This document shows positions 1 to 42,227 of a stretch of DNA of 42,227 nt, in pieces (the stretch's first letter is position 1; each line of letters opens with the position of its first letter). Location of the stretch: the NCBI GenBank assembly GCA_038874655.1, contig JAVZBY010000002.1:1-42227 (forward strand). Direction: 5' to 3'. The translations under genes and the position numbers were made by a program. This DNA comes from Candidatus Woesearchaeota archaeon (GTDB lineage Archaea; Nanobdellota; Nanobdellia; Woesearchaeales; GW2011-AR15). The notes under the pieces were generated by a model. That model was not told the origin of the DNA. It did not search any database and was given only the letters and a program-made list of their open reading frames with translations.

Positions 1-70
1 TTCTATCTCTTTGCTCTCTCCTCTCTGCCTCTCTAATTGCCTTTATAAACTCTTGTAAGGGTGATGTCAT
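1..70 (-). CDS. N-terminal part of a hypothetical protein running off the window (MTSPLQEFIKAIREAERREQRDR...)
   Basis: ATG at 70-68 overlaps the TGA of ORF 67..636 (ATGA), preceded by SD GAGGGGTGAT; frame open to the window edge; not in the ORF track. Confidence 0.7.
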   Translation of the reverse strand, partial: MTSPLQEFIKAIREAERREQRDR

Positions 71-636
71 TTTTTATCACCCCTCTTCTTCTTTAATGCC
101 CTTATATAAATTGTCCAGATTGTTTTATTATTACGATTTAATAGTTTAGCAATCTCTATTAATTTTAATCCTCTATCCTTAAAATATAAGCAAATGCTTT
201 CAAAGCATGTTAATTTTTTTTCAAATATACTAAGGGGGATAGAATATTTATAATTTATGTTATTAAAGAGGTTTTTTTTCTTTTTAACAGCATTATTATA
301 ACTGCTAATAACATTAGAATGACTTCTTTTAATTAATTTTGAAATTTCTTTAAAACTTAAGTTTAGATTTTCATGTAAATATTTCACAATTGCTTCTAAT
401 ATGCCTAAATCTTTCTCAAAAATAGAACAGGGAATTTGAATTTCTTTTTTTTCAAAATAGATTTTAATTTCATACTCTTGTAAACCATTCTTTTCTTTTA
501 TTTCATTTAATAATGAATTTAATACTTTACTAAATATTTGTCTTTCCTCATCCTTTAGAAATTGATCTATCTCTATAATTTGTTTCTTTTTATTTTCTGA
601 AGTTTCTTTTAAATTTTTTTTTAATTTTTTTTTCAA
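67..636 (-). CDS. Putative DNA-binding protein with two tandem sigma70-region-4-like HTH repeats
   Basis: Internal duplication IPCSIFEKDLGILEAIVKYLHE..LSFKEISKLIKRS / IPLSIFEKKLTCFESICLYFKD..LKLIEIAKLLNRN; start uncertain (TTG). Confidence 0.7.
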   Translation of the reverse strand: MKKKLKKNLKETSENKKKQIIEIDQFLKDEERQIFSKVLNSLLNEIKEKNGLQEYEIKIYFEKKEIQIPCSIFEKDLGILEAIVKYLHENLNLSFKEISKLIKRSHSNVISSYNNAVKKKKNLFNNINYKYSIPLSIFEKKLTCFESICLYFKDRGLKLIEIAKLLNRNNKTIWTIYIRALKKKRGDKK

Positions 637-645
637 ATATATTTA

Positions 646-881
646 ATTATTTAAGAAATAATATATAAATTTTACTAAATTATTTAATTAAATTAAAAAA
701 AAATTTTATTTTGTAATATTTTTTTAAATTATTTAAGAATATTTAGCTTATCTTTATCAAATACAAGTTAATTATATAACCTTTCTAATTATAATTTTTT
801 ATTATTTAAGAATTAATTAAATTATTTTTTATTTATAAATATTTTTATTAAATTATATATTATTTAATTTAATTATTTAAG
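646..881. repeat. Dispersed direct repeats ATTATTTAAG (646, 728, 801, 872) and ATTATTTAAT (679, 859) in a divergent intergenic region
   Basis: Read directly from the sequence; region is extremely AT-rich. Confidence 0.55.
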
Positions 882-972
882 ATATTATACTAAATAAAAT
901 AGCTAATATAAAAATAATTAGATCTACACTTTAACAAAATCTTTTTAAGTTGAGTATTTTTTTATAAATTGC

Positions 973-1632
973 ATGTTAAAAGCAGTTATATTTGATAATG
1001 ATGGTGTTTTGTCAGATTCTCACTCTAATATTAATAAATTATTTACTACCCTAGTTAATAATGAATTAAACCTTAATATATCAGAATCAGATTTTGCAAA
1101 ATATCCTGGGATGAGATTTGAACAAAGAGCTGAACAATTTGCAAAAGAAAAAGGATTAATTATTCCAAAAGAGAAAATAGAAAAACTAATAGAAAAAGGA
1201 AGAGAAATATACTTTAAAGAGATATTAAATCAAATAAAACTTTATCCAGGAGTTATTGAATTGTTGAAAGAATTGAAAGAAAACAAAATAAAAATTGGAT
1301 TAGGCACAAATGGTAGCAAAAGAACAATAATGAGATTATTTGATAATTATAATTTGCATGACTATTTTGATTCAATTGTTACTTTTGATGATGCTTCACA
1401 AGGAAAACCTCATCCTGAAATTTTTTTAAAAAACGCAGCAAACATGAAAGTTAAACCAAAAGAATGTGTTGTTATTGAAGATTCTATTGAAGGTATAATG
1501 GCAGCAAAATCTGCACATATGAAAGTTATTGCAGTAAAAACAACTTTAACAGAGAAGGAATTAAAAGATGCAGATTTAATTGTAGAAAGCATTAAAAATT
1601 TAAACCTCAAAAAAATTCAAAGTTTGTTCTAA
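973..1632 (+). CDS. HAD-superfamily phosphatase (beta-phosphoglucomutase/YqaB-like, subfamily IA)
   Basis: Motifs FDNDGV, KPHPEIF, IEDS..G. Confidence 0.92.
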   Translation: MLKAVIFDNDGVLSDSHSNINKLFTTLVNNELNLNISESDFAKYPGMRFEQRAEQFAKEKGLIIPKEKIEKLIEKGREIYFKEILNQIKLYPGVIELLKELKENKIKIGLGTNGSKRTIMRLFDNYNLHDYFDSIVTFDDASQGKPHPEIFLKNAANMKVKPKECVVIEDSIEGIMAAKSAHMKVIAVKTTLTEKELKDADLIVESIKNLNLKKIQSLF

Positions 1633-1658
1633 ATAAAAAAAATTAAAAAATTTAAAAA

Positions 1659-2318
1659 ATGATAAAAGGCATAATCTTTGACATGGACGGAGTAATTATT
1701 GATTCTAACACATTTCATTATTATAATTGGAACTCAGTTTTTAAAAAAAAATTTAATATAGAGATCTCAAAAGAGGATTTTGCTTCTAGGTTAGGAGAAA
1801 GTGCAATCCATTTTACTGAATTTTTTATTAAAAAATATAATCTTGATAAAGAATATAATATAACAGCAGAAAAACTTTTACCAGAAATAATAGAAAAATA
1901 CAAAAATATAAATCATTTAAAATTAAAAACAGGAATTAAAGAAAAATTACCTCTTTTTAAGAAAAATTATAAAATTGCATTAGCAACAGGAGCAAATAAA
2001 GATTGGGCTATACAAGTTTTAGAGCATTTTGAAATAAAAAATTATTTTGATTATATTATAGCTGGAAATGAAGTAAAAAGAGCAAAACCAGAACCAGAAA
2101 TTTTTATAAGAGCCGCACATGGTTTAAATTTAGATACAAGCCAATGTATTGTTATTGAAGATGCAGAATTAGGTATAATAGCAGCAAAAAAAGCAGGTTG
2201 CTTTGTAATAGCAATTCCAGATGATTTAACAAAAAATCAAAATCATAATCTAGCAGATTTAAAATTAAATTCTATAAATGAATTAAATAATGAAATATTG
2301 CAAAAATTAGTAATTTGA
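1659..2318 (+). CDS. HAD-superfamily phosphatase (beta-PGM-like), tandem paralog
   Basis: Motifs FDMDGV, KPEPEIF, IEDA..G. Confidence 0.92.
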   Translation: MIKGIIFDMDGVIIDSNTFHYYNWNSVFKKKFNIEISKEDFASRLGESAIHFTEFFIKKYNLDKEYNITAEKLLPEIIEKYKNINHLKLKTGIKEKLPLFKKNYKIALATGANKDWAIQVLEHFEIKNYFDYIIAGNEVKRAKPEPEIFIRAAHGLNLDTSQCIVIEDAELGIIAAKKAGCFVIAIPDDLTKNQNHNLADLKLNSINELNNEILQKLVI

Positions 2319-2417
2319 AAATAAGAAATATCATAAACTTTTATAAACTTATTTTTATTTATGATAATAAAATAAACCAATTAATTAATTTATATTTTAA
2401 GATTAAAGGGTGAAAAA

Positions 2418-3815
2418 ATGGATTATTATGTTAAAGATTTATCATTAGCAGAATTAGGTAGAAAAGAAATATCATTGGCAGAAAAAGAAATGCCCGGTTT
2501 AATTGCTTTAAGAGAAAAATACGGAAAGGAAAAACCATTAAAGGGAGCCAGAATAACTGGAAGCTTACATATGACAACACAAACAGCAGTTTTAATTGAA
2601 ACATTGAAAATTTTAGGTGCAGAAGTAAGGTGGGCTTCTTGTAATATATATTCAACTAACGATGCAGCAGCAGCAGCAATTGCTAAAGCAGGAATTCCTG
2701 TTTTTGCTTACAAAGGTGAAACCCTAAAAGAATATTGGGAATTTACATTTAAAGCATTAAATTTTCATGGTAAAGGTCCTAATCTAATAGTTGATGATGG
2801 CGGTGATGCAACTTTAATGATACATAAAGGATATGAAATTGAAGAAAATCCAGAATTATTAAAAAAAGATTACTCTAATGAAGGACAAGATTTTATTGAA
2901 TTAATTAATGTTTTAAAAGAAATTTATTCAAAAGATAAAAAAATATGGCATAGATTTGTTAAAGAAATTAAAGGAGTCTCAGAAGAAACAACAACAGGTG
3001 TTCATAGATTATATAAAATGATGGAAGAAAAAAAACTATTGTTCCCAGCAATTAATGTGAATGATTCAGTAACAAAAAGTAAATTTGATAATTTATATGG
3101 TTGTAGAGAAAGTTTAGCAGATGGCATTAAAAGAGCAACAGATGTAATGGTTGCTGGAAAAACAGTTGTTGTATGTGGTTATGGTGAAGTTGGAAAAGGA
3201 TGTGCACAATCAATGAGAGGTTTTGGTGCTCGAGTCATAGTAACAGAGATAGATCCTATTTGTGCACTACAAGCATCAATGGAGGGCTTTGAAGTAAAAA
3301 CAGTCGAAGATTCTTTAGAAGAAGCAGACATTTATATAACAGCAACAGGAAATTGTGATGTTATTACCTTAGAGCATATGCAAAAAATGAAAGACCATGC
3401 AATTGTTGGAAATATTGGACATTTTGATAATGAAATTCAAGTAGATAGATTAGTTAATTTTCCAGGCATAAAAAGAGAAACAATAAAACCACAAGTAGAT
3501 AAATTCACATTTCCAGATGGTCATTCCATAATATTATTATCAATGGGAAGATTATTAAATTTAGGCAATGCAAAAGGACATCCAAGTTTTGTGATGTCAA
3601 CTTCATTTACAAATCAAGTTTTGGCACAATTAAAATTATGGAAGGAAAACTTAAAAATTGGGGTTTATATGCTTCCTAAAAAATTAGATGAAGAAGTTGC
3701 AAGATTGCATTTAGAAAAATTAGGTGTTAAACTAACAAAATTAACAGAAAAACAAGCAAAATACATAAATGTACCAATAGAAGGTCCTTATAAACCTGAG
3801 CATTATAGATATTAA
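2418..3815 (+). CDS. ahcY: Adenosylhomocysteinase (SAH hydrolase)
   Basis: [50 protein letters not shown]-terminal [10 protein letters not shown]; SD AGGGTGA. Confidence 0.98.
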
Positions 3816-3916
3816 AATTTTTTATTTATATCTTTGTTTTTTTAGATTTCTATATCACTAGATTTTAATTAAAGCTTTTTTTTGTTTTTTTTTGAAATAA
3901 TAAAATTTTTTAATCT

Positions 3917-4477
3917 TTGTTTTTTTTTAATCTTGTGAAACAAAAAAATAAACTCTTTTTTGAAATTAGAAAAACAAACTTTTTTTTTAGATTACTTATT
4001 TTTTTGTTGTTATTCTATTTTATTTTTAAAGGAATTGCAGTTTTAGTAATTTTAATAACTCTCTCTATAGGATTAAGTTATTTAATAAATTCACTAAAAA
4101 TTAGATCTCTTGGTATAGAATTAATAACATTTATTGCAGTTTTATCAGGGATGAGATTTGGTTGGAAACTTTCTTTTATAATAACTTTTATATTGATTAC
4201 ATATCATCTAATTGCAGGAGGCTTTCTTGGAACCTATATCTTTTGGGTAATTCCTGCATATTGTTTAGCTGCGATTATTTCAAGTTTTTTTCCCCATGCT
4301 GATATCACAACATTAGGGATAATTATGACACTTGGAATTAATTTAAATAATATCTTCTTTACATCAATAACCAATATTGAATATTTACCAAAATATATGA
4401 TATATGTTATAACAAACATAATTTTTAATTTTTTATTATTTACAATTTTTGGGAAAATTTTTTTACTTTTGATGTAA
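3917..4477 (+). CDS. Integral membrane protein (about 6 TM; possibly ECF S-component-like)
   Basis: Hydrophobic helices, ELITFIAVLSGMRFG motif; start uncertain. Confidence 0.65.
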   Translation: MFFFNLVKQKNKLFFEIRKTNFFFRLLIFLLLFYFIFKGIAVLVILITLSIGLSYLINSLKIRSLGIELITFIAVLSGMRFGWKLSFIITFILITYHLIAGGFLGTYIFWVIPAYCLAAIISSFFPHADITTLGIIMTLGINLNNIFFTSITNIEYLPKYMIYVITNIIFNFLLFTIFGKIFLLLM

Positions 4478-4629
4478 TTCTTTGTTTAAGGTTTTTTATG
4501 TTCTTTTATTAATTAAGCAAATATATTACTAAAATAAATTTAAAATAAACATTATTTTATATATTTTTTAAACTATATTTTTTAAAATCTATAAAAAACT
4601 TTTTAAATGAATAATTTTTTTTAATTTTT

Positions 4630-4902
4630 ATGGCAGACATCTTTAGTGTTTTTTTCAGAGAAAAACCAGCTAAAATGCTCATAGAAATGCGTAGAACAAC
4701 AAAAAAAGGTATATATGCTTCTAATATTGCAAAAGCAGTTGATTGTACTTATTCTCATGTTGTTAAAATATTACAACAAATGGAAAAATCTGGCTTAGTT
4801 GCTTTCAATAAACAAGGCAGATTAAAATATTTAACATTAACAAAAAAAGGAGAAGAAGTTGCTAATTATATTGATAAAATAAGTCAAACTTTAAAAGAAT
4901 AA
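4630..4902 (+). CDS. Winged-helix (MarR-like) transcriptional regulator
   Basis: YASNIAKAVDCTYSHVVKILQQME..GLV...GR...LTKKG; upstream TATA-like TTTTAAA. Confidence 0.85.
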   Translation: MADIFSVFFREKPAKMLIEMRRTTKKGIYASNIAKAVDCTYSHVVKILQQMEKSGLVAFNKQGRLKYLTLTKKGEEVANYIDKISQTLKE

Positions 4903-4959
4903 TTTTATAATTCTATTACATTACTTTATTTTTTAAAAACTTTTTATAAACTTAATTAT

Positions 4960-5032
4960 AGCCCTGTGGTGTAGCGGTCAATCATGCAAGGCTCTGGACC
5001 TTGAGACCCAGGTTCGAATCCTGGCAGGGCTA
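4960..5032 (+). tRNA. tRNA-Gln (anticodon CTG)
   Basis: Acceptor AGCCCTG/CAGGGCT, anticodon arm CAAGG-CTCTGGA-CCTTG, T-loop TTCGAAT; A1-U72 typical of archaeal tRNA-Gln; no encoded CCA. Confidence 0.97.
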
Positions 5033-5126
5033 TAAACAAGAAGAATAGCAATGACGAGATAGAAAATGCTAATGGAATAAACATTTTCTTTACCTAGTAT
5101 GGCTATTTTTTAATTATAATCTTTAA

Positions 5127-5720
5127 TTATAATATTTTTAATTTCACTAAAAAACCTTCTCCTAATTTTTTAACAGACAAAACTTTTGCTTCTAAAATGT
5201 TATTGATTTCACCATTAATCATACTAACATGATTATTACCAGCAAATACATTTGCATAGTATATAAAAAAAATATCCCATTCCTTTTCAATAATTAAACT
5301 TCTTATTACTTTACCTCCACCTTCTACTAAGATTTTTTTAATTCCTTTTTCAAACAAAATTTTTTTAATATTTTTCCAAGAAAAATCATTTGTAATTACT
5401 AAATTTTCAATTTTCTTTTTTTCTAATTTCGTTTTTTCTGATGTAATTACAATGGGGTTTCTTTCAAAAATTTTTTTATTAGAATTTAAAACTGCTTCTT
5501 TATCTAAAATTATAGGAACAGGATCTTTTCCATATCCTTTTGAGGTTAAACTTGGATTGTCAATATTAATTGTATTAGCACCAACTAAAAGTCCATCAAC
5601 TTTTGTTCTTAATTTATAAACTCTTTCAAAATCTAGTTTATCTGATAAATATCTTAAAGAAGTTAATCTACCATCTAATGAAACAGCACAATTAATTATA
5701 ACTCTAACATCATTTTTCAT
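5127..5720 (-). CDS. RibD C-terminal-type (Rib7/ArfC-like) pyrimidine reductase, no deaminase domain
   Basis: AVSLDG, VGANT..IDNPSLT, ILVEGGG; likely start MKNDVR at 5720 after GGGAG (track start 5753). Confidence 0.88.
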   Translation of the reverse strand: MKNDVRVIINCAVSLDGRLTSLRYLSDKLDFERVYKLRTKVDGLLVGANTINIDNPSLTSKGYGKDPVPIILDKEAVLNSNKKIFERNPIVITSEKTKLEKKKIENLVITNDFSWKNIKKILFEKGIKKILVEGGGKVIRSLIIEKEWDIFFIYYANVFAGNNHVSMINGEINNILEAKVLSVKKLGEGFLVKLKIL

Positions 5721-6414
5721 TATTTCTCCCTTTTTCATTATAAAATAAGTCATCTAACATATGATGTTGTTTTATCATTTTTGTTTCTAAATATTTTTCA
5801 TTAAATTTATTAGGTTTTATTAAAACAGGAATTCTGCCATTAACAATAATTCCATATTCTTTTAACTGTTCAATTTTATTAGGATTATTTGTAATTAGTT
5901 TAATTGATTTTATCTCTAATGCTTTAATCATCAATGAAGCTATTTTATAATCTCTTTCATCTTCTTTAAACCCAAGAATTAAATTCGCTTCAACAGTGTC
6001 ATATCCTTTATCTTGCAATTCATATGCTTTGATTTTATTAATTAAACCAATACCTCTTCCTTCTTGTCTTAAATATAAAACAACACCATTTCCTAGTTCT
6101 TCAATTTTTTTTAGGGATTCTATCAATTGTCTTCTACAATCACATCTCAATGAACCTAATGCATCACCTGTTAAACATTCAGAATGTAATCTTACAGGAA
6201 CATTCTCTTTATTAGAAACATCCCCTTTTACAATAGCCACATGCTCTTTTTGGTCTTTATTATTGTAAAAAGCAACAATCTTAAAATTTCCAAATTCACT
6301 TGGTAAATTTGCTTTAGCTACTATTTCAACGCAAACATCTTTATCACAATTTCTGCAATAATGATATCTCTTAAGTAGATCATCTGAAAAATTATTAAAA
6401 TTTATATTTAACAT
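5710..6414 (-). CDS. ribA: GTP cyclohydrolase II (monofunctional, bacterial type)
   Basis: VRLHSECLTGD..GSLRCDC, YLRQEGRGIGL, LITNNP.K. Confidence 0.96.
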   Translation of the reverse strand: MLNINFNNFSDDLLKRYHYCRNCDKDVCVEIVAKANLPSEFGNFKIVAFYNNKDQKEHVAIVKGDVSNKENVPVRLHSECLTGDALGSLRCDCRRQLIESLKKIEELGNGVVLYLRQEGRGIGLINKIKAYELQDKGYDTVEANLILGFKEDERDYKIASLMIKALEIKSIKLITNNPNKIEQLKEYGIIVNGRIPVLIKPNKFNEKYLETKMIKQHHMLDDLFYNEKGRNNEK

Positions 6415-6526
6415 AAAATCTAAAATAAATATTAAATTTTTAAATTTATTCTTAAACCTAATAATTAAAATAATAAAAAGATAAAAAACCTTTATTTTTA
6501 TTGACTTAAATAAAGGAAAATTTAAA

Positions 6527-7876
6527 ATGAAAAGTCTATTTATATTCAGAAGAGATTTAAGATTAAATGATAATACTGGATTAATTGAAGCATTAAAAAA
6601 TTCTGATTTTGTTATTCCTATATTTATTTTTGATGATAGACAAATTAAACAAAATGAATATTTCTCTCAAAAAGCATTTTCTTTTATGATAAACTCATTA
6701 ATAGATTTAAACAATGAACTAAGAAAAATAAATAAAAGATTATATTTTTTTCAAGGCATAGCGCATCAAGTTATAGAAAAAATTATCAAAACTGAAAAAA
6801 TTGAAGCTGTTTATTTAAATAGAGATTACACGCCTTTTAGCATACAAAGAGATGAGTCCATGAAAAAGATTTGTAAAGAAAATAATGTAAAATTTTTTTC
6901 ATTTTCAGATGCATTATTAAATGAACCTTTTACTTTAAATAAAATTTATACAATTTTTACACCGTTTTGGAAAGCATATTCTCAAATAAAAGTTAAAAAA
7001 CCACAAAAAAACACATATACAAATTATTACTCTAATAAGATAATTTCTGAAATTTCTTTTGAAAAATTTATTGAACAAAATAAAGATAAACTTGTTAATA
7101 TAAATTCAAAAACAAAAGAAGAAGTAATCAAGGATATAACAAAATTACAAAATTATGATTTAACAAGAGATTTTCCAGAGAAAGAAACATCTTTTTTATC
7201 ATCACATTTAAAATTTGGCACAATATCTGTAAGAGAAGCATTTTACTTAGTTTATGAAAAATTAAATCCTTTTCATCCTTTATTGAGACAGCTTTATTGG
7301 AGAGATTTTTTTTATCATATAGCATATCATTTTCCTTATGTATTTGGAAACCCCTTCAATAAAAAATATCAAAATATAAAATGGGAATTTGATGAAAAAA
7401 AATTTAATGCATGGAAAAATGGTTTAACAGGTTTTCCTATTATTGATGCAGGGATGAGGCAATTAAATCAAACAGGCTATATGCATAATAGAGTTAGAAT
7501 GATAGTTGCTTCATTTTTAACAAAAGATTTGCATATTGACTGGAAAATAGGAGAAAAGTATTTTGCTCAAAAACTAATTGATTATGATCCTTGTATAAAT
7601 AATGGAAATTGGCAATGGTCTGCCTCAGTTGGATGTGATGCTCAGCCATATTTTAGAATATTTAATCCATGGCTTCAACAAAAAAAATTTGATCCAAATT
7701 GTATTTATATAAAAAAATGGGTTCCAGAACTAAAAGAGTTAAAACCAGAAGAGATTCATAATTTAGAAAAAATTGATCCTTCATTAAAAGGAATAAATTA
7801 TCCTAAACCAATTATTAATCATAGTATAGAATCTAAAAAAGCAATAGCTTATTATAAAAATACAATAAAAAATTGA
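6527..7876 (+). CDS. phrB: Class I deoxyribodipyrimidine photolyase
   Basis: FRRDLRLNDN, TSFLSSHLKFG, YWRDFF, TGFPIIDAGMRQL, MHNRVRM, NNGNWQW, FRIFNP. Confidence 0.95.
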   Translation: MKSLFIFRRDLRLNDNTGLIEALKNSDFVIPIFIFDDRQIKQNEYFSQKAFSFMINSLIDLNNELRKINKRLYFFQGIAHQVIEKIIKTEKIEAVYLNRDYTPFSIQRDESMKKICKENNVKFFSFSDALLNEPFTLNKIYTIFTPFWKAYSQIKVKKPQKNTYTNYYSNKIISEISFEKFIEQNKDKLVNINSKTKEEVIKDITKLQNYDLTRDFPEKETSFLSSHLKFGTISVREAFYLVYEKLNPFHPLLRQLYWRDFFYHIAYHFPYVFGNPFNKKYQNIKWEFDEKKFNAWKNGLTGFPIIDAGMRQLNQTGYMHNRVRMIVASFLTKDLHIDWKIGEKYFAQKLIDYDPCINNGNWQWSASVGCDAQPYFRIFNPWLQQKKFDPNCIYIKKWVPELKELKPEEIHNLEKIDPSLKGINYPKPIINHSIESKKAIAYYKNTIKN

Positions 7877-7902
7877 TTTTCAATTAAAATTCTTGATGAA
7901 GG

Positions 7903-8109
7903 TTAATTACTACTTTGTTTTGCTATTATGCAAATATTATTATTTTTTTCTGTAATAAAAACATTATAACTAAACTTAAACAAGCATTTAAAAACTTGTT
8001 TCCATTTAAAATTTCTATAATTAGTCACTTCAATTTCATAGCCACCATAATAAAGATTTAAGACACCACTATTTCCTATTATTTTTTTAAGTTCTTCTTC
8101 ATCTGTCAT
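7903..8109 (-). CDS. Small hypothetical protein, likely co-transcribed with the transporter
   Basis: SD GAGGGGTGA directly after the transporter stop codon. Confidence 0.65.
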   Translation of the reverse strand: MTDEEELKKIIGNSGVLNLYYGGYEIEVTNYRNFKWKQVFKCLFKFSYNVFITEKNNNICIIAKQSSN

Positions 8110-8121
8110 TTTTTCACCCCT

Positions 8122-9543
8122 CTAAGGCATTAATGGTAATTGTAAAATAATTAATAATGCTGCAACAATAGAAGTTATTAAAGTTACAAAAAATCCATAT
8201 TTAATCCATGTTTTAAAACCTATATGTTCATAACCCCTTTTTTGTAAAATTCCTAAAGCAACAATATTTGCAGTACTTCCTATGTGTGTTAGATTCCCAA
8301 AAAAAGTTCCTGCAAAAAGCATTATCCACCATAAAGGAAAACCCATAGTAGGATCTAAGGATATTATATCCTTAACAATTGGAACCATAATAGCAACAGC
8401 TAAGACATTATCTAAAACAGCACTTAATAAACCACCAATTATCATAATAATAATAATTGTTTTTATAATATTATCACCTGTAATATTTCTTAAATTTTTG
8501 CTTAAGATATCAATAACACCTGTATATTCTAATGAACCTACAGAAGCAAACAAGAATATAAAAAATACAAGTGTCCACCAATCAACTCGTCTTTCAATTA
8601 ATTCAGCAGCTTTATCTTTTTCAATAAGCATTGCAATTCCAGCTCCAAACATAGCAAAACCTATTAACATAGTATTTTTCTCTAAATGTAGCATTTTTTC
8701 CACATTTGAATGAAAAACCAACCCTAAAAAAATCAAGCCAAATAAAATAGATGATAAAATTAAATTTTCACCCTCCATCATTGTTTCTTGTCTTTTTTTC
8801 TTTTTAGAATGTTTTATTTTATTTTCCAACTCAGATATTTCATTTTTAAAAAATAAAAAAAACAATCCAATAGTTATACTTAAAGCAATAAAACTTATAG
8901 GAGCAGCCCACCTTAGGAAGTCAGAAAAAGTCAAACCCCCATTTAATGCTACCATAACACCAACAGGATTACCAACAACAGTAGCACTACTGCCAATATT
9001 TGTAGCAAAAACAGTCATTAAAATAAAAGGAATTGGATTTAACTTATACTTGTTTGTTAAATGTAGTATAATAGAAACCATAATTATTATAGAAGTTACC
9101 TCGTCAATAATAGCTGCAGAGATTGCTGAAACAAGCATTAAAATTATAATTAATAATTTAGGATTATTCCCTACTTTATTTATTATTTTTCCAATAATAA
9201 ACTCAAAAAATTTGCTTTTTTCTAAAAAACCGACAAAAACCATCATACTAATCAAAAACAAGATTATATCAAAATGTGCAAACTCTAATAAACTTTTTAT
9301 GTCAATAACATTAAATGCCAATAACAATCCAATTCCAACAAAAGCAAATGACAATCTTCTATTCCAAAATAAGAATGTTGTAGATATTAAAACCACAATA
9401 ATCATCATAGAAATTGATTGCTTTGTTTGAAAACCAATAAACTTTGTAAAATAATAAACAAAAAAAACTAATATAAACAGAAAAAGATACTTTTTCCAGT
9501 TTTTACTGATTAAATTTAAATTTTCTTGATATTTTGAAAACAT
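8122..9543 (-). CDS. ArsB/NhaD/SLC13-family (IT superfamily) ion transporter
   Basis: Many TM helices; SAIIDEVT, ATNIGSSATVVGNP, SAVLDNV, GNLTHIGSTANIV. Confidence 0.9.
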   Translation of the reverse strand: MFSKYQENLNLISKNWKKYLFLFILVFFVYYFTKFIGFQTKQSISMMIIVVLISTTFLFWNRRLSFAFVGIGLLLAFNVIDIKSLLEFAHFDIILFLISMMVFVGFLEKSKFFEFIIGKIINKVGNNPKLLIIILMLVSAISAAIIDEVTSIIIMVSIILHLTNKYKLNPIPFILMTVFATNIGSSATVVGNPVGVMVALNGGLTFSDFLRWAAPISFIALSITIGLFFLFFKNEISELENKIKHSKKKKRQETMMEGENLILSSILFGLIFLGLVFHSNVEKMLHLEKNTMLIGFAMFGAGIAMLIEKDKAAELIERRVDWWTLVFFIFLFASVGSLEYTGVIDILSKNLRNITGDNIIKTIIIIMIIGGLLSAVLDNVLAVAIMVPIVKDIISLDPTMGFPLWWIMLFAGTFFGNLTHIGSTANIVALGILQKRGYEHIGFKTWIKYGFFVTLITSIVAALLIILQLPLMP

Positions 9544-9584
9544 AATACATAAACTATATAAGTAATATAAAAAATTTATTTTTT

Positions 9585-9830
9585 ATGCAACCCCTTCCAA
9601 AAATAGATGTTCATGGTTTAAATTCACAACAAGCATTAGACTTAATTAGATATAACCTTTATGATTTCTATAAAAGAGGCTTTAATGAAGTTTATATTAT
9701 TCATGGTCATGGTAAGGGTATTTTAAAAACAAAAATAAGACAGATGCTTAAAACCTTTAGTTTTGTAAAAAAAATAAAAAGAGCTTCTCAGTATGAAGGA
9801 GGAGATGGTGTTACAATAGTAATTTTTTAA
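9585..9830 (+). CDS. Stand-alone Smr (MutS2 C-terminal) domain protein
   Basis: IDVHG, IIHGHGKGILK, EGGDGVT. Confidence 0.9.
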   Translation: MQPLPKIDVHGLNSQQALDLIRYNLYDFYKRGFNEVYIIHGHGKGILKTKIRQMLKTFSFVKKIKRASQYEGGDGVTIVIF

Positions 9831-9906
9831 ATTTATATTAAAATAGCATCAAAATCTTTTTAAATTGGTTAAAATTTCTAAAAATATATTTGAAGAATTT
9901 TGAAAG

Positions 9907-9964
9907 ATAAACCTTGTAGAAATACAGGTTTATACTGGAGAATTGCTATAATGCTTTTTCTCCA
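9907..9964 (+). promoter_or_regulatory. Candidate structured 5' leader of rps15 (two hairpins)
   Basis: ATAAACCT-T-GTA-GAAA-TAC-AGGTTTAT (GNRA loop) and TGGAGAA...TTCTCCA. Confidence 0.5.
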
Positions 9965-10054
9965 AATTATAAAAAAATTATAAAAATATAGATAAAGAAT
10001 AGTTTAAAAATGTGTTTAAGAAATCAAGAAATAAAAAATCAATGAGGTAAGAAA

Positions 10055-10510
10055 ATGGCAAGAATGCATTCAAGAAGAAAAGGTAAATCAGGAAGCAAAA
10101 AACCATCTAAAAAAAGCACATATTCCTGGATGAGTTATAAGCCAAAAGAAATAGAAATGTTAATCATAAAATTAGCAAAAGAAGGAAATACACCATCAAA
10201 AATCGGTTTAATTCTAAGAGACACTTATGGTATTCCAGATGTAAAAGCAATTTTAAAGAAAAATATCTCAGATATTTTAGAGAAAAAAGAATTATTGCCT
10301 AAAGTTCCAGAAAATTTAGCAGCATTATTAAAAAGAGTAATTGACTTACAAAAACACTTGGAAAATAACAAAAAAGACCAAGTTGCAAAAAGAGGTCTAT
10401 TACTTACAGAATCCAAAATAAGAAGACTAGTAAAATATTACAAAAAGACAGGAAAATTACCAGAATCCTGGAACTATGATCCAGCAAGAGTAAAATTATT
10501 AATTGAATAA
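10055..10510 (+). CDS. rps15: 30S ribosomal protein uS15 (archaeal S15/S13e)
   Basis: MARMHSRRKGKSGS, PSKIGLILRDTYGIP, KRGLLLTESKIRRLVKYYK; SD GAGGT. Confidence 0.98.
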   Translation: MARMHSRRKGKSGSKKPSKKSTYSWMSYKPKEIEMLIIKLAKEGNTPSKIGLILRDTYGIPDVKAILKKNISDILEKKELLPKVPENLAALLKRVIDLQKHLENNKKDQVAKRGLLLTESKIRRLVKYYKKTGKLPESWNYDPARVKLLIE

Positions 10511-10520
10511 ACTTAAACAA

Positions 10521-11924
10521 ATGGTTTATTCAAATTTTTTTTCTTTTCTTAAAGAAGTTTCTGAAAAATTTAAAAAAATAGACAAATCTGAAACTATAAG
10601 ATTAATAAGCCATCATGATGCAGATGGTATTTGCTCAGCTTCTATAATGATTAGAGCATTAGAAAATGAAAACTACAAATATAATTTGTCTATAATAAAA
10701 CAATTAACAGAAATAGAATTAAAACAATATCAAAATGAAAATTACAATAACTATGTTTTTACAGATTTGGGTTCTGGGCAATATAATTTAATAAAAAAAT
10801 ATCTTGCTAAAAAAACAATTTTTATTTTTGACCATCACACTTTTGATTTAAATTTATTGAAAAATAATTCTGAAAATATAATAATGGTTAATCCTCATAT
10901 GTTTAATATTGATGGTTCAAGTGAAATATCAGGCTCAGGTGTTACCTATTTATTTGCACAAACCCTAAATGAAAAAAACAAAGAATTAAGTTATTTAGCA
11001 ATAATTGGTTCACTTGGGGATGTTCAAGAAAGTAATGGCTTTACCTCATTAAATAAATATATTTTGGATATAGCAATAAATCAAGGCAAAATAAAAATTG
11101 AAAAAAATTTAAAGTATTATGGTTTGGAAACAAAACCTATATATTATTTGTTAGCATATGGAGATATTTATATTCCTAATATATCAGGTAAGGAAAGCAA
11201 TGCAATACAATTTTTGAATGAGATTGGTATTGAACCAAAAATAAATGGTAAATGGAAAAAATTCAATGATTTAAATGAAAAAGAAAAAAAGCAATTAATA
11301 AGTTCAATCATAATAAAAAGAGGCTCACTTCAAGAACCTGAGAATATTATAGGAAACAGATATTTATTAGTTGATGAGCCAGAATCAAGTTCGTTAAGAG
11401 ATTTAAAAGAATTTGCTACATTAATAAATGCATGTGGCAGACTTGAAAAAGCTTCTTTGGGCATTGGTTTATGTTTAAATAATCCAGAATTGAAAAAAAA
11501 AGCATTACAATTACAAGATGAATATAAAAAAGAAATAATAAATGCCCTAAATTGGTATGAAAAAAACAATTCTCAACACATAATAAAATCAGAAAAATAC
11601 ATTATAATTAATGCAAAAAATAACATTATGCCTTCTATAATTGGGACAATAGCTTCTATTATCTCAAACTCAGATATTCCAATTGGAACATTAGTTTTAG
11701 CATTAGCATATGATAATGATTCAATAAAAGCATCTCTTAGAATAAAAACATCGCCTGAAAAAAAAGAAACCCTAAATTTAAGAGACTTTTTAGTAAAGCT
11801 TTCTGAAAAGACGGGTTGTCAAGCAGGTGGTCATAAAAACGCAGCAGGTGCTATTATTCCAAAGGAAAAAGAGCAATTATTTATAGATGAATTTATTAAA
11901 CTTATAGAACTTGAGAATTCATAA
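10521..11924 (+). CDS. DHH-family RecJ/Cdc45-like nuclease (GAN type)
   Basis: HHDADG, TDLGSG, FDHH, INACGR, GGHKNAAG; position after rps15 as conserved in archaea; ATG at 10521 (track start 10503). Confidence 0.92.
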   Translation: MVYSNFFSFLKEVSEKFKKIDKSETIRLISHHDADGICSASIMIRALENENYKYNLSIIKQLTEIELKQYQNENYNNYVFTDLGSGQYNLIKKYLAKKTIFIFDHHTFDLNLLKNNSENIIMVNPHMFNIDGSSEISGSGVTYLFAQTLNEKNKELSYLAIIGSLGDVQESNGFTSLNKYILDIAINQGKIKIEKNLKYYGLETKPIYYLLAYGDIYIPNISGKESNAIQFLNEIGIEPKINGKWKKFNDLNEKEKKQLISSIIIKRGSLQEPENIIGNRYLLVDEPESSSLRDLKEFATLINACGRLEKASLGIGLCLNNPELKKKALQLQDEYKKEIINALNWYEKNNSQHIIKSEKYIIINAKNNIMPSIIGTIASIISNSDIPIGTLVLALAYDNDSIKASLRIKTSPEKKETLNLRDFLVKLSEKTGCQAGGHKNAAGAIIPKEKEQLFIDEFIKLIELENS

Positions 11925-11978
11925 AAAACATTATAAAAAATAAAAAAATTTTTAAAAATTAACTAAAAATCAAAAAAA

Positions 11979-12719
11979 TTAATTATCCTTATTTTTCTCT
12001 ACAGCTTTCTCTTTAGTTTCTTCTTTGTTTTCTTCTTTAATTTCTTCTTTTATTTCTTCTTCATTTTCTTTTTTCTTTTTAGCTTTTAACTCAGATCTTT
12101 TTTTAGGCATTTCTGTTTCTTTAACTACTTTATTTTTTTCTTCTTCTAAAATTCTTATTTCTAAATTCTTTAGTGGATATATTTTATTTAACTTATCTCT
12201 TAACTCTTTCTGTAAGATATATTTAACAACACTTGAAAAGACAGTTTCATAATCATTTTTATTTACAAAATTTATAATTTCAGTTCTTAACATCATTCTT
12301 ATGTTATATTGTATTGTCTTTGAAACTTTGCTTCTTGTTAAAGCTAAGGGCTTTACTCTTAATAATTTATCATCTTTTGTTCTTACTACAATAGAATCAT
12401 CAATTCTAGACATATTTCTTCTTACTAATCTTTTAATTGTTGATTGTGAAAAATAATATCCAATTATTCTTGTTTCTAATTTGTTTTCATTTGCATTTAT
12501 AATCTCAAATTTTACATCTACAGTTTGACTTTTAATATCTCCTGTTAACTGCATCAAATTAACTTTTACAGTTCTTCCTACGCATGAATTTGGATCTTCA
12601 ACATAAGTTTCTCCAATTTCAACACTTCCCATGTTTTTTGGGGAGAATATTTTAATCCAACTCTTCTTTTTTATTTTACCTACGCTTTTTGATTTTTTTT
12701 GCATTTCACTTTTTGCCAT
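11979..12719 (-). CDS. rps3ae: 30S ribosomal protein eS1 (S3Ae) with Glu/Lys-rich tail
   Basis: KKKSW..., IGET, GRTVKVNL..LTGD, RLVRRNMSRID, KIYPLKNLEIR. Confidence 0.92.
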   Translation of the reverse strand: MAKSEMQKKSKSVGKIKKKSWIKIFSPKNMGSVEIGETYVEDPNSCVGRTVKVNLMQLTGDIKSQTVDVKFEIINANENKLETRIIGYYFSQSTIKRLVRRNMSRIDDSIVVRTKDDKLLRVKPLALTRSKVSKTIQYNIRMMLRTEIINFVNKNDYETVFSSVVKYILQKELRDKLNKIYPLKNLEIRILEEEKNKVVKETEMPKKRSELKAKKKKENEEEIKEEIKEENKEETKEKAVEKNKDN

Positions 12720-12840
12720 GTTTGTTTGAATTTAATTTTTATTTATAAATATTTCTTTTGAAACCCGATTTTTTAGATAAAAATTTAAATTAATACATTT
12801 TACACAAATTATTTCTCACATAAAAAATAAAAATAAAAAA

Positions 12841-13458
12841 ATGTTAGAAAAAGCATTATTTAGAAAGCATACAAAATTGTTTTTATACATGTCTGTTAGG
12901 CAATATTTTAGTCAGAAAGAATTAATAATCTTTTCTTTATCTCATAGGGAATTTAAAGACAAGGATTCAATAGAAAATAAAGGACAATTTTTAGACAAAC
13001 TTATTAATTTAGGCATAATAAAAAAATACAAATATAAAGATTTTATAAAAAAATATCCTGAAAAAATAAGAGCAGCTTCTATAGCGTATCAAAAATCACA
13101 TGAGAGAAAAAGAATAATTTTAGAGTTTAAAATTGAACAATTCTTAGCTCTTGATTTTCCATTCATAAAAAAAATAAAAAATTTTGAATTGCCTTTTAAA
13201 GAATATATTAATCAATTTTATGATATAAATACAAATAAACTGCATAAAAATCTTAATTATTCCATTAAAGAATTAATTACCTTTTTTTTATATGGCTGTT
13301 CTCTTGCAAAAATCTACTTTACAAAATATGAAAAAATTTTAAACCAACTGAAAAAAATAAAATATCATACAACTTTAGAAAACTTAAATAAGGATAGTCT
13401 TTTTTTTATAAAAATTGCTCAAGAACAGATGGAATCAAAATTAAAAAATTCTTTTTAA
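12841..13458 (+). CDS. Hypothetical protein
   Basis: 205-aa ORF, no recognised motif. Confidence 0.55.
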   Translation: MLEKALFRKHTKLFLYMSVRQYFSQKELIIFSLSHREFKDKDSIENKGQFLDKLINLGIIKKYKYKDFIKKYPEKIRAASIAYQKSHERKRIILEFKIEQFLALDFPFIKKIKNFELPFKEYINQFYDINTNKLHKNLNYSIKELITFFLYGCSLAKIYFTKYEKILNQLKKIKYHTTLENLNKDSLFFIKIAQEQMESKLKNSF

Positions 13459-13471
13459 AAAATATATGTTT

Positions 13472-14764
13472 TTAATTTTTTATCTCTTTTTTATGACTTT
13501 GTTTATGTGATATTTCTTTTAAATTAGTCTTTAAATTATTATTTTCTTTATTATCATTATTATTATTTTTCAAAATAAAATAATCATATATAAATACTAA
13601 TACAGAGCTTAAAATTATAGAGAATAATATTGAGGATAATGTAATCATTATAAGATTATTAACCTCTTTGAATTGAGAAAAAAATTCTGATTTTAATGTC
13701 AATTGCGCTAAAACAGCTGGAGCCAATCCTTTTGGAGTTAAAATATTCATAAAGGTTCTATCTCTATTACTTATCTCTTTTGGCACAGAAATCTTGACAA
13801 TGTAAGGTCTTGTTATTGCAATTAAAATAGTAATTAAAAGTCCAATTAATAATAATACTATATTTGAGAAACTTATAATAATTCCCAAATAAACAAAGAA
13901 AAACACTTTCAAGAAAAATGATATTTCTGAATAAAAATTTTTTTCTGACTCATGTATAGAATATTCAGGTTCTTTACCAAAAAAAGTAAAAATTTTTTTA
14001 AAATTGCCTAAAAATATTCCAAAAGATAAAATTGCAATTGCACCATTTGCTTTAAAAAATTCAGCAAAAACATAAATTAAAATCATGTAAGCAATACTTA
14101 TCATATATGCTTTGTTAATTTGTTGAAATTTTTGTCTCAAAGCAATCCATAACCAGCCAGAGATAAAACCGATCATTAACGCAATAAAAAAAGTGCTTAA
14201 AATACTAACTATCGTATTAACAAAATCAAAATGATTAATCTTTATAATTTCTGCTATTGTTATTGCCCCAACTATACATAAAACATCTGTTATTGTTGAT
14301 TCTAAAGTTAATATTAAAGTGCTTTCATTATTTAATTTTAATAATTTTGTCATAGGTATTACAACAGCACTTGAAGTGCCTCCTAAAATTGCACCTAATA
14401 AAATAGATAAATGCAATGGATATCCAAAAATAACCATAACAATACTAACAATGACAATATTGCTTAAAAAAAATAAAAAAGCCAACTTAGTTCCAGGATA
14501 GGCTGTTTTTAAAAAATCATTTAATCTTATTGATAAACTACCTTCAAAAATAATAAGTATTAAAGCTAATGTAATAAAAATAGGTTCAATTGCACTAAAA
14601 GATTCTGCCTTAATAAAACCTAAAATCGGGCCTAACAAAATACCTAATAAAAACAAAAGTAAAACATCAGGAATATGTGTTTTATCAAAAAAATACTCAG
14701 CTAAAAATCCAATAATAATAACCAAACTAAAACCAACTAAGCTTAATAATAAATTTGATTCCAT
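13472..14764 (-). CDS. CPA1/NhaP-type cation:proton antiporter
   Basis: IPDVLLL..LGILLGP, IIFEG, LGGTSSAVV, LESTITD, PKGLAPAVLA. Confidence 0.93.
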   Translation of the reverse strand: MESNLLLSLVGFSLVIIIGFLAEYFFDKTHIPDVLLLFLLGILLGPILGFIKAESFSAIEPIFITLALILIIFEGSLSIRLNDFLKTAYPGTKLAFLFFLSNIVIVSIVMVIFGYPLHLSILLGAILGGTSSAVVIPMTKLLKLNNESTLILTLESTITDVLCIVGAITIAEIIKINHFDFVNTIVSILSTFFIALMIGFISGWLWIALRQKFQQINKAYMISIAYMILIYVFAEFFKANGAIAILSFGIFLGNFKKIFTFFGKEPEYSIHESEKNFYSEISFFLKVFFFVYLGIIISFSNIVLLLIGLLITILIAITRPYIVKISVPKEISNRDRTFMNILTPKGLAPAVLAQLTLKSEFFSQFKEVNNLIMITLSSILFSIILSSVLVFIYDYFILKNNNNDNKENNNLKTNLKEISHKQSHKKEIKN

Positions 14765-14995
14765 TAATAAAAAACAAAAGTCTTCTTTTTAAATTTTTTA
14801 TGTTTTTTATTTTGAATTTTATTATTTATGAGTTTAATTAAATTGGATATTAAACTTTTAATATAAAAATAAGAAATAATATATTAAAAAATCATATATT
14901 AGTCTTATATTAAAAAGATAAAATCTGATATTATATAATTGTAAAAAAAGTTAAAAACCTATAATTTTTTATTCAATAGAATTTTTTTAATTTTA

Positions 14996-15610
14996 ATGTC
15001 ACTTTTAAAATATAATCAACTACTTAACTTTAATGATGAAAAAGATTTTCTAAAAAAAGAATTATCCTTCATAGATAAAATATTACCTTCTATAAAAAAA
15101 AATTTTATCCTTAAAATTTTAATATTTATTTTGATTTTGATTATGCTATATAAATATCATAAATTCTTTATAATAATTATTTCTATTTTGTTAATACAAT
15201 ATATAAAATTTAAAAGGACAAAACACGGAATTAATTTTGAGATAGAACCTTCTTATTTAATAGCATTAGCAATAACCTTAACATATGGTTTAGAATATGG
15301 AGTGATATTTATAATACTACCCCTAGTTTTATCTTTTTCAGGATTTAATATAGGTGTAATAGTTAATTTTTCAAATAAATTAATTTTTATAATTTCTGTT
15401 TATTTATATTGGACCTTTACAAAAAATATATTCTTTTTAACATATTTTGCCATATTTATTGTTATTTTAACTGATGTTATAGGTTTTTTTATAAGAAAGA
15501 GATTTGGACAAAATTTATTAGAAATATTACAAGTGGTTTTAACAAACTCTATAATAAGATGGATTTACTTTTCTTTTTTTCTAAATTTAATAATTAATAT
15601 AATTAAATAA
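14996..15610 (+). CDS. Integral membrane protein (possible distant paralog of 3917..4477)
   Basis: About 6 TM; FEIEPSYLIALAITLTYGLEYG resembles IELITFIAVLSGMRFG. Confidence 0.6.
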   Translation: MSLLKYNQLLNFNDEKDFLKKELSFIDKILPSIKKNFILKILIFILILIMLYKYHKFFIIIISILLIQYIKFKRTKHGINFEIEPSYLIALAITLTYGLEYGVIFIILPLVLSFSGFNIGVIVNFSNKLIFIISVYLYWTFTKNIFFLTYFAIFIVILTDVIGFFIRKRFGQNLLEILQVVLTNSIIRWIYFSFFLNLIINIIK

Positions 15611-15716
15611 AAATTTAATAAAAAATAAACAAAAGAATAAATAAAAATGAAGTAGATAAAGAATGATTTTTTTAAAATATTAAGTAATTAAATAAAAAGT
15701 AATTAAATAAAACTAT

Positions 15717-17615
15717 TTAAATATCCAAATTAACAACTTTTATTGCATTTTCTTGTATGAATTTTCTTCTTGGTTCTACTTCTTCTCCCATCAATTCTGT
15801 AAATGCTTTTTCAGCTTCAAAAGCATCTTCAATTGTTATTTTTTTCAAATATCTAGTACTAGGATCCATTGTTGTTTCCCATAATTGTTCTGGATTCATT
15901 TCACCTAATCCTTTATATCTCTGAATCACAATTCCTTGTTTTCCGTCTTTTTCCAATTCTTTTAATATCTTTTCTTTTTCAACATCATCTTTAGCATAAA
16001 CAGAGAACTTTCCTTTTTTTATTTTATACAATGGAGGTAATGCTAAATAAACATGTCCTTTTTCAATTAGCTGTCTCATATATCTAAAAAAGAAAGTTAA
16101 TAATAAAATTGCAATATGGCTTCCATCAACATCACTATCTGTCATAATAATAATTTTATGATATCTTAATTTTGAAATGTCAAATTCTTCTTCAATTCCA
16201 GTTCCTAATGCAGTAATTATATTAACAATCTCTTCATTTTTCAAAACTTTTACTAATCTTGATTTTTCAACATTTAAAACTTTACCTCTCAAAGGAAGTA
16301 TTGCCTGAAATTCTCTATTTCTTGCTTGTTTAGCACTGCCACCAGCAGAATCTCCTTCAACTAAAAATAATTCACATTTTCTTGCATCTTTTTCAGAGCA
16401 ATCAGCTAACTTTCCTGGCAAAGTTGATCCTTCTAATACATTTTTTCTTCTTACTAATTCTTTTGCTTTTCTTGCAGCTTCTCTTGCTTTAGCAGCACTT
16501 ACAACTTTCTCTATAATTACATTAACAGTTTTTGGATTTTCTTCAAAAAAAGTGCTTAATGATTCAAAAACAGCAGAATCTACAATTCCTTTAACATCAG
16601 AATTTCCTAATTTTGTTTTAGTTTGACCCTCAAACTGAGGTTCTGGAACTTTTACTGAAATAACAGCAGTTAAACCTTCTTTAATATCCTCGCTGTTTAA
16701 AGCTATTTCATCTTTATTTTTCACAATTTTCTCATAAAAATTATTTATGACTCTTGTTAAAGCAGTTTTAAAACCTGATAAATGTGTTCCACCTTCAACA
16801 GTATTTATATTATTAACAAAAGACAAAACATTTTCACTATAGCCATTATTGTATTGTAAAGCACCTTCTACAATAATATTATTTTTTGTTTTTTCAAAAA
16901 AAATGACAGGATGTAATTTTGTTTTTTCACTATTTAGATATTCAACAAAAGAAATCAAGCCACCTTCATAATGAAATTTTTCATTTTCATTTGTTCTTTC
17001 ATCAAATAATTCAATTACAATTCCTTTGTTTAAAAAAGCTAATTCCCTTAACCTTGTTGCAACAGTTTCATAATTAAATTCTGTTTCTGTGAAAATTTCA
17101 TTATCAGGAAGAAAACTAACACTAGTTCCAGTTTCATTAGTTTCACCAATTATTTGCAATTCTGTTAATGGATGACCTCTTGAATATTTTTGTTGAAAAA
17201 TTTTTCCATCTCTCTTTATTTCAATAGTCAATTCTTTTGAAAGTGCATTTACAACTGACAAACCAACACCATGCAAGCCGCCAGAAACTTTGTAAATATT
17301 TTTATCAAATTTTCCACCAGAATGTAATGTTGTTAATATCACTTCAACAGCAGGTTTATTATATTTTGGATGATTATCAACAGGAATGCCTCTACCATCA
17401 TCTATAATTGAAGCTTTTCCATCTTTATGTAAAATCACTTTAATATTTTTACAAAAACCAGCCATTGCTTCATCAATACTATTATCAACAATCTCATAAA
17501 TTAAATGATGTAAACCTCTACTTCCAGTAGAACCAATATACATGCCAGGTCTTTTTCTGATAGCTTCTAAACTAGCTAAAACAGTAATATCTTTTGCTGA
17601 ATAACTACTTGTCAT
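15717..17615 (-). CDS. gyrB: DNA gyrase subunit B
   Basis: RKRPGMYIG, EIVDNSIDE, GGLHGVG, LPGKLADC, VEGDSAGG, PLRGK, DSDVDG, QRYKGLGEMNPEQLWETT. Confidence 0.96.
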   Translation of the reverse strand: MTSSYSAKDITVLASLEAIRKRPGMYIGSTGSRGLHHLIYEIVDNSIDEAMAGFCKNIKVILHKDGKASIIDDGRGIPVDNHPKYNKPAVEVILTTLHSGGKFDKNIYKVSGGLHGVGLSVVNALSKELTIEIKRDGKIFQQKYSRGHPLTELQIIGETNETGTSVSFLPDNEIFTETEFNYETVATRLRELAFLNKGIVIELFDERTNENEKFHYEGGLISFVEYLNSEKTKLHPVIFFEKTKNNIIVEGALQYNNGYSENVLSFVNNINTVEGGTHLSGFKTALTRVINNFYEKIVKNKDEIALNSEDIKEGLTAVISVKVPEPQFEGQTKTKLGNSDVKGIVDSAVFESLSTFFEENPKTVNVIIEKVVSAAKAREAARKAKELVRRKNVLEGSTLPGKLADCSEKDARKCELFLVEGDSAGGSAKQARNREFQAILPLRGKVLNVEKSRLVKVLKNEEIVNIITALGTGIEEEFDISKLRYHKIIIMTDSDVDGSHIAILLLTFFFRYMRQLIEKGHVYLALPPLYKIKKGKFSVYAKDDVEKEKILKELEKDGKQGIVIQRYKGLGEMNPEQLWETTMDPSTRYLKKITIEDAFEAEKAFTELMGEEVEPRRKFIQENAIKVVNLDI

Positions 17616-17984
17616 CTAACCACCCACATATTAATATTTTAACTAAAAACTTTCATTAAAATTTAGAGAAAAATAATTTCTCTACTAAATCTTTAAGTCA
17701 ACTCTTTTTATAGCTTTTTTATTTTTAATTTTTTCAAATTTTTAGATACTTTATCGTCTATACTTTATAATAAAATTAAATTTTTAATTACTTATAAAGA
17801 TTGCGGAATTTTTTTATAGCAATTAAACATAATGTTTAAAAATAAACCTATTTCTTAAATAAGTTATATTTAGGAAATTCAACCAATAACTTTTAAATAA
17901 ATACCAAAAACTTTTTAATAGAATATTTATTTTAATTAAAATAAATTATAACTAAAAGTAATTTAATACTTAAATTTAGGAGGG

Positions 17985-19832
17985 GTGGTTTTTTTGTCAA
18001 CAAAATCTAAACCAATAAAAAAGAGCCATACAGAATTTCATGGTGTGGCAAGAAAAAGTAATAAAAAAACATGGATGCTAATCTCAGGTATATTAGCAAT
18101 AGCATTAATAATTTCAATATTTACAAATGGCTTTTATTTCAATAATTTAAAGTTAGCAGAAAACATTTTAAAAAAAGAATCACAAAAAATAACAAATTCA
18201 GAGGCAAAATCTAAATTAAATAATGCTTTAGAATCTTTAAGTAGTGCAATTTCTTTGATTGAATCAGAAAAAAAATCTTCAACAAGTTCTACATATACAG
18301 GAAAAAAAGTCAAACTTGAATTTTACGTTATGAGTCAATGTCCTTATGGTATTCAAGTAGAAAATGCAGTAAAGCCAGTTTTAGATAAATTAGGTGATGC
18401 TGTTGATTTTAGTATTAATTTTATAGCAACAGATTTAGGCAATGGTCAATTCCAAAGTTTACATGGACAAAATGAAGTTTTAGGAAATATTGTTCAATTG
18501 TGTGCAATGAAATATGAGCCAAAAAAATACATGGATTTAATTGTTTGTATGAATAAAAACGCAGCACAAATTCCAGATAATTGGGAATCATGTGCTAGAG
18601 AGAATGGATTAAATGTAGATAAAATAAAATCTTGTTATGTAGGAGATGAAGGAAAACAATTGCATTCTGAATCAATAAAAAAATCAGAAACAGTAAAAGC
18701 AACAGGTAGTCCTACAATGTATATCAATGGTAAACAATATAATGGTGGTCGTGATACAACCTCATTTTTTAGAGCATTATGCGCAGAAATACCAGATCAT
18801 AAAGCATGTTCAGAAATTCCAAAACCAAAAGATGTTAATTTAATAATAATAAATGATAAACAGTGTGCACAATGTCAACAATATAATTCATTAGCTGACC
18901 AATTAAAAAGTTTATTCCCAGGTTTGAAAACAAAAATATTGGACTATGAAGAACAAGAAGGACAAAAACTTTATAATGAATTAAACTTGAAATTTTTGCC
19001 TGTTTTCTTGTTTGATAAATCAGTAGAAGAAGGAGAGGGTTATAGTAATGTGCAAATGTATTTAGACAAAGTAGGGGATTACTATAGTTTAAGAATAGGT
19101 GCAAATTATGACCCAAAAGCAGAAGTTTGTAATGATGGTAAAGATAACAGAGACAATGATGGTAAAGTAGATTGTCAAGATGATGAATGTAAGAACTATT
19201 GGCAATGCATGGAAAAAAAGGATAAGCCAGAAGTACAATTATTTGTAATGAGCCATTGTCCATTTGGAACACAAATGGAAAAAGGCATTTTGCCTGTTGT
19301 TGAATTATTAGGAAACAAAATTGACTTTAAAGTAAGATTTGTATATTATGCAATGCATGGTGAAGTAGAAGTTAAAGAACAAATAAGACAATATTGCATA
19401 CAAAAGGAGCAATCTGATAAATACTTAAGCTATTTAAAATGCTTCTTAGAAGCAGGAGAAACAGATAAATGTTTAACACAAGCAAACATTGATAAGACAA
19501 AATTAGACACATGTTATGAAAAAACAGATAAAGAATTTAATGTAATGGCAAACTTCAATGATAAAACAACATGGTTAAGTGGCAGATATCCTCTATTTAA
19601 CATAGATAAACAACTAAATGAAAAATATGGTGTTCAAGGAAGTCCAACATTAGTAGTTAATGATGTTGTTGTTGAAACAGCAAGAGATCCAAATAGTTTA
19701 TTAAAAACAATTTGCACTGGTTTCAAAGAACAACCAAGTGAATGTGATAAGCAATTACCAACAACAGGATTTAGTGCAGGCTTTGGCTATAATGAAGCAG
19801 ATACTAATACATTAGCAGGTTGTGGTGTCTAA
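17985..19832 (+). CDS. Membrane-anchored multidomain thioredoxin-fold protein: two GILT/DsbA-like domains, a CxxC middle domain and an Asp/Cys-rich motif
   Basis: N-terminal TM; FYVMSQCPYG...SLHGQNE..N..QLC and FVMSHCPFG...AMHGEVE...QYC; GSPT cis-Pro loops; CAQC; CNDGKDNRDNDGKVDCQDDEC; start may be TTG at 17994. Confidence 0.8.
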   Translation: MVFLSTKSKPIKKSHTEFHGVARKSNKKTWMLISGILAIALIISIFTNGFYFNNLKLAENILKKESQKITNSEAKSKLNNALESLSSAISLIESEKKSSTSSTYTGKKVKLEFYVMSQCPYGIQVENAVKPVLDKLGDAVDFSINFIATDLGNGQFQSLHGQNEVLGNIVQLCAMKYEPKKYMDLIVCMNKNAAQIPDNWESCARENGLNVDKIKSCYVGDEGKQLHSESIKKSETVKATGSPTMYINGKQYNGGRDTTSFFRALCAEIPDHKACSEIPKPKDVNLIIINDKQCAQCQQYNSLADQLKSLFPGLKTKILDYEEQEGQKLYNELNLKFLPVFLFDKSVEEGEGYSNVQMYLDKVGDYYSLRIGANYDPKAEVCNDGKDNRDNDGKVDCQDDECKNYWQCMEKKDKPEVQLFVMSHCPFGTQMEKGILPVVELLGNKIDFKVRFVYYAMHGEVEVKEQIRQYCIQKEQSDKYLSYLKCFLEAGETDKCLTQANIDKTKLDTCYEKTDKEFNVMANFNDKTTWLSGRYPLFNIDKQLNEKYGVQGSPTLVVNDVVVETARDPNSLLKTICTGFKEQPSECDKQLPTTGFSAGFGYNEADTNTLAGCGV

Positions 19833-19868
19833 AATTTTTTTACAAAACTAAATATATGAGGAATAAAG

Positions 19869-20240
19869 ATGAAAAAAATTTATTTTTTTTTATTTTTTAT
19901 AACATTTATTCTATTTTTAAGTTCATGTTCAAAAAATAACATAGAAACAAAAAATTTAGATAATTTTGCTGAATGTATTGCAAATTCTAATGCAAAATTA
20001 TATGCAGCATTTTGGTGTCCTCATTGTAAAGAACAAAAAGAAATGTTTGGTTCTTCATGGGATAAAATAAAAGATAGAGTTTATGTTGAATGTTCAAATC
20101 CAGATAGGACACAAACAGAAATATGCAGACAACAAAACATTAGAGGTTATCCAACCTGGAAATTCTCAGATGGTTCAGAATTATTAGGAAAACAAGATTT
20201 TTACACATTAGCACAAAAAACAGGTTGTGAACTTAACTGA
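19869..20240 (+). CDS. Secreted/lipoprotein thioredoxin-like protein (resembles VKOR-associated Trx domain)
   Basis: Signal peptide with LSSC lipobox, AFWCPHC, YVEC, IRGYPTW. Confidence 0.85.
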   Translation: MKKIYFFLFFITFILFLSSCSKNNIETKNLDNFAECIANSNAKLYAAFWCPHCKEQKEMFGSSWDKIKDRVYVECSNPDRTQTEICRQQNIRGYPTWKFSDGSELLGKQDFYTLAQKTGCELN

Positions 20241-20410
20241 ATTTAGAAAATTTTATTTTATATTTATTACTTTAAGTTTATTTACTTAAAAGCGATAAGA
20301 AATCTTTATAAATAAATTCTTTTCATTTCATTAAATACAAACTAAATACATAGTATATTAAAAAAATTCATAAAAAATTTTAAAAATAACTTTTTTTAAT
20401 TGGTGAAAAC

Positions 20411-20650
20411 ATGGCTAAACTCTATAAAGTAAGAAAGAAATGTATGATATGTGGAAATGTATTTTACCCAAAATATGCTGGCTCACTTTATTGTGAGGAT
20501 TGTAAAAAAAAAAAGAAAGAAGAAGCAAAAAAACAAAAAAAATTGGAAGAAAAACAAAAAAAAGAAAAAAAATCTCCAAAAACAAAAAAACCTAAAAAAG
20601 AATTAACTAAACAAAAAATTAGTAAGAAATCAAAAACTAAAAGAAAATAG
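20411..20650 (+). CDS. Small zinc-ribbon protein with Lys-rich tail
   Basis: CMIC...CEDC followed by highly basic low-complexity tail; SD GGTGA. Confidence 0.7.
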   Translation: MAKLYKVRKKCMICGNVFYPKYAGSLYCEDCKKKKKEEAKKQKKLEEKQKKEKKSPKTKKPKKELTKQKISKKSKTKRK

Positions 20651-20787
20651 TTTTATTAGTTTTAAAATAAGCAGTTTATAAAAAAATAATCCCCCTAATT
20701 TTCAAAACCTTTTTAGTAGTTCTTATTTTTAATTTTCTATATCACAACTCCGTTTTATTTTTAAATTATGTCTCTTTCTAAGATTTA

Positions 20788-21135
20788 ATGCTAAAAGTTG
20801 AAATTTTCACAAGTCCAACATGTCCTTATTGTCCTCATGCAGTAAAATTAGCAAAAGAATTATTGAAAGAAAGGAATGATTTCAAGATTGTTGAAACAAG
20901 CACAGGAACATATGAGGGAAGAAAAAGAGCAGAAAACTTTGATGTAAGAAGTGTGCCAACTTTATTTATAACAGGCCCCGGAACACAAGAAAGAATTGGT
21001 TATGTTGGAGTGCCATCAAAAAATACATTCAATAAAATGTTAGATATTGCATTAGGCAAAGAAAAATGGCCAGAACAAGAAAAAAAAGAATCAATCTTTT
21101 CAAGACTTTTTAATAAATTAAAAAGTACAAAATAA
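20788..21135 (+). CDS. Thioredoxin/glutaredoxin family protein
   Basis: FTSPTCPYC, VRSVPT. Confidence 0.88.
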   Translation: MLKVEIFTSPTCPYCPHAVKLAKELLKERNDFKIVETSTGTYEGRKRAENFDVRSVPTLFITGPGTQERIGYVGVPSKNTFNKMLDIALGKEKWPEQEKKESIFSRLFNKLKSTK

Positions 21136-21207
21136 AAATAATAGTCCCTAAAAACTTAATCAAAATAAACAAAAATTAAAAAAATCAATATAATGGAGGT
21201 AATTAAA

Positions 21208-21447
21208 ATGCCAAGAGTAAAAGTTTATACTACACCAAGTTGCCCATATTGTTATATGTTAAAAGAATATTTAAGGGCTAACAAGGTTGATTTTGAGGAT
21301 GTAGATGTTTCAAGTGATTATGAAGCAGCAATGGAAATGATAGAAAAATCAGGCCAAAGAGGTGTTCCAGTAGCAGATATTGATGGCCATATTGTAGTTG
21401 GGTTTGATCAACCAAGAATTGCAAGATTATTAAATTTAAGAAGGTAA
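21208..21447 (+). CDS. Glutaredoxin / NrdH-redoxin
   Basis: YTTPSCPYC, SGQRGVPV, IVVGFD; start MPRV after SD GGAGGT (track start 21193). Confidence 0.92.
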   Translation: MPRVKVYTTPSCPYCYMLKEYLRANKVDFEDVDVSSDYEAAMEMIEKSGQRGVPVADIDGHIVVGFDQPRIARLLNLRR

Positions 21448-21547
21448 TTTATAACATAATTTATTGTAAATTTCCCCTTTTAATTTTTTATTTTTTATAG
21501 ATATTTATTTAGTTAATTTATTAAAGATTTTCTTTTTTTCATTTTTT

Positions 21548-22288
21548 ATGCTTAAAAATACATTTTTGCATATTCCCTATGTTAATGAAAAAACAGAATT
21601 TTTTCTATGGCAAAATGGTTTTTTAGACTGGGAATCTTGCTTAAATTGTAATAAAAAAATAATCTCACAAATGGATTTATTAAAAAAATTTATTTTATTA
21701 TCCATAAAAAATTATCAAAATCATGAGTTTTTTTCACAAAGATTAGAAGCTAAACATCATTGGCGAGCTTATCCTGATTTTAAAGAAAAAGCTTGTTTTC
21801 TAGATATAGAAACAACAGGGTTGGATAAAAAAAAAGACGATATTACTTTAATTGGAATTTATGAACCAATAACCCAAAAAGCAAAATTCTTTATCTTAGG
21901 AAAAAACATGCATTTATTTGAAAATGAAATAAAAAAATATTCCTATCTAATTACCTTTAATGGATTTTTATTTGATTTGCCATTTATTAGAGAAAAATTT
22001 AATATTGAATTAAATCAATTACATTCAGATTTAAGATTTTTATTATGTAAATTAGGATATACAGGTGGCTTAAAAAAAATAGAAAATGATTTGGGATTAA
22101 TTAGAAATACAAATGTAAAAGATGGTTTAGAAGCAATTAAATTGTGGAATTATTACAAGAAATATAATGATGAAATATCTTTACATAAATTAATTGACTA
22201 TAATTACGAAGACATAAAAAATTTGCATTTTTTAATGGAATTTGCTTATGAAAATTTAAAAAAACAAATATTTGAAAGAATAAACTAA
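21548..22288 (+). CDS. RNase H-like (YprB/RNase_H_2) exonuclease
   Basis: FLDIETTG, TFNG..FDLPF, GGLKKIE, YNYED. Confidence 0.9.
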   Translation: MLKNTFLHIPYVNEKTEFFLWQNGFLDWESCLNCNKKIISQMDLLKKFILLSIKNYQNHEFFSQRLEAKHHWRAYPDFKEKACFLDIETTGLDKKKDDITLIGIYEPITQKAKFFILGKNMHLFENEIKKYSYLITFNGFLFDLPFIREKFNIELNQLHSDLRFLLCKLGYTGGLKKIENDLGLIRNTNVKDGLEAIKLWNYYKKYNDEISLHKLIDYNYEDIKNLHFLMEFAYENLKKQIFERIN

Positions 22289-22311
22289 TACATATAAAAG
22301 AAGATGAATTC

Positions 22312-23790
22312 TTAATTTTCAATATTTTTTAAATAATCTTCTATTTTTTTCAAAACCTCTTCTTTATTTATGCTGCTAAATCTCAAAGTTCCTGCATAAT
22401 CATGACCACCGCCATCAATTAAAGCATATGGCATTTTTTCTTTTAAATAGTCTATTAATTTTATTAAACTAAAATTAACATCATCTGCTCTAAAAATTAT
22501 TGAATCTTCACTTATTACCATAGTAATTCTTTTTCCTGTAAATAAGTCATTAGTAATTCTAGGTAATTTACTTCCAATGTAATCATAATTAACAACATCT
22601 CTATTTATCTTTATTATTTTTATTCCATTAAGGTTTTCAATAACTGCGTTTTTTTCAATTGCTTTTTTAACTAAATCTTCTTTATACTTTATAAAATAAA
22701 ATATTTCTTGAATTATTTTTTCCCTTGTTTCATTATAAAAAAATAAATCATTCAATAATTCAGAGCTTTCATTAAATTTTAGATGATATAAATCATAATC
22801 AATTGCAATTGCCCATTCCTTTAATTTTTCTAAAGTAAAATTTGAAAGTTTCAAATATTCTTCATATTCATAACCATTAGATTTATCAGCAGTTCCAGAT
22901 AAAGCTGGTAAATGATTAAATTTATTTGGATTTAATTCAGGGTTAATAAAAAAAGCCAATTCTGTTGATAAAGATCCAGCATTAATTTCAGATCCGAAAT
23001 CAAAAACATGTGGATTTAAAAAAACTTTGGAAATTTCTTTATTCTCTTTATCATATTTATGATGATCAATAATAACAAAATCAAAGCCATATTTACTTAA
23101 TCTTTTTAATGAAGGATAACTTTGACTATTGCTTCCTAAATCGCACAATATAATTAATGGCGCTTTTTCATCATATTTTTCTTTTGCATCTAAATAGTCA
23201 TTTAAATCTCTTAAAGCATCAATATAATCATAATAAGGACTTCGTGATGATATTCTTGTTAAAAACAAATGGCTTTTATCATTAATCTCTTTAATTAAGG
23301 GCAAAATCGCTTTTTCTAAAATATAGCCAGACACATAACCATCAACATCATCATGATGTCTTATAATAATTGGTCTATTTTCATCTATGGTTTTTTCAAT
23401 AATTTTAGCAGCTTCTATAAACAAAGGTCTTAATTTTTCTAATTTTTCTGATTTTATTAGAAAAGGCTTTTTTTCTAAATTAATTTTTTCAATTACATTT
23501 TGATTTATTTTTTCATAATTTAAAAGTTCAACTTCAATATTTCCTAATCTCTCTTTTACTAAGATTTTTGCTTGAATATTATTTCCAATAACTAAATTAG
23601 GAAAGGCTCTTTCACCTGCTTTTAAAAAACCAGTTGCTTTAATAACACCAGTATTATCTTTTAAATCAAAAATCGTGGGCCCAGAGGTTTGCCTTATTGA
23701 TTTTACTTGTGCTATTAAAAAGTATTCTTTTCCAATCTTATCTTTGGTAATTTCTTTTATTTTTATATAATCCATTTTAATTAATTTCAA
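22312..23790 (-). CDS. OB-fold + DHH RecJ-like nuclease (HAN/COG1107 type, no DnaJ zinc finger)
   Basis: RQTSGPTIF.L.D, HHDDVDG, CDLGS, IDHH, GGGH; start may be the second Met at 23775. Confidence 0.88.
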   Translation of the reverse strand: MKLIKMDYIKIKEITKDKIGKEYFLIAQVKSIRQTSGPTIFDLKDNTGVIKATGFLKAGERAFPNLVIGNNIQAKILVKERLGNIEVELLNYEKINQNVIEKINLEKKPFLIKSEKLEKLRPLFIEAAKIIEKTIDENRPIIIRHHDDVDGYVSGYILEKAILPLIKEINDKSHLFLTRISSRSPYYDYIDALRDLNDYLDAKEKYDEKAPLIILCDLGSNSQSYPSLKRLSKYGFDFVIIDHHKYDKENKEISKVFLNPHVFDFGSEINAGSLSTELAFFINPELNPNKFNHLPALSGTADKSNGYEYEEYLKLSNFTLEKLKEWAIAIDYDLYHLKFNESSELLNDLFFYNETREKIIQEIFYFIKYKEDLVKKAIEKNAVIENLNGIKIIKINRDVVNYDYIGSKLPRITNDLFTGKRITMVISEDSIIFRADDVNFSLIKLIDYLKEKMPYALIDGGGHDYAGTLRFSSINKEEVLKKIEDYLKNIEN

Positions 23791-23796
23791 TTTTTT

Positions 23797-24093
23797 TTAT
23801 TCTTCTTTATTATTAATTATTTTTCCGTAATCTCTTTTTCCATAATCTTGCCAAGGAGAATGTCCAAAATGTATCAACAAATCAACTCCCAAATTTTTTA
23901 CTTGTAATGGCAAATCACAACTTCCATAATTACTTGACCCCCAAATAATAACTTGTGCATTTGTATTTTTTTCAATCTCTTTTTGTATAAATTCTGCTTT
24001 TGGTTTTAGACCATCAGGTAATTGTAAGCAAACTAATTTTGAATGATTTTTTTTAATAGTTTCTATTATTCTTTTTATTTCTAAATCATACAT
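23797..24093 (-). CDS. dph2: Diphthamide synthesis Dph2, N-terminal domain only (split or truncated)
   Basis: CLQLPDGLK, NYGSCD, LIHFGHS; only 98 aa. Confidence 0.85.
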   Translation of the reverse strand: MYDLEIKRIIETIKKNHSKLVCLQLPDGLKPKAEFIQKEIEKNTNAQVIIWGSSNYGSCDLPLQVKNLGVDLLIHFGHSPWQDYGKRDYGKIINNKEE

Positions 24094-24180
24094 AAAACTA
24101 TTGAAAGAAGAAATATTATAAAAAACTAATTATTAATAAAAAATAAAAAATTTAAAAAAGAGATAAAAGTTATAGAATTT

Positions 24181-24306
24181 CTATTCAATAGCAACATCAA
24201 GAGGCATTTCTTCAATTGTTTTTTTCCATTTTCTACCATTTGTATCGCATTTAGGTATATCCATGAAATAAGTTGTATTTGTTTTTGACCTTCTTATTCT
24301 AGCCAT
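24181..24306 (-). CDS. Unannotated 41-aa ORF (MARIRRSKTNTTYFMDIPKCDTNGRKWKKTIEEMPLDVAIE)
   Basis: SD GAGGT at proper spacing, ATG...TAG. Confidence 0.55.
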   Translation of the reverse strand: MARIRRSKTNTTYFMDIPKCDTNGRKWKKTIEEMPLDVAIE

Positions 24307-24344
24307 TTTTTTACCTCTTTGGATTATATGTTTTATAATTTTTA

Positions 24345-24482
24345 TTAATAGGATAAAAAAAGTTCATCTAATTCCTCATCACTAATCTCTTTTCTATTTA
24401 TAATGCTGTGAAAATTCTTTTTTCTTCTAGAGTTATATCTTTTTAATTTGTTTAGTATTGCAGCATCTTCGTTGTCAAACAT
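24345..24482 (-). CDS. Unannotated 45-aa ORF (MFDNEDAAILNKLKRYNSRRKKNFHSIINRKEISDEELDELFLSY)
   Basis: SD-like GTGAT, ATG...TAA, directly downstream of a structured leader. Confidence 0.5.
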   Translation of the reverse strand: MFDNEDAAILNKLKRYNSRRKKNFHSIINRKEISDEELDELFLSY

Positions 24483-24504
24483 TTTTATCACTTTTTTAAA
24501 AGAT

Positions 24505-24573
24505 ACAAATTCAGGCATTTTTCATTGGGTGGGGTGAAATCAGAAAAATACTGATTTTAATGCCTGAATTTGT
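24505..24573 (-). ncRNA. Candidate structured RNA/leader: perfect 15-bp stem enclosing a hairpin and a C-rich loop
   Basis: ACAAATTCAGGCATT (24505-24519) / AATGCCTGAATTTGT (24559-24573); inner AAATCAG/CTGATTT; minus-strand BRE-TATA CGAAAGATTTAAATA at 24615-24601. Confidence 0.55.
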
Positions 24574-24714
24574 CTTTACTAAATAGTAGTATATAGCATC
24601 TATTTAAATCTTTCGTTTTTTAACTATTATTTAGTAATAACTAATTTATAAAGAAGGTAAAATAGTAAAAAAATATTAATATTATTCTAATAAAATATTA
24701 ATTAATAGAAGTCT

Positions 24715-26544
24715 CTATTTTTTTAAATAATATTGTACACTTATATAAGACGTTCTAGGTCTAAAATAAATAGCAGTTTTTAATGCTAAACCACTTTGGT
24801 TATGTAATAAAAATTGCCACCATTTTTTTGGCACAAACTCAGGAATAACAACAGTAACATTTAAATCTCTGTCTTTTTTTTCTAATTTATCTAAATAGTT
24901 TAACAAAGGTTTTACTAATCTTCTATATGGTGAATCAATCATTATTAACTTAATTCCAGGTTTATATTTTTTCCACTTTTCAATTAACTTTTTAGATTCA
25001 GAGCCACTCATATTTATATGAACAGCTTCTACATCACTGCAAAAGTTTTTTGCAAATTCTATTGCTCTAATTGTTGCTTTATTTAATGAATAAACTAAAA
25101 CAATCATTTTGTGTTTCCCTTTTTTGAAAACTAATGGAGATTTAACATCCTCTAAACTCAATTCTTTTGCTAATTCAACATAATGCTCATGGATTTTTTT
25201 AAAGATAAATATGATTATAGGAATTAAAATAATTATTATCCAAGCACCATGGCTGAATTTAGTTATAGAAATTATTAACAAAGCAATTAAAGTCATTAAT
25301 GCACCTAATCCATTAACAAAAGCTTTTCTTTTCCATTTCTCTTTTTTTTCTCTAATATTTTTAACAACCATTCCCGATTGTGATAAAGTAAAAGAAGTAA
25401 AAACACCAACAGCATATAAAGGAATTAAATGATGTACATTTCCTCCAAAAATAATTATTAAAGCAGAAGCACTAATACTTAAAACAATTATTCCTGTTGA
25501 GAAAACTAATCTGTCTCCTAAATGCTTAAATTGATTTGGCATATATCTATCTTTAGCTAAAAAATAACATAATCTTGGAAAACCCGCATAACTAGTATTA
25601 GCAGCTAAAAATAAAATCAACATTGTAAAAAATTGTATTATAAAAAAGAAAAAGTTTCTACCAAAAATATTTTCAGCTAATATTGAAACTACAGTTCTAT
25701 CATGCATAGGAGTTATTCCAAATTTAAAACTCAAAAAAGTAATCCCAAAAAACAAAAATGAAAGAAACAACGCCATAATTGTTAAAGTTTTTTTAGCATT
25801 TTCACTTTCAGGTTTTTTAAATGCAGGAACACCGTTGGAAATAGCTTCTACACCAGTTAATGCAGCACATCCAGATGAAAAAGCTCTCATCAACAAAAAC
25901 AATGAAACACTAGAAGTAAATGCAATCTCATTATGAGGCAATAAATTAATGTTGCCTGTGAAATATCTAAAAAATCCAATAAATATCATTACCAAAAAAC
26001 TAAACAAGAACATATAAGTTGGAATAGCAAAAGTAATTCCAGATTCTTTTACACCTTTTAAATTCATAATCATTATAAAGAAAATAACAAAAAGTCCAAT
26101 TTCAATTTTATAAGGTAATAACTCTGGAAAAGCAGAAGTTAAAGCAGCAACACCTGCAGCAACACTAACAGCCACAGTTAAGATATAATCCAATAATAAA
26201 GAAGCAGCAGCAATTAATCCTGGATTTTCTCCTAAATTCTCTTTAGCAACAATATAAGCACCGCCACCATTAGGATAAGCAGTAATGGTTTGTCTATAGG
26301 ATATAATTAAGATAGTTAGCAAACCAATTATTACTAATGAAATAGGTATAGAATAACTTAAAGCAAATGTTCCAGCAGTTATTAAAACTAAAAGAATTTC
26401 TTCAGTGGCATATGCTATAGAAGATAAAGCATCAGATGAAAAAACAGCTAATGCAATTTTTTTAGATAATCTTTGGTGCTTATATTCCCAATTTGGCAGT
26501 GCTTCGCCAATTATAATCCTTTTTAACTTCTCAAAAATCATCAA
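24715..26544 (-). CDS. APC-superfamily transporter, KimA/YdaO-like K+ importer
   Basis: VFSSDALSSIAYATEE, AYPNGGGAY, GCAALTGVEAISNGVP, LYAVGVF, C-terminal SPYR..., VVIPEFV..WW..LLHNQ. Confidence 0.9.
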   Translation of the reverse strand: MMIFEKLKRIIIGEALPNWEYKHQRLSKKIALAVFSSDALSSIAYATEEILLVLITAGTFALSYSIPISLVIIGLLTILIISYRQTITAYPNGGGAYIVAKENLGENPGLIAAASLLLDYILTVAVSVAAGVAALTSAFPELLPYKIEIGLFVIFFIMIMNLKGVKESGITFAIPTYMFLFSFLVMIFIGFFRYFTGNINLLPHNEIAFTSSVSLFLLMRAFSSGCAALTGVEAISNGVPAFKKPESENAKKTLTIMALFLSFLFFGITFLSFKFGITPMHDRTVVSILAENIFGRNFFFFIIQFFTMLILFLAANTSYAGFPRLCYFLAKDRYMPNQFKHLGDRLVFSTGIIVLSISASALIIIFGGNVHHLIPLYAVGVFTSFTLSQSGMVVKNIREKKEKWKRKAFVNGLGALMTLIALLIISITKFSHGAWIIIILIPIIIFIFKKIHEHYVELAKELSLEDVKSPLVFKKGKHKMIVLVYSLNKATIRAIEFAKNFCSDVEAVHINMSGSESKKLIEKWKKYKPGIKLIMIDSPYRRLVKPLLNYLDKLEKKDRDLNVTVVIPEFVPKKWWQFLLHNQSGLALKTAIYFRPRTSYISVQYYLKK

Positions 26545-26636
26545 AAAAATAGAATTTTGTTTATTTTTAAATATCTATCTGATGTTATTCAATGAATAAA
26601 AAATACCTATTTATTAATAAAAACTTTAAGAAGATT

Positions 26637-26948
26637 TTACTTTTTTATAGGAAATCTCATAAAATTTTTACAATTTAAACAATAATAAACAACTTTACTT
26701 TGACATAATCTAACTCTACAATTTATTCCTGGATAAAGATAAGAATAACATTTTTTACAAAATCTTCTTTTGAATTCTTTTGGAATCTTTACTTTATATT
26801 TCATAGATATTTTTCTTGCCAATTGAATATATCTATTGCTTAATTTAGGTTCTTTTTTAAAAAATTTCTCTGCTAATTCAAATAATCTAATAATCCATTT
26901 TTCAGCATTTTTCTTTACTTCTAATGATTTTTTCTTATACTTATTCAT
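26637..26948 (-). CDS. rnp4: Ribonuclease P protein component 4 (Rpp21)
   Basis: RYIQLARKISMK...KRRFCKKC..YL.PG.NCRVR...CLNC...RFP. Confidence 0.93.
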   Translation of the reverse strand: MNKYKKKSLEVKKNAEKWIIRLFELAEKFFKKEPKLSNRYIQLARKISMKYKVKIPKEFKRRFCKKCYSYLYPGINCRVRLCQSKVVYYCLNCKNFMRFPIKK

Positions 26949-27100
26949 ATAAAAATTAAAATTGACAATTTAATAATAAATTTATTCCTTTTTCTAAAAT
27001 ATAATCTCTAATTATAATTTTGTTCTAAAATTAAATATCTTATTTTAATAAAGCCATGATATCCATAAAATTTTAATATAAACTACTTTTGTGTAGTATT

Positions 27101-28369
27101 ATGAACTTTTTAAAGAACCTTTTTACAAAAAAACCAAGAGAAATAAAATTAAAAAGCATAGAAATTCAAGATTATTTAGATGAAAATTCTCCTAAAATAC
27201 TAGCAGAAGAATATGAAATTATTAAAAAAGATATTAATGATTTAAAAACTAATTTAGAAAAACTAAAAGAAAAATTAACAAATTTAGAAAATATAGAATT
27301 AATTAACCTAAGTGAAAGAGAAAAACTTTTTTTTGAAGGCAATAAAAAGGCATATTTAACAAAAACCTATAAATTTTTAGAACATATTTTTACTAATTTA
27401 AAATTAATTGATGAAGATAATTTAAATTTTAAAAAATTAGAAGAATTTTGTAATGAATTTAATATTTCTATTGATAATCTAAATAAAGATGTTGAAAAAA
27501 ACTATGCAATAATAAGTCATTATATTGATTTAAAAGATTCAAATGAATTTTTAAAAAAGATTAGTCAAATAATAAATGAGATAAATGATTTTCTAATGGA
27601 AGGTAAACTTTCAGAATATAAAAAATTAATACATTATATAAAGCAATATAATGAAAAATTGTTATTAACAGAAAAAATAGAAAAAGAGATCAAAGAAATT
27701 GAAAAATTAATACAAGAAAATAAAGAAAAAAAAGTAATCTCCCAAAAAAAATTAGAAGAGATAAAAGAAAGTTCTGAATATTTAGCTTATAAAAAACTAT
27801 TGTCTGAAAAAGAATCAATTATTATGCAAATAAAAACCTTAAATTCACAATTAAATAATAATTTTAAAACAATTGATAAAGAATTAAAAAAATATGCACA
27901 TGAATCTTTAAAAAATGAAATTATCTTTGAATATTTAAGTAATCCTTTAGAGGCATTAGAAAAAGATACAGAATTAAAAATTTTACATACATTAGAGCAA
28001 ATAAAAATGAATTTAGAGCTAGAATTAGAGAAAAATAAAGACAATCAAGAAAATGAAAAAAATCTTAAAAAAACATTAAAGAATTTTTCTAACTTAACAA
28101 AAGAAAATTTAGAAAAAATAAAAAAAGATTTAGTTGAGATTAAAAGAAACCTAGATATTGTTCAAGGTGTTTTAGATAGGTCTACGATAGTTATGGAAAT
28201 AAAAGATCTAGAATATCAAATAGAGCATTTTACAAAAAAAATAATTGAATTAGAAACAGAAATAAAAAATAAAAAAGAAAAATTAAAAGATTTAGAAAAA
28301 ATATCTAAAGAGAAATTAGAAAAAATGTTATATGATTTTACAGAACAAAAAATAATAATTCTAGAATAA
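27101..28369 (+). CDS. Coiled-coil hypothetical protein
   Basis: E/K/L heptad-rich; likely start MNFLKNLF (track start 27089). Confidence 0.7.
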   Translation: MNFLKNLFTKKPREIKLKSIEIQDYLDENSPKILAEEYEIIKKDINDLKTNLEKLKEKLTNLENIELINLSEREKLFFEGNKKAYLTKTYKFLEHIFTNLKLIDEDNLNFKKLEEFCNEFNISIDNLNKDVEKNYAIISHYIDLKDSNEFLKKISQIINEINDFLMEGKLSEYKKLIHYIKQYNEKLLLTEKIEKEIKEIEKLIQENKEKKVISQKKLEEIKESSEYLAYKKLLSEKESIIMQIKTLNSQLNNNFKTIDKELKKYAHESLKNEIIFEYLSNPLEALEKDTELKILHTLEQIKMNLELELEKNKDNQENEKNLKKTLKNFSNLTKENLEKIKKDLVEIKRNLDIVQGVLDRSTIVMEIKDLEYQIEHFTKKIIELETEIKNKKEKLKDLEKISKEKLEKMLYDFTEQKIIILE

Positions 28370-28372
28370 TTT

Positions 28373-29065
28373 TTAACAAAATTTTTTTAAAATATTTTTC
28401 ATGGAAGGATAAAAGTTATCATTTTTATTTAACTTTTTAATAAATTTTTTTATTAATTCTCTTTTTGAATCCTTTTTTCTTAATGGACATTTTATTTTTA
28501 AAATAGGAAATTTTTTTTTATTACTATAATCTAAGATTTCTTTTTCAGGCACAAAAAGTAAAGGTCTTATAACTACAATTTCTTTAAGGGATTTATATTT
28601 AATTTTTATTCCTTGGAATTTTGAAACAAAAAACATATTTAATAAAAAAGTTTCAATAGCATCATCTAAATTATGGCCTAATGCAATCTTGTTGCAATTG
28701 TTTTCTTTAGATATTTTGTATAATAAACCTCTTCTTAATCTAGAGCATAAAAAGCAATAATTTCCTGAGTTTTTTTGTTTTCCTAAAGTGTTTTTTAAAA
28801 TTGTATTAAAATCTGTCTTTTTAATTATATATTCTTGATTAAGTTTTTTAAAGAAATTTTCTATTTTTTTATAATTTGAGTTATAAGAATTAATTATAAC
28901 AGGCAATATCTCGAATTTTATAGGTGCTTTATTCTTTAATTGAAAAAGTAAATCATACAAAACAAAACTATCCTTGCCACCAGAAAAAGCAATTAAAATT
29001 TTATCGTTGTTTTCTATTAATTTGTGTTTTATAATTGTTTCTGAGAATGTTTTTTTTAGGTTCAT
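28373..29065 (-). CDS. ttcA: tRNA 2-thiocytidine biosynthesis TtcA-family PP-loop ATPase
   Basis: SGGKDS, CFLCSRLRRG.LY, LGHNLDD..ETFLLN, VIRPL. Confidence 0.82.
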   Translation of the reverse strand: MNLKKTFSETIIKHKLIENNDKILIAFSGGKDSFVLYDLLFQLKNKAPIKFEILPVIINSYNSNYKKIENFFKKLNQEYIIKKTDFNTILKNTLGKQKNSGNYCFLCSRLRRGLLYKISKENNCNKIALGHNLDDAIETFLLNMFFVSKFQGIKIKYKSLKEIVVIRPLLFVPEKEILDYSNKKKFPILKIKCPLRKKDSKRELIKKFIKKLNKNDNFYPSMKNILKKFC

Positions 29066-29120
29066 AGAGAGAAAAAAGTTTTAAGATTATAAAAAGTTAT
29101 ATTATTTTTTAGAAGAAATT

Positions 29121-29747
29121 TTGAATATAAGAGAAAAAAGCCAAAGCATGGATTTTGGCTCAGAAATTCATAATTATGCTAAAAGGATTTTAAATAAAGA
29201 ACCTTTTTTTTGTGATGAAAAAATTAAGCCATTTGTGGAAAATACAATAATTCTAATTGAAAAAATAAAGGAAAAATATCCCCTTATAGAAAAGGTAGAA
29301 TATCCTTTTAGTTATCCATTAAAAGATTTAGGTTTTGATTCGGATTTACAATTTTCTGGAAGAATTGATGCAATATTTAGGAATGAAGATGAATATCTTA
29401 TTGTTGATTGGAAATCAAATAAATCCTATGAAAATAATTCAGAATATAGACAACAATTAGAAGCATATAAAAAAGTTTATTCTTTAAAAGAAAAAATTCC
29501 TTATGAAAAAATCAAAGTTGCCTTAGGTTATGTTGGTTTAAGAACTGCTATAAATACCGGTAAAATTGATTATTACTTAGATGAGAGACAACCTCAAAAA
29601 ACAGCATTTGAAACTCTCTCAAAAAAAATTAATGTCATCTTATCTTGGATTAACAATGTTGATTTATTTTTTGAAGATTTCATTAAAACAAAAGAAGATA
29701 ACTTTTTGTGGAAGTCAATTGTTGAAGAAATTAAAAAAGAAAAATAA
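29121..29747 (+). CDS. PD-(D/E)XK nuclease domain (AddA/RecB-like), probably N-terminally truncated
   Basis: FGSEIH, VEYPF, GRIDAIF, IVDWKS, QQL..Y; frame stays open upstream to a TAA at 29082 with no ATG/SD. Confidence 0.7.
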   Translation: MNIREKSQSMDFGSEIHNYAKRILNKEPFFCDEKIKPFVENTIILIEKIKEKYPLIEKVEYPFSYPLKDLGFDSDLQFSGRIDAIFRNEDEYLIVDWKSNKSYENNSEYRQQLEAYKKVYSLKEKIPYEKIKVALGYVGLRTAINTGKIDYYLDERQPQKTAFETLSKKINVILSWINNVDLFFEDFIKTKEDNFLWKSIVEEIKKEK

Positions 29748-29797
29748 ATCTCTTTTTTTAATATTAAAGTTGAAATATTCTAATTTAAATTTATAAA

Positions 29798-29870
29798 TAG
29801 CCCCGCCAGGATTCGAACCTGGGTCCCCTCCTCCAAAGGGAGAGATGATTGGCCGCTACACCACGGGGCT
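29798..29870 (-). tRNA. tRNA-Gln (anticodon TTG)
   Basis: Acceptor AGCCCCG/CGGGGCT, anticodon arm TCTCC-CTTTGGA-GGAGG, T-loop TTCGAAT. Confidence 0.96.
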
Positions 29871-29926
29871 ATAAACAAAAAATAAGAAAAATCAGTATCT
29901 TAAAAACTTTACTAAATATTTTTAAG

Positions 29927-30685
29927 CTATATCCATAACCTTAACATTTCCTCTTCCATAAAATGCAATTTTCCTGGCACAATTAAACAATGTAAAGGTT
30001 TTCCAAAATCATAATCAATTAAATCTCTAATCAAACCATATTTAATTACTTGATTTTCGCTTCCAATTCTTGCACAACCTATAGCTTTCATATTTAAAGA
30101 AAAAACACCTTCTTTTCTTTTATCTTCTATCTCTAAAAATTGTTTCAAAGCAACATTTACAGACATAAACTTATTCAAATCTTTTTTTATATCTAATAAA
30201 ACTAATGTATGCAAACCTCTACTTAAATTTTCTTTAACAGCTTCATAAGGACTTTCAGGTTTAAAATTGCTTTCAAAAAAAGGCATTGAAGTTGTTTTTC
30301 CATATTTATAAAGTTCTAGTCCAACTATACCAACAGCATTTAATATAGAAGTGTTATTAATTACTTTAATTTCAATTTTTTTTTCTTTTGCCCTTAAAAA
30401 CAAATCAACATGAGTAGTAGCAGAAAAAACATCACCTATAACTAAAAATGCAACATTTTTTTTAATTGCCTTATCTAAAATAAAATCGCTATTTTTCTCA
30501 ACCATCTCTCGATTTGCTAAAATAACCTTTCTTTCATAAAACCTTTCTAAATTCTTAACAGAACAATTCAACATAGAAGTATAATCCTCTAAAAAAACAT
30601 AATCACTAATTTTAATAGCATCTAAACCTTTTATTGTAATATCTTTTTCATTATCTAAACCTAAGCCAATCATATAAAGAGTCAT
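29927..30685 (-). CDS. dph5: Diphthine synthase
   Basis: YMIGLGL, EDYTS, GDVFSATTH, GLELYKYGKT, GLHTLVLLD, PLHCLIVPGKLHFMEEE. Confidence 0.96.
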   Translation of the reverse strand: MTLYMIGLGLDNEKDITIKGLDAIKISDYVFLEDYTSMLNCSVKNLERFYERKVILANREMVEKNSDFILDKAIKKNVAFLVIGDVFSATTHVDLFLRAKEKKIEIKVINNTSILNAVGIVGLELYKYGKTTSMPFFESNFKPESPYEAVKENLSRGLHTLVLLDIKKDLNKFMSVNVALKQFLEIEDKRKEGVFSLNMKAIGCARIGSENQVIKYGLIRDLIDYDFGKPLHCLIVPGKLHFMEEEMLRLWI

Positions 30686-30720
30686 AATAGAATAAAAATA
30701 AGTTTATTATAAAAAGTTAA

Positions 30721-31707
30721 TTATCCTTTTATTATTTTTCTTACTGATTCAATAATCTCTTCTGCAGTAATACTTGCCATACAAGGCGGAATTTGTGAAT
30801 TAGCATAAGCCTCATATATACATCCAGACTTGTCGTTTATCCTGATAATTTCTCTCCCAAATCTTTTTACATAATCTTCTATATTCCAGTATCCATGTAT
30901 GCCACAAAAACCAATTTCACAATTAAAAGTTGTTTTAATAACATGATTTCCAAAATAAGTAACAACTTCTGGATTAGAACTTCCAAAAACAACAACAACT
31001 TTGTTTTTATTACTGTTATTAGTTCCTATCTCATAAGGTGTACCTTGTAAAACACCATTTATCATATGTAAAAGCCCAGAATCAACACCAATAAAAGCAT
31101 CACAGGCATATAAAATAGCACATAATTCTCTTAAATTATCATATCTTGGCAATAAAAAAGGATGAGCAAAACCAGATATGCCCCTAATAACTTCATCTAA
31201 TGTTTTTTTAGGAAGACTTCTATTTTTTACTGATGCATATGGTGCTATCACAACTACAGGTAAATTATTGTTTTCTTTACTAATTTCATTAATCTTAATT
31301 TTTCCTTGCTCAACTTCCTCAGGTGTTAAAATAATTTTTACATCATCTCTTGAAGGTAGAATTTTTATTCCTGATTTTTCAAATAAAGTATAAGCCATCC
31401 ATTCACATAAATGACCAAACCTATCTTCTTCTCCAGTAAATTTTTTAGGAAGCATTGTTGTATGAGGAAGCCATTTTAAATAATCACTTAAATCAATAAC
31501 ATTTTTAGATGATTCCCTTAATTCCCCTATACCAGACAAGTGTTTTAATAAAAGTAATGCTTGGCGTGATGAGATTATATTTACTATGTAACCTATTTCA
31601 TTTAATCCTTGGACTAAAGAAGAAGCAATAATAGTATCTCCTATTGCACCAGTTAGTTTTAAAGTTAATTCTTGATTATTATCTGGCATAGAAAATATTA
31701 ATAACAT
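30721..31707 (-). CDS. Glycosyltransferase family 9 (heptosyltransferase-like)
   Basis: GAIGDTII, FIGVDSGLLH, VVVFGSS.P, C-terminal C...C...CMASIT. Confidence 0.78.
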   Translation of the reverse strand: MLLIFSMPDNNQELTLKLTGAIGDTIIASSLVQGLNEIGYIVNIISSRQALLLLKHLSGIGELRESSKNVIDLSDYLKWLPHTTMLPKKFTGEEDRFGHLCEWMAYTLFEKSGIKILPSRDDVKIILTPEEVEQGKIKINEISKENNNLPVVVIAPYASVKNRSLPKKTLDEVIRGISGFAHPFLLPRYDNLRELCAILYACDAFIGVDSGLLHMINGVLQGTPYEIGTNNSNKNKVVVVFGSSNPEVVTYFGNHVIKTTFNCEIGFCGIHGYWNIEDYVKRFGREIIRINDKSGCIYEAYANSQIPPCMASITAEEIIESVRKIIKG

Positions 31708-31795
31708 ATTTATATATAAAATTTACTACTTATTAGTAATATTATTTATATATAAACAAAAATCTACCTTTTTTAAAAGAAAATAAAAAATAAAA

Positions 31796-31884
31796 TGCCT
31801 CTATCCATAAAAGTTTTCGGGGGTGATTTACAGATAGAGGCAAGAAGGCACCACAAAGACCAAGGGTGATCTTGAAACTTGCCT
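31796..31884 (-). terminator. Structured ftsZ 3' UTR: two hairpins with AUCACCC loops followed by a U-rich tract
   Basis: TGCCTCTATC (31796-31805) / GATAGAGGCA (31833-31842); AGGCAAG (31838-31844) / CTTGCCT (31878-31884); CAAG-GGTGAT-CTTG. Confidence 0.6.
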
Positions 31885-31890
31885 AATTAA

Positions 31891-32913
31891 TTATTTTATT
31901 ATTTCAATACCCAAGTCATCTGAAAATTCTTTTACTTTCTGTGTTTTATCATTTTTTCCTAATATCCATGGACTCTTTACACCAGTTACAATAGTCATAA
32001 CTGTTACTTTTCCTTTCATGTCATCTAAAACTCTGGCTCCCCAAATTACATTTGCATCTTCATCTAAACTTTCTGTGACTAATTCACCAACTCTATTAAT
32101 TTCTTCTAATGTTAAATCAGGGCCACCTGTGACATGAATTAATGCACCAGTAGCACCTTCGTAATTAATATCTAATAATGGATTGCTCAAAGCACCTCTT
32201 ACAGCTTCTTCAATTCTATTATTTGTGTCAGAAGCACCTACACCAATAGCAGCAACACCACCATTAGTCATTATTGCTTTAACATCTGCATAATCCAAAT
32301 TTACTAAAGAAGGTAAGGCAATTGTTTCTACAATTCCTTTAATCATAGTTGCAATTAATTCATTTGCAACAGCAAAAGCTTGTCTTATAGGAAGATTGCC
32401 AGCAATTTGAACCAATCTATTATTATCAATAACAATAACAGTATCACAATTTTGTCTCAATTGATTTAAACCAAATTCTGCTTTATCAACTCTTGCTCTT
32501 TCAATTTTAAATGGCATTGTTACAGTTCCAATAACAATAGCACCCATGCTTTTAGCAACTTCAGCTATAATTGGAGCTGATCCTGTTCCAGTGCCACCTC
32601 CCATTCCAGCACATACAAAAACCATGTCTGCTCCTTTTAAAGCATCTTTAATTTCATTTAATTGTTCTCTAGCAGATTCAGCACCTTTTTCAGGAAAACC
32701 ACCACAACCTAATCCTCTTGTAGTGTCTTTTCCAATTAAGAATTTTCTATCAGCTTCAGTTATACTTAAATGCTGTTGATCTGTATTACAAGCAATAATC
32801 TCAGCACCTTTAATGCCTTTTTGGTAAAGCCAATTTACCATATTATTTCCAGCACCACCAGTGCCAATAACCTTTATAGTTGCTTGACTTGCCAAACCTT
32901 CAAATTCTTCCAT
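31891..32913 (-). CDS. ftsZ: Cell division protein FtsZ (FtsZ2-like)
   Basis: GGAGNN, NTD, AGMGGGTGTG, NLDYAD, IWGA, SPWILG tail; likely ATG at 32913 after AGGTGGGG (track GTG start 32922). Confidence 0.97.
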   Translation of the reverse strand: MEEFEGLASQATIKVIGTGGAGNNMVNWLYQKGIKGAEIIACNTDQQHLSITEADRKFLIGKDTTRGLGCGGFPEKGAESAREQLNEIKDALKGADMVFVCAGMGGGTGTGSAPIIAEVAKSMGAIVIGTVTMPFKIERARVDKAEFGLNQLRQNCDTVIVIDNNRLVQIAGNLPIRQAFAVANELIATMIKGIVETIALPSLVNLDYADVKAIMTNGGVAAIGVGASDTNNRIEEAVRGALSNPLLDINYEGATGALIHVTGGPDLTLEEINRVGELVTESLDEDANVIWGARVLDDMKGKVTVMTIVTGVKSPWILGKNDKTQKVKEFSDDLGIEIIK

Positions 32914-33069
32914 TGCCCCCACCTTGTCTTTGTGTTTATTTTTTATATTTTTTATGAGTATATTCTTTTTATATTTTTTAAAATATATCTTTTAAACTAT
33001 ATATAAAAATTTATATTTTACTCTAACAAAACCTTTATATACTTTTACGGAATATACTCTACTTAGAAA

Positions 33070-33168
33070 ACGCCAATACGCCAAAACTATTATAAATTGC
33101 TTGACGCCAATCAAGCTTATTAATTTATTAACGCCAAAATTATATTCTAAGGTTTACGCCAATAAACC
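33070..33168 (-). repeat. Five ACGCCAA (minus strand UUGGCGU) repeats, two as exact hairpin loops; candidate sRNA or operator array
   Basis: Copies at 33070, 33078, 33104, 33131, 33156; GCTTGA-CGCCAA-TCAAGC and GGTTTA-CGCCAA-TAAACC. Confidence 0.8.
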
Positions 33169-33326
33169 CCTCATTATTTTTATTAATTAAATTTCTATAT
33201 AAATCTTTTTATTTTTTGATATATATTTTTAAGTATATATTTAATAGATTTTCTTCGTCTAAGAAATAAAAAATAGAATAAAAAATTCATTTTTTCATTA
33301 AATTAAAAATCTAATTATTTTTAATC

Positions 33327-34007
33327 TCATTTTTTCTTCTTAGTTATTGCTTCTTTACCTAAATCAACACCGAACTTTATTAATCTAGTTAATTTGTCAA
33401 ACACTACAGGGTTTTGCATTACTCTAGCAATGTTTGTTATCTTTCTACCATAACTTTCAAAGAAACATGTATTCTCTAATGTATATCTAATTGGAGCAGG
33501 AACAATTTCATCAGGATAACCAATTGGTAAAATTGCTTGTGGCCTTACATCCTCAGGAGCATTTATAACCCTTCTAACCATATCGTCGTCAAAAGCACTT
33601 ACCCATGTAGAAGCTAAACCTAATGCATGAGCAGTTAACAACATATTTTGTATTGCAGCAGCACAATTTTGGATAACATATAATCTTTCTCCTCTTACAC
33701 CATAAAACATCTTTGTTTTTTCAATCTCAGCACATACAACTATTAAAACAGGAGCCTCAGCTATCCACATCTGTTGCATAGCAGCTTCAGCAAGTTTTTG
33801 TTTATTATCATTATCTTTAACAATAATAAATTTCCAGCTTTGTAAATTTCCAGCACTAGGAGCATATCTTCCAGCATCTAAAATAATTCCTAAAATCTCC
33901 ATTGGAACATCTTTTGCCATAAACTTTCTAATAGATCTTCTAGTAGCAATTGCTTCAAAAACATTCATCTTTACAGCAGAAGGATTAATATCACTTTCTT
34001 CCATCAA
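33327..34007 (-). CDS. Nitroreductase family protein
   Basis: TRRSIRKF, APSAGNLQSW, QNMLLTAHALGL, IGYP. Confidence 0.94.
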   Translation of the reverse strand: MMEESDINPSAVKMNVFEAIATRRSIRKFMAKDVPMEILGIILDAGRYAPSAGNLQSWKFIIVKDNDNKQKLAEAAMQQMWIAEAPVLIVVCAEIEKTKMFYGVRGERLYVIQNCAAAIQNMLLTAHALGLASTWVSAFDDDMVRRVINAPEDVRPQAILPIGYPDEIVPAPIRYTLENTCFFESYGRKITNIARVMQNPVVFDKLTRLIKFGVDLGKEAITKKKK

Positions 34008-34171
34008 AATAAATTAATAACTTATACTTTAAATATTTTTTTATAAACTTTCTAAATCAATAATAAAAATTTGTATTTTTCAATTTAATTCAATATATTT
34101 AGCAATTTAAATAAAAATTTTTAAGATTTTAAAAAGTTAGATTTTTATTATCAATCATCTTACTTTATTTT

Positions 34172-35197
34172 ATGTCAGAAACAATTCTTAAAGAAGCAAT
34201 GTTTTATGAAAAAAAACAAAATAACATTGTAAGATGTCATTTATGTCCACATAATTGTGTTATTCCTAAAAATAAAAATGGTTTATGTGGTGTCAGAAAA
34301 AACATTGATGGAAAATTATATTCATTAGTTTATGGAAAAGCGATTGCATGGCATTTAGATCCTATTGAAAAAAAGCCATTATTTCATTTTTATCCTGGAA
34401 ATTTTATTTATTCGTTTGCAACTGCAGGTTGTAATTTTTCTTGTAAATTTTGTCAAAATTGGGATATAAGCCAAATCTCAAAAGGAAAAGACGCACAAAT
34501 AATTGGCTATGAAAAAAACCCAGAACAAATAATAAAAGAAGCAATCTCCATGAATGCAAAAAGCATAGCAATGACATATAATGAGCCAAGCATCTTTTAT
34601 GAATATGCATATGATGTTTGTGTTTTAGCAAAAAAAAATAATTTAAAAACAGTTTTTGTTTCAAATGGCTATATCAATAAAGAGCCAATTGACAAAATAC
34701 AACCATATTTGGATGCAATAAACATTGATCTTAAATCATTTAGTGATGAATTTTACAAAAAAATATGTGGCGCAAAATTGCAACCAGTATTAGATTCAAT
34801 AAAATATTATCATGAAAAAAATATCTGGGTTGAAATTACAACTTTAATTATACCAGAAGAAAATGACACAGATGAAGAACTAACAAAAATAGCAGAATTT
34901 ATAGCATCTGTTGATAAAAATATTCCTTGGCATATTTCAAGATTTCACCCTGACTATTTGATGACAGAAAAATCATTTACCTCATCAACAACATTAGAAA
35001 GAGCATATAAAATCGGAAAAAAAGCAGGTTTAAAATACATATATATTGGAAATATTCCTGGAAACACATATGAAAATACTTATTGTCCAAAATGTAAAAA
35101 GCTTTTAATTAAAAGATATGGTTTTCAAATTCTTGAAAACAAAATAAAAAATAACAAATGCTTTTATTGTGATGAAAAAATATCAGGTTATTTCTAA
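34172..35197 (+). CDS. amrS: AmmeMemoRadiSam system radical SAM enzyme
   Basis: CHLCPHNC..CGVR, DPIEKKP, GCNFSCKFCQNWDISQ, TYNEP, HISRFHP, C-terminal CxxC pairs. Confidence 0.93.
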   Translation: MSETILKEAMFYEKKQNNIVRCHLCPHNCVIPKNKNGLCGVRKNIDGKLYSLVYGKAIAWHLDPIEKKPLFHFYPGNFIYSFATAGCNFSCKFCQNWDISQISKGKDAQIIGYEKNPEQIIKEAISMNAKSIAMTYNEPSIFYEYAYDVCVLAKKNNLKTVFVSNGYINKEPIDKIQPYLDAINIDLKSFSDEFYKKICGAKLQPVLDSIKYYHEKNIWVEITTLIIPEENDTDEELTKIAEFIASVDKNIPWHISRFHPDYLMTEKSFTSSTTLERAYKIGKKAGLKYIYIGNIPGNTYENTYCPKCKKLLIKRYGFQILENKIKNNKCFYCDEKISGYF

Positions 35198-35272
35198 AAT
35201 ATTATTTCAAAAATAGTAGAGTGATAAAATAAAAACAAAAGAATTAAAAACCACACAGAAATCTTAACAAAA

Positions 35273-36463
35273 ATGGAATCTTTAAGAGAATTATATAGAA
35301 TAGGATATGGTCCTTCTAGTAGCCATACTATGGCTCCTCAGAGAGCAGCTGAAATCTTTTTAGAAAAATATCCTAATGCAAAAAAATACATTGTTTCTCT
35401 TTATGGAAGTTTAGCTTCTACAGGAAAAGGACATTTAACAGATCAAGTTTTAAAAAAAACATTTAGATTAAAAAAAAAGAAATTACAAATAAAATGGTAT
35501 CCTAATAAAGAGATGCCATTACATCCAAATGCAATGTTATTTCAAGCATTTGATAAAACTCTCTCAGGTGAATGGCTTGTTTATAGTGTTGGTGGCGGTG
35601 CTCTTAGTGAAAATGGAAAAAGTAAAAAAAATTTAATTTACAAATACAGAACTTTTAATGAAATAAAAAAACATTACAAAAAGGATTTATGGAAATATGT
35701 TGTTGACACAGAGGGAAAAGAGATACTTAACTATTTACAAGAAGTTTGGCAAGTTATGCAAAATTCAATAAAAGAAGGGCTTAAAAAAAAATCTACTTTG
35801 CCAGGAAAATTACATCTTAAAAGAAAAGCACATGAATATTATTTAAAATCAAAAACAAATCCAAAATTAAAATTATATGCTTATACTTTAGCAGTTGCAG
35901 AGCAAAATGCTGCTGGGTCAAAAATAGTTACAGCTCCTACATGTGGTTCTTGTGGCATATTGCCAGGACTATTATTTTATTTAAAAGAAATCAAAAATTT
36001 TGATGATGAAGAAATAATAAAAGCATTAGCAACAGCAGGCATTATTGGAAATTTAGTAAAATTCAATGCTTCAATCTCAGGAGCAGAAGTAGGTTGTCAA
36101 GGAGAAATTGGAACAGCATGTGCAATGGCAGCAGGAGCAGCAACACAATTATTTAAAGGCACAGTTAATCAAATTGAATATGCAGCAGAAATGGGTTTAG
36201 AACATATGCTTGGAATGACCTGTGATCCTATCTATGGTTTAGTTCAAGTTCCTTGTATTGAAAGAAATGTAATGGCTTCTTCCAGAGCATTAGAATGTGC
36301 AGAATATGCTATAATTGATGATACCCATATTGTTTCTTTTGATGAAATAGTTAAAGTAATGTATGAAACAGGAAAAGATTTACCTTCATCTTATAGAGAA
36401 ACCTCTAAAGGAGGATTAGCAAAAATATGGTTAAAAAATAGGCAATTAAATAATAAACAATAA
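35273..36463 (+). CDS. sdaA: Fe-S L-serine ammonia-lyase, single chain
   Basis: IGYGPSSSHT, YGSLASTGKGH.TD, SISGAEVGCQGEIG, GMTCDP...VQVPCIERN, YRETS.GGL. Confidence 0.93.
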   Translation: MESLRELYRIGYGPSSSHTMAPQRAAEIFLEKYPNAKKYIVSLYGSLASTGKGHLTDQVLKKTFRLKKKKLQIKWYPNKEMPLHPNAMLFQAFDKTLSGEWLVYSVGGGALSENGKSKKNLIYKYRTFNEIKKHYKKDLWKYVVDTEGKEILNYLQEVWQVMQNSIKEGLKKKSTLPGKLHLKRKAHEYYLKSKTNPKLKLYAYTLAVAEQNAAGSKIVTAPTCGSCGILPGLLFYLKEIKNFDDEEIIKALATAGIIGNLVKFNASISGAEVGCQGEIGTACAMAAGAATQLFKGTVNQIEYAAEMGLEHMLGMTCDPIYGLVQVPCIERNVMASSRALECAEYAIIDDTHIVSFDEIVKVMYETGKDLPSSYRETSKGGLAKIWLKNRQLNNKQ

Positions 36464-36620
36464 TCCTTTCTAAAAATATTTTCTAAAAAATATCTTTTTT
36501 TAAAAATTCTATAAAACCAAAAAATTAATAAATAAAAAAATATACTAGTATACAAAAAACATCAAAAATTTTAAAAATCCACTTAATTAAAATTTTTTAA
36601 CTATCTAAAAAGGTGAAAAT

Positions 36621-36692
36621 ATGGATTGGCGCGAAGAATTTAATTTTGAAGACCTAGCAGAAAAAGAAGAAAAACTAAAACAAAATTCTTAA
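36621..36692 (+). CDS. Unannotated 23-aa ORF (MDWREEFNFEDLAEKEEKLKQNS)
   Basis: SD AGGTGA 4 nt upstream of ATG; TATA-like TTTTAAA at about 36569. Confidence 0.4.
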   Translation: MDWREEFNFEDLAEKEEKLKQNS

Positions 36693-36719
36693 AAATATTA
36701 TTCTTTTTAATTTCTAATA

Positions 36720-39700
36720 ATGAAAAAAAAAATTTTATTATTCTTTATTATTATATTAATTCTGATAACTTTATCTACTAATTTAATTTATTCTAAAAAT
36801 GAAAAAACTAATAAACCAAAAATAAGCCCTGAAATTGATAAATATATAGATAAAATAAAAAAGGATAAAATTGAAAAAAATAAAAATGACTTAGATATAA
36901 AAATTCCAGTCATAATCTCTTTAAAAAAAAATCAAAAATTAAATAATGAAATTATCACTAAATCAAAACACATTAAATTAAATGATAAAAAATTTATTAT
37001 AGCAAATATAACTATTGATGATTTTGAAAAATTAAAAGAAAACCCTGAAATTGAAGCAATTTATTATAATCCTAGATTAAAAATTTTCTTGGATACATCA
37101 ACGAAGCTATTAGGTAGTGATTCTTTTTGGAATCTTTCAATAAATCAAGAAAGTGTAAATGGCTCTACACAAACAGCATGTGTTATTGATACTGGTATTG
37201 ATTTTAGTCATAGTGCTTTTGGAAGTTGTAGCATAAATTATTTTAATAATCAAGGTAATAATGTTTCCTATTTTTTAGAAACAGAACATCCTTATCCTAT
37301 AAATACGAAAATTAAATATAAAATAAATTATACAGGATTTTCAAAAATAGCAGTACATTTTAGAAATATTTCTGTTGAAAATGAATGGGATTTTATTAAA
37401 ATCTTAGATGAAAACAACTATACAATTGCTTCCTATACGGGAAACTTAAATAATATATGGAGCCCTAGTGTTAATGGAGATACTATTTATGTTTTGCTTG
37501 AATCTGATGAAAGTTTTAATGATTATGGTTTTTTTATTGATGAAATTAAAAATGGCACAACAAACAACACAGTAAATTGGTCTTGTGAGAAAATTATAGG
37601 TGGTTGGGATTTTATAAATAATGATCCAATTCCATATGATGATAATGGTCATGGTACTCATGTTTCAGGAATAATTGCATCACAAAATTCAAATTATCCA
37701 GGAGTAGCAAAAGGTTCTAAATTAGTTTCAATAAAAGCAATGGATTCTTATGGTGAAGGTTCTCCTGCAATAGTTGCAGCAGGAATTAATTATTGTGTTG
37801 AAAATAAAGAAAAATATAATATTTCAGTTATTTCTATGAGTTTAGGTGATGGCAGTTTTTCTAATTATTGTGATGATTATATTGATTGGTTTACAGACAT
37901 TGTTCAAATAGCAATTGATAAAAACATTAGTGTAGTTATAGCATCTGGAAATAATGGCAATTCTAATGGAATTGCTTTTCCCTCTTGTTTAAAAAATGTA
38001 ACCTCTGTTGGTTCAGTTGATAAATCAAGATTAATAAGCAGTTATTCACAATCATCTTTAATACTGGATTTATTAGCATATGGTACAAATATTATCTCCT
38101 CTCAACTAAGTGGCGGCTTTATATCAAGTAGTGGCACATCAATGGCAACACCACATGTTTCTGGATCAATTTTATTAATTAATGATTTCAAAAAAAAGCA
38201 AAATACTAATTCTGTTTATACACCTATCCAATTAGAAACAATATTAAAAAACACAGGCATTCTTATAAATGATTCAAGAAATAATTTAAGTTTTCCATTA
38301 GTTAATCTCTCTAATGTTTTAAAAGAAATAAACACATTCCCTATAATAATATTTCATTATCAAGATTTAAACAACTCAAACATTTCAAGAAATTATTCTT
38401 ATTTAGAATTTTCATTTTCCACCTATGTAAAAAATATAACCCTTTTTTATGATTCTTTTAATGTGTCCTTAAACAAGCCATATACTAATGTCTCATATAA
38501 CCTTACTAACTTAACAGATGGTTTTCATAATTATAGTATTTTTGCATATGACATTTTAGAAAATCCAGTTCAATCAGGAACATTCTTTTTTTATGTAGAT
38601 ACCATAATCCCTAAATCCATAAATGATTTAAATGCAACCTTACTTGAAGACGGCTCTGTTTTTTTAGAATGGTCAAAAGTAATTTTTGATATAAACAATA
38701 ATACAGAAAGAGTAATATACTATAATCTTTATAGAACTTTAAACAATCAAACAAATTTATTAGAAACAATACAAAACTACAATGAAATAATTAATTATAC
38801 AGATACAAACATAACAACAAATAATTATACATATTATATTTTGACATCTGATATATCAGGAAATATAAACAATAGCATCACTGAAAAAAACTCAATAACT
38901 ATAAGTGTTTTTTGTAATACAACTTTTTCAAATTGGTCTTCATTTAGTAATTGTATTAATGGCATACAAACAAGACAAAGACAGAGAATTTGTTTTGGAA
39001 AACAAGAAATAGAAACAGAAACACAAAATTGTATAATTACTTCTACATCAACAAGTTCTGGAAAAAGTTCAGGAAGCAGAAGTTCAGGAGGTAGTTCAAG
39101 CACATTTACATATTTATTAAATAACAATTCTTTACAAATAAACAAGAAAGAGTTTATTATAAAAAATAATACCTTAAACTTGACTAAAGAATTAAAAAAT
39201 ATACAAAATTATCCATTAAAAAAAATTCTTTTTAATCAAACCAATATAAAAATAACCCTAGAACTAATAAACAATCTCTCAAAAATAGAGCAAAATAATG
39301 AATTAAATAACATTTATACTATTTTTAACATAACTCTAAATACAACAGCAGAAGCAGAATTATTTTTTTCTGTAAATGAAACATGGCTTTTGACTAAAAA
39401 AATAAATCCTGAAAATATAGCATTGTTCAAATACATTCAAAATAATCAAACATGGAATTTATTGGAAACAGAATTTCTTGATAAAGAACAAATAAAAAAT
39501 GAAACTTATTATAATTATAAATCTTATATTCCAAACTTTTCATTATTTGCAATTGCAGAATCTCAGAAAAATCTAACTCAAAAAGAAAATGAAAAATATT
39601 TAAATGACTCAATTATTAGCAATCAAATATCAAACTTAATCAATGCCCAAACTAATGTAATTCAAAATATATCAGAAAAACAAAACAAAAAAAATAAAAC

Positions 39701-39902
39701 CAATACAAAATTAAAAATTTTTGAAAATTCAGAAAATAGTTTAAATAGTCCTATAAAAGCTTATCTATCTAATTTAATAAATTCATTTAATATTAATAAC
39801 CAAATTTACCAAAAAATAAAAAATGTTCTTTTCTTTAATTCCCTATTTAGCTTATTTTTTATAATTATAATTTTATTTTTTATTAAGAATAAACAAAAAT
39901 AA
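36720..39902 (+). CDS. Secreted, membrane-anchored S8 subtilase with CUB-like insert, Fn3/Ig, TSP1-like and PGF-pre-PGF-like domains
   Basis: Signal peptide; VIDTG, HGTHVSG, SGN, GTSMATPHV; WSSFSNC..G.QTRQR..C; FSLFAI; C-terminal TM plus basic tail. Confidence 0.9.
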   Translation: MKKKILLFFIIILILITLSTNLIYSKNEKTNKPKISPEIDKYIDKIKKDKIEKNKNDLDIKIPVIISLKKNQKLNNEIITKSKHIKLNDKKFIIANITIDDFEKLKENPEIEAIYYNPRLKIFLDTSTKLLGSDSFWNLSINQESVNGSTQTACVIDTGIDFSHSAFGSCSINYFNNQGNNVSYFLETEHPYPINTKIKYKINYTGFSKIAVHFRNISVENEWDFIKILDENNYTIASYTGNLNNIWSPSVNGDTIYVLLESDESFNDYGFFIDEIKNGTTNNTVNWSCEKIIGGWDFINNDPIPYDDNGHGTHVSGIIASQNSNYPGVAKGSKLVSIKAMDSYGEGSPAIVAAGINYCVENKEKYNISVISMSLGDGSFSNYCDDYIDWFTDIVQIAIDKNISVVIASGNNGNSNGIAFPSCLKNVTSVGSVDKSRLISSYSQSSLILDLLAYGTNIISSQLSGGFISSSGTSMATPHVSGSILLINDFKKKQNTNSVYTPIQLETILKNTGILINDSRNNLSFPLVNLSNVLKEINTFPIIIFHYQDLNNSNISRNYSYLEFSFSTYVKNITLFYDSFNVSLNKPYTNVSYNLTNLTDGFHNYSIFAYDILENPVQSGTFFFYVDTIIPKSINDLNATLLEDGSVFLEWSKVIFDINNNTERVIYYNLYRTLNNQTNLLETIQNYNEIINYTDTNITTNNYTYYILTSDISGNINNSITEKNSITISVFCNTTFSNWSSFSNCINGIQTRQRQRICFGKQEIETETQNCIITSTSTSSGKSSGSRSSGGSSSTFTYLLNNNSLQINKKEFIIKNNTLNLTKELKNIQNYPLKKILFNQTNIKITLELINNLSKIEQNNELNNIYTIFNITLNTTAEAELFFSVNETWLLTKKINPENIALFKYIQNNQTWNLLETEFLDKEQIKNETYYNYKSYIPNFSLFAIAESQKNLTQKENEKYLNDSIISNQISNLINAQTNVIQNISEKQNKKNKTNTKLKIFENSENSLNSPIKAYLSNLINSFNINNQIYQKIKNVLFFNSLFSLFFIIIILFFIKNKQK

Positions 39903-39961
39903 CGATAAAACAAATAAAAAAAATAAACGATCTTAAATTTGATAAATAAATTTATTAGGTT

Positions 39962-40282
39962 TTAAACTTTAAAAACCATTTTTATTTTTTCTTTTAATGA
40001 ATCTTTTGACATTGCTCCAATTATATTTCCTTTTACTTGTCCTTTATCAAATAAAACTAAAGTAGGGATACTCATTATATTATATTTTTCAGCTAAATCT
40101 TGATTTTCATCAACATTTACTTTACAAAATTTTACATCTGTCATTTCTTTTGAAAGTTCCTCAAATCTTGGGCCCAAAATTCTACAAGGACCACACCAAG
40201 GAGCCCAAAAATCAACAATAACAGGTTTATCTGATTTTAAAACTTCTGACTCAAAATTTTCATTATTCAATTCAATTGGCAT
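39962..40282 (-). CDS. trxA: Thioredoxin
   Basis: DFWAPWCGPC, MSIPT; SD GAGGTGAT. Confidence 0.97.
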   Translation of the reverse strand: MPIELNNENFESEVLKSDKPVIVDFWAPWCGPCRILGPRFEELSKEMTDVKFCKVNVDENQDLAEKYNIMSIPTLVLFDKGQVKGNIIGAMSKDSLKEKIKMVFKV

Positions 40283-40308
40283 AAAAAAATCACCTCTTTT
40301 AAAAGAAA

Positions 40309-40503
40309 TTATCTTTCTTTATATACCTTTGCTTGAACCTCTCTTAAAAAATTATGTATATTTTCAAGCTCTTTTATAGAACCATAAATTTTATGTTGGA
40401 TATCTAAAGGCAAAATATCAGTATTATTTTTTAGATAGGATATTAAATTAGATTGTCTTCTTATTATATTATGTTGTAAATCTTTTAACATTTCAATACA
40501 CAA
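40309..40503 (-). CDS. Small hypothetical protein
   Basis: 64-aa ORF with helical pattern; start uncertain. Confidence 0.45.
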   Translation of the reverse strand: MCIEMLKDLQHNIIRRQSNLISYLKNNTDILPLDIQHKIYGSIKELENIHNFLREVQAKVYKER

Positions 40504-40703
40504 ATAAAAATCTAAATCTTTCTTAAATTTTTCTTTTTTATTTGTAAAAGTGTTTATTTTTTATTTTATGATATTTTAATTTTTATATTTTTATAAACTA
40601 TTGTTCCTAATTTTTTAGTAGTTATAAAATCATATAAAAAATGACTGGAAACTTAATAAAAAATAGAAATAAATAAATACTAAATCTTTTTAGAAAAAAG
40701 TAT

Positions 40704-41363
40704 ATGACTGAAATTATAACAGGAGTAAAAAACTATATTATTGAATGCAGAAAAAAAAATATTCCTGATTCTAAAATAATAGAAACTTTAAAAAATAGTA
40801 AATGGCCTGATGATATAATCGAAAGTGCAATCAAAGAAGCAAATTTAATTATCTCTTCAGTAAAAGAATCCCCAAGCCAAACAATTGAAGTAGTGCAAAA
40901 AAACAAAGAACAACAAACAATTAATCAAAGTATTCAAACACACACAACATTAATACAAGCAAATACTCTAACAAACACCACACAGGATACTATAACTCAA
41001 ACTTCACAAGCAGTACAAACAAAAATCTCAGATGATTTATTCACAAAACCACCTATTTTACAAGACCAAAAACCAAATATCTTAGAAGAAAAACCAAAAA
41101 AGGTTTTTACTCCATGGGTTATTATTGCCTTAATACTCTCTCCTATTCCTTTAATCGGCTTAGGTGTTTCAATGTCAGTTTTAGATTATGTTAATAAGAA
41201 TAATTATTCAGGTAAAATTATAGCATATCTTTCTTTGGTAATAAGTTTATTTGTTTTATTTTATATCTTGTATTTAATTTATCAAATATTCACACTACCT
41301 CCAGATCAATTAACTGGCTTTGCAAAATCAATAGTTGAAAAATTTAATTTATTAGGTTATTAA
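40704..41363 (+). CDS. Membrane protein with Gln/Thr-rich linker and two C-terminal TM helices
   Basis: N-terminal helical domain (YI....K...I...L....W), low-complexity linker, hydrophobic C-terminus. Confidence 0.7.
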   Translation: MTEIITGVKNYIIECRKKNIPDSKIIETLKNSKWPDDIIESAIKEANLIISSVKESPSQTIEVVQKNKEQQTINQSIQTHTTLIQANTLTNTTQDTITQTSQAVQTKISDDLFTKPPILQDQKPNILEEKPKKVFTPWVIIALILSPIPLIGLGVSMSVLDYVNKNNYSGKIIAYLSLVISLFVLFYILYLIYQIFTLPPDQLTGFAKSIVEKFNLLGY

Positions 41364-41441
41364 AAATATTTCATTAAAAAAATTAAAAAACCACAAAAAA
41401 GAGAAAATAAAAAAAGATTAAATTTTTGCTTAATACTAAAT

Positions 41442-42227
41442 TTAAATTTCTCCTTTTAATTTCTCTATTTCACTGCTTAAAAAGTCCAAGTTTTCAATCA
41501 ATTCTTTATATGAATTTCTTACAGTAACTTCTGTAACATCAGCAACTTTTGCAATTTCTGCTTGTGTCTTTTTTTCATTGTTTAATTTTGATGCTATATA
41601 TAAAGCACCAGCTGCAATTCCTTTTGGACTTCTACCACTTGTTATTTCTTCTTTCATTGCTATTTGCACAATGTCTAAAGCTTTACTTTGTGTATTTGGT
41701 TTTAATTGTAATTCAGATGCAAATCTTGATACATAATTCATTGGGTCAATTGGCAATGTTCTTATGTTCAAGTTTCTTGAAACATATTTAAAGTTTTTTG
41801 CAACTTTCTTTTTATCAATTCCTGTAACATCAGAAACTTCATTTAATGTTCTAGGAATATCATACATTCTTAAAACTGCATAAACAACACCAGCAACAAC
41901 TGCTTCTGTTGAATGACCTCTTACTAAACCTCTTTGAACAGCTTCAGTATAAATTCTTGAAATTTCTTCTTCTACATAAGCAGGCAATCCTAAAACAGAT
42001 ACTATTCTTTTAATTTCTGATAATGCCAATCTTAAATTAGATTCAATTGCAGTAGAAACTCTTCTTTGCCATAATCTTAATCTGTAAAATCTGTCTTTAT
42101 CTTTTTTTGATAATTTGTATAAATCTGCCTTAGTCCCAACTTCTGTGCCTAAACCTCTGTCTTCTTGTGTATATGTTAAAGGAGCTCCAGTTCTTCTTTG
42201 GCTTTGAGCAGCATCATGATCAAACTC
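41442..42227 (-). CDS. tfb: Transcription initiation factor IIB (TFB), 5' end outside the window
   Basis: Frame open to the edge: EFDHD...RRTGAP...RLRLWQRR..., PRTLNEV, GRSPKGIAAGALY, TQAEIA.VADVTEVTVRN. Confidence 0.95.
   Translation of the reverse strand, partial: EFDHDAAQSQRRTGAPLTYTQEDRGLGTEVGTKADLYKLSKKDKDRFYRLRLWQRRVSTAIESNLRLALSEIKRIVSVLGLPAYVEEEISRIYTEAVQRGLVRGHSTEAVVAGVVYAVLRMYDIPRTLNEVSDVTGIDKKKVAKNFKYVSRNLNIRTLPIDPMNYVSRFASELQLKPNTQSKALDIVQIAMKEEITSGRSPKGIAAGALYIASKLNNEKKTQAEIAKVADVTEVTVRNSYKELIENLDFLSSEIEKLKGEI

Follow-up and report, generated by a model that had tools for sequence, protein, structure and literature searches.

The 3′ untranslated region (UTR) of ftsZ in the window, by which we mean the whole 42,227-nucleotide stretch of Candidatus Woesearchaeota DNA that was analysed, contains a structured RNA element that recurs next to the same gene throughout a large part of the Woesearchaeales (DPANN; class Nanoarchaeia in the records). 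We lean, with some caution, towards the view that it is a conserved cis-regulatory RNA, in which an anti-Shine-Dalgarno pairing between the 5′ and 3′ UTRs, like that of icaR, tunes the translation of FtsZ. C-rich segments of the 3′ UTR would pair with the G-run Shine-Dalgarno (SD) of the same ftsZ mRNA; the loop of the second hairpin (loop 2) is one such segment, and many families would add the long loop of the first hairpin and the 5′ strand of its stem. The long loop of this first hairpin (domain 1) would pair, in addition, with an ftsZ-specific leader motif, ACACAAAGAC.... Pairing may take place within one molecule, between ftsZ mRNAs, or by way of a processed 3′ fragment, and by occluding the ribosome-binding site it would tune or restrict how much FtsZ is made, in the manner of the icaR 3′ UTR of Staphylococcus aureus. 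We infer from the sequence that such end-to-end pairing takes place in the cell, be it in cis or else in trans; which way it acts, and where the transcript begins and stops, are likewise predictions. The features to which we refer are:

31891..32913, minus strand: ftsZ coding sequence, with ATG 32913-32911 as its likely start (the listed open reading frame opens at GTG 32922; from the ORF list and translation).
32916..32923, minus strand: Shine-Dalgarno region GGUGGGGG, a G5 run complementary to CCCCC in both loop 2 and domain 1.
32926..32935, minus strand: leader motif ACACAAAGAC, conserved in the leaders of family f1 and complementary to loop 1 (GUCUUUGUG).
32956..32963, minus strand: conserved block ATATACTC, a possible transcription start region ~25 nt past a TATA-like box in relatives, placed by eye from an upstream alignment.
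31878..31884, minus strand: AGGCAAG, 5′ strand of the outer helix P1, with CUUGCCU 31844-31838 as a possible partner or, in the minimum free energy (MFE) fold, AGGCA with UGCCU 31850-31846.
31849..31870, minus strand: domain 1, made up of AU-CACC (5′ strand of P2, 31868-31865), loop 1 CUUGGUCUUUGU (31864-31853) and GGUG (3′ strand of P2, 31852-31849); antisense to the ftsZ leader and SD.
31838..31846, minus strand: conserved linker UUCUUGCCU, partner of P1, in which GCCU is invariant and U3, U6, and U7 are >92% conserved (column counts, alignment A4).
31796..31842, minus strand: hairpin 2 (P3), whose stem in the window is 31842-31827 with 31811-31796 and whose conserved core is GCCUCUAUC/GAUAGAGGC (MFE and covariation).
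31817..31827, minus strand: apical loop AUCACCCCCGA, in which CACCCCC (31825-31819) is invariant (column counts).
31781..31795, minus strand: U tract UUUUAUUUUUUAUUU, where, as predicted from its sequence, the transcript of this genome probably ends.

The UAA stop codon of ftsZ lies at 31893-31891 on the minus strand. Downstream of it, the minus strand reads ...AGGCAAG UUUCAAG AUCACC CUUGGUCUUUGU GGUG CCUUCUUG CCUCUAUC UGUAAAUCACCCCCGAAAACUUUUAUG GAUAGAGGCA UUUUAUUUUUU, and the sequence before the ftsZ start reads GGUGGGGGCAAUG. Folding of 31885-31796 on the ftsZ sense strand gave −33.2 kcal/mol (z −5.10), which was equalled by none of 200 shuffles, compared to −25.0 (z −2.14; 9/200 shuffles as good) for the opposite, plus strand. 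The stretch is also a G+C island (0.35–0.39 in 80-nt windows, versus 0.11–0.18 in the adjoining intergenic DNA). A gathering scan of the whole window against Rfam release 15 returned two tRNAs and no family for the 3′ UTR element, while a permissive scan of 31700-31960 reached 20.1 bits at most (E 0.21), where the cut-off is 100. A BLAST search of the element against its own genome found the element itself and one 32-nt, 85% match on C4 only. Orthologues of ftsZ were present in 41/41 relatives; the two ftsZ paralogues of the same genome lack the element, have ordinary SDs, and end at bare U tracts.

Our model of hairpin 2, R1, has a sole strong match in its own genome, at 31792-31848 (E 6e-19, the runner-up being at E 0.066), and scores 73.6 bits at the locus on the minus strand versus 16.9 on the plus strand. 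Among 151 genomes sampled from the Woesearchaeales (the order as labelled in the records), R1 matched 106, a count that takes in the unpublished genomes G139 and G150 and becomes 104/149 without both; the other 45 had no match. At every locus examined (29/29 and 32/32), ftsZ lay just upstream of the match on the same strand, with a gap of 15–136 nt in the set of 32. Overlap with the ftsZ stop codon occurs in some genomes (e.g., UGAUCACC), and because the element abuts or overlaps this codon in several of them, leaving no room, a promoter of its own is unlikely. A second copy in tandem was found at 4/81 loci. In a phylum-level sample, the matches listed came from the same order only. R1 thus has the covarying helix, the conserved context, and the single copy per genome by which a structured RNA family is recognized. 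A permissive pattern scan of contigs was less selective; 48 of its 80 listed loci (Pseudomonas and others) had no R1 match and were set aside as chance.

Hairpin 2, which comprises UGCCUCUAUC...GAUAGAGGCA plus the U tract, is well backed by covariation. Compensatory changes occur at 6 of the 10 stem pairs, 98.4% and 97.7% of cells are paired compared to 35–47% in slid controls, and the covariation score was reached in 0/500 shuffles. The G.U pairs of the stem exist on the sense strand only. Whereas the stem covaries, the loop is invariant: its core CACCCCC (C27-C33) is identical in 82/82 aligned copies, with A35, two positions past the core, in 82/82 and an A two positions before it in 81/82, so that the consensus is A-Y-CACCCCC-R-A. 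When 30 loci were fetched via the FtsZ protein alone, CACCCCC was present in 27, near variants in two, and neither in one. Within the stem, G8, C9, C10, and U11 with A59, G60, G61, and C62 are kept in 81–82 of the 82 copies. A U tract of at least four follows within 14 nt in 45/80 relatives; the remaining 35 have a separate G+C hairpin plus a U tract further on. The loop (AUCACCCCC) and the 16S rRNA end (AUCACCUCC) share 8/9 letters, the single difference being U-to-C, and by sequence the loop is therefore an anti-SD look-alike. The initial annotation had proposed two such loops in the 3′ UTR. The second is indeed C-rich, displayed, and invariant, but AUCACC, taken for the first, is a strand of the P2 stem, so that by sequence one such loop is displayed and not two.

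The order of the parts after the stop codon is a small hairpin with a (U)CACC/GGUG(A) stem (P2, with its 5′ strand supplied by AUCACC), the linker UUCUUGCC, and then the loop-displaying hairpin. P2 varies among relatives as CAAC/GUUG, CAACC/GGUUG, CACCC/GGGUG, and AUCAAC/GUUGAU versus UUCAAC/GUUGAA. These variants were counted by script, since MAFFT left domain 1 out of register; the regular expression of the script also gave a few spurious hairpins (L181, L190, and L142). The different first hairpin that had been suggested, CAAG-AUCACC-CUUG, did not survive: it is unused in the MFE fold of the window, and its 3′ half reads CUUA, CGAA, CGUA, or CAUA in most relatives (by eye). The alternative AGGCA/UGCCU folds, put forward in the same annotation, fared better. 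UGCCU 31842-31838 has two possible partners in the sequence, AGGCA 31800-31796 and AGGCA 31884-31880, and a related outer helix of at least 7 bp (GGCAAG(AA) or the stop-codon region with (UU)CUUGCC) was found in 30/78 relatives versus 10/78 with a shuffled target. Pairing in P1 explains the conservation of the linker only partly. As a separate matter, we considered whether the loop-1 sequence belongs to a dispersed repeat family, and rejected this: in 41 genomes, a 12-nt pattern gave 35 matches versus 15 for the reversed control, and outside ftsZ 3′ UTRs these were mostly in coding DNA and had no extended likeness.

The other end of the mRNA is also unusual, in that the ftsZ leader has a run of G4–6 in its SD that is uncommon among neighbouring ORFs. 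A G run of at least four precedes ftsZ in 70/72 genomes (at least five in 51/72) versus 8/231 control neighbouring ORFs, where the ftsZ start was taken as the ATG with the best G run among any ATG in an 80-nt span and for the controls it had to be an ATG in frame and no more than 80 nt from the first start codon, a similar but not identical rule. The assembly of the window has no 16S rRNA gene, and we therefore used relatives in its place; in four of them the 3′ end is GGAUCACCUCCU, with the canonical CCUCC, as the initial annotation had stated for archaea. Given this 16S end and a G run in the ftsZ SD, GGGGGU is a better match for the 3′ UTR loop than for the ribosome. The likeness of the loop to GGAUCACCUCCU is confined to the nine letters mentioned above, and the U-to-C change among them matches the A-to-G change in the ftsZ SD (GGGGG, not GGAGG), which argues that the loop follows the SD rather than the rRNA.

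Motifs of the ACACAAAGAC type, complementary to domain 1, occur in the leaders of many families. In the genome of the window, the duplex of the leader motif with domain 1 is worth −20.7 kcal/mol; over the genomes with both parts, domain 1 and its own leader paired at −20 to −27 kcal/mol in every case (19/19; z −2.4 to −4.9). Variants of the leader motif with A-to-G changes retain G.U pairing with domain 1 (by eye). Across 38 genomes, leader and 3′ UTR from the same genome averaged −22.8, compared to −21.3 for cross-genome pairs, a difference reached in 0/5000 permutations. Examples of the matches are 15 nt in L100, 8+10 nt in L094, and CACUCCUUU with AAAGGAG in L099. As judged from these comparisons, domain 1 and the ftsZ-specific leader motif are antisense to each other and co-evolve. 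Should the transcription start, which we placed by eye, lie downstream of ACACAAAGAC, domain 1 would be without its partner.

Loop 2 and the SD are almost invariant within the order, and hence give no covariation signal there. We therefore looked at 32 ftsZ loci from other orders of the class, which were reached via the FtsZ protein and not via R1. The 3′ UTR motif tracks the SD of its own gene in these loci, GGAGG going with CCUCC and GGGGG with CCCCC (SD/motif pairs include GGAGGUGC/GCACCUCC, AAAGGAGGG/CCCUCCUUU, GGGGGUGC/GCACCCCC, and AAAAGGGGGU/ACCCCCUUUU). Own pairs were better than cross pairs (39/10000 permutations by longest Watson–Crick match, 27/10000 by duplex energy) in this 32-locus comparison, in which several start codons are misassigned. 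Duplex energy within one genome is less telling: when all 40-nt windows of genome G000 were scanned with domain 1, the ftsZ leader ranked 205th, the best non-self site being that on C4, and for this reason we relied on the comparative evidence and not on energy. The match between loop and SD is only 6–8 bp long. The sites are arranged in parallel, two in the leader and two in the 3′ UTR, so that both pairings cannot form one continuous duplex.

The closest precedent is icaR of S. aureus, where experiments have established that the 3′ UTR motif UCCCCUG pairs with the SD of its own mRNA (PMC3868564). What the two share, as far as that account describes icaR, is a C-rich 3′ UTR motif (here CACCCCC) that complements the SD of its own mRNA, GGGGG(U) with (A)CCCCC in the Woesearchaeales, and a proposed block of translation initiation. 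On the same account, icaR is bacterial and its duplex is a substrate of RNase III, whereas the ftsZ case is archaeal and is not known to involve a comparable cleavage; icaR was demonstrated experimentally, whereas the ftsZ case is known from sequence, covariation, and co-evolution. The ftsZ motif also differs in being displayed by the loop of a covarying hairpin, in its order-wide conservation (>100 genomes), in the presence of a further module that is antisense to a motif of the leader, and in the gene concerned, that of the division protein FtsZ. In Bacillus subtilis, the ends of the hbs mRNA are described as pairing through a 5′/3′-UTR interaction that controls ribonuclease access and stability (PMC5737220). 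The likeness to the mechanism proposed for ftsZ is that both ends of a single mRNA pair and affect its fate. An archaeal precedent for joint control of translation by both UTRs comes from haloarchaea, a different phylum, in work that reportedly showed neither a defined base-paired motif nor SD masking. The 5′- and 3′-UTRs of haloarchaea are described as having to interact functionally for translational control (PMC2636863), and Haloferax as largely doing without SDs (PMC3986360). So far, self-masking from the 3′ end has been documented experimentally in very few bacterial mRNAs; in the literature, we found no archaeal gene documented to mask its own ribosome-binding site with its 3′ end, and no paper on the ftsZ element.

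Almost nothing is known of the control of cell division, or of regulatory RNAs, in uncultured DPANN archaea. Here, a central division gene bears a clearly defined and widely conserved RNA element with a testable mechanism, that of a putative self-masking mRNA, which would account for the odd, conserved G5 SD of ftsZ. The model R1 provides annotators with a new RNA family that marks the ftsZ1 orthologue, and the class-wide covariation of SD type with 3′ UTR motif makes the idea testable by simple compensatory mutants in vitro.

Self-pairing leaves two features unaccounted for, the invariance of GCCU/AGGC in the stem and the UUCUUG linker, and these could mark a protein site. The element might then serve protein binding, stability, or 3′-end formation (e.g., through a termination, decay, or localization factor), with its SD complementarity incidental. 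Invariant bases inside a stem and a conserved single-stranded UUCUUG, typical of protein sites, point this way, as do the 3′-terminal location (45/80 relatives have a U tract) and the shortness of the loop/SD match. Such a reading, however, explains neither the co-evolution of domain 1 with the leader, nor the switch from CCCCC to CCUCC along with the SD of the same gene in other orders, nor the retention of G5 by the ftsZ SD against the 16S sequence, and we regard it as fairly unlikely.

The initial annotation had suggested that the 3′ UTR pairs in trans with ribosome-binding sites of other mRNAs. Its premise that the C-rich loop is complementary to SDs was borne out, but the best-supported partner is the leader and SD of ftsZ itself and not those of other genes. 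In a trans mechanism, the ftsZ 3′ UTR, still joined to its mRNA or released by processing as a fragment of ~60–100 nt, would pair its C5 loop with the G5 ribosome-binding sites of mRNAs such as those for PCNA and TBP, and so couple division with replication and transcription. RsaE and other trans-acting sRNAs of Firmicutes target G-rich ribosome-binding sites with unpaired C-rich loops; each has its own gene, several C-rich loops, and a wide range of targets, unlike the ftsZ element, which is fused to a stop codon and has one C-rich segment in a loop. That loop 2 is invariant and unpaired would suit such a role. Sixteen genes in G000 have a G5 SD, among them TBP, PCNA, and an RPA-like gene; PCNA orthologues have an SD with a G run of at least five in 28/30 cases, and TBP has at least G4 in 21/30 by rule (about 21–25/30 by eye with TTG/GTG starts). 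These G5-SD genes form a small class with conserved members (8/231 for neighbouring ORFs), and aCPSF1, with G5 in G000 but in only 4/29 relatives, was rejected as a conserved member. G5 also matches the CCUCC of 16S worse than GGAGG would, and other selection may act on it. Members of family f1 often have, by eye, CGGGGGUG as the SD of TBP, which complements the f1 loop CACCCCCG over 8 nt; this is a weak hint from one lineage. Against this stand the specificity of domain 1 for the ftsZ leader, the fact that the motif follows the SD of ftsZ itself in other orders, a match to PCNA and TBP of mostly 5–7 nt, and the possibility that G5 is merely a strong-SD class; moreover, a separate or processed RNA is so far a predicted entity only. 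By eye, PCNA 3′ regions have no comparable C-rich element. We consider control in trans improbable, though it is compatible with the cis pairing that we favour.

A broader scheme, which we put forward as a speculation unlikely to hold, makes the 3′ UTR the hub of a network of SD and anti-SD mimics. Terminating ribosomes would open the UCACC/GGUGA stem, in which an anti-SD-like strand faces an SD-like one and which often overlaps the stop codon, and the freed C-rich segments would mask the G5 site of ftsZ and, in trans, those of the few further genes with a G5 site kept across the order (PCNA and TBP); ftsZ1 of all Nanoarchaeia would have inherited the principle of a 3′ UTR that matches its own SD from their ancestor. 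If so, the element would sense how often ftsZ is translated, and an RNA-only feedback would couple division to replication and transcription in the reduced genomes of DPANN archaea.

We also asked how far the element could be a plain ftsZ terminator hairpin with no further role, as archaeal transcripts often end at U tracts and a stem followed by a U tract is what the window contains. The loop of a terminator would be free to vary, however, and the initial annotation, which favoured a functional RNA on the ftsZ strand, had named unconserved loops on conserved stems as the mark of a plain terminator; the reverse pattern was found, in support of a functional RNA. With 35/80 relatives lacking a U tract of at least four within 14 nt and having a separate hairpin and U tract further on, with paralogues that end at bare U tracts without such a hairpin, and with tandem copies in some genomes, a mere terminator was already disfavoured and is very improbable. 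A feature of the plus strand, be it an antisense transcript or a short gene that uses the GGGGGTGAT and GGGTGATC sites, is scarcely credible, for although that strand resembles a leader with SDs, its sole ORF there (31795-31869, 24 aa) begins upstream of both sites, GGGTGATC is followed by just a 4-codon TTG frame, the strand folds worse, the G.U pairs of the stem would become A.C, and R1 scores the low value given above. Accordingly, no plus-strand GGGGTGAT site was found to serve a downstream ORF, the circumstance named in the initial annotation as speaking against a 3′ UTR element. That annotation had also listed SD sites at five gene starts in the window, and GGGTGA at 77-82 (minus strand), 2408-2413 (plus strand), and 8114-8119 (minus strand) fits three of the five.

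Immediately 3′ of ftsZ, the window encodes a real, new and conserved RNA element. The gene, its Shine-Dalgarno (SD) sequence, the parts of the element and the next gene are located as follows:

31891-32922, minus strand, ftsZ open reading frame as listed
32916-32923, minus strand, G5 SD of ftsZ
31884-31878, minus strand, 5′ strand (AGGCAAG) of the outer helix P1
31870-31849, minus strand, domain 1 (stem P2 around loop 1)
31846-31838, minus strand, linker
31842-31796, minus strand, hairpin 2 (apical loop 2)
30721-31707, minus strand, next gene 3′ of the element, encoding a 328-aa protein

The likely start of ftsZ is ATG 32913 rather than the listed GTG 32922, since the SD GGUGGGGG lies upstream of the ATG, while the GTG falls within it (window 32911-32922, minus strand). 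The 183 nt spacer between ftsZ and the next minus-strand gene is strongly A+T-rich, except for an island at ~31796-31885 (0.35-0.39 G+C vs. 0.11-0.18 in adjoining DNA). On the ftsZ-sense strand this region folds with −33.2 kcal/mol (z −5.10; 0/200 shuffles as good), compared with a z of −2.14 for the opposite strand. The gene 3′ of the element varies among relatives, many of which have one beginning MTLYMIGLGLNDEKDI that we take to be diphthine-synthase-like; given that the downstream gene differs, the element goes with ftsZ and not with its neighbor. The window also contains two tRNA-Gln genes, at 4959-5033 (plus) and 29797-29871 (minus), with anticodons CTG and TTG.

An FtsZ orthologue is present in 41/41 relatives, and the same element lies directly 3′ of the ftsZ stop codon in 29 of the 30 fetched loci. 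Hairpin 2 is formed by GCCUCUAUC...GAUAGAGGC in the window's family and elsewhere mostly by GCCUUCAU...AUGAAGGC, with compensatory changes at 6 of its 10 pairs. The fraction of paired cells is 98.4% in a set of 27 sequences and 97.7% in one of 82, against 35-47% in slid controls. The covariation score of hairpin 2 was reached by 0/500 shuffles, and it is on the sense strand that its G.U pairs occur. Its loop has the sequence A-Y-CACCCCC-R-A; CACCCCC is identical in 82/82 copies, a set favored by the model, so that the fairer count is the exact match in 27/30 loci fetched by FtsZ protein alone. The covariance model of hairpin 2 (R1) has a single strong match in its own genome (E 6e-19; next best 0.066) and matches in 106 of 151 genomes drawn from the order (104/149 without the unpublished G139 and G150), the other 45 having none. 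ftsZ lies just upstream on the same strand in 29/29 best-hit loci and in 32/32 loci that were picked from named records by pattern scan and are matched by R1, where the measured gap is 15-136 nt. Most of the records are titled Candidatus Woesearchaeota, Nanoarchaeota or Nanoarchaeia. Twelve named-record contigs (L121, L126, L127, L131, L137, L142, L152, L156, L158, L175, L181, and L186) have an ftsZ of the Woesearchaeales type (74-90% identity) together with the R1 element under the title “uncultured Methanosarcinales archaeon” or, in one case, “Alphaproteobacteria bacterium”; these labels are probably wrong.

The initial annotation had described two anti-SD-like loops and alternative stems. 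Hairpin 2 is borne out by the above; the first hairpin, drawn as CAAG-AUCACC-CUUG, is not. Its letters are present in the window, but the minimum free energy fold does not use it, and most relatives do not keep it, the 3′ half there being CUUA, CGAA, CGUA or CAUA (by eye). AUCACC is instead the 5′ strand of the stem P2, (U)CACC/GGUG(A), which varies as CAAC/GUUG, CAACC/GGUUG, CACCC/GGGUG, and AUCAAC/GUUGAU vs. UUCAAC/GUUGAA. P2 frequently starts at the stop codon (e.g., UGAUCACC) and encloses a long conserved loop (CCUUAGUCUUUGUGU), or short unrelated loops in other families. The alternative pairing corresponds to the outer helix, in which GGCAAG(AA) or the stop-codon region can pair with the conserved linker (UU)CUUGCC, which takes in the base of hairpin 2. 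A helix of at least 7 bp is predicted in 30/78 relatives vs. 10/78 with a shuffled target, which lends suggestive rather than strong support.

Two features are conserved in the ftsZ leaders of these genomes. The first is a G-run SD, typically A/U-GGGGG-U, 6-10 nt before the AUG: the run is at least 4 in 70/72 genomes and at least 5 in 51/72. Few genes belong to this class; a G run of at least 4 precedes only 8/231 neighboring control ORFs (≥150 aa, same loci, under a similar but not identical start rule), and in the window's own genome only 16 genes have G5 in SD position, the common SDs being GGGGUGA, GGGUGAU, and GAGGUG. That assembly (1.26 Mb, 17 contigs, 24.5% G+C) contains no 16S gene; in four relatives the 16S 3′ end is the canonical GGAUCACCUCCU. 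Consequently, the ftsZ SD would pair with the ribosome via G.U wobble and with the CCCCC of the 3′ UTR perfectly. G5 fits the 16S CCUCC worse than GGAGG would, and loop 2 differs from the rRNA end solely by the matching U-to-C change.

The second feature is a leader motif, present in the window's family and in several more, that reads ACACAAAGAC(UAAGG) or ACCACAAAG and is reverse-complementary to loop 1 together with its flanking bases. Where a genome has both motif and domain 1 (19/19), its own leader is predicted to form a duplex with domain 1 at −20 to −27 kcal/mol, with z-scores of −2.4 to −4.9 (−20.7 kcal/mol in the window), against z −1.8 to +1.1 in genomes without domain 1. Leader variants are mostly A-to-G opposite U (ACACAAGGAC, ACACGAAGAC, ACGCAAAGAC), keeping a G.U pair (by eye). 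Across 38 genomes, own leader/3′ UTR pairs average −22.8 kcal/mol vs. −21.3 kcal/mol for cross-genome pairs (0/5000 permutations), an advantage that shared ancestry alone should not produce. Some 45-75 nt before the ACACAAAGAC motif (e.g., L010, L011, L015, L016, and L023; window ~32960-33010, minus strand), relatives have a TATA-like box (TATTTAAA or TATATAAA) inside an inverted repeat, AAACTAG...CTAGTTT, an arrangement suggestive of a promoter plus an operator at which a DNA-binding protein would regulate ftsZ. A conserved ATATACTC follows ~25 nt later (by eye), and the transcript would presumably start near it.

Among 34 ftsZ1 loci fetched from other orders of the class, many have a C-rich 3′ UTR motif that follows the gene's own SD, in these pairs:

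GGGAGGUGC with GCACCUCC
GAGGUGCA with UGCACCUC
AAAGGAGGG with CCCUCCUUU
GGGGGUGC with GCACCCCC
AAAAGGGGGU with ACCCCCUUUU

In the 32 loci with at least 60% FtsZ identity, several with starts misassigned by the start rule, the longest Watson-Crick match between SD region and 3′ UTR is 6.78 for own vs. 6.16 for cross pairs (39/10000 permutations), and the duplex energy −14.0 vs. −12.7 (27/10000). Of all the arguments that the 3′ UTR motif may be under selection for pairing with its own mRNA's SD, this covariation is the strongest, and it favors pairing over rRNA mimicry or protein binding.

The best explanation, towards which we lean with modest confidence, is one that keeps an RNA with an anti-SD loop, as initially proposed, but redirects it from the ribosome-binding sites of other mRNAs to that of ftsZ itself. 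The 3′ end of the ftsZ mRNA would display one anti-SD segment, loop 2; in many lineages a second would be hidden in P2, next to a loop able to nucleate on the ftsZ-specific leader motif. The comparisons establish structure, conservation, linkage to ftsZ, complementarity and co-evolution; we infer that such pairing occurs in vivo, as we do its sign, its route in cis or trans and the transcript ends. By pairing with the leader and SD, the 3′ UTR would impede 30S binding and thereby limit FtsZ synthesis, whether within one molecule, between molecules or via a processed fragment. Between molecules, repression would rise with the ftsZ mRNA level. As P1 and P2 touch the stop codon, one may speculate that terminating ribosomes could remodel the element.

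Self-SD pairing of this type is already known in bacteria; the ftsZ element is new. The closest documented mechanism is that of Staphylococcus aureus icaR: the motif UCCCCUG in its 3′ UTR base-pairs with the SD of the same mRNA, which prevents initiation and generates an RNase III site (PMC3868564). The shared feature is the sequence logic. In contrast to icaR, the ftsZ element is a different RNA from a different domain of life: its hairpin covaries, it has a second module specific to the leader, and it is conserved across the order. Related cases are the 5′/3′-UTR interaction of Bacillus subtilis hbs (PMC5737220) and haloarchaeal mRNAs in which the two UTRs interact functionally (PMC2636863). 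No Rfam family matches the element, no description was found in literature on ftsZ UTRs, anti-Shine-Dalgarno sequences, archaea, DPANN or Woesearchaeota, and a term search of one Nanobdellota preprint returned neither ftsZ nor SD.

Pairing in trans with other mRNAs could still find targets, and the window's own genome provides candidates outside the window:

C5:18532-19278, PCNA gene with G5 SD
C1:223762-224319, TBP gene with G5 SD
C4:76995-77027 (L002 1501-1533), loop-1 copy, CCCUUGGUCUUUGUGU on the minus strand, complement ACACAAAGACCAAGGG on the plus strand

The G5 SD is kept across the order by PCNA (G≥5 in 28/30 relatives) and TBP (21/30 by rule, about 21-25/30 including those by eye), but by aCPSF1 in only 4/29. 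When sites in this genome are ranked by duplex energy with domain 1, the ftsZ leader is only 205th among genome windows, which counts against self-targeting, and the best non-self site is the one on contig C4, a 16-nt perfect complement of loop 1. It lies in a 335-nt spacer between a metallophosphoesterase gene (minus) and S27e-eIF2alpha-Nop10 (plus), upstream of the latter, beside a small hairpin and a U/A run, and represents either another target or decoy for the ftsZ loop or else a duplicate of that loop; no such site appeared among the relatives' pattern matches examined. Alternatively, the invariant GCCU/AGGC stem base and UUCUUG linker, which the pairing model explains only in part, may be a protein site.

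Hairpin 2 is not simply a terminator: in 35/80 relatives no U tract of at least 4 occurs within 14 nt, and a distinct G+C hairpin followed by a U tract lies further 3′; four loci (L088, L099, L130, and L158) carry tandem copies spaced by ~100 nt, each displaying CACCCCC in its loop; and two FtsZ paralogues of the window's own genome (81% and 55% identity), with ordinary SDs (GGGUGA; GGGUGGAGGUG), lack the element and end at bare U tracts:

C1:24543-25559, plus strand, FtsZ paralogue
C4:30120-31130, minus strand, FtsZ paralogue

A near-identical G+C hairpin, CUCUUCUCCGGGAGGGG(G/A)AGAGA, followed by a U tract, lies 3′ of hairpin 2 in L010, L012, L016, and L024, which are from different genera, with a similar one in L014 and L017; this hairpin could be a terminator that is conserved, or else an additional element.

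What the first reader, a model, noticed from the sequence alone, without database searches (positions are those of the whole stretch)
33070..33203. Repeat-loop element upstream of ftsZ: five UUGGCGU motifs, candidate protein-sponge sRNA or cell-division operator array
Seen: the heptamer ACGCCAA occurs five times in about 95 bp (33070, 33078, 33104, 33131, 33156; last three gaps 26, 27, 25 nt) in very AT-rich DNA. Two copies are the exact 6-nt loops of 6-bp stems whose stem sequences differ (GCTTGA/TCAAGC, GGTTTA/TAAACC). A minus-strand BRE-TATA (AAAAGATTTATATA, about 33209-33196) would start transcription near 33172, and a second TATA near 33007-33000 could serve ftsZ separately. Known: different stems presenting one loop motif is the design of CsrB/RsmZ-type sponge RNAs, and in haloarchaea ftsZ2 is preceded by the RHH regulator gene cdrS, which is absent here. 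Inference: a roughly 130-nt multi-loop RNA, or a multi-site operator, may control cell division in this lineage.
Basis: partly seen in the sequence, partly recalled or inferred. Interest (0 to 1): 0.82.

Follow-up and report, generated by a model that had tools for sequence, protein, structure and literature searches.

The report
Hairpin-repeat array upstream of archaeal ftsZ
A cluster of small hairpins that all show the same six-letter loop sits in front of a cell-division gene throughout a large group of tiny archaea, and is probably an undescribed control element for division.

Summary
Observation confirmed. ACGCCAA occurs five times in 93 bp (6 in the window against 0.52 expected). This is the only cluster in the 1.26-Mb genome. 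Two copies are the loops of perfect 6-bp stems.

It is not chance. I examined the region upstream of the orthologous ftsZ in 104 relatives (Woesearchaeota-type DPANN archaea):
- TTGGCG in ftsZ sense occurs 189 times, against 2 in the other orientation.
- 65 of 104 loci hold 2 or more copies.
- 91 perfect hairpins carry it as their loop; the next commonest loop occurs 3 times.
- Stems covary: 72.7% of cells paired against 43.9% when shuffled, 0 of 500 shuffles as high.

The element also occurs in other orders of the class. No Rfam family matches it and my searches found no paper on it.

Two canonical BRE/TATA modules flank the array and face each other (39 of 65 and 36 of 65 loci). Wobble-pair asymmetry favours the strand antisense to ftsZ for the ftsZ-proximal hairpin.

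Best reading: a transcribed hairpin-repeat locus that displays a UGG-core hexamer to a conserved, unidentified factor. It would control an FtsZ2-like gene in a lineage reported to lack CdrS. Transcription is not shown, and a DNA operator is not excluded. CsrB membership fails (no GGA motif, no CsrA).

The parts
33070..33162 (.). Array of five copies of the heptamer (ACGCCAA on +, TTGGCGT on -) at 33070-76, 33078-84, 33104-10, 33131-37 and 33156-62
   Evidence: only cluster in the genome
33099..33116 (.). Hairpin A: arms gcttga/tcaagc (33099-33104, 33111-33116), loop CGCCAA (+) / UUGGCG (-)
   Evidence: predicted in MFE and centroid on both strands
33151..33168 (.). Hairpin B: arms ggttta/taaacc (33151-33156, 33163-33168), same loop. 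It corresponds to the conserved promoter-distal 'first' hairpin of relatives (GGGGTT... context).
33196..33210 (-). P1: BRE/TATA module (aaaaaga TTTATATA on the - strand) pointing into the array and towards ftsZ
   Evidence: A loose sense-oriented TATA match in 60 of 65 loci, which gave the consensus AtAgAAAtaTTTAtATA. The strict BRE+TATA pattern points to the array in 39 of 65 loci and away in 5 of 65. Transcription start not mapped.
33177..33181 (+). T5 run on the + strand just after hairpin B: possible oligo-T terminator of a + strand RNA
   Evidence: In relatives the matching run (A-run in ftsZ sense) is 5 or more long in 24 of 65 loci. The T-run after the last copy in ftsZ sense reaches that in 8 of 65. 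Inference.
33049..33068 (-). Conserved box TTCTAAGTAGAGTATATTCC (- strand), 1-3 nt after the last motif copy. It lies where a + strand transcript from the P2 TATA would start.
   Evidence: consensus TTCTaAg..ag
33027..33048 (.). P2: conserved TATA (TTTATATA on +, 33034-33041). The canonical BRE side faces the array; the outward face is the likely ftsZ promoter.
   Evidence: Consensus from 45 loci. The strict BRE+TATA pattern points to the array in 36 of 65 loci and to ftsZ in 1 of 65. In L155 there is no room for another promoter before the start codon. A precedent for BRE-TATA-BRE promoters is PMC6640164.
33066..33181 (+). Inferred + strand RNA of about 115 nt. It would hold two single-stranded motif copies, hairpin A, one single-stranded copy, hairpin B and a U-run.
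   Evidence: Inference from P2 orientation, wobble asymmetry and the T-run. No transcript data.
32916..32935 (-). ftsZ leader: conserved ACACAAAGAC (32926-32935) and Shine-Dalgarno-like GGTGGGGG (32916-32923) before the ATG at 32913
31891..32913 (-). ftsZ gene (FtsZ2-like by exclusion)
   Evidence: Pfam Tubulin 1.1e-47 and FtsZ_C 7.4e-33. TIGR00065 400.8 bits. It scores 325 bits against M. jannaschii FtsZ1, while the paralogue on contig 4 scores 439 bits.
33327..34007 (-). Upstream neighbour, a nitroreductase-family gene. This neighbour is conserved within the family of the window's genome only.

Best explanation
The array is a lineage-wide cis-regulatory locus of the FtsZ2-like division gene of Woesearchaeota-type (class-level) DPANN archaea.

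Anatomy. It is a short region bracketed by two facing BRE/TATA modules. It encodes 2-5 copies of a G/C-rich hexamer (UUGGCG in ftsZ sense, CGCCAA on the other strand; core UGG). Most copies sit in the 6-nt loop of hairpins whose stems differ from copy to copy.

Proposed mechanism. The region is transcribed. The hairpins keep the hexamer single-stranded, so that several molecules of one conserved trans-acting factor (most likely a protein) can bind. That binding sets how much ftsZ is made. It could act by titration (a small RNA read divergently from the ftsZ promoter through the shared TATA). It could also act in cis on promoter direction or on a long leader.

In the window the best-fitting transcript is the + strand RNA of about 115 nt (33066-33181).

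Shown: the motif, its uniqueness, its conservation, its fixed orientation, the stem covariation and the promoter-like modules. Inferred: transcription, the strand, the factor and the effect on ftsZ.
For: (1) Unique and non-random. 6 copies against 0.52 expected. It is the one cluster in 1.26 Mb, and the only two stemmed copies among 137 hexamers are here.

(2) Conserved and oriented. In 104 upstream regions of the orthologous ftsZ there are 189 TTGGCG and 2 CGCCAA. 65 of 104 loci have 2 or more copies, and none has 2 or more in the other orientation. A second sample gave 122 against 0 in 67 loci, with a downstream control of 7 and 5. In other orders, 10 of 30 loci have 2 or more copies and CGCCAA is absent in all 30.

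(3) Loop fixed, stems free.
- 91 perfect hairpins have this loop; the next loop has 3.
- Of 188 copies, 71 have 6 of 6 and 50 have 5 of 6 Watson-Crick flanking pairs. Among 132 copies elsewhere in the genome the figures are 0 and 1.
- On 150 randomly drawn copies, 72.7% of cells pair against 43.9% shuffled. The covariation score is 0.660 against 0.191, reached by 0 of 500 shuffles. Slid controls give 0.11-0.25.

(4) Unpaired copies and irregular spacing fit a single-stranded display, not a phased operator.

(5) Facing promoter modules lie 41 and 44 nt from the outermost copies.

(6) Wobble asymmetry. In the ftsZ-proximal hairpin, mismatches that are G.U on the antisense strand number 32, against 4 the other way. 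Cells paired are 72.9% on the antisense strand against 65.5% on the sense strand.

(7) All copies within a genome change together. Examples are TTGGCT, GTGGCA, TTGGTT and TTGGGT, with TGG mostly kept. This points to one co-evolving reader.

(8) It sits where cdrS lies in other archaea, in the one superphylum reported to lack CdrS (PMC7439475, passages read).
Against: - No RNA data of any kind.
- Single-sequence folding is not significant.
- Over all stems, G.U (28) is not commoner than A.C (35). This is unlike typical structured RNAs.
- The strand signal is mixed. The distal hairpin is neutral (81.5% against 80.2%), and loop-closing T.G pairs favour the sense strand (14 against 0).
- The arms are biased to T on the 5' side and A on the 3' side on both strands. 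The whole locus is symmetric. Both features would also suit a DNA-level element read on both strands.
- No partner has been identified.
- 35 of 104 loci have no TTGGCG. Most of the 39 loci with fewer than two copies carry variants, but some show nothing recognisable.
Confidence: 0.5

Rival explanations
1. DNA-level operator or cruciform array. A DNA-binding regulator of division reads TTGGCG on duplex DNA, or on extruded cruciform loops in this very AT-rich DNA. It thereby controls the flanking promoters, including the ftsZ promoter. Any transcripts over the array would be by-products.
For: - The orientation is fixed and the position relative to the core promoters is fixed. The last copy lies 1-3 nt before the conserved box and about 44 nt from the P2 TATA.
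- The architecture is symmetric, and the T/A polarity of the arms is the same on both strands.
- G.U is not favoured over A.C overall.
- A winged-helix regulator gene is tightly linked to this ftsZ in many relatives. By hand comparison of the coordinates, of 61 genomes with a full-length copy, 27 have it directly upstream on the same strand. 9 have it divergent within 600 nt, and 15 more have it within about 4 kb.
Against: - Arms that differ between copies of one genome yet stay complementary are not what a sequence-reading duplex binder needs.
- Spacing is irregular.
Of 46 genomes in which it was not found, 37 have an array of 2 or more copies, against 25 of 44 with it. The window's own genome has only a partial, distant match.
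- No E2F/DP-type domain was found, although the site resembles TTTGGCGC (that resemblance is recalled).
Confidence: 0.25
2. Convergent-transcription and antisense switch without a dedicated protein. Transcripts from the two facing promoters carry complementary loops (UUGGCG, which fits the YUNR pattern, against CGCCAA). The loops kiss and pair. RNA polymerase collision plus RNA duplex formation would then set whether ftsZ is expressed.
For: - Facing canonical modules occur in 39 and 36 of 65 loci.
- The strand signatures are opposite at the two ends. The distal hairpin has G.U 18 against A.C 10; the proximal hairpin has 5 against 32 (Fisher p 5e-5).
- Bidirectional BRE-TATA-BRE promoters are documented in an archaeon (PMC6640164, passages read).
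- G/C-rich loops in 24% G+C DNA would nucleate pairing well (inference).
Against: Complementarity between the two strands is automatic. This model therefore does not explain why the same hexamer is kept across more than 100 families and another order. It also does not explain why all copies of a genome switch together. No transcripts are known.
Confidence: 0.12
3. Replication origin or iteron array.
For: Repeated short motif with dyad symmetry in AT-rich intergenic DNA, unique in the genome.
Against: - The only Cdc6/Orc1 gene found is on another contig.
- The contig's cumulative GC skew shows no turn at 33 kb.
- All copies have one orientation, not two inverted sets around an unwinding element.
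- The element follows ftsZ whatever the upstream gene is.
Confidence: 0.03
4. Chance, low-complexity or decayed mobile-element repeat.
For: AT-rich DNA gives many weak repeats.
Against: There is one copy per genome, always at the same locus.
Confidence: 0.01

Closest known systems
CsrB/RsmZ-type protein-sequestering sRNAs (bacteria)
   Same: Several hairpins with different stems present one short motif in their loops, and further copies lie in single-stranded linkers. Copy number varies between species.
   Different: The motif is UUGGCG/CGCCAA, not GGA. No CsrA gene is present. The domain is archaeal. The locus is tied to one target gene and is unique in the genome. Transcription is not shown.
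Iron-responsive elements bound by IRP (eukaryotes; recalled)
   Same: A fixed 6-nt loop on stems of free sequence, used singly or as several copies beside one regulated gene.
   Different: No CAGUGN loop and no C-bulge. The partner is unknown, and the position relative to the mRNA is unknown.
cdrS/cdrL-ftsZ2 regulatory locus of Euryarchaeota (PMC7439475; abstract and passages read)
   Same: A dedicated regulatory unit directly upstream of the FtsZ2-type gene.
   Different: There a small RHH protein gene is co-transcribed with ftsZ2. Here there is no ORF of that kind, only a hairpin-repeat array. The paper reports CdrS in every major archaeal group except DPANN. Its Table S1 and Fig. S1 could not be seen.
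Bidirectional BRE-TATA-BRE promoters of Pyrococcus furiosus (PMC6640164; passages read)
   Same: One TATA box with BRE-like sequence on both sides, and predicted starts about 50 bp apart, as around 33034-33041.
   Different: There the antisense product is thought to be noise. Here the inward-facing side has the better and more conserved BRE (36 of 65 loci against 1 of 65) and reads into a conserved structured array.
T-box leader, acceptor-end contact UGGN:NCCA (bacteria; recalled)
   Same: The core kept in nearly all loop variants is UGG plus one base.
   Different: No specifier loop, no terminator/antiterminator pair, and several identical loops instead of one bulge. Nothing tested beyond the motif.

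Membership tests
CsrB/RsmZ-type sponge RNA | GGA (A(N)GGA) motif in the hairpin loops | tested here: not met
   Loops are UUGGCG or CGCCAA.
CsrB/RsmZ-type sponge RNA | CsrA/RsmA-family partner encoded in the genome | tested here: not met
   PF02599 found nothing at E up to 1 in the 97%-complete genome.
CsrB/RsmZ-type sponge RNA | Multiple stem-loops with differing stems presenting the same motif | tested here: met
CsrB/RsmZ-type sponge RNA | Expressed as a discrete small RNA | not testable with these tools
   No RNA run holds the locus.
Any Rfam 15 family | Match to a curated covariance model | tested here: not met
   No match at gathering score in the window or in 13 relatives' loci. Only chance-level hits at E up to 10 in 32850-33400.
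cdrS-ftsZ2 locus | Small RHH gene directly upstream of and co-oriented with ftsZ2 | tested here: not met
   No such ORF between 32923 and 33326. The 7 RHH_1 matches of the genome are all elsewhere; the nearest is 17 kb away.
cdrS-ftsZ2 locus | The regulated gene is of the FtsZ2 family | tested here: inconclusive
   The window's FtsZ is less like M. jannaschii FtsZ1 (325 bits) than the paralogue on contig 4 is (439 bits). It is FtsZ2-like by exclusion only; no FtsZ2 reference was compared.
Archaeal replication origin (ORB repeats) | Next to orc1/cdc6; repeats in inverted sets around an AT-rich unwinding element | tested here: not met
   orc1/cdc6 lies on contig 1. All copies have one orientation. 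There is no skew turn.
Bidirectional BRE-TATA-BRE promoter | One TATA with BRE on both sides | tested here: met
   Consensus aACTA.TATATAAA.aTTTcG from 45 loci. The inward strict module occurs in 36 of 65 loci.
Bidirectional BRE-TATA-BRE promoter | Two mapped transcription starts about 50 bp apart on opposite strands | not testable with these tools
   No RNA data.
T-box riboswitch | Specifier loop, T-box sequence with UGGN bulge, terminator/antiterminator | tested here: not met
   No Rfam T-box match. Only the UGG core is shared.

The most novel reading that the evidence does not exclude
The loops are nucleic-acid readers, not protein sites. Their conserved core UGGN would pair with the free NCCA 3' ends of uncharged tRNAs, as the T-box bulge does in bacteria. 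The array would then be an archaeal, multi-copy sensor of tRNA charging. It would couple nutrient supply from the host to transcription or translation of the division gene in these host-dependent cells. Only the retention of UGG through nearly all loop variants speaks for it, and nothing tested excludes it. A tRNA scan of the genome found 17 genes, no encoded CCA and ambiguous ends, so it was uninformative.
Probability: 0.04. Interest if true: 0.95.

Novelty: new variant of a known kind. Interest (0 to 1): 0.78.

Why it matters
How archaea time and dose FtsZ-based division is largely unknown. The one dedicated regulator known, CdrS, is reported missing from DPANN (PMC7439475). This locus offers a concrete, sequence-defined handle in exactly that gap.

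It is present upstream of the FtsZ2-like gene in most sampled Woesearchaeota-type genomes and in further orders. Its hairpins have an invariant loop and free stems, which amounts to a ready-made mutational design: loop, stem and compensatory changes.

If it is an RNA that binds a protein, it would be the first archaeal element of the repeated-loop, protein-binding type. It would also be bait for finding an unknown division regulator. If it is a DNA element, it defines an unusual operator built of variable-arm palindromes between two facing promoters.

Tried and rejected
- RNA evidence: no RNA holder listed. The four DNA contig sets laid on the locus added nothing. One relative's contig replaces 32924-33192 by 257 other letters.
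- Single-sequence MFE: not significant.
- Per-hairpin MFE, sense against antisense: judged largely an artefact of loop and terminal-mismatch energies, so not used as evidence.
- Long-range pairing of the conserved box with the ftsZ leader: 10-11 nt in three loci of one family. Overall it is no better than shuffles (mean 6.1 against 5.85 in 78 loci).
- Inverted repeat around the P2 TATA: not significant overall (mean 3.7 against 3.4; 5 or more in 13 of 51 loci).
- Base-pairing target inside ftsZ: no conserved TTGGCG or CGCCAA in the coding sequence of 30 orthologues.
- rRNA-like mimicry: the only other weakly stemmed copies lie in ORFs.
- E2F/DP-like reader: no PF02319 match.
- Origin. No clear repeats beside orc1 either, so that comparison was uninformative.
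- tRNA discriminator check: uninformative.
- Other two ftsZ paralogues of the genome: no array.
- Isolated TTTTTGGCGAAAA hits away from ftsZ: single copies, nearly all inside coding-looking sequence, taken as chance.
- Literature. Searches were 'ftsZ, archaea, DPANN, promoter, hairpin', 'TTGGCG, archaea' and 'Woesearchaeota with RNA terms'. Further searches were 'Woesearchae, ftsZ' and 'archaea, sponge, sRNA...'. I saw listings only, and none describes this element.

Full report
**The observation.** The + strand of 33070-33162 carries ACGCCAA five times, with spacings of 8, 26, 27 and 25.
- The window has 6 copies where dinucleotide-preserving shuffles give 0.52. None of 100 shuffles reached 6.
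- The window is part of a 1,263,075-bp assembly with 24% G+C. That assembly holds 38 copies on both strands, and the only place with two or more within 150 bp is this one.
- Two copies are the loops of perfect 6-bp stems of different sequence (33099-33116 and 33151-33168).
- Of 137 TTGGCG/CGCCAA hexamers in the genome, only these two have 5 or more complementary flanking pairs. The two with 4 pairs lie in ORFs.
- Folding the region alone is no better than shuffles on either strand.

**Context.** The array lies in the 404-bp spacer between a nitroreductase-family gene (33327-34007, -) and ftsZ (31891-32913, -).
- The genome has three ftsZ genes. The other two have plain promoters and no array.
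- The paralogue on contig 4 is closer to M. jannaschii FtsZ1 (439 bits) than the window's gene is (325 bits). The window's gene is therefore FtsZ2-like, but only by exclusion.
- Close relatives' records are titled mostly Candidatus Woesearchaeota or Nanoarchaeota. Some carry evidently automatic labels.

**Conservation.** I took the upstream region of the best ftsZ orthologue from two sets of genomes. The first was 30 relatives. The second was 80 further genomes, one per family of the order. Of these, 104 regions are at least 300 nt long.
- TTGGCG in ftsZ sense occurs 189 times and CGCCAA twice.
- 65 of 104 loci have 2 or more copies, and none has 2 or more in the opposite orientation.
- Copies per locus are 0 (35 loci), 1 (4), 2 (24), 3 (29), 4 (10) and 5 (2). 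The window is at the top of this range.
- Among all perfect hairpins with a 6-nt loop and a stem of 5 or more, 91 have the loop TTGGCG. The next commonest loop has 3.
- A second, partly overlapping sample from named records gave 122 against 0 in 67 loci. The 450 nt downstream of ftsZ gave 7 and 5 as a control.
- In other orders of the same class, 10 of 30 loci from 23 families have 2 or more copies. CGCCAA is absent from all 30, and TTGGCG is again the top hairpin loop (12 against 1). The full architecture is seen there too.
- Searches that did not start from ftsZ led back to it. Pairs of ACGCCAA in 301 genomes hit the ftsZ upstream region in at least six other genomes (G048, G054, G086, G088, G104, G122). 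I established this by comparing the coordinates.
- In five relatives, and among 30 loci found with TTTTTGGCGAAAA, every AT-rich multi-copy array lies next to ftsZ. The remaining hits are single copies or chance pairs, nearly all in coding-looking sequence.

**Structure.**
- Of 188 copies with enough flank, 71 have 6 of 6 Watson-Crick flanking pairs, 50 have 5 of 6 and 22 have 4 of 6. Among 132 copies elsewhere in the window's genome, none has 6 and one has 5.
- I drew 150 of the 188 copies at random, not selected for pairing. An 8-pair helix gave 72.7% paired cells against 43.9% shuffled. Its covariation score was 0.660 against 0.191, reached by 0 of 500 shuffles. Slid registers gave 0.11-0.25.
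- All four Watson-Crick pair types occur at the outer positions. The inner positions prefer T on the 5' side and A on the 3' side.
- About a quarter of copies (45 of 188) are not stemmed. These include a positionally conserved last copy 1-3 nt before a conserved box, TTCTAAG..AG.
- Spacing between copies varies freely.
- Many of the 39 loci with fewer than two TTGGCG carry the same design with another loop. Examples are TTGGCT, GTGGCA, TTGGGC, TTGGTT, TTGGGT, TGGGGA and TTGGTAG. All copies of a genome are alike and TGG is mostly kept. A few loci show nothing recognisable.
- One genus-mate of the window's organism has TTGGCT in all four copies.

**Frame.**
- Upstream of the first copy, 60 of 65 loci have a TATA in ftsZ-sense orientation. 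The consensus is AtAgAAAtaTTTAtATA.
- Downstream of the last copy lies a second conserved TATA. Its canonical reading (CGAAAnnTTTATATA) is on the opposite strand.
- With a strict BRE+TATA pattern, the distal side points into the array in 39 of 65 loci and away in 5. The ftsZ side points into the array in 36 of 65 and towards ftsZ in 1.
- The TATA ends lie 41 and 44 nt from the outermost copies.
- In loci such as L155 there is no room for a further promoter before the start codon. ftsZ is therefore most likely served by the outward face of that same TATA.
- One TATA with BRE on both sides and starts about 50 bp apart has been shown in Pyrococcus furiosus (PMC6640164, passages read).

**Which strand.** The evidence is mixed.
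- Over all stems, G.T (28) and A.C (35) mismatches in ftsZ sense are about equal.
- By position they differ. In the ftsZ-proximal hairpin, interior mismatches are A.C 32 against G.T 4. That is, they are G.U on the antisense strand. Fourteen stems have two or more such mismatches and none has two or more of the opposite kind.
- Per hairpin the split is 19 against 3 proximally and 5 against 12 distally (Fisher p 5e-5 on the cell counts). This is not corrected for relatedness.
- The pair-counting tool agrees. For the proximal copy, 72.9% of cells pair on the antisense strand and 65.5% on the sense strand. For the distal copy the figures are 80.2% and 81.5%.
- Loop-closing T.G pairs favour the sense strand (14 against 0).
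- A-runs in ftsZ sense before the first hairpin are T-runs after the last hairpin of an antisense RNA. They are 5 or more long in 24 of 65 loci. T-runs after the last copy in sense reach that in 8 of 65.
- In the window this adds up to a plausible + strand RNA from about 33066 to the T5 run at 33177-33181. A sense transcript from P1 is not excluded.

**What it is not.**
- No Rfam family matches, either in the window or in 13 relatives' loci.
- It is not a CsrB-type RNA by membership. There is no GGA motif and no CsrA.
- It is not a cdrS locus.
- Nothing supports an origin.
- No conserved complementary site lies in ftsZ.

**Seen on the way.** A gene for a protein of about 180 aa is linked to this ftsZ in many relatives. 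The protein has an N-terminal winged-helix region, with sub-threshold TrmB, MarR and IclR-HTH matches.
- A profile of four copies found full-length matches in 62 of 131 genomes.
- I compared the coordinates by hand for 61 of these, leaving out one unpublished genome. In 27 the gene lies directly upstream on the same strand. In 9 it is divergent within 600 nt. In 13 it is 1-4 kb away. In 2 it is just downstream. In 10 it is on another contig or ftsZ was not located.
Arrays of 2 or more copies occur in 37 of 46 genomes without it and in 25 of 44 with it. The window's genome has only a partial, distant match 82 kb away.

**Meaning.** Darnell et al. (PMC7439475; abstract and passages read, supplements not seen) report cdrS-ftsZ2 synteny in all major archaeal groups except DPANN. 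Liao et al. (bioRxiv 10.1101/2020.06.04.133736; passages read) report FtsZ1 and FtsZ2 in DPANN. The array therefore occupies the regulatory slot of the FtsZ2-type gene in the group where the known regulator is missing.
- I found no paper on it in five searches (listings only).
- The tallies include a few genomes flagged unpublished (G139, G150, G130, G434, G227). No specific claim rests on them.

**Verdict.** The element is conserved across a whole class-level radiation, is bound to one gene, and shows textbook loop conservation with stem covariation. That it acts as RNA, which strand acts, and what binds it are all inferences. I put 0.5 on a transcribed loop-display element read by a conserved factor. 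I put 0.25 on a DNA-level operator and 0.12 on a protein-free convergent or antisense switch.

Noticed in passing
Relatives: e.g. L021:637-1173 (+), L024:555-1091 (+), L023:2834-3364 (-), L030:2929-3459 (-); not in the window: A gene for a protein of about 180 aa with a winged-helix N-terminus is tightly linked to this ftsZ. By hand comparison, it lies directly upstream or divergent within 600 nt in 36 of 61 genomes that have it, and within about 4 kb in 51 of 61. It is a candidate division regulator in a CdrS-less lineage. Its presence does not track the TTGGCG array.
   Followed up: partly
G000 contig 1: 24543-25559 (+) and contig 4: 30120-31130 (-): The genome has three ftsZ genes. One is a close paralogue of the window's gene (81% identity). 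The other is a more FtsZ1-like gene (439 bits to 1W58). Neither has the array.
   Followed up: partly
window 33051-33060 and 32956-32965: A 10-nt perfect complement (GAGTATATTC in ftsZ sense within the conserved box, and GAATATACTC just before the ftsZ leader). Similar 10-11-nt matches occur in L006 and L011 only. It is not significant across 78 loci.
   Followed up: yes
window about 33225-33245 (- strand) and relatives L003, L007, L008, L009, L012, L013 and others: A palindrome TATATT-N6-AATATA lies about 20 nt upstream of the distal TATA in 11 of 104 loci, mostly in the window's family. Conserved arms with a free centre make it look like an ordinary dimer operator.
   Followed up: partly
L003 (G002, same genus as the window's genome): All four motif copies read TTGGCT instead of TTGGCG, so the copies changed in concert within a genus.
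   Followed up: partly
window 4959-5033 (+) and 29797-29871 (-): Two tRNA-Gln genes (CTG and TTG anticodons). ARAGORN finds only 17 tRNA genes in the whole 97%-complete genome. This suggests many intron-containing or split tRNAs that it misses.
   Followed up: no
L184-L263 record titles: Many contigs with a Woesearchaeota-type FtsZ (77-90% identical) are titled 'uncultured Methanosarcinales archaeon'. One is titled 'Alphaproteobacteria bacterium' and one 'Candidatus Aenigmatarchaeota archaeon'. These are probably mislabelled or misbinned.
   Followed up: no
window 32924-33192, run X3: A contig of a related strain keeps both flanks but has 257 other letters in place of these 267. The array region therefore turns over faster than its flanks.
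   Followed up: no
window 32992-33114 (-): A 40-codon TTG-started ORF overlaps the array. Copy number and spacing vary between relatives, so I took it as non-coding without a direct test.
   Followed up: no
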